Below are positions 1 to 64,000 of a stretch of DNA of 64,000 nucleotides, piece by piece. The stretch is from Escherichia coli. Its GTDB lineage: Bacteria > Pseudomonadota > Gammaproteobacteria > Enterobacterales > Enterobacteriaceae. Position 1 is the first letter of the stretch, and every line of letters starts with the position of its first letter. Location of the stretch: NCBI RefSeq assembly GCF_003334335.1, contig NZ_QOWQ01000012.1; one strand, given 5' to 3'. The position numbers and the translations under genes were made by a program. The notes under the pieces were generated by a model. It was not told where the DNA came from, ran no database searches, and worked only from the letters and a program-made list of their open reading frames with translations.

Positions 1-75
1 CGCGATCGCTTCCTTTCCGCCCCTGAAGCGGTGGAATACGGTCTGGTCGATTCGATTCTGACCCATCGTAATTGA
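1..75 (+). CDS. clpP: ATP-dependent Clp protease proteolytic subunit ClpP, C-terminal fragment (5' end outside window)
   Basis: Frame-1 translation ends ...EAVEYGLVDSILTHRN then TGA at 73-75, matching the ClpP C-terminus; clpX follows 125 bp downstream as in the clpPX operon. Confidence 0.85.
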   Translation, partial: RDRFLSAPEAVEYGLVDSILTHRN

Positions 76-200
76 TGCCAGAGGCGCAACTGTGCCGCTA
101 TACTTATCCAGGGCGGCACAACGCTGTAAGCGGCTTGCGCCTGAGAATGGCATTTGCGTCGTCGTGTGCGGCACAAAGAACAAAGAAGAGGTTTTGACCC

Positions 201-1475
201 ATGACAGATAAACGCAAAGATGGCTCAGGCAAATTGCTGTATTGCTCTTTTTGCGGCAAAAGCCAGCATGAAGTGCGCAAGCTGATTGCCGGTCCATCCG
301 TGTATATCTGCGACGAATGTGTTGATTTATGTAACGACATCATTCGCGAAGAGATTAAAGAAGTTGCACCGCATCGTGAACGCAGTGCGCTACCGACGCC
401 GCATGAAATTCGCAACCACCTGGACGATTACGTTATCGGCCAGGAACAGGCGAAAAAAGTGCTGGCGGTCGCGGTATACAACCATTACAAACGTCTGCGC
501 AACGGCGATACCAGCAATGGCGTCGAGTTGGGCAAAAGTAACATTCTGCTGATCGGTCCGACCGGTTCCGGTAAAACGCTGCTGGCTGAAACGCTGGCGC
601 GCCTGCTGGATGTTCCGTTCACCATGGCCGACGCGACTACACTGACCGAAGCCGGTTATGTGGGTGAAGACGTTGAAAACATCATTCAGAAGCTGTTGCA
701 GAAATGCGACTACGATGTCCAGAAAGCACAGCGTGGTATTGTCTACATCGATGAAATCGACAAGATTTCTCGTAAGTCAGACAACCCGTCCATTACCCGA
801 GACGTTTCCGGTGAAGGCGTACAGCAGGCACTGTTGAAACTGATCGAAGGTACGGTAGCTGCTGTTCCACCGCAAGGTGGGCGTAAACATCCGCAGCAGG
901 AATTCTTGCAGGTTGATACCTCTAAGATCCTGTTTATTTGTGGCGGTGCGTTTGCCGGTCTGGATAAAGTGATTTCCCACCGTGTAGAAACCGGCTCCGG
1001 CATTGGTTTTGGCGCGACGGTAAAAGCGAAGTCCGACAAAGCAAGCGAAGGCGAGCTGCTGGCGCAGGTTGAACCGGAAGATCTGATCAAGTTTGGTCTT
1101 ATCCCTGAGTTTATTGGTCGTCTGCCGGTTGTCGCAACGTTGAATGAACTGAGCGAAGAAGCTCTGATTCAGATCCTCAAAGAGCCGAAAAACGCCCTGA
1201 CCAAGCAGTATCAGGCGCTGTTTAATCTGGAAGGCGTGGATCTGGAATTCCGTGACGAGGCGCTGGATGCTATCGCTAAGAAAGCGATGGCGCGTAAAAC
1301 CGGTGCCCGTGGCCTGCGTTCCATCGTAGAAGCCGCACTGCTCGATACCATGTACGATCTGCCGTCCATGGAAGACGTCGAAAAAGTGGTTATCGACGAG
1401 TCGGTAATTGATGGTCAAAGCAAACCGTTGCTGATTTATGGCAAGCCGGAAGCGCAACAGGCATCTGGTGAATAA
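201..1475 (+). CDS. clpX: ATP-dependent Clp protease ATP-binding subunit ClpX
   Basis: 424-aa ORF starting [20 protein letters not shown] with zinc-binding CxxC pairs, Walker A GPTGSGKT; ATG at 201. Confidence 0.97.
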
Positions 1476-1505
1476 TTAACCATTCCCATACAATTAGTTA
1501 ACCAA

Positions 1506-1536
1506 AAAGGGGGGATTTTATCTCCCCTTTAATTTT
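1506..1536 (+). terminator. Putative rho-independent terminator after clpX
   Basis: GC-rich inverted repeat (aagggggga...tcccctt) followed by a T-run directly after the clpX stop. Confidence 0.4.
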
Positions 1537-1546
1537 TCCTCTATTC

Positions 1547-1582
1547 TCGGCGTTGAATGTGGGGGAAACATCCCCATATACT
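1547..1582 (+). promoter_or_regulatory. Putative sigma32 heat-shock promoter of lon
   Basis: TTGAA-containing -35-like element (about 1553-1557) and CCCCATAT -10-like element (about 1572-1580) upstream of lon; resembles the sigma32 consensus. Assigned by pattern only. Confidence 0.45.
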
Positions 1583-1662
1583 GACGTACATGTTAATAGA
1601 TGGCGTGAAGCACAGTCGTGTCATCTGATTACCTGGCGGAAATTAAACTAAGAGAGAGCTCT

Positions 1663-4017
1663 ATGAATCCTGAGCGTTCTGAACGCATTGAAATCCCCGT
1701 ATTGCCGCTGCGCGATGTGGTGGTTTATCCGCACATGGTCATCCCCTTATTTGTCGGGCGGGAAAAATCTATCCGTTGTCTGGAAGCGGCGATGGACCAT
1801 GATAAAAAAATTATGCTGGTCGCGCAGAAAGAAGCTTCAACGGATGAGCCGGGTGTAAACGATCTTTTCACCGTCGGGACCGTGGCCTCTATATTGCAGA
1901 TGCTGAAACTGCCTGACGGCACCGTCAAAGTGCTGGTCGAGGGGTTACAGCGCGCGCGTATTTCTGCGCTCTCTGACAATGGCGAACACTTTTCTGCGAA
2001 GGCGGAGTATCTGGAGTCGCCGACCATTGATGAGCGGGAACAGGAAGTGCTGGTGCGTACTGCAATCAGCCAGTTCGAAGGCTACATCAAGCTGAACAAA
2101 AAAATCCCACCAGAAGTGCTGACGTCGCTGAATAGCATCGACGATCCGGCGCGTCTGGCGGATACCATTGCTGCACATATGCCGCTGAAACTGGCTGACA
2201 AACAGTCTGTTCTGGAGATGTCCGACGTTAACGAACGTCTGGAATATCTGATGGCAATGATGGAATCGGAAATCGATCTGCTGCAGGTTGAGAAACGCAT
2301 TCGCAACCGCGTTAAAAAGCAGATGGAGAAATCCCAGCGTGAGTACTATCTGAACGAGCAAATGAAAGCTATTCAGAAAGAACTCGGTGAAATGGACGAC
2401 GCGCCGGACGAAAACGAAGCCCTGAAGCGCAAAATCGACGCGGCGAAGATGCCGAAAGAGGCAAAAGAGAAAGCGGAAGCAGAGTTGCAGAAGCTGAAAA
2501 TGATGTCTCCGATGTCGGCAGAAGCGACCGTAGTGCGTGGTTATATCGACTGGATGGTACAGGTGCCGTGGAATGCGCGTAGCAAGGTCAAAAAAGACCT
2601 GCGTCAGGCGCAGGAAATCCTTGATACCGACCATTATGGTCTGGAGCGCGTGAAAGATCGAATCCTTGAGTATCTTGCGGTTCAAAGCCGTGTCAACAAA
2701 ATCAAGGGACCGATCCTCTGCCTGGTAGGGCCGCCGGGGGTAGGTAAAACCTCTCTTGGTCAGTCCATTGCCAAAGCCACCGGGCGTAAATATGTCCGTA
2801 TGGCGCTGGGCGGCGTGCGTGATGAAGCGGAAATCCGTGGTCACCGCCGTACTTACATCGGTTCTATGCCGGGTAAACTGATCCAGAAAATGGCGAAAGT
2901 GGGCGTGAAAAACCCGCTGTTCCTGCTCGATGAGATCGACAAAATGTCTTCTGACATGCGTGGCGATCCGGCCTCTGCACTGCTTGAAGTGCTGGATCCA
3001 GAGCAGAACGTAGCGTTCAGCGACCACTACCTGGAAGTGGATTACGATCTCAGCGACGTGATGTTTGTCGCGACGTCGAACTCCATGAACATTCCGGCAC
3101 CGCTGCTGGATCGTATGGAAGTGATTCGCCTCTCCGGTTATACCGAAGATGAAAAACTGAACATCGCCAAACGTCACCTGCTGCCGAAGCAGATTGAACG
3201 TAATGCACTGAAAAAAGGTGAGCTGACCATCGACGATAGCGCCATTATCGGCATTATTCGTTACTACACCCGTGAGGCGGGCGTGCGTGGTCTGGAGCGT
3301 GAAATCTCCAAACTGTGTCGCAAAGCGGTTAAGCAGTTACTGCTCGATAAGTCATTAAAACATATCGAAATTAACGGCGATAACCTGCATGACTATCTCG
3401 GTGTTCAGCGTTTCGACTATGGTCGCGCGGATAACGAAAACCGTGTCGGTCAGGTAACCGGTCTGGCGTGGACGGAAGTGGGCGGTGACTTGCTGACCAT
3501 TGAAACCGCATGTGTTCCGGGTAAAGGCAAACTGACCTATACCGGTTCGCTCGGCGAAGTGATGCAGGAGTCCATTCAGGCGGCGTTAACGGTGGTTCGT
3601 GCGCGTGCGGAAAAACTGGGGATCAACCCTGATTTTTACGAAAAACGTGACATCCACGTCCACGTACCGGAAGGTGCGACGCCGAAAGATGGTCCGAGTG
3701 CCGGTATTGCTATGTGCACCGCGCTGGTTTCTTGCCTGACCGGTAACCCGGTTCGTGCCGATGTGGCAATGACCGGTGAGATCACTCTGCGTGGTCAGGT
3801 ACTGCCGATCGGTGGTTTGAAAGAAAAACTCCTGGCAGCGCATCGCGGCGGGATTAAAACAGTGCTAATTCCGTTCGAAAATAAACGCGATCTGGAAGAG
3901 ATTCCTGACAACGTAATTGCCGATCTGGACATTCATCCTGTGAAGCGCATTGAGGAAGTTCTGACTCTGGCGCTGCAAAATGAACCGTCTGGTATGCAGG
4001 TTGTGACTGCAAAATAG
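1663..4017 (+). CDS. lon: Lon protease (ATP-dependent protease La)
   Basis: ORF track starts at GTG 1618, but the protein matching Lon begins [26 protein letters not shown] at ATG 1663; Walker A GPPGVGKT; 784 aa. Confidence 0.95.
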
Positions 4018-4048
4018 TGACCTCGCGCAAAATGCACTAATAAAAACA

Positions 4049-4087
4049 GGGCTGGCAGGCTAATTCGGGCTTGCCAGCCTTTTTTTG
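4049..4087 (+). terminator. Rho-independent terminator after lon
   Basis: Inverted repeat ggctggcaggc / gcttgccagcc followed by TTTTTTT at 4081-4087. Confidence 0.6.
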
Positions 4088-4225
4088 TCTCGCTAAGTTA
4101 GATGGCGGATCGGGCTTGCCCTTATTAAGGGGTGTTGTAAGGGGATGGCTGGCCTGATATAACTGCTGCGCGTTCGTACCTTGAAGGATTCAAGTGCGAT
4201 ATAAATTATAAAGAGGAAGAGAAGA

Positions 4226-4498
4226 GTGAATAAATCTCAATTGATCGACAAGATTGCTGCAGGGGCTGATATCTCTAAAGCTGCGGCTGGCCGTGCGTTA
4301 GATGCTATTATTGCTTCCGTAACTGAATCTCTGAAAGAAGGGGATGATGTAGCACTGGTAGGTTTTGGTACTTTTGCCGTTAAAGAGCGTGCTGCCCGTA
4401 CTGGCCGCAACCCGCAGACCGGTAAAGAGATCACCATCGCTGCTGCTAAAGTACCGAGCTTCCGTGCAGGTAAAGCACTGAAAGACGCGGTAAACTAA
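4226..4498 (+). CDS. hupB: DNA-binding protein HU-beta
   Basis: 90-aa [31 protein letters not shown]..., GTG start at 4226 preceded by AGAGGAAGAGAAGA (Shine-Dalgarno-like). Confidence 0.96.
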
Positions 4499-4532
4499 GC
4501 GTTGTCCCCAGTGGGGATGTGACGAAGTTCAA

Positions 4533-4559
4533 GGGCGCATCTACTGATGTGCCTTTTTT
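4533..4559 (+). terminator. Putative rho-independent terminator after hupB
   Basis: Stem ggcgcatc / gatgtgcc followed by a T-run. Confidence 0.45.
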
Positions 4560-4689
4560 ATTTGTATTCGGTGACTTTCTGCGTCTTGTGGGCTGACAAT
4601 TGCCCCCGTTTCTTGTCACAATAGGCCTTTGCGCGCATCGATACGTTGCGTGAGGTACACAGTCATCTACAGCGGAGTGTTGTTACACC

Positions 4690-7135
<2,446 letters not shown>

Positions 7136-7176
7136 TGACCTCTGTACTTATAACAACAACGTAAGGTTATTGCGCT

Positions 7177-7575
7177 ATGCAAACACAAATCAAAGTTCGT
7201 GGATATCATCTCGACGTTTACCAGCACGTCAACAACGCCCGCTACCTTGAATTTCTCGAAGAAGCCCGCTGGGATGGGTTGGAAAATAGCGACAGTTTTC
7301 AGTGGATGACGGCCCATAACATCGCCTTCGTCGTGGTCAATATCAATATTAACTATCGTCGCCCAGCGGTATTAAGTGACCTGTTAACTATTACCAGTCA
7401 GTTGCAGCAATTAAACGGTAAAAGCGGCATCTTAAGCCAGGTCATTACACTGGAGCCGGAAGGGCAGGTGGTAGCGGATGCGCTTATTACGTTTGTTTGT
7501 ATTGATCTTAAAACGCAGAAAGCATTAGCTCTGGAAGGGGAATTGCGCGAAAAGCTGGAGCAGATGGTTAAGTAA
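7177..7575 (+). CDS. fadM: Long-chain acyl-CoA thioesterase III (hotdog fold)
   Basis: 132-aa ORF MQTQIKVRGYHLDVYQHVNNARYLEFLEEARW, 4HBT/hotdog-family signature. Confidence 0.93.
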   Translation: MQTQIKVRGYHLDVYQHVNNARYLEFLEEARWDGLENSDSFQWMTAHNIAFVVVNININYRRPAVLSDLLTITSQLQQLNGKSGILSQVITLEPEGQVVADALITFVCIDLKTQKALALEGELREKLEQMVK

Positions 7576-7587
7576 ACGTTTTGTGGT

Positions 7588-7612
7588 GCCGGATGCTCAA
7601 GCCGCATCCGGC
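7588..7612. terminator. REP-like hairpin, probable bidirectional terminator between convergent fadM and queC
   Basis: Perfect inverted repeat gccggatgc / gcatccggc separated by a short loop. Confidence 0.5.
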
Positions 7613-7626
7613 GACACCCGGAATAA

Positions 7627-8322
7627 TTACCTCAACCCGGTTTTCTGCTTCATCGCTGCCATCACCGTCGGTTTATCGGCCAGATAATGATTCAAACCGT
7701 TGGCGCGTAAATTACATGCCGCACAATGACCGCAACCGTCGCCTTTAAAGCCGTTATAGCAGGTCAACGTTTCGTTACGGACTAAATCCAGTTTGCCGTA
7801 ATAATCTGCCAGCGCCCAGGTTTCCGCTTTATCAATCCACATCAGCGGCGTTTCAAAACGAATATCTTTCGCCATGCCCAAACTGACGGCATGGTTTAGT
7901 GCTTTCACAAACTCATCGCGGCAATCCGGGTAGCCGGAGAAATCCGTTTCGCAGACGCCAGTAATTACGGCTTCTGCTTTTACCTGATACGCATATATTG
8001 CCGCCAGCGTCAGGAACAAAATATTACGCCCTGGGACAAACGTATTCGGGATACCATCGGCTTCAGGTTCATAATCAGGCACCGGAATGCTGTCACGCGT
8101 CAGGCTACTGACCGCCAGCTCGTTGAGCAGGGTGACATCCAGCACCTTATGCGCGCGTGCCCCCAGTTTCAGCGCCAGTTCGCGTGCCACGTCGATTTCT
8201 GCGCGATGCCGCTGACCGTAATCGAACGTCACGCAATGGACTTCATCATATTGTTGTAATGCCTGCACCAGACAGGTGGTGGAATCCTGACCTCCACTGA
8301 ACACAACGACAGCACGTTTCAT
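7627..8322 (-). CDS. queC: 7-cyano-7-deazaguanine synthase (queuosine biosynthesis)
   Basis: 231-aa [21 protein letters not shown] (PP-loop ATPase SGGxDS) with C-terminal zinc-binding cysteines. Confidence 0.95.
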
Positions 8323-8386
8323 AGATAATCCTGCTTGAACAATAAAAGCGTTATGGTAACGCCTGCGATTAACCCGGACCAGCTAT

Positions 8387-10087
8387 TCATTGCGATGGCG
8401 CGGGAAGCCAGGCTTCGGTAAATTCAAACCAGCCGCGCGGTGTCAGTCGCACACCGTTCACGCCGGGAGGGGCACTAATGCGATAGTGATAGTTGAACAG
8501 CGGCGTCAGCGTCGCATCTGTCATTAACTGGCTAAAAACCGCTTTCAGGGCATTAAATCGGTTTTCTTCATCAGGCATTATTTGCACGGCATCCAGTGTC
8601 GATTGTAGATGTGCGTATGCTGGAGCGTCGAAAACATGTGGCCACAGCGGATCGCAGCGCAGCCATTGCTCCAGAGTATATTCCGGTGCTTCGCCAATTA
8701 ATCTGTCGCCCATCATGAGGTCTGCGTGTGCCTGTAGGGTCGTGTCGTCCCAGTTTTTTGCGTTATGAAAAATAATTGTGAGTTCACAGCCTTCCGCTGC
8801 CAGTGTCGCCTGTAGGCGTTCTGCCATGGTATGAAGTTCTATCGGTAGGTGATAAACCAGCGTCAAGGTTTTCGGTAGTTTGACTTCATCCGGTACCTGC
8901 CAATGCGGAATAGTCCAGCCTGGCAGTAATGCATGACTGGCGGTGATCAGGTTTTCTCCGACTTCTAACGTTTGTAATAAACCGGATTGATGAATAATGG
9001 AGATCACTTTTCGCGCCTGCCAGAGGGAGAGTCGGGGACTTTTGCGCAACGTCAAATAGCAAAAACCTAAACTGATGCCGCTACTGACCTGGCTGACCCG
9101 TTGCAGCTCCTCCGGTTTGCCGATGGTGATTTGCACGGGATGCCGACAACTGGTTCCCAAATCTTTTTCGAAAAGCGGCGGAGTTATCCAGTACTCAACC
9201 GCTTTAAGCAGCGGATGACGTAAATGGTAATAATCATGGCTTTCCAGGCGCACCAGCTCTGCTGTGAATTGTGTTAAGCGAAAAGGACCCGTGCCGATCA
9301 GTGGGAATTGCGGATGCGCCAGATGGCTGCAATAGCTCGCCAGCCGGTGCGCAAGCCAGTAATCAGGGCGATGTAAAAAGAAGGTCAGACACTGCGGATG
9401 GGTGACTTCAATACGCTTCACGCTAATAAATAATTGATCCAGTGCTGGCAGTTGTAACAGCATCAATAATCGCTGGTGTAAGTGTGAGGCTTTTACTGCA
9501 TCGCCGTTATGCCAGTGTAGGGTTGAACGAAGATAAAAGTCCCAGCGTAACCCGTCAGTAGAGGTTTCCCAGTGATGCGCTAAATCGCCAATCGGGCGCT
9601 GAGTATTATTATCGAAGCGGGTCAGGCCGGAAAATATCTGCCCGGCGAGATGCTGCTCGGCACGGCCGGGCAAAAAGCCTGGTTGTAGCGGTTCGAGCGG
9701 GCGATAGTAGGGAATACGCAACGTGGGTGTATCGTTTTGCCATTGTCCGCCCATAAACGGCTGTAACAGAGTGCGCAGCTCACCTGGGGCCAGTTGCGCC
9801 AGCTCCAGCACATCTTGCTGCTTTCCGGTTTCCAGTGCCTGTTCCATCATCGCATTGCGTAGCGATTCCGGCGTGACCAGAAAGCGTAATTGTCCGCGCT
9901 TTCCGCGTCCTGACTGCGCCTGCCACTCCAGCCATCCCGCCTCCTGTGCCTGACGCAACAGCGTACGAACATGGCGTTCGCTGCAAAAACAGCGTTCGGC
10001 CAGTTCGCTGACGGTGACGGTTTGCGGCTTTCCGGCGGAAGGTTGCCACAGACGTTGATACTGGTTAAGACGGTTGAGCAATCGCAT
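8387..10087 (-). CDS. ybaE: Uncharacterised SgrR-like protein (N-terminal winged-HTH plus solute-binding-protein family 5 domain)
   Basis: ORF track gives 571 aa from ATG 10102; the recognised protein begins MRLLNRLNQYQRLWQ at the internal ATG (10087), 566 aa. The start choice is uncertain. Confidence 0.85.
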   Translation of the reverse strand: MRLLNRLNQYQRLWQPSAGKPQTVTVSELAERCFCSERHVRTLLRQAQEAGWLEWQAQSGRGKRGQLRFLVTPESLRNAMMEQALETGKQQDVLELAQLAPGELRTLLQPFMGGQWQNDTPTLRIPYYRPLEPLQPGFLPGRAEQHLAGQIFSGLTRFDNNTQRPIGDLAHHWETSTDGLRWDFYLRSTLHWHNGDAVKASHLHQRLLMLLQLPALDQLFISVKRIEVTHPQCLTFFLHRPDYWLAHRLASYCSHLAHPQFPLIGTGPFRLTQFTAELVRLESHDYYHLRHPLLKAVEYWITPPLFEKDLGTSCRHPVQITIGKPEELQRVSQVSSGISLGFCYLTLRKSPRLSLWQARKVISIIHQSGLLQTLEVGENLITASHALLPGWTIPHWQVPDEVKLPKTLTLVYHLPIELHTMAERLQATLAAEGCELTIIFHNAKNWDDTTLQAHADLMMGDRLIGEAPEYTLEQWLRCDPLWPHVFDAPAYAHLQSTLDAVQIMPDEENRFNALKAVFSQLMTDATLTPLFNYHYRISAPPGVNGVRLTPRGWFEFTEAWLPAPSQ

Positions 10088-10186
10088 ATAAACCCGGAAC
10101 AATATTATTTAACTATTCACTATTACTTCCGTATATATCAGGTGATACTCAATCACCATTAACCGTGTCACAGAGTGGAGAAAGAA

Positions 10187-11005
10187 ATGGCTCGTCTGGC
10201 AGCATTTGATATGGATGGCACTTTATTGATGCCTGACCATCATTTAGGTGAGAAAACCCTCTCTACTTTGGCGCGACTGCGTGAACGCGACATTACCCTC
10301 ACTTTTGCCACGGGGCGTCATGCGCTGGAGATGCAGCATATTCTCGGGGCGCTATCGCTGGATGCGTATTTGATTACCGGCAACGGAACGCGCGTGCATT
10401 CTCTGGAAGGTGAACTTTTACATCGTGATGATTTACCTGCGGATGTCGCGGAGCTGGTGCTGTATCAGCAATGGGATACCCGAGCCAGCATGCATATCTT
10501 CAATGACGACGGTTGGTTTACCGGGAAAGAGATCCCTGCGTTGTTGCAGGCATTTGTCTATAGCGGTTTTCGTTATCAGATAATCGATGTCAAAAAAATG
10601 CCACTCGGCAGCGTCACCAAGATCTGCTTCTGTGGCGATCACGACGATCTTACACGCTTGCAGATCCAGCTATACGAAGCATTAGGCGAGCGTGCACATT
10701 TGTGTTTTTCCGCCACGGATTGCCTCGAAGTGCTGCCGGTGGGCTGCAATAAAGGCGCTGCATTGACGGTGCTGACCCAACATTTAGGTTTATCGTTGCG
10801 CGATTGCATGGCCTTTGGTGATGCGATGAACGATCGCGAAATGTTAGTCAGCGTCGGTAGCGGATTTATTATGGGCAATGCGATGCCGCAACTGCGCGCG
10901 GAGCTCCCGCATTTACCGGTGATTGGACATTGCCGAAATCAGGCTGTCTCTCACTATTTGACGCACTGGCTGGACTATCCACATCTACCTTATTCCCCCG
11001 AATAA
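10187..11005 (+). CDS. cof: HMP-PP phosphatase, HAD superfamily Cof
   Basis: Protein [14 protein letters not shown] (HAD motif I DxDGT) starting at ATG 10187, 272 aa; the ORF track extends 4 codons upstream. Confidence 0.93.
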
Positions 11006-11157
11006 CGAGATCCCTTCCAGCACCGGGCAATTGCCCGGTTTTTTTTGCGTTGAATTTGTCATTTTGTGCCGTGGTGTTTAAACCGCACAGAATAAATTGT
11101 CGTGATTTCACCTTTAAAATAAAATTAAAAGAGAAAAAAATTCTCTGTGGAAGGGCT

Positions 11158-11616
11158 ATGTTAGATAAAATTGACCGTAAGCTGCTGGCCTTACTGCAGC
11201 AGGATTGCACCCTCTCTTTGCAGGCACTGGCTGAAGCCGTTAATCTGACAACCACCCCTTGCTGGAAGCGCCTGAAACGGCTGGAGGACGACGGTATCCT
11301 TATCGGCAAAGTCGCCCTGCTGGATCCGGAAAAAATAGGCCTCGGCCTGACCGCTTTTGTGCTGATAAAAACGCAACATCACAGCAGCGAATGGTATTGC
11401 CGCTTTGTCACGGTGGTTACCGAAATGCCAGAAGTGCTGGGGTTCTGGCGCATGGCTGGTGAATACGATTATCTGATGCGCGTCCAGGTTGCCGACATGA
11501 AACGCTACGACGAGTTTTATAAGCGTCTGGTAAACAGCGTGCCGGGGCTGTCGGACGTCACTTCCAGCTTCGCGATGGAACAGATTAAATACACCACTTC
11601 TTTACCCATCGAATAA
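11158..11616 (+). CDS. decR: Lrp/AsnC-family transcriptional regulator DecR (YbaO)
   Basis: 152-aa protein [48 protein letters not shown] (Lrp-type HTH) from ATG 11158; the ORF track's upstream extension overlaps cof and is rejected. Confidence 0.92.
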
Positions 11617-11645
11617 ATATCCAGAATCAGGTCAGGACACAACGC

Positions 11646-15192
<3,547 letters not shown>

Positions 15193-15235
15193 ATAGCGCA
15201 ATATTTCATCGTTGGTGCAAAAATGTAACGCACTG

Positions 15236-15252
15236 TGCACTGTCATAGTGCG
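15236..15252. promoter_or_regulatory. Possible NtrC (NRI) binding site upstream of glnK
   Basis: GCAC-N7-GTGC dyad (tgcactgtcatagtgcg) resembling the NtrC consensus TGCACC-N5-GGTGCA, about 55 bp upstream of the sigma54 element. Confidence 0.35.
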
Positions 15253-15304
15253 TTTTCATTTTCAAACTTCTTAACTTCCTGCTCTCTTTCTCGTTTTTCA
15301 TTTC

Positions 15305-15320
15305 TGGCACACCGCTTGCA
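15305..15320 (+). promoter_or_regulatory. Sigma54 (-24/-12) promoter of glnK-amtB
   Basis: TGGCAC-N5-TTGCA (tggcacaccgcttgca) with GG-N10-GC spacing, about 53 bp upstream of the glnK ATG. Confidence 0.65.
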
Positions 15321-15372
15321 ATACCTTCTTCGTGTAGCAGAACCATTACCGAATTCTGACCGGAGGGGATCT

Positions 15373-15711
15373 ATGAAGCTGGTGACCGTGATAATCAAAC
15401 CATTCAAGCTGGAAGACGTTCGTGAAGCGTTATCTTCCATTGGTATTCAGGGCCTGACCGTCACCGAAGTGAAAGGTTTCGGGCGTCAGAAAGGGCATGC
15501 CGAGCTGTACCGGGGGGCGGAATACAGCGTCAATTTCCTGCCAAAAGTAAAAATTGATGTGGCGATTGCTGATGACCAACTCGATGAAGTGATCGATATC
15601 GTCAGTAAGGCGGCTTACACCGGAAAAATTGGCGACGGCAAAATCTTCGTCGCTGAATTGCAACGCGTCATTCGTATTCGTACCGGCGAAGCCGACGAAG
15701 CGGCGCTGTAA
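15373..15711 (+). CDS. glnK: Nitrogen regulatory protein PII-2 (GlnK)
   Basis: 112-aa protein MKLVTVIIKPFKLEDVREALSSIGIQGLTVTEVKGFGRQKG from ATG 15373 after GGAGGGG SD; the ORF track's 46-codon upstream extension is rejected. Confidence 0.95.
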   Translation: MKLVTVIIKPFKLEDVREALSSIGIQGLTVTEVKGFGRQKGHAELYRGAEYSVNFLPKVKIDVAIADDQLDEVIDIVSKAAYTGKIGDGKIFVAELQRVIRIRTGEADEAAL

Positions 15712-15740
15712 TCTCTGGCACACAGCAACAGGAACGAAAA

Positions 15741-17027
15741 ATGAAGATAGCGACGATAAAAACTGGGCTTGCTTCACTGGCGATGCTTCCGGGACTGGTA
15801 ATGGCTGCACCTGCGGTGGCCGATAAAGCCGACAATGCGTTTATGATGATTTGTACTGCGCTGGTGCTGTTTATGACTATTCCGGGGATTGCCCTGTTTT
15901 ACGGTGGGTTGATTCGCGGCAAAAACGTGCTGTCGATGCTGACGCAGGTGACGGTGACATTTGCACTGGTCTGTATTCTCTGGGTGGTTTACGGTTACTC
16001 GCTGGCGTTTGGTGAGGGCAACAACTTCTTCGGCAACATTAACTGGTTGATGCTGAAAAACATCGAACTGACGGCGGTGATGGGCAGCATTTATCAGTAT
16101 ATCCACGTGGCGTTTCAGGGATCGTTTGCCTGCATTACCGTCGGCTTGATAGTTGGGGCGCTGGCGGAACGAATCCGCTTCTCAGCTGTGTTGATTTTCG
16201 TGGTGGTATGGCTGACGCTCTCTTACATTCCGATTGCGCATATGGTGTGGGGCGGTGGTTTGCTGGCTTCTCACGGTGCGCTGGATTTCGCGGGTGGCAC
16301 CGTGGTGCACATTAACGCCGCAATCGCCGGTCTGGTGGGCGCGTATCTGATAGGAAAACGCGTGGGCTTCGGTAAAGAGGCGTTTAAACCGCACAACCTG
16401 CCGATGGTCTTCACCGGGACTGCCATTCTCTATATCGGTTGGTTTGGCTTTAACGCCGGGTCAGCGGGCACGGCGAATGAAATCGCGGCACTGGCATTTG
16501 TGAATACTGTGGTCGCAACGGCGGCGGCAATTCTTGGCTGGATCTTCGGTGAATGGGCGCTGCGTGGTAAGCCTTCACTGCTGGGGGCGTGTTCTGGCGC
16601 GATTGCCGGTCTGGTCGGCGTGACGCCAGCCTGCGGCTACATTGGGGTTGGCGGCGCGTTGATTATCGGCGTGGTAGCTGGTCTGGCGGGCTTGTGGGGC
16701 GTTACCATGCTCAAACGCTTGCTGCGGGTGGATGATCCCTGCGATGTCTTCGGTGTGCACGGCGTTTGTGGCATTGTCGGCTGTATCATGACCGGGATTT
16801 TTGCCGCCAGCTCGCTGGGCGGCGTGGGCTTCGCTGAAGGTGTGACGATGGGCCATCAGTTGCTGGTACAGCTGGAAAGCATCGCCATTACGATCGTCTG
16901 GTCCGGTGTTGTGGCATTTATCGGCTACAAATTGGCGGATCTGACGGTTGGTCTGCGTGTACCGGAAGAGCAGGAGCGAGAAGGGCTGGATGTCAACAGC
17001 CACGGCGAGAATGCCTATAACGCGTAA
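15741..17027 (+). CDS. amtB: Ammonium transporter AmtB
   Basis: 428-aa ORF with signal peptide MKIATIKTGLASLAMLPGLVMA and multiple TM helices; 29 bp downstream of glnK. Confidence 0.96.
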   Translation: MKIATIKTGLASLAMLPGLVMAAPAVADKADNAFMMICTALVLFMTIPGIALFYGGLIRGKNVLSMLTQVTVTFALVCILWVVYGYSLAFGEGNNFFGNINWLMLKNIELTAVMGSIYQYIHVAFQGSFACITVGLIVGALAERIRFSAVLIFVVVWLTLSYIPIAHMVWGGGLLASHGALDFAGGTVVHINAAIAGLVGAYLIGKRVGFGKEAFKPHNLPMVFTGTAILYIGWFGFNAGSAGTANEIAALAFVNTVVATAAAILGWIFGEWALRGKPSLLGACSGAIAGLVGVTPACGYIGVGGALIIGVVAGLAGLWGVTMLKRLLRVDDPCDVFGVHGVCGIVGCIMTGIFAASSLGGVGFAEGVTMGHQLLVQLESIAITIVWSGVVAFIGYKLADLTVGLRVPEEQEREGLDVNSHGENAYNA

Positions 17028-17075
17028 CAAGCACTGCAAAAAACAGCCGGACGGTTTTCACCTCCGGCTATTTTT

Positions 17076-17936
17076 TTAATTGTGATTACGCATCACCCCT
17101 TCCTGAACGGTCGAGGCAACCAGTACGCCGTCTTGGGTATAAAACTCACCGCGCACAAAGCCACGTGCGCTGGACGCCGAGGTGCTCTCCACGCTATACA
17201 GCAGCCATTCATTCAAATTAAACGGGCGATGGAACCACATGGAATGGTCAATGGTGGCAATCTGAATCCCCGGTTCGAGAAAACCGATGCCGTGCGGCTG
17301 TAGAGCTACCGGCAGGAAGTTAAGATCAGAAGCGTAACCGAGCAGATACTGATGAACGCGCAGGTCATCCGGCACGCTACCATTTGCGCGGATCCACACC
17401 TGACGATGTGGTTCTGCGACGTGACCTTTCAGTGGGTTATGAAACTCCACCGGACGGACTTCCAGCGGACGATCGCAGATGAATTTATCTTTCAGCACTG
17501 GCGGCAGCAGGTGCGCCAGCGATTGGGCGATTTGCGTTTCCGAAGGTAGGCCATCAGGCGCTGGCGCGGACGGCATTGTTTTTTGATGTTCGAAACCCGC
17601 TTCTGGTGCCTGGAAAGAGGCAGTCATATAAAAAATCGGTTTGCCGTTTTGAATAGCAGCAACCCGGCGGGCGCTGAAGCTGTTACCGTCACGCAGCGTT
17701 TCGACATCATAAATAATCGGCTTCTTACTATCGCCAGGGCGAAGAAAGTAGCTGTGAAACGAATGTACCAGCCGCTCTTCAGGGACGGTCTCTTTTGCAG
17801 CATACAAGGCCTGACCCACGACCTGGCCGCCAAACACCTGGCGTAAACCTAAATCTTCACTCTGGCCGCGAAAGAGTCCTTCCTCAATTTTTTCCAGATT
17901 TAACAATGTCAGTAAATTTTTTAGCGCCTGACTCAT
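17076..17936 (-). CDS. tesB: Acyl-CoA thioesterase II
   Basis: Protein [24 protein letters not shown] from ATG at 17936 (286 aa); the ORF track starts 6 codons upstream. Confidence 0.93.
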
Positions 17937-18153
17937 ATAACTCTCCAGTAACAAAGCTGCCGCAGCAAGCCAAAGTGAGTTGAGTATAACGCAAATTTGC
18001 TACTGGTCTGATGGGTGCAATGGTCTGAATTACGGGCTAATTACAGGCAGAAATGCGTGATGTGTGCCACACTTGTTGACGTTACTATTTTGTTAACCAC
18101 TCTTCCGGCGAGGAAAGTTAGCCCGCTGGTGCATTGATAATAAGGAGAAATGA

Positions 18154-18726
18154 ATGAAACTCGTGCACATGGCCAGTGGTTTAGCGGTTGCGATTGCGTT
18201 GGCGGCTTGCGCAGATAAAAGCGCGGATATTCAGACGCCAGCACCGGCTGCAAATACGTCTATTTCAGCAACACAACAACCAGCTATCCAGCAACCGAAT
18301 GTCTCCGGTACCGTCTGGATCCGTCAGAAAGTCGCACTGCCGCCTGATGCTGTGCTGACCGTGACACTTTCTGACGCGTCGTTAGCCGATGCACCGTCAA
18401 AAGTGCTGGCGCAGAAAGCGGTGCGTACTGAAGGTAAACAGTCACCATTCAGCTTTGTTCTGCCATTTAACCCGGCAGATGTTCAGCCGAACGCGCGTAT
18501 TCTGTTGAGTGCGGCGATTACCGTGAATGACAAACTGGTATTTATCACCGATACCGTTCAGCCGGTGATCAACCAGGGCGGAACTAAAGCCGACCTGACA
18601 TTGGTGCCGGTACAGCAAACCGCCGTGCCGGTTCAGGCCAGCGGTGGCGCAACGACTACCGTACCTTCGACTTCACCAACTCAGGTGAATCCGTCTTCGG
18701 CAGTTCCAGCTCCTACGCAATATTAA
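18154..18726 (+). CDS. ybaY: Uncharacterised outer-membrane lipoprotein YbaY
   Basis: 190-aa ORF with lipoprotein signal MKLVHMASGLAVAIALAAC (lipobox LAAC). Confidence 0.9.
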   Translation: MKLVHMASGLAVAIALAACADKSADIQTPAPAANTSISATQQPAIQQPNVSGTVWIRQKVALPPDAVLTVTLSDASLADAPSKVLAQKAVRTEGKQSPFSFVLPFNPADVQPNARILLSAAITVNDKLVFITDTVQPVINQGGTKADLTLVPVQQTAVPVQASGGATTTVPSTSPTQVNPSSAVPAPTQY

Positions 18727-18756
18727 GCGACGTTAACCCTCTCCGCCCGGAGAGGG

Positions 18757-19146
18757 TTAGTAGTTCCAGCGATAACGCTGCAAGTCGATTTGCCCGCTTC
18801 CCGATACCATCACACCTTCTGCCAGTAATGCCTGTCGCTGACGCTGTAAATCCGGTCCGGTTAGCGAAATTGTGCCGTGGCGATTAACCACCCGGTGCCA
18901 GGGTAAGGTGCTGCCTTCAGGGAGACGCTTTAACACACCGCCCACCTGGCGCGCGGCGCGGGGCGATCCCGCCAGTTTCGCCACATCACCGTAAGTGGTG
19001 ACATAGCCTTCGGGAATAGCGGCGACGATTTGCCAGACGCGTTGGGGAAATGAATCTTCTTTTTCCATCTTTTCTTCCTGAGGTAATTTTTCAGCATAAT
19101 CTGGAAAAACGCCCGAGTGAAGTCGCATTGCGCAAGAAACCAGCAT
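18757..19146 (-). CDS. atl: DNA base-flipping alkyltransferase-like protein Atl (YbaZ)
   Basis: 129-aa protein from ATG at 19146 (MLVSCAMRLHSGVF...), with an MGMT-like winged helix but no active-site Cys motif; the ORF track starts 7 codons upstream. Confidence 0.88.
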   Translation of the reverse strand: MLVSCAMRLHSGVFPDYAEKLPQEEKMEKEDSFPQRVWQIVAAIPEGYVTTYGDVAKLAGSPRAARQVGGVLKRLPEGSTLPWHRVVNRHGTISLTGPDLQRQRQALLAEGVMVSGSGQIDLQRYRWNY

Positions 19147-19222
19147 CTGGCACGCGATGGGTTGCAATTAGCCGGGGCAGCAGTGATAATGCGCCTGCGC
19201 GTTGGTTCTCAACGCTCTCAAT

Positions 19223-19336
19223 GGGGGCTCTGTTGGTTCTCCCGCAACGCTACTCTGTTTACCAGGTCAGGTCCGGAAGGAAGCAGCCAAGGCAGATGAC
19301 GCGTGTGCCGGGATGTAGCTGGCAGGGCCCCCACCC
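19223..19336 (+). ncRNA. ffs: 4.5S RNA (signal recognition particle RNA)
   Basis: 114-nt stretch GGGGGCUCUGUUGGUUCUCCCGCAACGCUACUCUGUUUACCAGGUCAGGUCCGGAAGGAAGCAGCCAAGGCAGAUGACGCGUGUGCCGGGAUGUAGCUGGCAGGGCCCCCACCC, recognised as E. coli 4.5S RNA, in the atl-ybaA intergenic region. Confidence 0.95.
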
Positions 19337-19446
19337 ATTTCTGCCTCCCACCGTTTCGTCAAAAAATCCCAACATGGCTAAACTTTAACCACAACTGACG
19401 TCGCAAGAATTGTCTGGCTGCGCAGTACGCTTCGGAGGTATGTCTG

Positions 19447-19800
19447 ATGAAGTATGTTGATGGTTTTGTGGTTGCCGTTCCTGCCGATAAAAAGGATGCC
19501 TATCGGGAAATGGCCGCTAAGGCTGCGCCATTGTTTAAAGAGTTTGGCGCGCTTCGTATTGTCGAATGCTGGGCCAGCGATGTACCGGATGGCAAAGTGA
19601 CCGATTTTCGTATGGCGGTGAAAGCGGAAGAGAATGAAGAGGTTGTCTTTAGCTGGATTGAATACCCTTCAAAAGAGGTCCGCGACGCTGCTAATCAAAA
19701 GATGATGTCGGACCCACGGATGAAAGAGTTCGGCGAGTCCATGCCGTTTGACGGCAAGCGAATGATCTATGGCGGATTCGAGTCAATCATCGACGAATAG
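19447..19800 (+). CDS. ybaA: Uncharacterised DUF1428-family protein YbaA
   Basis: 117-aa ORF MKYVDGFVVAVPADKKDAYREMAAKAAPLFKEFGA, preceded by GGAGG SD. Confidence 0.9.
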   Translation: MKYVDGFVVAVPADKKDAYREMAAKAAPLFKEFGALRIVECWASDVPDGKVTDFRMAVKAEENEEVVFSWIEYPSKEVRDAANQKMMSDPRMKEFGESMPFDGKRMIYGGFESIIDE

Positions 19801-19841
19801 GTAGCGTGACGGGCTGTGCGGCGTGCCGTCAGCCCAAAAAT

Positions 19842-21392
19842 TCACAAATGTTGCTCGGCCCAGCGTAAGAAATCTTCTTTCGGTAATGCCTTGCTGTAGA
19901 GCCAGCCCTGACCGTAGTGCACGCCATGCTGGCGTAACCACTCTTCTTGTTTACTGGTTTCGATTCCCTCCGCTACCATTTTCAGTTTCAGTGTTTTTGC
20001 CATTTCGATGATATGCGGCGTGACATTTTTATATTCCAGCGCATCAACGAAAGATTTATCGATCTTCAGAATGTCGACATCCAGATCCTGTAAATAACTT
20101 AAACTTGAATACCCCGTACCAAAATCATCAAGATAAATTTCATGGCCCGCCTCCCGGTAGCGAGAAATTATCGGGGCGCTGGTTTTCGGATCGGCAAACT
20201 CGCGTTCAGTGAGTTCAAGCGCGATCTGTCTGGGATTAACCTGATAGTGATTGATCATGTCACGCAGCAATTGCGGGATTTTTTCCGAGGTGAGCACGGG
20301 GGATTCAAGATTGATCGAAATATGCTGCTGTGGATGCTGACGCAGCCAGTCGCCCATATCTTCAAAGACGCTTCTTATAATCAGTAGCGTCAATGGCTCA
20401 GAAAGGCCCGTTTGCTGTGCCAGCGGAATAAAACTATCTGGTGACAACCAACTACCGTCTGTCTGCGGCCAGCGCGCCAGTGCCTCAGCACCGACAATTT
20501 TGCCATTGGCTAAGGAGACAATCGGCTGATAGTGCACGCAAATATCACGATTTTCGATAGCATCCTGCAGCCGATGATGCGGTGACTGAATACGGCGCAA
20601 AATACGCAGCACAAACATCGCTGCCAGCAGGCCAATCACCAACCCGAGCGGTAACCAAATAAAGACTTGCCGATGCCAGCCTTTCTGCAACATTTTCGTT
20701 GAAGCCCATGTGATGATCGAAATATTCATCTCCGGTAAGGGCAGGATATCGTAAATGATTCCATTATTTTCGATATGCTCACCGGGTGTTTTTTGTAGCC
20801 TGGTAATAATTCCCTGAGCAATTTCATCGCTGCTGGTTATGACAACGTTATGGACATTGCCAATAATGGCGGCATCAATTTGCCATGAGCTATAGGGAAT
20901 GACATCAATAAAGGAAGCGGGGTCGATCATGACGACATAATGTGCCGTTCCCATGGCGACCATGTAACGGATAATGCCTAAATCGTTATGCGATGTTAAC
21001 CAGACACGATAACCATCTTTCGAAATTTTACCTGGCTCGGGGAAGGTATCGGGCGGACTTTCATGCTCCAGAGACGAACACTGGGGAACGTTGTTATCGA
21101 TATAAGCCACTTCCTGAATATAGCGATAACTGTAAGATACCCGACGCATTTCCATGAGATGGGCTTCGCTACAGGCAGCGCCTTGCCATCTTTCCAGCTC
21201 CTGCAGCGCATCTTTCCCTTGTGTCGCCACCTTATTGGCTCGAATAGCGACGCGGGAGGAATAGGTATCCAGCTCTTCAATAAACGATGTTTCTACCTGC
21301 TGATGGGCCAGCCAGATGCTTAAGCCGACAGGCAGCAATACTGAAAGAATCAGTACTCCCGAAATAAGGCCGACCAGATGTCGTGTTCTCAC
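19842..21392 (-). CDS. pdeB: c-di-GMP phosphodiesterase PdeB (YlaB), CSS periplasmic sensor plus EAL domain
   Basis: ORF with N-terminal TM helix and C-terminal EAL domain (motifs EALxR, DDFGTG). The track starts at ATG 21398; I prefer GTG 21392 (516 aa) because an AAGG SD sits about 6 nt upstream of it. The start is uncertain by 2 codons. Confidence 0.88.
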   Translation of the reverse strand: MRTRHLVGLISGVLILSVLLPVGLSIWLAHQQVETSFIEELDTYSSRVAIRANKVATQGKDALQELERWQGAACSEAHLMEMRRVSYSYRYIQEVAYIDNNVPQCSSLEHESPPDTFPEPGKISKDGYRVWLTSHNDLGIIRYMVAMGTAHYVVMIDPASFIDVIPYSSWQIDAAIIGNVHNVVITSSDEIAQGIITRLQKTPGEHIENNGIIYDILPLPEMNISIITWASTKMLQKGWHRQVFIWLPLGLVIGLLAAMFVLRILRRIQSPHHRLQDAIENRDICVHYQPIVSLANGKIVGAEALARWPQTDGSWLSPDSFIPLAQQTGLSEPLTLLIIRSVFEDMGDWLRQHPQQHISINLESPVLTSEKIPQLLRDMINHYQVNPRQIALELTEREFADPKTSAPIISRYREAGHEIYLDDFGTGYSSLSYLQDLDVDILKIDKSFVDALEYKNVTPHIIEMAKTLKLKMVAEGIETSKQEEWLRQHGVHYGQGWLYSKALPKEDFLRWAEQHL

Positions 21393-21555
21393 CAGCATAT
21401 CCTTATTAACACAGTGTAGGGAAAGTATATCTGATTGTGGAAAAAGGCTGGCTGGAGATAAGGAGGTAGAGCTGGTATTTCATGAAGTGATGGGTGGAAA
21501 CGATCATTGTCATTTGACCAGGCGCAGAGCTTTACGCCTGGTATGTAACCCTAAC

Positions 21556-22026
21556 TTAAGATGTTGATTCGGCGCGAGCGAGGGTAAAAATATCGTAAAA
21601 AGACAGTTCACCTTTACGGACGATCATTTTTTGCAGTTGTTCCTTATGAACATCCGCGACACGCGGAGAGTTCAAGATGGCTTCAACCAGCGCGGCAGGT
21701 ACAAAGCGCGTGTTGTACCATTCGCCGTTATAGCAAACGCGGAAATCCAGCACGTCGATATCTTCATAGCGGTAGCGTGGGTAGACATCGAAAAAGAAGA
21801 AACCATTAAGCAGGATAAATAATACAACCAGTAGCCAGACAGAGCCTGACAGCGTTTCGGACTGCAACATCACCGCCAGGGTGGCAAAAAAAGCAACGTA
21901 CATACCGATAAACAGCCCCGGATGTTTACGGATAAAACTGATACTAAAGCGGGGTTTGTTGTCGCGTTTTTCGCGGGTATTCAGAGACTCAATCGTTTCG
22001 GTCAGCAGGCGTTGTATTTCGGTCAT
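21556..22026 (-). CDS. ylaC: Uncharacterised inner-membrane protein YlaC
   Basis: 156-aa protein [27 protein letters not shown] with two predicted TM helices; the ORF track starts 13 codons upstream. Confidence 0.88.
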
Positions 22027-22141
22027 CGTTTGCCTTCGTGGTATCTGCAACTTTCCAGGGAACACCCTATTTTAACGTGGGAATAGTAGAGGGGAAGTAA
22101 CAGATCTACCACAATTTTGCATAACAGTTGCGAAAAACCGA

Positions 22142-22693
22142 TTACAATTTTTTAATTATTCTGGCTGGATTACCGCCCACGACAACGTTGTCCGGGACAT
22201 CTTTTGTGACAACTGCACCTGAGGCTACCACGACGTTATCACCAATGGTCACACCAGGGTTAATGACCGCGCGTCCGCCAATCCAGACGTTATTACCGAT
22301 GGTGACGGGTTTCCCCAGTTCAGCACCGCTATTACGTGCTACAGGGTCGATGGGATGTGTTGCCGTGTAGATATGAACGCCTGGTGCCAACATACAGTTA
22401 TCACCGATGCGAATAGGGCAGACATCAAGCATCACGCAATCGAAGTTGGCGAAAAAATTATTACCGAGAAAAATGTTATAGCCATAGTCACAGCGAAACG
22501 TTGGCTCAATATAAGCCTCTGTCACCTGACCGAATAGATCAGCGAGAATTTGCTGGCGTAATGTGTGCTCTTCCGCCAGGGAATGATTGTATCGGTGAAT
22601 AAGCTGACGAGCGCGCAGGCGATCGCGAGATAACGTCTCATCTGCCGAGCGATACAACTCACCAGCAATCATCTTTTCTTTTTCTGTGCTCAT
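22142..22693 (-). CDS. maa: Maltose O-acetyltransferase (hexapeptide-repeat acyltransferase)
   Basis: 183-aa [24 protein letters not shown] with left-handed beta-helix hexapeptide repeats. Confidence 0.94.
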
Positions 22694-22864
22694 TACTGAC
22701 CTCCGGTTGCTGAAAATGCGGCAACACAGTAAGACGAAAAGTCAGTGAAGAGAACGTTCCCATTACATCTGTGTGATAAAGATCACATAGGGTATGTCTT
22801 CATGGCGAAAAAGTATAAAATTCTTAATAAACAGCCGGTTATAGCTCCGAAAGCGAATTATTTA

Positions 22865-23083
22865 TTAGCGAATAAATTTCCATACTGAGGAAGGGATCTT
22901 GTCGTACAGTTTATTCATGGTCAATTCGGCGAGGCGGTGATCTGCGGCTGAGTAAAATACCGCCAGTTCATTATCTGATAATTCGTATTTATTTTTCTCG
23001 ATAACACGCTCCAGCGTGTCAATTGTCTGGCAACGACGTAAACGCATTAAATAATCGGTTTTCGTTAAAGGTTTTTCGGACAT
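22865..23083 (-). CDS. hha: Haemolysin expression-modulating protein Hha (H-NS co-regulator)
   Basis: 72-aa protein [72 protein letters not shown] from ATG at 23083; the track's 154-aa ORF is an N-terminal over-extension running into tomB. Confidence 0.95.
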
Positions 23084-23108
23084 ACTTCTACCTATGGTTG
23101 TAATAATT

Positions 23109-23483
23109 CTAACAAGATAAACTCGCAGGATTCTCTTTCGTCGCATTGACAAAACAACGGAATAGTCGATTACCTGACTTCCGCCATTTCTGAAGATCCT
23201 GCATATTAATACCATAACTACTGAACAACATAAAGGTGTCATCCAGATATTCGTCGATCTGCTCAATGAGCTTATTGTCTTCATTATACTTAATTTTGTA
23301 ATTAAGTGCGAAGGTCGCAATATGCTCAATCAGTTCATTCAACTGGAGGTTGATCGCCGAGGTTGGGTCGTTTACCCAGCCATGATTGCTTTCTTCAAGG
23401 TTTGCAAGGCAGTCATGATACAGGGTTTCACAGAGAAACTTAAGCTGTGCGATATCATGTCTTTTGGGTGAGTATTCATCCAT
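23109..23483 (-). CDS. tomB: Hha toxicity modulator TomB (YbaJ)
   Basis: 124-aa [39 protein letters not shown], 25 bp upstream of hha on the same strand. Confidence 0.94.
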
Positions 23484-24028
23484 AACGCGTCCCCTTCTTA
23501 GCGGTTGAACTAACGGACACCTTTCGGGATGGAAAAAACTTACTGACCTGGACTTGCCCTCTCGTTTGTTAGCTTAACTATAAGCCACTCTTTGCAGGTT
23601 TTCATCGCATTATTACGAAAAATTACAATTAGGAAGGAAGCGGGACAGGACTCATTTTTTCATACTAGCACTAACCCGCAGCAGGTAAAAGCAGTTTGCT
23701 CGAACTATTCATAACATTTCAGGATTATCGCCAGATGAAATTGGTGACACTAATACCAGGATTGCTCTGAATATGACGTAATAACCGAGGAATGAATAAA
23801 GAATTACCGCAAATAATTAAGAATAGCCTCTAAATGATTATGGATTATTAAATCTATTAGCGCTACTTAATATAAATTAACTAACAATCAGTATTTTTTA
23901 TGAATTTTATCCGTGGTTAATACTGGTTTTCGTATGAGATCCTGAGTTGGTGGTTCAATTACTCCTTAATGTTCGTAGGTTATGCATAAAAAAGGCCGCT
24001 TACGCGGCCTTAGTGATTACACGTTGTA

Positions 24029-27181
<3,153 letters not shown>

Positions 27182-27200
27182 TTAACGGCTCCTGTTTAAG

Positions 27201-28394
27201 TTAAGACTTGGACTGTTCAGGCTGAGCACCGCTTGCGGCTTGCTGGTTATTATCAGCGGTAACTTCTTGTGCTTTTACCTGGACACCAGGACGCACTTTC
27301 TGCAGCCCACTTATTACTACGCGATCGCCTGCTTTCAGACCTTCTGTCACCAGCCACTTATCGCCAATAGCCTGGCTTGCAACGATCGGACGGGTTTCCA
27401 CTTTGTCATCCGCGCCAACTACCAGTACGGTGGCATCGCCACGCGGCGTACGGGTTACGCCCTGTTGCGGGACTAAAATAGCGTTTGGATTAAGCCCTTC
27501 TTCCAGACGTGCGCGCACGAACATACCCGGCAGCAGAGTGTGATCCGGGTTCGGGAAGATAGCGCGTAGGGTGATAGACCCAGTGGTCTGATCAACGGTA
27601 ACGTCAGAGAATTCCAGCGTACCGTCCTGCGGGAACTTAATGCCGTCACTGGTGATCAGTGACACTTTGGCTTTGCCGTTCTCTTGTTTCAGCGTGCCAT
27701 TCGCCAGTTCCTGTTTCAGGCGCAGGAAGTCGTTGCTGGACTGGGTCACATCAACGTAGATCGGATCAAGTTGCTGCACGGTTGCCAGCGCAGTCGCCTG
27801 ACCGTTCTGTACCAATGCGCCTTCCGTCACGTTCGACTTACCAATGCGACCGCTAATCGGAGAGGTGACTTTGGTGTAAGCCAGATTGATCCGCGCAGTT
27901 TCAACGGCAGCTTTCGCCGCAGTTACCGCAGCATTCGCCTGTTGCGCATCAGCCAGAGCCTGATCGTACTCTTGCTTACTGATGTACTGAGTACCGAGCA
28001 GTTTCTGATAACGATTCACCGTCAATTGCGCGATATTGGCTGCAGCCTGGGCTTTCGCCAGATCACCTTTCGCACTGTCGTATGTCGCCTGATAGGTCGC
28101 AGGATCAATCTGATAGAGAGAGACACCTGCTTCGATGTCGCTACCTTCTTTGAAATTACGCTTCAGGATAATCCCGCTAACTTGAGGACGAACTTCTGCG
28201 ATCCGGTAGGCACTGGTGCGACCCGGAAGCTCGGTTGTGATCTGCAGAGGTTCAGTTTTGACTGTTACTACGCCAACGGCGGGCATCTGCTGGCCACCTT
28301 GTTGGGCCTGTTTGTCGTCACATCCTGTTAGGGCTAAGCTGCCTGAGAGCATCAGAACGACCGCCAGAGGCGTAAACCCTCTGTTTTTGTTCAT
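27201..28394 (-). CDS. acrA: RND efflux periplasmic adaptor (membrane fusion) protein AcrA
   Basis: 397-aa lipoprotein MNKNRGFTPLAVVLMLSGSLALTGC from ATG at 28394; the ORF track starts 12 codons upstream. Confidence 0.95.
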   Translation of the reverse strand: MNKNRGFTPLAVVLMLSGSLALTGCDDKQAQQGGQQMPAVGVVTVKTEPLQITTELPGRTSAYRIAEVRPQVSGIILKRNFKEGSDIEAGVSLYQIDPATYQATYDSAKGDLAKAQAAANIAQLTVNRYQKLLGTQYISKQEYDQALADAQQANAAVTAAKAAVETARINLAYTKVTSPISGRIGKSNVTEGALVQNGQATALATVQQLDPIYVDVTQSSNDFLRLKQELANGTLKQENGKAKVSLITSDGIKFPQDGTLEFSDVTVDQTTGSITLRAIFPNPDHTLLPGMFVRARLEEGLNPNAILVPQQGVTRTPRGDATVLVVGADDKVETRPIVASQAIGDKWLVTEGLKAGDRVVISGLQKVRPGVQVKAQEVTADNNQQAASGAQPEQSKS

Positions 28395-28483
28395 ATGTAA
28401 ACCTCGAGTGTCCGATTTCAAATTGGTCAATGGTCAAAAGTTAATAAACCCATTGCTGCGTTTATATTATCGTCGTGCTATGG

Positions 28484-28507
28484 TACATACATTCACAAAT
28501 GTATGTA
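28484..28507. promoter_or_regulatory. AcrR operator (24-bp palindrome) in the acrAB/acrR divergent promoter region
   Basis: Perfect inverted repeat TACATACATT-CACA-AATGTATGTA between acrA and acrR. Confidence 0.7.
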
Positions 28508-28535
28508 AATCTAACGCCTGTAAATTCACGAACAT

Positions 28536-29183
28536 ATGGCACGAAAAACCAAACAAGAAGCGCAAGAAACGCGCCAACACATCCTCGATGTGGCTCTACG
28601 TCTTTTCTCACAGCAGGGGGTATCATCCACCTCGCTGGGCGAGATTGCAAAAGCAGCTGGCGTTACGCGCGGTGCAATCTACTGGCATTTTAAAGACAAG
28701 TCGGATTTGTTCAGTGAGATCTGGGAACTGTCAGAATCCAATATTGGTGAACTAGAGCTTGAGTATCAGGCAAAATTCCCTGGCGATCCACTCTCAGTAT
28801 TAAGAGAGATATTAATTCATGTTCTTGAATCCACGGTGACAGAAGAACGGCGTCGATTATTGATGGAGATTATATTCCACAAATGCGAATTTGTCGGAGA
28901 AATGGCTGTTGTGCAACAGGCACAACGTAATCTCTGTCTGGAAAGTTATGACCGTATAGAACAAACGTTAAAACATTGTATTGAAGCGAAAATGTTGCCT
29001 GCGGATTTAATGACGCGTCGCGCAGCAATTATTATGCGCGGCTATATTTCCGGCCTGATGGAAAACTGGCTCTTTGCCCCGCAATCTTTTGATCTTAAAA
29101 AAGAAGCCCGCGATTACGTTGCCATCTTACTGGAGATGTATCTCCTGTGCCCCACGCTTCGTAATCCTGCCACTAACGAATAA
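28536..29183 (+). CDS. acrR: TetR-family repressor of acrAB
   Basis: 215-aa [55 protein letters not shown] (TetR HTH), divergent from acrAB. Confidence 0.96.
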
Positions 29184-29310
29184 CCCTGAATCTGACTCCA
29201 GGATTTTTCCTGGACATTTTCGTCGTTGCTATTCTGGTTCACTGCGTCGTGATATTCTTGCGGTTTGACTTTTTCAGGTCGTTCTTCAGGTTCAGAAACC
29301 TTCATTCATC

Positions 29311-64000: not shown

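Follow-up and report, generated by a model that had tools for sequence, protein, structure and literature searches.

The ybaE gene of Escherichia coli encodes what sequence comparison and structure modelling identify as a cytoplasmic member of the SgrR family with two domains, in which a winged helix is joined to a solute-binding-protein (SBP)-like domain that lacks an export signal. The spacer between ybaE and the divergent gene cof holds a conserved non-coding block, and we propose that YbaE binds this block, controls the cof promoter, regulates its own gene and is switched by a ligand in the SBP-like domain, a proposal that in our judgement stands an even chance of being right. Positions refer to the window, the whole stretch of 64,000 nucleotides of E. 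coli DNA that was analysed, and are collected in Table 1.

The assignment of YbaE to the SgrR family is already known, from RefSeq, from Pfam and from the literature. The RefSeq/PGAP product name is "SgrR family transcriptional regulator", and Horler and Vanderpool in 2009 sorted 60 SgrR homologues into clades, of which Clade 2 is defined by YbaE with its function unassigned (PMC2760817). What we add here, as a new lead drawn from sequence, is a specific candidate operator and a candidate target. No published function for YbaE was found in the searchable literature that mentions the name, and the curated K-12 record reads "uncharacterized protein YbaE"; the statement of the earlier note that neither ligand nor targets are on record thus holds in the literature searched. 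A knockout of ybaE in the Keio collection was resistant to the lacritin peptide N-104 in a screen published in 2025, in which YbaE is called "periplasmic" (PMC12147183). The ybaE mRNA is induced under carbon limitation (PMC6390033). Transcription of ybaE also rises in one biofilm regime, and co-regulation of cof is unreported under either condition.

Table 1. Features of the ybaE locus discussed in the text, in window coordinates.
Feature	Position	Strand	Remarks
queC	7627..8322	-	64 nt downstream of ybaE, same strand; syntenic in 85/85 loci examined
Small hairpin GCGTTACCATAACGC followed by a T-run	8346..8364	-	in the ybaE/queC gap; terminator-like match
ybaE coding sequence, SgrR-family paralogue	8387..10087	-	566 codons + stop; ORF list, translation, RefSeq product name
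SBP-like domain of YbaE, residues ~113-566	8390..9751	-	presumed ligand sensor; Pfam, Foldseek, family profile, model
SgrR_N domain of YbaE, residues 7-119	9731..10069	-	wHTH ~2-69, then three-helix linker 73-111; Pfam E=5.3e-39
Conserved non-coding block, read toward cof: AAACCCGGAAC-N15-TTCACTATTACTTCCG-TATATATCAGGT-GATACT	10090..10149	+	proposed YbaE operator and cof promoter
5' part of the block, AAACCCGGAAC	10090-10100	+	followed by 15 variable bases
Distal half-site CGGAAC	10095..10100	+	starts 7 nt from the ybaE start codon
Invariant core TTCACTATTAsTTCCG (TTCACTATTACTTCCG in E. coli)	10116..10131	+	includes the proximal half-site TTCCG
Proximal half-site TTCCG	10127-10131	+	inverted repeat with the distal arm, GGAA-N27-TTCC
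GATACT, putative -10 of cof	10144..10149	+	12 nt (TATATATCAGGT) after the proximal half-site; inferred
cof, HMP-PP phosphatase (Cof-type HAD-IIB)	10187..11005	+	divergent from ybaE; NCBIfam NF011705 554 bits; annotation

Domain architecture of YbaE and its relation to SgrR

The translated ybaE frame begins, on the minus strand, with MRLLNRLNQYQRLWQ, and according to the list of open reading frames it could be extended upstream by at most five further in-frame codons, to a TTG at 10102. By hydropathy, which was the only measure used for this purpose, the N-terminus does not resemble an exported protein: the best nine-residue Kyte-Doolittle mean over the first 50 positions of that scan is 0.53, compared with 2.5 for the signal peptide of YbaV, no 19-residue segment of YbaE exceeds 1.1, and nine of the first 40 residues are charged. 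The hydropathy profile, together with the lack of room for an upstream extension, gave no cleavable signal peptide or lipobox.

An AlphaFold2 model built on a 91-sequence alignment (pLDDT 91.7, pTM 0.89) folds the N-terminus into a helix (residues 2-14), a strand (22-24), two helices (26-32 and 37-49) and two strands (53-56 and 65-69), the arrangement of a winged helix, and places a bilobed alpha/beta domain C-terminal to the linker. To this second domain Pfam assigns SBP_bac_5 (PF00496) at residues 165-303 with E=1.3e-16. Foldseek matches it to NikA, DppA and CntA with E about 1e-26 (NikA at E=4e-28) and a TM-score of about 0.6, and the YbaE family profile finds SBPs of the PDB with E down to 6e-52, all pointing to the cluster-C (family 5) fold. 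Neither Foldseek nor profile searches found a solved structure of an SgrR-family member in the PDB.

The earlier note had read from the sequence that YbaE carries no signal peptide, that a winged-helix N-terminus precedes an SBP fold of family 5, and that this is the architecture of an SgrR-type regulator rather than of a periplasmic binding protein; it had named signal-peptide, domain and structure prediction and a comparison with SgrR as the ways to check this. All of these came out in its favour, the hydropathy of the N-terminus bearing out the lack of a signal peptide, the SgrR_N match and the modelled fold the winged helix, the Pfam, Foldseek and profile searches the SBP fold, and the full-length alignment with SgrR and the lack of adjacent importer genes the SgrR-type architecture.

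The same evidence bears on the old annotation, in which YbaE would be the periplasmic SBP of an ABC importer. Its family-5 SBP fold would suit that role, several sources carry the older names "periplasmic substrate-binding component" or "OppA", and papers of 2017 and 2025 use the word "periplasmic". Yet the protein has no signal peptide and no room upstream for one, a 110-residue wHTH domain occupies the position that a signal peptide would take, and the annotated neighbourhood of ybaE holds no importer permease or ATPase genes, so that we regard this reading as hardly tenable at all. The SgrR-family class therefore corrects a label that persists in those two papers and in many database names. 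E. coli K-12 has two regulators of the SgrR type, and YbaE is one of them.

In E. coli, SgrR activates sgrS, setA and alaC during glucose-phosphate stress. Residues 9-565 of YbaE align collinearly with residues 9-550 of E. coli SgrR at 27% identity (BLASTP, E=9e-55), and the NCBIfam SgrR equivalog model NF010149 is matched over residues 8-564. As that match scores 231.9 bits and the cut-off of the model lies at 476 bits, YbaE is a paralogue and no SgrR equivalog. Among the listed AFDB50 matches, most of those that extend over both domains carry the name SgrR or SgrR-family regulator (TM 0.75-0.91). The surroundings differ as well, since the thiB...leuD neighbourhood of SgrR proper is absent and ybaE is flanked by cof, queC, fadM and decR, and there is no sgrS/sgrT-like RNA gene next to ybaE, an Rfam scan of positions 7500-10400 being without a match.

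Identity between the two proteins is distributed unevenly. In the DNA-binding region (YbaE residues 9-68) 32 of 60 positions are identical (53%), among them R38, H39, R41, T42 and the GRGKR of the wing, whereas the rest of the alignment has 127 identities in 519 positions (24%). This difference fits two regulators that read related half-sites and respond to different ligands; with a sensor domain only about 24% identical, the ligand of YbaE is likely to differ from that of SgrR.

It is conceivable that the sensor of YbaE is blind to ligand, the protein binding DNA either constitutively or under the control of another protein, or that ybaE is decaying. YbaE orthologues, at 65-80% identity, evolve faster than QueC (88-94%) and Cof (70-81%), some E. 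coli alleles are N-terminally truncated and others interrupted by insertion sequences, and we know of no ligand even for SgrR. We nevertheless think such a fate improbable, as the model of the SBP domain is of high confidence, as this domain contains residues that are near-invariant family-wide, including R129, E144, W182, H193 and D456, and as full-length ybaE persists across three bacterial families and in nearly all of 5426 complete E. coli genomes. A ybaE match occurs in 5425 of these genomes, and in 5376 it covers at least 80% of the gene; the K-12 gene is 100% identical in DNA to that of the window.

A conserved block in the spacer between ybaE and cof

The divergent genes ybaE and cof are separated by 99 bp, and the gene order cof <> ybaE -> queC is retained in every group of orthologous loci that was compared. 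In a set of 81 of these loci, queC is present in all 81 and cof in 79, the two exceptions being contig ends, and the same order is found in Hafnia, Serratia, Rahnella, Yersinia and Edwardsiella. YbaE orthologues occur throughout the Enterobacteriaceae at 65-95% identity; those of Edwardsiella, Hafnia, Obesumbacterium, Rahnella, Serratia, Rouxiella and Yersinia are 46-59% identical to the Edwardsiella protein. Erwiniaceae, Pectobacteriaceae and Morganellaceae did not appear among the orthologue matches listed, although the AFDB50 matches include one relative from the Erwiniaceae. Representatives at 34-39% identity lie beside GFO/IDH/MocA oxidoreductases, a PTS EIICB gene or fimbrial clusters, and as these contexts are unrelated they are uninformative on the role of YbaE itself.

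Farther out, decR and mdlAB follow on the cof side, and fadM, ybaV and ppiD on the queC side. The genes mdlA and mdlB, about 1.6 kb from ybaE beyond cof and decR, are annotated as multidrug efflux components with fused permease and ATP-binding parts. Since the whole lon-to-mdlB neighbourhood is co-inherited, synteny is no independent proof of a functional link, including any between queC and ybaE. The hairpin in the gap between these two genes is retained across genera with a compensatory change from T:A to C:G, and is possibly a weak terminator.

The spacer block has the layout CGGAAC-N26-TTCCG-N12-GATACT. An alignment of 72 distinct spacer sequences of Enterobacteriaceae shows it to be near-invariant, and of 85 orthologous loci of Enterobacteriaceae, Hafniaceae and Yersiniaceae, 83 have its core, the two others being cut by contig ends. 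Hafnia, Serratia, Rahnella, Yersinia and Edwardsiella are among the genera that bear the core, and the spacing between the two parts of the block is constant. In genera where the four-fold sites of cof are 42-43% identical to those of E. coli, the 22-nt core is 96-98% and the 61-nt block 84-86% identical. The pattern xATAyT at the -10-like position of cof is kept in all genera compared.

The block keeps its place relative to cof: the cof start is 48-59 nt away in 80 of 83 loci, whereas the ybaE start may be as near as 42 nt or as far as 324 nt, and of the nine loci with a spacer longer than 130 bp, eight have their additional DNA on the side of ybaE, Hafnia being the exception. The fixed distance on one side and the insertion of extra DNA on the other indicate that the block is tied to cof by selection. 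Neither blastn against E. coli genomes nor a search of the 64-kb window that tolerated up to 3 mismatches found a second copy, and a generic scan called no sigma-70 promoter in the spacer.

Two other candidates in this region were set aside. The palindrome GGTGATtgagtATCACC (10137-10153) is not conserved outside Escherichia and was rejected as an operator, and TGTGA motifs near cof were rejected as a CRP site on account of wrong spacing and an unconserved second half-site.

The arms CGGAA and UUCCG could also pair in the leader of the ybaE transcript, and the block might accordingly be an RNA element, a structured 5' leader of ybaE or of cof. Against this, its folding energy is ordinary (z = -0.60 and +0.70 on the two strands), Rfam holds no match, covariation is absent, and what lies between the arms is an invariant core instead of a variable loop; we hold an RNA element to be very improbable.

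The block, the sgrS promoter and a proposed mechanism for YbaE

One argument for reading the block as a site for YbaE comes from the sgrS promoter. In the sgrR spacer the start is followed by 5 nt, GGGAA, N28, TTCCC, the 12 nt TATATTAAGTCA and ATAATT, and the annotated 5' end of sgrS lies 6 nt past this last hexamer; in the ybaE spacer the start is followed by 7 nt, CGGAA, N27, TTCCG, a spacer that is likewise 12 nt long, and GATACT. The sequence TTCCsTATAT is common to the sgrS and cof spacers. When the sgrS spacers are compared among Salmonella, Kosakonia and a Photorhabdus-like genome, the conserved parts prove to be GGAAmT, CAATTT, TCCyTATATTA and the -10 hexamer, and from this conservation, as we read it, these elements may be contacts of SgrR. 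The SgrR target alaC has GTTCCT-N12-TTAATA upstream, in which the hexamer is -10-like only and the distal arm is absent. Base by base, the YbaE block matches neither the inner sgrS site nor that of alaC, the shared features being the arms, the spacing and TTCCsTATAT.

The specificity of these patterns is uneven. Taken alone, the five-base arms are statistically weak, and GGAA-N27/28-TTCC occurs twice in the 64-kb window. The composite pattern TTCC[CGT]-N12-NATAMT, which was drawn up with the data already in view, has a single match in 128 kb (both strands), at cof. Four distant paralogues were searched for a comparable repeat: the family member P0124 (locus L006), 37% identical, has a perfect CAGGAAC-N24-GTTCCTG upstream, and upstream of the paralogue loci L005, L008 and L010 no repeat of the GGAAC/GTTCC type is present.

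By its sequence and modelled fold YbaE is a one-component transcription factor, with the SBP-like domain as its presumed intracellular ligand sensor. Based on these comparisons we propose that it would bind the half-sites CGGAAC and (G/C)TTCCG, which lie about three helical turns apart and flank the invariant TTCACTATTA, and would thereby control the divergent cof promoter, the poor -35 region of which the proximal half-site is predicted to overlap. Such a position over the -35 region of cof is also that of the elements conserved in the sgrS promoter, which depends on SgrR. Under this model the transcript of cof would start near 10155-10158. As the distal half-site begins so close to the start codon of ybaE, YbaE probably also regulates its own gene, by repression. 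Ligand binding in the SBP-like domain would switch the activity of the regulator, and the output of the circuit would be the phosphatase Cof, dephosphorylating a phosphorylated metabolite that accumulates, in parallel with the route from SgrR through SgrS to YigL. The general proposal of Horler and Vanderpool that sgrR homologues target their divergent genes (PMC2760817) we count in favour of cof as the target.

The same block could serve another master. In that reading YbaE is still an SgrR-family regulator, but the block is no more than the cof promoter or is bound by another factor, and the targets of YbaE lie elsewhere, for example at queC or at unlinked genes. The block follows cof and not ybaE, as any control element of cof would, its single copy in the E. 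coli genomes and the window offers no regulon to read, and ybaE rises under carbon limitation and in the one biofilm regime without reported co-regulation of cof. However, a sigma-70 promoter does not require an invariant core as long as 22 nt, the layout repeats that of a promoter under the paralogue of YbaE, namely that of sgrS, the distal arm lies right beside the start codon of ybaE, and P0124 has the same GGAAC/GTTCC arms. We consider control of the block by another factor possible, if rather doubtful, and retain binding by YbaE as the preferred reading.

Cof, YigL and the comparison with known systems

The nature of the divergent gene extends the parallel with SgrR. The best NCBIfam family of Cof is the HMP-PP phosphatase equivalog NF011705 and the next best is YigL, with which Cof shares 39% identity over 260 residues (E=1e-59). 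In the stress response under SgrR control, SgrS activates the mRNA of the phosphatase YigL (PMC4021124). Taken together, the relationships of Cof to YigL and of YbaE to SgrR indicate that paralogous sensors are associated with paralogous phosphatases. Tentatively, and as a quite possible reading, we suggest that YbaE and Cof form a direct, metabolite-sensing module of sensor and phosphatase, the evolutionary twin of SgrR-(SgrS)-YigL, in which cof would be activated through a family-wide operator of the type GGAAC-N25-GTTCC. As for the ligand, we would guess by analogy at a phosphorylated small molecule, since the family-5 SBP AccA, which binds agrocinopine, sets a precedent for a phosphorylated-sugar ligand and since the link to Cof points the same way.

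If this is true, the SgrR family has a common operator grammar, and ybaE gains a target and a physiological role, for example in the control of HMP-PP or of an antimetabolite phosphate. Its confirmation would provide a DNA recognition rule for a widespread family of regulators.

Among known systems, SgrR is the closest to YbaE, with the same two-domain architecture, homology over the whole length and a regulator gene that is divergent from its presumed target, with only a short spacer between the two (67 bp for sgrR, 99 bp for ybaE); the divergent gene of ybaE, however, encodes a protein, a phosphatase, whereas that of sgrR is the small RNA sgrS. With the cluster-C SBPs NikA, DppA, OppA, CntA and AccA, YbaE shares the fold of residues ~113-566 and about 15% identity, and it differs from them in having neither a signal peptide nor partner permeases, in its N-terminal wHTH and in its cytoplasmic location. 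The LacI/GalR and LysR families follow the same logic, a cytoplasmic periplasmic-binding-protein-like domain fused to an HTH, but with another class of binding protein, other types of HTH and no sequence homology to YbaE. At the level of the circuit, the likeness is to SgrR -> SgrS -> YigL, as YbaE is paralogous to SgrR and Cof, a Cof-type HAD protein, to YigL; the difference is that YbaE would act on cof directly, at a divergent promoter and with no small RNA in between.

Features located in the window and at the related loci ("~", approximate)
Feature	Sequence	Coordinates	Strand
Hairpin between ybaE and queC	window	8346-8364	-
Conserved non-coding block, ybaE-cof spacer	window	10090-10149	
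PALP-family gene between decR homologue and cof	L092-L095	~1260-2510	
Tandem repeat in the cof leader	L092	3366-3500	
Inverted repeat upstream of the P0124 paralogue	L006	~5865-5945	
Two tandem SgrR-family genes	L008	6001-9795	

The neighbourhood of ybaE

The small hairpin GCGyTACCATArCGC that lies between ybaE and queC, usually followed by a T-run, is kept in many genera, and a compensatory change from T:A to C:G was found in it. Rfam gave zero matches to it; the hairpin may be a weak terminator of ybaE or an element controlling queC.

On the other side of the gene, in the loci of Hafnia, Serratia, Rahnella and Yersinia, the decR homologue and cof are separated by a gene for a PALP-family (pyridoxal-phosphate) enzyme, which is divergent from the decR homologue. 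In E. coli no PALP-family gene occupies this position.

Altered alleles and misleading labels

Several records present ybaE in an altered form. In one E. coli genome (NZ_OW968288.1) the gene is split by an IS4-like ISVsa5 element, and the ybaE match there overlaps two features, one annotated as 'ABC transporter substrate-binding protein' and the other as 'SgrR family transcriptional regulator'. The databases further contain a version of 444 aa without the wHTH domain, represented by a cluster of 305 sequences (records P0023 and P0022). The split gene and the shortened form may illustrate how the transporter label arises. The metagenome protein P0002 (818 aa) is a single case of a YbaE-QueC read-through fusion carrying PF12793, PF00496 and PF06508; it is probably the product of a stop-codon mutation or of an assembly error in one sample.

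The name itself calls for care. In PMC3041756 'ybaE' is described as 'fused deaminase and uracil reductase', a description at odds with the gene studied here; this looks like a name collision or a table error; therefore, matches to the name 'ybaE' in older data require checking.

The intergenic block, the paralogues and a possible family-wide operator

On the metagenome contigs L008 and L009, two SgrR-family genes stand in tandem, with chaperone-usher fimbrial clusters and a gene for a GerE-type regulator on their flanks; a fimbrial cluster lies near the paralogue of L010 as well.

Upstream of the paralogue P0124 and downstream of a PTS EIICB gene, locus L006 holds a perfect inverted repeat, CAGGAAC-N24-GTTCCTG. 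Its arms have the same sequence as those in the ybaE and sgrR spacers and its spacing is similar, and it is possible that this repeat represents a family-wide form of the operator.

In the Hafnia alvei locus (L092), the sole one in which the spacer has grown on the cof side, the cof leader contains three tandem copies of TTTTTGTGACGAATCA, which lie after the conserved block and before the start of cof.

The block in the ybaE-cof spacer is nearly invariant across Enterobacteriaceae, Hafniaceae and Yersiniaceae, its distance to cof is constant, and it carries no annotation in the sequence records examined. Its layout is the same as that of the SgrR-dependent sgrS promoter.

Follow-up and report, generated by a model that had tools for sequence, protein, structure and literature searches.

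The window analysed here, a stretch of 64,000 nucleotides from Escherichia coli, carries the genes for a PII-family nitrogen regulator and an ammonium transporter directly downstream of an ABC transporter gene. According to the RefSeq annotation, the locus order is decR, mdlA, mdlB, glnK, amtB, the convergent gene tesB, ybaY, and ffs. A query of 701 bases covering positions 15100-15800 was recovered from 5424 of 5426 complete E. coli genomes with 95-100% identity and one copy per genome. Window positions are converted to U00096.2 coordinates by a constant offset (add 456449). With the same flanking genes, this constant coordinate offset, and an identical promoter 17-mer, the locus is the same system as glnKp of E. 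coli K-12 (b0450-b0451), from which it shows no difference of substance. The genes and the terminator that closes the operon are the following.

13411-15192, plus strand: mdlB, upstream co-directional ABC transporter gene that ends with a TGA at 15190-15192 (annotated in RefSeq at L001, the identical E. coli locus; also in the ORF list)
15373-15711, plus strand: glnK, PII-family nitrogen regulator of 112 amino acids (RefSeq, NCBIfam NF007946)
15741-17027, plus strand: amtB, ammonium transporter of 428 amino acids (RefSeq, NCBIfam NF007947)
17039-17078, unstranded: bidirectional intrinsic terminator between amtB and convergent tesB, consisting of A6, the hairpin AGCCGGA..TCCGGCT, and T7

The GlnK protein scored 236.8 bits against the NCBIfam equivalog NF007946 (cut-off 181), whereas its 172.9 bits against the GlnB model remained under the cut-off of that model (202). 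AmtB reached 880.5 bits against the equivalog NF007947 (cut-off 657). A GlnK-type PII gene is thus followed, after a spacer of 29 nt, by an Amt transporter gene and by a terminator 3' of amtB, which is the layout of a GlnK/AmtB operon. The terminator fold has a z-score of -5.80, and none of 200 shuffled sequences was as stable. An Rfam search of positions 14500-17500 returned zero families at threshold; a Thr_leader match overlapping the amtB/tesB terminator region was dismissed as noise (28.8 bits compared to a gathering score of 55). The intergenic region between mdlB and glnK, which comprises 183 bp, differs by only 0-4 single-base changes among sampled E. coli contigs.

For comparison, a species-level genome collection was scanned independently of the promoter, with a degenerate pattern that covered nothing but the first 17 glnK codons. 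The matches listed are mostly from Pseudomonas and other non-enteric bacteria, and E. albertii (L017) is the only true enteric relative among them; a locus labelled Klebsiella (L109) carries a non-enteric glnK and was left out. A scan of metagenomes added four loci, two of which were informative, namely L135, which is Salmonella-like, and L133, a contig from a more distant enteric bacterium. Together with E. coli and E. albertii, these two constitute the enteric alignment.

The comparison bears on the start of glnK. In the program-made list of open reading frames, the gene begins with a GTG at 15235 and encodes 158 amino acids (15235-15711), exceeding the RefSeq protein by exactly 46 codons. 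A first-pass annotation of the window had warned that this frame over-extends glnK by 46 codons across the promoter, and the RefSeq start at 15373 bears this out. If the longer product were the real one, the sigma54 motif described below would lie within a coding region, and the reading frame is indeed open from 15235. However, RefSeq gives 112 amino acids, and the NCBIfam GlnK equivalog model spans residues 1-112 of the 112-amino-acid protein, so that its 112 positions are fully covered by 15373-15708. The upstream extension of 46 amino acids had zero protein-family matches in an NCBIfam search. In addition, the ATG at 15373 is preceded by a strong Shine-Dalgarno sequence:

15362-15368, plus strand: glnK Shine-Dalgarno sequence GGAGGGG, conserved in the enteric alignment and predicted to be mostly unpaired in the sigma54 transcript

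In L135, the upstream frame is broken by in-frame stop codons a few codons 5' of the glnK ATG. The homologous ATG opens a protein of 112 amino acids in 112 of 121 related loci among the matches listed, and the remaining nine are shorter, either because the retrieved sequence breaks off or because of a premature stop codon (L016, 53 amino acids). The RefSeq annotation, the span of the equivalog model, and the stop codons in L135 rule out the 158-amino-acid frame as the true gene, and we regard its translation as extremely improbable. Calling the longest open reading frame therefore overruns glnK by 46 codons, across the gene's own promoter.

With the start of glnK placed at 15373, the promoter falls into the intergenic region.

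15305-15320, plus strand: sigma54 -24/-12 promoter glnKp, TGGCACACCGCTTGCA, with GG at 15306-15307 and GC at 15318-15319, identical to published bound sites
15331, plus strand: predicted transcription start (+1), resulting in a 5' UTR of 42 nt; placed by a fixed rule 19 bp 3' of the motif centre (PMC4591121)

The element TGGCACACCGCTTGCA agrees with TGGCAC-N5-TTGCW at 11 of 11 positions and is located on the sense strand, 53 nt 5' of the glnK ATG. No other sequence in the window matches TGGCAC-N5-TTGCA exactly, and the -24/-12 core of this element is invariant in all ten sampled E. coli contigs. When one mismatch is allowed, two matches are found compared to 2.0 expected; since this count is at chance and not significant, the case rests on position, strand, context, and evidence from outside the window. 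Such evidence is available from several genome-wide studies. In sigma54 ChIP-seq, peak OS03 was assigned the 17-mer CTGGCACACCGCTTGCA upstream of glnK with the motif centre at 471761, which corresponds to position 15312 of the window, and a FAT of 18 (Bonocora et al., PMC4591121). In a gSELEX study, the mdlB-glnK spacer was recovered by the RpoN holoenzyme alone, by NtrC alone, and by both, with the same 17-mer (Shimada et al., PMC8743547); the supplement of that study gives only the RpoN motif for glnK. Through identical sequence and coordinates, sigma54 occupancy of the promoter in the window is thus a published observation (PMC4591121, PMC8743547). The glnK promoter has also been listed among known sigma54 promoters, and expression was down 18.8-fold in an rpoN deletion (Zhao et al., PMC2831329). 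The first-pass annotation had placed a sigma54 element TGGCAC-N5-TTGCA at 15305-15320, which coincides exactly with the site bound in ChIP-seq. By a fixed rule, transcription of glnK is predicted to start at about 15331, approximately 12 nt 3' of the GC dinucleotide. The ChIP-seq study likewise gives a 'distance 42' from the predicted start to glnK, and records the promoter as 'predicted', not 'confirmed', in EcoCyc (PMC4591121). A consensus scan of positions 15000-17300 did not find a sigma70-like promoter. Between glnK and amtB, CTGGCACAC (15714-15722) was considered as a further promoter and rejected, as it lacks a -12 element and its TGGCAC is not kept in L135.

The response of the operon to nitrogen is equally well documented. 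NtrC ChIP-seq in nitrogen-starved cells revealed a 39.7-fold peak at 471741-471821, which corresponds to positions 15292-15372 of the window, and glnK mRNA, an NtrC-dependent marker, could not readily be detected when glnG was deleted (Brown et al., PMC4066584). Upon ammonium starvation, the NtrC-specific activity at the glnK promoter rose 400-fold, and the promoter was described as depending exclusively on NtrC phosphorylation (Schumacher et al., PMC3870243). The same paper relays the proposal that glnKp, a simpler promoter, is activated only once NtrC exceeds a threshold (PMC3870243). A lack of nitrogen-dependent induction had been named beforehand as an observation that would speak against the proposed operon; the 400-fold activation is the opposite outcome. 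With the orthologous promoter of Salmonella, TGGCACATCCTTTGCAAT, a lacZ fusion went from 1.1 Miller units when nitrogen was plentiful to 1778 when it was limiting (PMC3844500). Published experiments thus demonstrate sigma54 occupancy, intergenic NtrC occupancy, dependence on rpoN and glnG, and nitrogen induction, which makes the nitrogen-regulated sigma54 operon established knowledge. The proposal of a nitrogen-regulated glnK-amtB operon, which had been made from the sequence, is supported by RefSeq, by the NCBIfam equivalogs, and by the published dependence on NtrC and rpoN and induction by nitrogen limitation. We conclude that the feature is almost certainly glnKp, the single sigma54-dependent, NtrC-activated promoter of the E. 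coli glnK-amtB operon. As glnKp is already known in detail, the earlier reading is correct but ordinary.

The position of the NtrC enhancer is less evident. NtrC sites are 17-bp palindromic boxes, usually in tandem and about 80-150 bp upstream of the start, and were scored at 14 positions against the consensus TGCACCAnnnTGGTGCA (PMC8743547). Two candidate boxes lie upstream of glnKp.

15236-15252, unstranded: NtrC-like box B, TGCACTGTCATAGTGCG, 10/14, centred at -87, containing the dyad GCAC-N7-GTGC at 15237-15251
15216-15232, unstranded: NtrC-like box A, TGCAAAAATGTAACGCA, 9/14, centred at -107 from the predicted start, a putative assignment

The dyad ends 53 bp short of the promoter, with about 62 bp between its centre and the GG of the -24 element. 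The dyad that the first-pass annotation had likened to an NtrC enhancer site, about 55 bp upstream of the promoter, is therefore present at nearly that distance, but its match to the consensus is at chance level. Boxes of at least 10/14 were found 35 times in the window compared to 31 expected, and TGCAC-N7-GTGCA with one mismatch was found four times compared to 3.8 expected. It follows that the NtrC reading is not supported by sequence statistics alone; a match to the consensus carries no statistical weight by itself, and the evidence lies in conservation and context. The scan of the intergenic region detected no better box than box B. Within mdlB, a box of 11/14 (15034-15050) was rejected as probably a by-product of the coding sequence for an ABC-transporter motif; a similar box is present at 57830-57846.

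Box A is identical in E. albertii and lacks full-box conservation in L135. Box B, in the form xGCAC-N7-GTGCG, is kept in E. albertii, in L135 (12/14), and in L133, and together with the T-run that follows it is the best-conserved block of the spacer across the four enteric lineages, outside the promoter and the ribosome-binding region. This conservation of the dyad in orthologues is confounded by a terminator reading of the same block, which is discussed below. Boxes A and B are 20 bp apart, compared to the 32 bp typical of distant glnK loci (among the matches listed). The NtrC ChIP-seq interval has its midpoint at the promoter itself, about 88 bp 3' of box B, and its resolution is too low to pick a box. 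Conservation and position point to this particular dyad as the probable NtrC site, and the bases contacted by NtrC at glnKp are putative.

We therefore considered glnK promoters beyond the enteric bacteria. A sense-strand -24/-12 element of at least 8/11 was present in the 300 nt upstream of 82 of 105 glnK loci (among the matches listed), compared to 12-16 of 105 in antisense, coding, and shuffled controls. Elements of at least 10/11 preceded 26 glnK loci among the matches listed, as opposed to 0-1 in controls. Among loci with a strong promoter, 36 of 37 of those listed carry an NtrC box of at least 10/14 between -246 and -56, while the controls gave 5 of 35 (coding) and 2 of 37 (shuffles). 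At distant loci in this list, the boxes are regularly placed, at about -96/-128 or -109/-141, and are 32 bp apart as at glnAp2. A homologue of amtB is located 3' of glnK in 67 of 94 loci (among the matches listed), and the sigma54 promoter is also found in E. albertii, L135, and L133. The surveyed loci are phylogenetically related, many of them from Pseudomonas, so that these counts do not represent independent events. In this comparison of sequences, the arrangement of NtrC boxes, sigma54 promoter, and glnK-amtB nevertheless appears clearly ancestral and widespread. With 36 of 37 distant glnK promoters among the matches listed carrying an NtrC box, some enhancer is to be expected at E. coli glnKp.

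Box B overlaps a second element.

15227-15263, plus strand: terminator-like element for mdlAB, with an 11-bp stem (15227-15237 and 15244-15254) and a 6-nt loop, followed by TTTTCATTTTC

The hairpin at 15227-15254 has a z-score of -3.84 (0 of 200 shuffles as stable), starts 35 nt after the mdlB stop codon, and precedes the T-run UUUUCAUUUUC. A GC-rich hairpin with a U-tract on the sense strand, 3' of a stop codon, has the sequence features of an intrinsic terminator. Both hairpin and T-run are kept in the four enteric lineages, with dG values of -9.6 to -15.8 kcal/mol, and the distance from the element to the promoter varies over these lineages (-87, -87, -117, and -142). The NtrC boxes at distant glnK loci among the matches listed lack a T-run, which suggests that the T-run is specific to the enteric arrangement with mdlB directly upstream and co-directional. 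We propose, tentatively and at somewhat below an even chance, that 15227-15263 has a double function in enteric bacteria: its RNA may be the intrinsic terminator of mdlAB, and its DNA palindrome may be the NtrC enhancer of the next operon. Of the readings considered for this element, the double function is the most likely.

Each of the two functions could also stand alone. The dyad at 15227-15254 might be only the mdlAB terminator, with NtrC binding elsewhere or acting from solution or through weak non-specific contacts. This would account for the strength of the hairpin, in which the 11-bp stem leads into the T-run, for the conservation of hairpin and T-run 35-79 nt after the mdlB stop codon in four lineages that differ in the distance to the promoter, and for the fact that all four copies end in GCG followed by Ts, where the consensus has an A at box position 17. 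The chance-level box score and the centring of the ChIP-seq interval on the promoter rather than on the dyad point in the same direction. Yet the distant glnK promoters listed carry their NtrC box in the same upstream zone in 36 of 37 cases, box B is the best candidate with an orthologous box of 12/14 in L135, the intergenic region contains no better one, and the literature describes natural tandem NtrC sites among the promoters studied, glnKp included; we thus consider a terminator without enhancer function unlikely. Conversely, the dyad might be only the NtrC enhancer, so that the hairpin is a by-product of a palindromic site and mdlAB ends elsewhere or by Rho. NtrC boxes are palindromic and all fold to some degree, they are the rule at similar distances from glnK promoters (among the matches listed), and the mdlB 3' end was not found in the Term-seq supplement searched. 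The last point may merely reflect low expression of mdlAB, and glnK is absent from that supplement, too. In contrast to a simple by-product, the stem in E. coli draws on a second GCAC copy further upstream and, at a length of 11 bp, reaches beyond the 17-bp box. Moreover, at least four Ts follow on the mdlB-sense side in four of four enteric lineages and after none of the NtrC boxes at distant loci among the matches listed. An enhancer without terminator function therefore seems rather improbable to us. The proposed dual role of the element was not found in the literature searched, although it may already stand in footprinting papers; this overlap of an enhancer with the terminator of the upstream operon may be the only point that is, modestly, new.

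A further feature of glnKp concerns RNA that reads through from upstream. It involves two CT-rich segments.

15282-15293, plus strand: distal block rich in C and T, CTCTCTTTCTCG, immediately 5' of the -24 element; described for glnKp as its distal CT-rich region (bioRxiv 10.1101/086108)
15324-15331, plus strand: proximal CT-rich anti-Shine-Dalgarno segment, CCTTCTTC, upstream of or at the start site, present only in read-through RNA

It has been reported that glnKp silences a downstream gene in synthetic constructs when it is transcribed from upstream, that this silencing is independent of rpoN and involves pairing of CT-rich segments with the Shine-Dalgarno sequence, and that the critical segment is a 7-nt CT-rich stretch centred at -4 (Levy et al., bioRxiv 10.1101/086108). 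Among the CT-rich insulators in sigma54 promoters described in that work, glnKp is the founding example. In RNA beginning at 15255, we found that CUUCUUC (15325-15331) is predicted to pair with GGAGGGG (15362-15368) with a probability of 0.98-1.0, while in RNA beginning at 15331 five of the seven Shine-Dalgarno bases are predicted to be paired at only 0.05-0.15. In silico, a CT-rich segment upstream of the start thus pairs with the Shine-Dalgarno sequence only in read-through RNA, as expected of such an insulator. Over the region as a whole, shuffled sequences fold no less stably (z = 0.35). The distal block, with a conserved (C/T)CTCG, is kept in the four enteric lineages. The published tests were made on synthetic constructs, in which the ribosome-binding site was foreign and a reporter replaced glnK; the pairing in the native context described here is a prediction. 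Taken together, the hairpin with its T-run and the anti-Shine-Dalgarno pairing would shield glnK twice from the upstream operon.

These elements can be combined into a working model. RNA polymerase with sigma54 would wait as a closed complex on TGGCAC-N5-TTGCA (15305-15320). Once ammonium is exhausted, NtrB would phosphorylate NtrC, and NtrC-P may assemble on the weak candidate boxes B (15236-15252) and A (15216-15232), whose distances from the start are about 87 and 107 bp, loop to glnKp, and open the promoter using ATP. Transcription from about 15331 would then yield a glnK-amtB mRNA ending at the bidirectional terminator at 17039-17078. The hairpin embedded in box B, together with its T-run, most likely also terminates transcription of mdlAB, and in RNA that reads through, the CT-rich stretch at 15325-15331 would pair with the Shine-Dalgarno sequence of glnK.

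The glnAp2 promoter of E. coli is the textbook NtrC/sigma54 promoter. It shares with glnKp the -24/-12 promoter, the looping of NtrC-P from upstream palindromic boxes, and the same regulon and signal. Unlike glnKp, glnAp2 has additional governor sites and overlaps with a sigma70 promoter, glnAp1; glnKp, in turn, lacks a sigma70-like promoter, and its two boxes, at about -87 and -107, are weak. The boxes of glnAp2 are strong and centred at -108 and -140 (PMC1865078). A closer relative is the glnK-amtB promoter of Salmonella Typhimurium (STM0462), which occupies the orthologous position after mdlB, is sigma54-dependent, and is induced approximately 1600-fold (PMC3844500). Its sequence, TGGCACATCCTTTGCAAT, is the one found in L135. 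In contrast to E. coli, L135 possesses a single NtrC box, which is stronger (12/14) and lies at -117; an additional GC-rich hairpin separates this box from the promoter, and the leader comprises 53 nt.

As glnKp is a textbook sigma54 promoter that serves as a standard reporter for the activity of NtrC, its recovery carries little weight as a discovery; it does illustrate that a true sigma54 promoter is recognisable from sequence alone. The possible implications lie in the region upstream of it. If the dual role of 15227-15263 is true, terminator strength and enhancer affinity would be evolutionarily coupled, and this coupling could explain the weakness of the glnK enhancer, with its G instead of A at box position 17 and its stem closed by GCG. 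Overall, the terminator overlap and the insulator suggest that an operon which is either off or on in response to nitrogen starvation is shielded from a co-directional neighbour only about 180 bp away.

Besides the glnK promoter, a scan of the whole window for the sigma54 consensus yielded a single further near-match, and the first bases of the glnK promoter motif occur once more further downstream:

56080-56096, + strand: CTGGCACTGGTTTTGCT, sigma54-like site
15714-15722, + strand: CTGGCACAC, identical to the first bases of the glnK promoter motif, located in the 29 nt between glnK and amtB

By the offset used for the glnK promoter, the centre of CTGGCACTGGTTTTGCT corresponds to position 512537 of U00096.2 and coincides with IS02, an intragenic sigma54 ChIP-seq site within ybaT, upstream of cueR (PMC4591121). 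The recurrence of CTGGCACAC is most likely due to chance. A -12 element is absent next to it, and comparison with the Salmonella-like locus L135 showed that its TGGCAC is missing there.

NtrC-consensus-like boxes were likewise found elsewhere in the window (matches out of 14 consensus positions):

15034-15050, + strand: GACACCATTCTGGTGCT, 11/14, in the 3' coding region of mdlB, ~-289 from the glnK start
57830-57846, + strand: GACACCATTTTGGTGGC, 10/14

Since the bases of GACACCATTCTGGTGCT encode the ABC-transporter motif D-T-I-L-V-L, this box is probably a coding by-product.

In the distant glnK loci listed (L002-L121), NtrC boxes lie at very regular distances from the predicted start: many gammaproteobacterial MAGs have them at ~-96 and ~-128, Pseudomonas and Stutzerimonas at ~-109 and ~-141, and the spacing between the two boxes is always ~32 bp. 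In contrast, the NtrC-like boxes of E. coli glnK, at -87 and -107, are 20 bp apart. Between NtrC box and promoter (~8085-8112, + strand coordinates), L135 additionally carries a GC-rich inverted repeat of 8 bp, GGCGCGTC-aatataaa-GACGCGCC, which the E. coli glnK spacer lacks; its AT-rich loop might represent a bending or IHF-type site, or the repeat a second hairpin.

The glnK of L109 is of non-enteric type (MKLVTAIIKPFKLDDVRAALSEIGVSG...) although the label of this MAG is Klebsiella pneumoniae, and its contig is therefore probably mis-binned. On the E. coli-like contig L134, the glnK reading frame is intact only up to residue 83; the break points to a frameshift or to an error of assembly.

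Downstream of the operon and elsewhere in the window, the following elements were identified:

17039-17078, both directions: bidirectional intrinsic terminator (A6, hairpin, T7; z = -5.80) between the convergent amtB and tesB
1496-1591 (-), 19231-19327 (+), 36131-36195 (+), 44222-44299, 49979-50062 (+), 51360-51538: Rfam matches at gathering score

A sub-threshold Rfam match to Thr_leader (17037-17123, - strand) overlaps the terminator region. The families matched at gathering score are sraA, the small SRP RNA (ffs), the dnaX frameshift element, sroB, and naRNA4 (n = 3), the last being of REP/BIME type; all are expected in this region of the chromosome of E. coli.

The glnK leader directly before the ATG had no Rfam family match:

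15346-15369, + strand: ATTACCGAATTCTGACCGGAGGGGATC, conserved glnK leader

It is kept in the four enteric lineages, where conservation reaches well past the Shine-Dalgarno sequence. Pseudomonas-type glnK promoters of the loci listed lie ~150-250 nt before the ATG, most of them at ~175-195 nt, which implies long leaders.

Follow-up and report, generated by a model that had tools for sequence, protein, structure and literature searches.

Between the genes atl (ybaZ) and ybaA of Escherichia coli lies a stretch of DNA that raises a simple question: does it hold a gene of its own and, if so, where does this gene begin and end, and for what else is the site used? The original prediction placed here, within 19200-19340, a 114-nt sequence that was recognized as the gene for 4.5S RNA, ffs. 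4.5S RNA and Ffh together constitute the signal recognition particle (SRP). In the window, by which is meant the complete stretch of 64,000 nucleotides under analysis, a 114-nt sequence can indeed be read on the plus strand, starting with GGGGGCTCTG at 19223 and ending with GGGCCCCCACCC at 19336; its ends and its length are therefore as predicted. The motif GGTCAGGTCCGGAAGGAAGCAGCC, put forward as the conserved domain IV region, is found at 19265-19288. The coordinates of all features are collected in Table 1.

Table 1. The ffs gene, its substructures and its surroundings in the window
Feature	Position	Strand	Remarks
atl/ybaZ, left neighbour	18757-19146	-	ORF, alkyltransferase-like, 129 aa with the long start; divergent from ffs
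Predicted sigma-70-like promoter of ffs	19162-19190	+	-35 TTGCAA 19162-19167, 17-bp spacer, -10 GATAAT 19185-19190
5' leader of the 4.5S precursor	19197-19222	+	about 22-26 nt; length from literature and promoter position
Mature 4.5S RNA (ffs), GGGGGCUCUG...GGGCCCCCACCC	19223-19336	+	114 nt, single long hairpin with a 4-nt 3' overhang ACCC
RF00169-matched part, also the RefSeq/PGAP span of ffs	19231-19327	+	97 nt
Domain IV (helix 8)	19261-19289	+	loop positions from fold
Asymmetric loop A39-C40-C41-A42 / A67	19261-19264 / 19289	+	from fold
Symmetric loop C46-A47-G48-G49 / A60-G61-C62-A63	19268-19271 / 19282-19285	+	from fold
GGAA tetraloop G53-A56	19275-19278	+	from fold
Distal segment G83-U84-G85-C86-C87-G88-G89	19305-19311	+	invariant in 11 gammaproteobacterial sequences
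TGGCAGGGCCCCCACCCATTTC, last 17 nt of ffs and 5 downstream bases	19320-19341	+	candidate attachment-site core (attB), unoccupied; one copy in the window
ybaA, right neighbour	19447-19800	+	DUF1428 protein, 117 aa

The identity of this sequence can be judged from two sides. A search of the whole window against Rfam 15, the type of covariance-model check on which the prediction had been staked, matched RF00169 (Bacterial small SRP RNA, clan CL00003) at 68.1 bits, 28 bits above the gathering score of 40 (E = 5.5e-13); a local scan of the ffs region gave E = 3e-15. The match covers the full model, positions 1 to 97, with the same single hairpin, GNRA tetraloop and domain IV loops, and a permissive local scan brought up no credible rival Rfam family at this place. 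Furthermore, the 351 bases from 19100 to 19450 have 100% identity with their counterparts in E. coli K-12 MG1655 and in many other strains. Promoter, leader, mature RNA, downstream spacer and neighbours are thus those of K-12 ffs (4.5S RNA, b0455), without a single difference, and the RefSeq label of MG1655 at the same spot reads "ffs: signal recognition particle sRNA small type".

The neighbours had been rightly named as well. On the left, the minus-strand ORF, which RefSeq calls "MGMT family protein", has a translation that contains PWHRV, in which a tryptophan takes the position of the catalytic, reactive cysteine of the methyltransferases Ogt and Ada. This replacement is known as the hallmark of alkyltransferase-like (Atl) proteins. 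With the superfamily-level "ogt" model the protein scores 53.2 bits, far under the equivalog cut-offs of Ogt and Ada. RefSeq/PGAP assigns it a shorter start (18757-19068, 103 aa); the form of 129 aa is, as we take it, that of the K-12 reference annotation. On the right, the plus-strand ORF is ybaA, encoding a DUF1428 protein.

Of 5426 complete E. coli genomes, 5425 contain exactly one copy of the 114 nt, and in 5421 the identity is at least 99%. The single copy and the canonical order atl(ybaZ)-ffs-ybaA, with the neighbours as in the K-12 annotation, establish orthology. It might be supposed that the sequence is a degenerate or additional copy of an SRP RNA gene, a pseudogene rather than the functional ffs. 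This deserves hardly any credence: the sequence is identical to the K-12 ffs region, each of the 5425 genomes with ffs has it at one place only, and it occupies the canonical position between atl and ybaA. K-12 identity and single-copy status therefore exclude such a copy. Nothing in the analysis was found to contradict the identity as ffs, and it is practically certain that the plus-strand sequence at 19223-19336 encodes, in single copy, 4.5S RNA, the small SRP RNA of bacteria. Since the sequence fully matches the textbook K-12 gene, ffs itself was already known and holds no novelty. On a side note, one of the 5426 "complete" assemblies has no ffs match at all, and in two assemblies the sole copy lies on a record labelled as a plasmid. 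Because ffs is regarded as essential, these cases are probably artefacts of assembly or labelling.

Folding of the 114 nt gives a single extended hairpin, paired over nt 1-110, with a minimum free energy of -57 kcal/mol. The z-score against dinucleotide shuffles is -3.15, and the minimum-free-energy structure coincides with the centroid structure. There is a single hairpin in the range of about 100-115 nt and no Alu domain, as in small SRP RNAs, and domain IV shows its GNRA tetraloop together with one symmetric and one asymmetric loop. These loops are elements of the well-established binding site of the Ffh M-domain. Further away from the tetraloop, the distal segment G83-G89 presumably serves as the docking and activation site of the Ffh-FtsY GTPase complex, as known from published SRP structures.

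The conservation of the molecule is in agreement with this fold. In a scan of one genome per species, exact copies of the 22-nt core GTCAGGTCCGGAAGGAAGCAGC were seen in at least 120 contigs, from phyla that include Proteobacteria, Bacillota, Actinomycetota, Chloroflexi, Nitrospirota, Spirochaetota, Planctomycetota and Cyanobacteria. In the set of 118 sequences, columns 44-65 are invariant by construction of the core scan. Outside the search pattern, A39 shows no variation, and A38 and C41 are conserved to at least 90%, as are G83 and G85 of the distal segment across many phyla. The closing pair just beyond the pattern, G43-C66, forms in every one of the 118 sequences and shows 44 compensatory double changes.

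Covariation was scored for the helix as a whole. For the 118 segments, aligned with MAFFT and thus not in a structure-aware manner, the score is 0.332 against a shuffled mean of 0.174, a value reached by none of 500 shuffles, while the best slid register attains 0.225. Pairing is seen in 67.5% of the cells (49.3% for the best slid register), and changes on both sides in 37 of the 42 pairs. Since the alignment method takes no account of structure and only this portion of the cells is paired in the outer helices, the count was redone on 11 gammaproteobacteria, which align almost without gaps and therefore give cleaner numbers. Here the score amounts to 0.379 (shuffled mean 0.208, again 0 of 500 shuffles; best slid register 0.147), 90.6% of the cells are paired (best slid register 51.0%), and both sides have changed in 18 of the 42 pairs. 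The helix is thus maintained by compensatory change in the set of 11, and the set of 118 agrees.

Within E. coli, both of the two SNP alleles examined preserve the pairing: G99A turns a G.U into an A-U pair, and C80U a G-C into a G.U pair. A third allele, of strain EC77 (locus L002, 331-333), carries a tandem duplication of the 3 nt CTC after nt 31, just past window position 19253. It adjoins the internal loop of nt 29-30 and is still labelled ffs; either a genuine variant or a sequencing error could account for it.

The original prediction also held that the gene is invisible in a list of open reading frames. This needs a slight correction: two spurious ORFs run across ffs on its own strand, at 19050-19388 (112 aa) and 19117-19299 (60 aa). 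Therefore, a view based on ORFs only would miscall the gene rather than show a blank. It could be argued that one of these ORFs is a real protein gene and the RNA match incidental, as both are mechanically present. However, the ORF of 112 aa matches no NCBIfam family even at E up to 1, the ORF of 60 aa has one match alone, at chance level (E = 0.14), and in none of the RefSeq records that were listed or inspected is a coding gene annotated under the ffs match. Moreover, the longer ORF runs antisense over the 5' part of atl, and the pattern of conservation is that of a paired RNA with compensatory changes, which speaks against coding. A protein gene at this place is exceedingly improbable. The locus thus illustrates a point of annotation: an essential non-coding gene is skipped by protein-only pipelines, which could even put a spurious ORF of 112 aa in its place.

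As for the expression of ffs, the predicted TTGCAA-17-GATAAT promoter is the only promoter-like site in 18900-19700. The start predicted from it, 19197, lies 7 nt past the -10 element and at -26 from the mature 5' end, in agreement with RNA-seq data in which the 5' ends of the 4.5S precursor are located "primarily at -26" (PMC5499578). The same study refers to earlier work that gave a leader of 22 nt and mentions possible minor, longer precursors with starts near -127 and -153. When 19197-19380 is folded, a small hairpin appears within the leader, at 19199-19215. A GC-rich stretch, GCGCCT, is situated between the -10 element and the predicted start; by analogy with other stable-RNA promoters, it suggests that ffs may be subject to stringent or growth-rate control. 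Downstream of 19336, a search of the plus strand gave no canonical intrinsic terminator. The sole terminator candidate, at 19214-19228, falls inside the leader and the 5' end, occurs at chance rate, and was rejected.

That the hairpin is nothing but a DNA structure of the intergenic region, a terminator of a neighbouring gene or a REP-type repeat, is the least credible reading of all, for although ffs is a long GC-rich hairpin and REP-like elements (the naRNA4 matches) do occur elsewhere in the window, atl is transcribed away from ffs and ybaA lies downstream of it, so that the hairpin terminates neither, and its uniqueness in the window and in each genome, its own predicted promoter and a 22-nt loop region identical across bacterial phyla, unlike any REP element or terminator, exclude both.

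With ffs thus retained as an RNA gene, its mature ends have to be considered. Taking over the ends of the model, which covers 97 of the 114 nt, the RefSeq/PGAP annotation starts 8 nt too late and stops 9 nt too early. RF00169 does not reach the terminal 8 base pairs or the ACCC tail at the 3' end. The terminal pairing is kept in homologues from Pseudomonas, Rheinheimera, Providencia, Citrobacter and Enterobacter. The exact ends, 19223 and 19336, are supported by the literature, by the K-12 annotation and by the reach of the conserved pairing. An extent beyond that of RefSeq is favoured because nt 1-110 pair with each other, because the homologues keep the terminal pairing, and because the mature RNA has been reported to end in 3'-CCC (PMC5499578). 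Automated RefSeq annotation therefore cuts ffs down to the extent of the Rfam model, and the 3' part that is omitted overlaps the 22-bp core at 19320-19341, which is discussed below.

On the basis of these features, the pathway in which the RNA takes part can be outlined. Transcribed from its own sigma-70 promoter (19162-19190), ffs would yield a precursor whose 5' leader, about 26 nt long, would be taken off by RNase P. Exonucleases, mainly RNase T, would trim a short extension at the 3' end. Through the two internal loops of domain IV, the 114-nt hairpin would then bind Ffh to give the SRP, which would recognize hydrophobic signal sequences during their exit from the ribosome. The receptor FtsY may be recruited with the help of the GGAA tetraloop, upon which the Ffh-FtsY GTPase pair would move to the hairpin's conserved distal end. 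There, GTP hydrolysis would be triggered and the ribosome would be passed on to the SecYEG translocon. Several of these steps have a published basis: cleavage of pre-4.5S RNA by RNase P and the role of 4.5S RNA in SRP are both supported by PMC7049720 and PMC5499578. For the 3' end, PMC1935012 names RNase T and RNase PH as trimming enzymes, with reference to Li, Pandit and Deutscher (1998). Cells have been reported to be viable with a 5'-extended 4.5S RNA. For the gene in the window, Ffh binding, co-translational targeting and essentiality are inferred from the 100% identity to K-12 and from the literature.

In comparison with SRP RNAs of other organisms, ffs shares domain IV (helix 8) and the adjoining long helix 5 with the scRNA of B. 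subtilis, with other large bacterial SRP RNAs and with the eukaryotic 7SL RNA. Among the matches listed, the 22-nt core is identical in contigs of Bacillota, Actinomycetota, Chloroflexi and others. The E. coli RNA consists of the S-domain hairpin only, whereas the large SRP RNAs also have an Alu-like domain. Accordingly, the B. subtilis scRNA, a functional homologue of 4.5S RNA, is 271 nt long, has an extra Alu-like domain, and is matured by RNase III instead of RNase P (PMC1935012).

Besides encoding an RNA, the 3' end of ffs seems to be used by mobile DNA. In strain 162.2, the only one in which the repeats were mapped, a perfect 22-bp direct repeat, TGGCAGGGCCCCCACCCATTTC, flanks an insertion of 9,886 bp between ffs and ybaA (locus L126, copies at 20002-20023 and 29888-29909). 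A tyrosine integrase gene (phrog_1, E = 2.5e-37) starts about 100 bp past ffs, whose 3' end is rebuilt without change by the left repeat copy. Both the window and K-12 show the empty site. Repeats at both junctions, one of them lying over the 3' end of ffs, an adjoining integrase gene and an unoccupied site elsewhere, the attributes of an attB, are thus found together.

This arrangement is not limited to one strain. Of the 5426 complete E. coli genomes, 62 have an integrase gene adjoining ffs. In all 5425 genomes with ffs the upstream half of the locus is uninterrupted, while the downstream half maps to two places in 57 and is cut short in 7. In strain FCI56, homology ends 5 nt past the mature 3' end of ffs; a gene for a site-specific integrase and then IS1 follow, and ybaA and pdeB are lost. 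Three islands of about 8.5-10 kb were compared, and they have in common the tyrosine integrase as well as a module of Hin-like recombinase and DUF2188 protein. The remaining cargo varies: strain S1-ESP-03-A has an AAA ATPase and the R subunit of a type III restriction enzyme, and the others have either a RipA-family membrane protein or a pair of genes for products of 570 aa and 366 aa. The coordinates of the other loci concerned are 20145-21218 for L125 and about 20110-30300 for L127 and L128. It is, in our estimation, slightly better than an even guess that 19320-19341 constitutes a recurrent attachment site of E. coli, used in about 1% of the complete genomes by an island family (about 8.5-10 kb) whose members combine a tyrosine integrase and a conserved Hin-like recombinase/DUF2188 module with variable, partly defence-like cargo.

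Such a use of ffs would resemble that of tRNA and tmRNA genes as integration sites, where the 3' end of a small stable-RNA gene is the att site as well and is regenerated by the integration. Other elements have been described at ffs. Phage phiEf11 has its attB in the ffs gene of Enterococcus faecalis, and its authors found no other example among prophages (PMC12540744). Type I-F3b CRISPR-associated transposons (CASTs) also target ffs (PMC11406308). The phage is reported to alter the 3' end of ffs, whereas the E. coli island restores this end exactly. Furthermore, the element of E. coli is neither a prophage nor a Tn7-like transposon; it is a small island, about 8.5-10 kb in size, that combines a tyrosine integrase with variable cargo. 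A limited literature search brought up no published description of an island at ffs in E. coli, which is no proof of novelty. If the proposed use is true, the SRP RNA gene joins the stable-RNA genes that serve as landing sites for mobile elements in E. coli, and its 3' end represents a small hotspot with variable cargo that may merit mining for defence genes.

In the island of strain 162.2, PADLOC recognized no known defence system; its hits were restricted to a candidate-family match of the DUF2188 protein (PDC-S16) and a marginal match to PD-T4-6. The hypothetical gene of 570 aa in this island contains a long run of the hexanucleotide GCTGTG (L126, 25493-25634), which could be a slippage-prone tract.

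Finally, the window holds some other RNA elements at a distance from ffs. Rfam matches were obtained for the small RNAs sraA (1496-1591, minus strand, 106.7 bits, full model) and sroB (49979-50062, plus strand, 82.1 bits). Inside dnaX, the DnaX programmed -1 ribosomal frameshifting element (RF00382) was matched on the plus strand at 36131-36195 with 96.8 bits. The family naRNA4 (RF02564) has matches at 44222-44299, 51360-51437 and 51461-51538, two of which score on both strands and stand in tandem; these matches look like palindromic repeats of the REP/BIME type.

Follow-up and report, generated by a model that had tools for sequence, protein, structure and literature searches.

The AT-rich tomB-hha operon beside acrAB in Escherichia coli: a locus that is probably old and core, with a long control region

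Does a sharp drop in GC content beside a conserved efflux operon mark a piece of foreign DNA, and what occupies the long noncoding region that shares in the drop? The question matters because Hha, a partner of H-NS, has a part in how strongly virulence and foreign genes are silenced, and control of tomB-hha feeds into that network. An earlier note on a 64,000-nucleotide stretch of Escherichia coli DNA (here, the window) proposed that the hha-tomB segment and the 545 bp upstream of it are a horizontally acquired or H-NS-silenced island next to acrAB, possibly with an unannotated small RNA or peptide in the upstream region. We identify the interval as the tomB-hha operon of the E. coli chromosome with a long AT-rich control region, largely known already. 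For E. coli itself the analysis brought no surprise: this is an ordinary locus whose genes, gene order, and promoter hexamers match the published tomB-hha (ybaJ-hha) operon of K-12, with no difference.

All genes of the locus lie on the minus strand: maa (22142-22693), hha (22865-23083), tomB (23109-23483), the 545-bp gap (23484-24028), and acrB (24029-27178). By K-12 annotation and translation, hha encodes the 72-aa H-NS co-regulator; tomB (ybaJ), in the ORF list and the K-12 annotation, encodes the 124-aa Hha toxicity modulator, whose homologues carry Pfam PF10757 and which is 90-100% identical across 80 species. The names given earlier to tomB, hha, and acrB are correct. Sequenced E. coli chromosomes match the interval at 100% identity from end to end, and the K-12 reference (NC_000913.3) has no annotated feature within the acrB-tomB gap.

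The AT-richness reported for the segment and its upstream gap was confirmed by sliding GC calculation. Positions 22694-24028 average 39.0% GC where the window as a whole averages 52.2%, and are in effect the lowest-GC stretch of their size in the window: only 0.18% of the segments of equal length fall at or below 39.0%, the minimum being 38.6% for the one that starts at 22661. The gap stands at 37.6%, its distal portion (23701-24028) at 33.5%, hha at about 40.6%, tomB at 40.5%, and acrB at 54.0%. Two A/T-rich strings quoted from the gap were located at approximately 23795-23826 and 23868-23901. Within tomB and hha, GC is depressed at all three codon positions, and GC3 is 0.45-0.46 compared to a median of 0.60 for the long ORFs of the window. 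The GC dip is real and lies far beyond chance expectation.

To read this composition as foreign origin, with H-NS keeping the genes off, is quite improbable in light of where the locus occurs. It is present in 5,425 of 5,426 complete E. coli genomes. A species survey gave 268 species matches, from which 80 Enterobacteriaceae loci in more than 20 genera were kept, and the order acrB-gap-tomB-hha-(maa)-ylaC, with its orientation, was found in 80/80 of them, barring short contigs and some losses of maa. Cronobacter and Mangrovibacter have the same gene order, the latter without maa, and Erwinia and Providencia retain the hha-ybaY-tesB neighbourhood. Median protein identity is as high for TomB (93.4%) as for AcrB (92.7%), compared to 77.8% for Maa and 77.9% for YlaC. 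Core presence, conserved synteny, and a TomB that diverges no faster than AcrB speak against a recent island beside acrAB.

Low GC at every codon position of tomB and hha would suit a foreign origin, but in the 72 species measured both gap length (435-559 bp) and low gap GC (35-40%, compared to 51-58% in acrB) recur without exception, and the relative deficit holds in surroundings from 39% to 55% GC; in Providencia, a 525-bp gap of 28.6% GC sits within a 39% GC locus. Since every species examined shows this deficit against its own genome, composition is no sign of recent arrival. Mobile DNA does touch this gene family. An hha paralogue occurs alone on about 1,400 plasmid records, mostly conjugative, a large plasmid branch of the Hha family that would favor the island reading, and IS1 copies, which might be taken the same way, are inserted in the locus in some strains. 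The IS1 insertions, however, are strain-specific, later events, and among the plasmid records checked tomB and its leader were not found on true plasmids, only hha having plasmid paralogues there. A plasmid or phage origin of the leader was also considered and rejected, since the records it matched at full length, though filed as plasmids, were of chromosome size or derived from chromosomes. Nor does the K-12 annotation show integrase, tRNA, or repeat borders around the locus. Thus, of the marks of an island, atypical composition was found, and patchy distribution, a synteny break, and mobility borders were not. A GC plot shows an island-like dip here, yet tomB-hha should be left out of counts of genomic islands. 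We hold with considerable confidence, as one part of an explanation judged as a whole, that the arrangement is old, vertically inherited in Enterobacterales, and core; the low GC of genes and gap would then be kept by selection or a locus-specific bias and would not be a trace of recent transfer. The operon may have been acquired at the root of Enterobacterales, and that would be no island in the operational sense.

The H-NS half of the earlier proposal fared better. For the gap scan we used TCGATAAATT, which we take to be the high-affinity H-NS consensus; one match with two mismatches was found, inside the CpxR-type box described below, but matches of this kind abound in the window, and the scan was uninformative. 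In a genomic-SELEX study, one table entry records an in vitro H-NS site for the tomB/acrB spacer and gives no position (PMC3946193). This in vitro binding, which would also sit well with an island, makes H-NS involvement plausible; the word "silenced" proved too strong, as the operon is expressed and stress-induced. Its expression and inducibility in the wild type disfavor full silencing. The H-NS-bound promoters of core genes such as proU, bgl, and hns offer a closer parallel, tomB likewise having AT-rich upstream DNA and an in vitro H-NS site overlapping the spacer of a sigma70 promoter. Set against those AT-rich promoter regions, the tomB-hha locus is not xenogeneic and the genes under control encode an H-NS partner, so that any H-NS/Hha action would be feedback and not the silencing of foreign DNA. 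On the preferred reading of an old core operon, the approximately 385 bp of very AT-rich DNA from terminator to promoter core, with its in vitro H-NS site, may serve as a platform for damping of the promoter by H-NS, probably in concert with Hha itself, and may hold further upstream sites.

The remark that the gap is longer than a minimal promoter requires was borne out: a terminator, a core promoter, a CpxR-type box, and conserved distal elements could be placed along the 545-bp leader. At its acrB end, the terminator scan placed an intrinsic terminator, AAGGCCGCGTAAGCGGCCTT followed by a T-run, at 23984-24011 on the minus strand, starting 17 nt past the acrB stop codon. It has an 8-bp stem with six G-C pairs, followed by TTTTTTAT, and the hairpin and T-run are conserved in 23/23 genus representatives; at this strong, conserved element acrAB transcription ends. 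Compared to other genera, Escherichia has an additional ~50 nt after this terminator and degenerate distal elements.

At the other end lies the main tomB-hha promoter, P1, which the promoter scan placed at 23577-23605 (minus strand) with a -35 hexamer ATGAAA, a 17-nt spacer, and a -10 hexamer TATAGT that is invariant in 72/72 species. The same two hexamers are listed as a constitutive RpoD promoter of tomB-hha with a sigma70 SELEX site (PMC3946193), a sigmaS ChIP-seq peak spans P1 (PMC4447067), and an RNase E study used a tomB/hha transcript running from -89 to +662 (PMC4191395). P1 is the promoter that drives tomB-hha; indirect start-site evidence puts the 5' end about 89 nt before the tomB ATG, and P1 is bound by sigma70 polymerase in vitro and by sigmaS polymerase in vivo. 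Relatives show an equivalent arrangement: the Salmonella counterpart of P1 is p922, the active tomB-hha promoter approximately 78 bp before the ATG, and Yersinia ymoBA (ymoB-ymoA) has two transcription start sites (TSSs), at -188 and -106 (PMC13353760); TSS2 and a CpxR site about 56 bp farther upstream are the equivalent of P1 and the box that adjoins it.

The 5' untranslated region of tomB, about 87-89 nt (23484-23572, minus strand), contains the conserved CCATCCCG and a Shine-Dalgarno sequence, AAGGGGA, and reaches a conservation of 0.64-0.85 in the MAFFT alignment. Its E. coli fold was not significant (z = -0.68), no covariation was found within it, and RNAalifold gave only an invariant 4-bp CCC/GGG pairing between anti-Shine-Dalgarno and Shine-Dalgarno bases. 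A hand-picked hairpin (CCGAA/TTCGG) was discarded, as 65 of 500 shuffles were equally good. Upstream of P1, we read TTTACC-16-TGC-TAGTAT at 23662-23689 (minus strand) as P2, a possible weak second promoter and, in E. coli, a candidate. Of 72 species, 24 have a -10-like hexamer at this position, preceded in 15 by TGn, and in Citrobacter, Klebsiella, and Raoultella it takes the form of an extended -10, TGnTATAAT or TAAAAT. The two TSSs of Yersinia ymoBA offer a parallel for a second promoter.

Abutting the -35 of P1 is a CpxR-type box, GTAAT-TTTTC-GTAAT (GTAATTTTTCGTAAT; 23612-23626, minus strand), centered about 48 bp upstream of the TSS. The box is ultraconserved, a 16-mer, TGTAATTTTTCGTAAT, being identical in 69/87 loci, and it is one of just two matches to GTAAW-N5-GTAAW in 64 kb. 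It agrees with the CpxR consensus GTAAA(N)4-8GTAAA (PMC9603713) at 8/10 specified bases, as a repeat with N5 spacing. RegulonDB names both genes of the operon among the targets of CpxR, and the CpxR iModulon includes tomB; in the study read, tomB is absent from the direct ChIP-exo targets of CpxR (PMC7657598). In Yersinia, CpxR~P binds the ymoBA promoter 56 bp upstream of TSS2 according to EMSA and reporter evidence, and YmoA protein levels are unchanged by CpxR activation (PMC13353760). Published data on envelope stress show that a LolCDE inhibitor raises tomB 5.9- and 11.2-fold. In iModulon and RegulonDB membership, and in induction by envelope stress, tomB thus resembles the CpxR-activated promoters cpxP, spy, yccA, and yebE, which share with it tandem pentamers spaced by N5 on the same strand upstream of the -35; unlike GTAAA-N5-GTAAA promoters, both tomB pentamers end in T, and the T variant is invariant across genera. 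The box would be a CpxR~P activator site that makes the operon responsive to envelope stress.

Farther upstream, most other genera carry a palindrome of the RcsB/RcsAB type, TA[AG]GAATATTC[CT]TA, 300-330 nt upstream of the tomB ATG. At this fixed position, a match of at least 12/14 was found in 50/73 species, compared to approximately 1% of shuffles. The published RcsAB box consensus is TaAGaatatTCcta (PMC4325325), and RcsB half-sites are TTAGGAA and cTAAGA (PMC5829831). Held beside the RcsB/RcsAB boxes of flhDC, rcsA, wza, and Yersinia hmsC, the palindrome matches at 12-13 of 14 positions in Salmonella, Citrobacter, Enterobacter, Klebsiella/Raoultella, Kosakonia, and others, and it shares with the RcsB-flhDC crystal structure the half-site types TAGGA and TAAGA with N4 spacing. 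It is set apart from those boxes by its location, ~225 nt upstream of the P1 TSS and ~55 nt downstream of a distal -10-like hexamer.

E. coli keeps, as the positional orthologue in the alignment, a remnant, TCAGAGCAATCCTG (23757-23770, minus strand), in which all five core bases are intact and one of the six base-contact positions is lost; its 9/14 match is at chance level by count. In the E. coli window scan, no RcsAB box of at least 11/14 fell within the gap. The top RcsAB-box match in Escherichia gaps is a weak second sequence, AGAGGCTATTCTTA (23818-23831, minus strand; 9/14), with the counterpart AAAGGCTATTCTTA in Salmonella and Citrobacter. The sequence is common to Escherichia, Salmonella, and Citrobacter, and, judged by its motif match, AGAGGCTATTCTTA alone is no better than chance. 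The literature searched held no link of Rcs to tomB/ybaJ/hha, and the near-perfect palindrome in other genera is possibly an unreported feature. Induction by the LolCDE inhibitor is compatible with Rcs and cannot separate Rcs from Cpx. Tentatively, and with the odds somewhat against it, the palindrome may be an RcsB/RcsAB operator, predicted from sequence, that would put tomB-hha and, via Hha, the H-NS regulon under Rcs as well as Cpx, and that was weakened or lost in Escherichia. Should it prove functional in Salmonella, Klebsiella, and Enterobacter, an H-NS co-regulator would be the meeting point of two envelope-stress pathways.

The -10-like hexamer just upstream of the palindrome, P3, lies ~360-390 nt before the tomB ATG. 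In most genera it reads TATAAT, TATCAT, or CATAAT, and 60/72 species have a match to TATAAT at 5/6 positions or better within one 15-nt position class. If the operator reading is true, this element could be a second promoter controlled by Rcs or H-NS. The E. coli version, AATAAT (23844-23849, minus strand), is degenerate, and the promoter scan called no promoter at it; the Salmonella equivalent, p622, gave no GFP signal (PMC5133643). The upstream sites of most genera would then include both the palindrome and a distal promoter-like element, each seemingly decayed in Escherichia. Beyond P3 lies a distal conserved island, AAATTCATAAAA..CTGATTGT in E. coli (23881-23907, minus strand), with a MAFFT conservation of 0.63-0.71 amid unalignable sequence; the all-species listing gives it in most genera as CTTATTGT followed by GTTTATTT. 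Closer to tomB, positions 23704-23731 (minus strand) align to a block, GCTAAC-N3-4-ATGA-N4-AAGG, of other genera and are diverged in E. coli. Between such islands, pairwise identity falls to 0.25-0.36, which is essentially unalignable. We infer a regulatory role for the ~300 bp of distal gap. A published PdhR SELEX peak also lies near tomB, with a predicted site of 8/14, a weak motif match.

An alternative for the distal gap, close to the small RNA suggested earlier, is an unannotated sRNA or a long structured leader that starts from the distal element (~23840) and regulates tomB-hha or other genes. Its appeal lies in the fixed position of the hexamer, the conserved islands downstream of it, the two TSSs of Yersinia ymoBA, and a transposon insertion in the spacer that was selected during long-term competition (PMC5010248). 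Yet it is a slim prospect. Rfam at permissive thresholds gave, across 22000-24600, only two sub-threshold matches, both over the acrB terminator, and a gathering-threshold scan of five other genera gave SRP RNA elsewhere in the locus and nothing more. The terminator scan found no terminator within the gap between the distal element and tomB. The search for a small RNA thus yielded neither Rfam match, internal terminator, nor covarying structure; inter-island identity is unlike that of an sRNA; and p622, the only reporter test of an equivalent element, was negative. Least credible of all is that the gap codes for a small protein or leader peptide, for although it holds a 21-aa ORF (23540-23605, minus strand), plus-strand ORFs of 24-44 aa, and, in most genera, a conserved ATG in the GCTAAC..ATGA..AAGG block, the 21-aa ORF starts within the -35 hexamer and thus ahead of the TSS, which means that the main transcript cannot encode it. 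The ORFs from the conserved ATG span 3-46 aa, have no Shine-Dalgarno sequence, and share nothing beyond ~4 codons; the block has no match in E. coli, Leclercia, Pseudescherichia, or Cronobacter, and neither strand of the gap has an ORF whose position and sequence are both conserved.

On the other side of the operon, the hha-maa spacer contains a perfect CRP-type palindrome, TGTGATAAAGATCACA (22772-22787), 86 bp ahead of the maa start codon (ATG). The window has no other match to TGTGA-N6-TCACA, taken here as the CRP consensus, compared to 0.06 matches expected. The palindrome probably belongs to maa and not to hha-tomB, and the exact pattern recurs at the same place in 38 loci of other species.

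The low GC content of the hha-tomB interval (22694-24028) is genuine, and the operon that shows it is well known. At 39.0% GC against 52.2% for the window, the AT-richness described in the earlier note is borne out: the window minimum lies here, only 0.18% of equal-length windows are as low, and both A/T-rich strings that it quoted are present. Reading along the minus strand, acrB (24029-27178) is followed by an unannotated gap of 545 bp (23484-24028), tomB (23109-23483), hha (22865-23083), a spacer of 171 bp, and maa (22142-22693). GC falls to 37.6% in the gap and to 33.5% in its acrB-proximal 328 bp; in tomB and hha it is low at codon positions 1, 2, and 3, with a GC3 of ~0.46 versus a window median of 0.60. 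Downstream of hha, pdeB, ylaC, and maa (19842-22693) have a GC content of 47-48% compared to 52% for the window, so the dip is nested in a broader, mildly AT-rich neighborhood. E. coli chromosomes carry the interval with 100% identity throughout, and adding 457,225 converts window positions to MG1655 coordinates.

Low GC had been taken as a sign of a horizontally acquired island placed beside acrAB. Of 5426 complete E. coli genomes, 5425 carry the interval. When each species was represented by a single genome, TomB relatives turned up in 268 species. The 80 loci retained, from >20 Enterobacteriaceae genera, all share the order acrB-gap-tomB-hha-(maa)-ylaC, save that some contigs are too short for acrB and a few species have lost maa. 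Across the 72 measurable loci, the gap spans 435-559 bp at 35-40% GC, with tomB at 39-46% and acrB at 51-58%. Cronobacter has the identical arrangement, Mangrovibacter has a longer gap (846 bp) and no maa, and Erwinia amylovora has a few genes between acrB and tomB and retains hha-ybaZ-ybaY-tesB. Conservation of TomB is on a par with that of AcrB (median identities to E. coli of 93.4% and 92.7%) and far exceeds that of Maa and YlaC (~78%). An hha paralogue does occur, at 60-80% DNA identity over window positions ~22856-23065, on ~1400 mostly conjugative plasmids of Escherichia, Salmonella, and Klebsiella. Neither tomB nor its leader was found on plasmids in the plasmid collection; the few full-length matches are to entries that have the size of a chromosome or derive from one, and tomB and the leader are confined to chromosomes or chromosome-like records. 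With near-universal presence, conserved order, TomB conservation, and this chromosomal confinement, the reading as an acquired island fails. Given that order, length, and GC are conserved across species, the low GC is a long-standing trait of a vertically inherited locus, which leaves room for its acquisition in the ancestor of the order. In Providencia, tomB has mltD upstream and hha-ybaY-tesB downstream; the Providencia alcalifaciens leader (comparison locus L089:5476-6000) is 525 bp long with 28.6% GC in a 39% GC locus, a long AT-rich leader kept despite mltD, not acrB, being upstream.

The gap opens (all features on the minus strand) with the acrB terminator (24011-23984), an 8-bp G+C-rich stem and T-run kept in every genus, and continues through ~385 bp of very AT-rich DNA with short conserved islands. 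Alignment then delimits an almost invariant block of ~60 nt (~23636-23575) holding the CpxR-type box GTAATTTTTCGTAAT (23626-23612), a -35 hexamer, ATGAAA (23605-23600), and a -10 hexamer, TATAGT (23582-23577), ahead of a tomB 5' UTR of ~87-89 nt that includes AAGGGGA as its Shine-Dalgarno sequence and a conserved element, CCATCCCG. A genomic-SELEX study reports exactly these hexamers (P1) as the constitutive RpoD promoter for tomB-hha (PMC3946193), and a sigmaS ChIP-seq peak lies over them (PMC4447067). The tomB/hha transcript used in an RNase E study starts at -89 (PMC4191395), consistent with a transcription start site (TSS) at ~23570-23572. TATAGT is invariant in 72/72 species, and the Salmonella counterpart of P1 is p922, the sole active promoter detected there, ~78 bp upstream of the ATG (PMC5133643). 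In E. coli FAM21845 (locus L087), a natural IS1 insertion at 23591/23592 sits exactly between -35 and -10, splitting the CpxR-type box and -35 from the -10; another lies within hha (~22978) in E. coli 19213 (L086), and several other strains (H7, H9-H12) likewise carry an extra ~777 bp. Upstream of hha and inside tomB itself, the promoter-like site TTCGCA-18-TATAAT (10/12; 23283-23312, minus strand) may be a promoter for hha alone; the SELEX paper also reports an RpoD binding site, of unstated sequence, between the two genes (PMC3946193).

The box beside the -35, GTAAT-N5-GTAAT, agrees with the CpxR consensus GTAAA(N)4-8GTAAA (PMC9603713) and is best read as the known CpxR input. It is one of two GTAAW-N5-GTAAW matches in 64 kb; 69 of the 87 loci compared share the exact 16-mer TGTAATTTTTCGTAAT, and Erwinia has GTAATTTTTAGTAA at equal distance. 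Both tomB and hha appear as CpxR targets in RegulonDB; tomB belongs to the CpxR iModulon and is missing from the ChIP-exo direct targets of that study (PMC7657598). CpxR~P increases the activity of the Yersinia pseudotuberculosis ymoBA promoter and binds it 56 bp upstream of TSS2 (PMC13353760), and inhibition of LolCDE, which activates Cpx, Rcs, and sigmaS, increases tomB 5.9- and 11.2-fold (PMC5105897). The P. alcalifaciens leader has no CpxR-type box; it carries a direct repeat, TAGTGATAATCT x2, 27 nt apart and ~130-160 nt upstream of the tomB ATG. Elsewhere in the window, a perfect CpxR consensus, GTAAAAGTCCGTAAA (54245-54259, plus strand), lies in the copA-glsA spacer, ~90-105 bp before the start codon of copA.

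Two further suggestions, a link to H-NS and extra regulatory elements in the gap, were partly right and largely already published. The tomB/acrB spacer does carry one of 987 in vitro H-NS sites (genomic SELEX, PMC3946193), but "silenced" overstates the case because the operon is expressed and inducible. We infer modulation, possibly feedback via Hha/H-NS; an H-NS motif scan was uninformative.

The one new lead is an RcsB-type palindrome conserved outside Escherichia. An alignment built without a motif in mind yielded, as distal conserved pieces, CTTATTGT…GTTTATTT, a block GCTAAC..ATGA..AAGG, and a 14-bp palindrome. The last, TA[AG]GAATATTC[CT]TA, matches the RcsAB box TaAGaatatTCcta (PMC4325325) at ≥12/14 positions in 50 of 73 species versus ~1% of shuffled gaps, and in the flhDC co-crystal RcsB contacts the two half-sites found here, TAGGA and TAAGA spaced by N4 (PMC5829831). 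It lies 300-330 nt from the ATG, except in Pseudescherichia and relatives (~230 nt), and its mean pairwise identity is 0.74, a value somewhat inflated by anchoring, versus 0.25-0.36 in the flanks. Cronobacter and Mangrovibacter have a weaker version in the same place. A literature search on Rcs with tomB, ybaJ, and hha found no link, and we regard the palindrome as a candidate, apparently unreported RcsB-type site in other genera. The orthologous E. coli sequence, TCAGAGCAATCCTG (23770-23757, minus strand), keeps all five core bases and matches at 9/14, which is chance level; it is vestigial at best.

Other distal elements resemble promoters. A -10-like hexamer, another conserved piece in this alignment, holds a fixed position in 60/72 species (E. 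coli AATAAT, 23849-23844), and its Salmonella equivalent, p622, gave no GFP signal (PMC5133643). At ~85 bp upstream of P1, Citrobacter, Klebsiella, and Raoultella share a clade-limited extended -10 (TGnTATAAT or TAAAAT), reminiscent of the paired TSSs of Yersinia ymoBA (PMC13353760); the E. coli counterpart, TGCTAGTAT (23670-23662, minus strand), marks a possible second promoter.

A hidden small RNA or peptide, also proposed for the gap, found no support: there was no Rfam match in E. coli or five other genera, no terminator within the gap by terminator scan, and no covarying structure in the tomB 5' UTR. The only sense-strand ORF of ≥20 aa in the E. coli gap (21 aa) begins within the -35, ahead of the TSS; in other genera, the frames opened by a conserved ATG (3-46 aa) have no Shine-Dalgarno sequence and show no relationship beyond ~4 codons. 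Just past the acrB terminator, ~50 nt found only in Escherichia (23929-23983, minus strand) include, read by eye, AAGGAG and, 3 nt later, a TTG-initiated 13-codon frame that is nonconserved and probably without meaning.

The CRP consensus is TGTGA-N6-TCACA. A perfect palindrome of this type, TGTGATAAAGATCACA (22772-22787), lies in the hha-maa spacer, 86 bp ahead of the maa start codon. The 64-kb window contains no other match (0.06 expected), and the exact pattern occupies the equivalent place in 38 other-species loci, which suggests cAMP-CRP control of maa.
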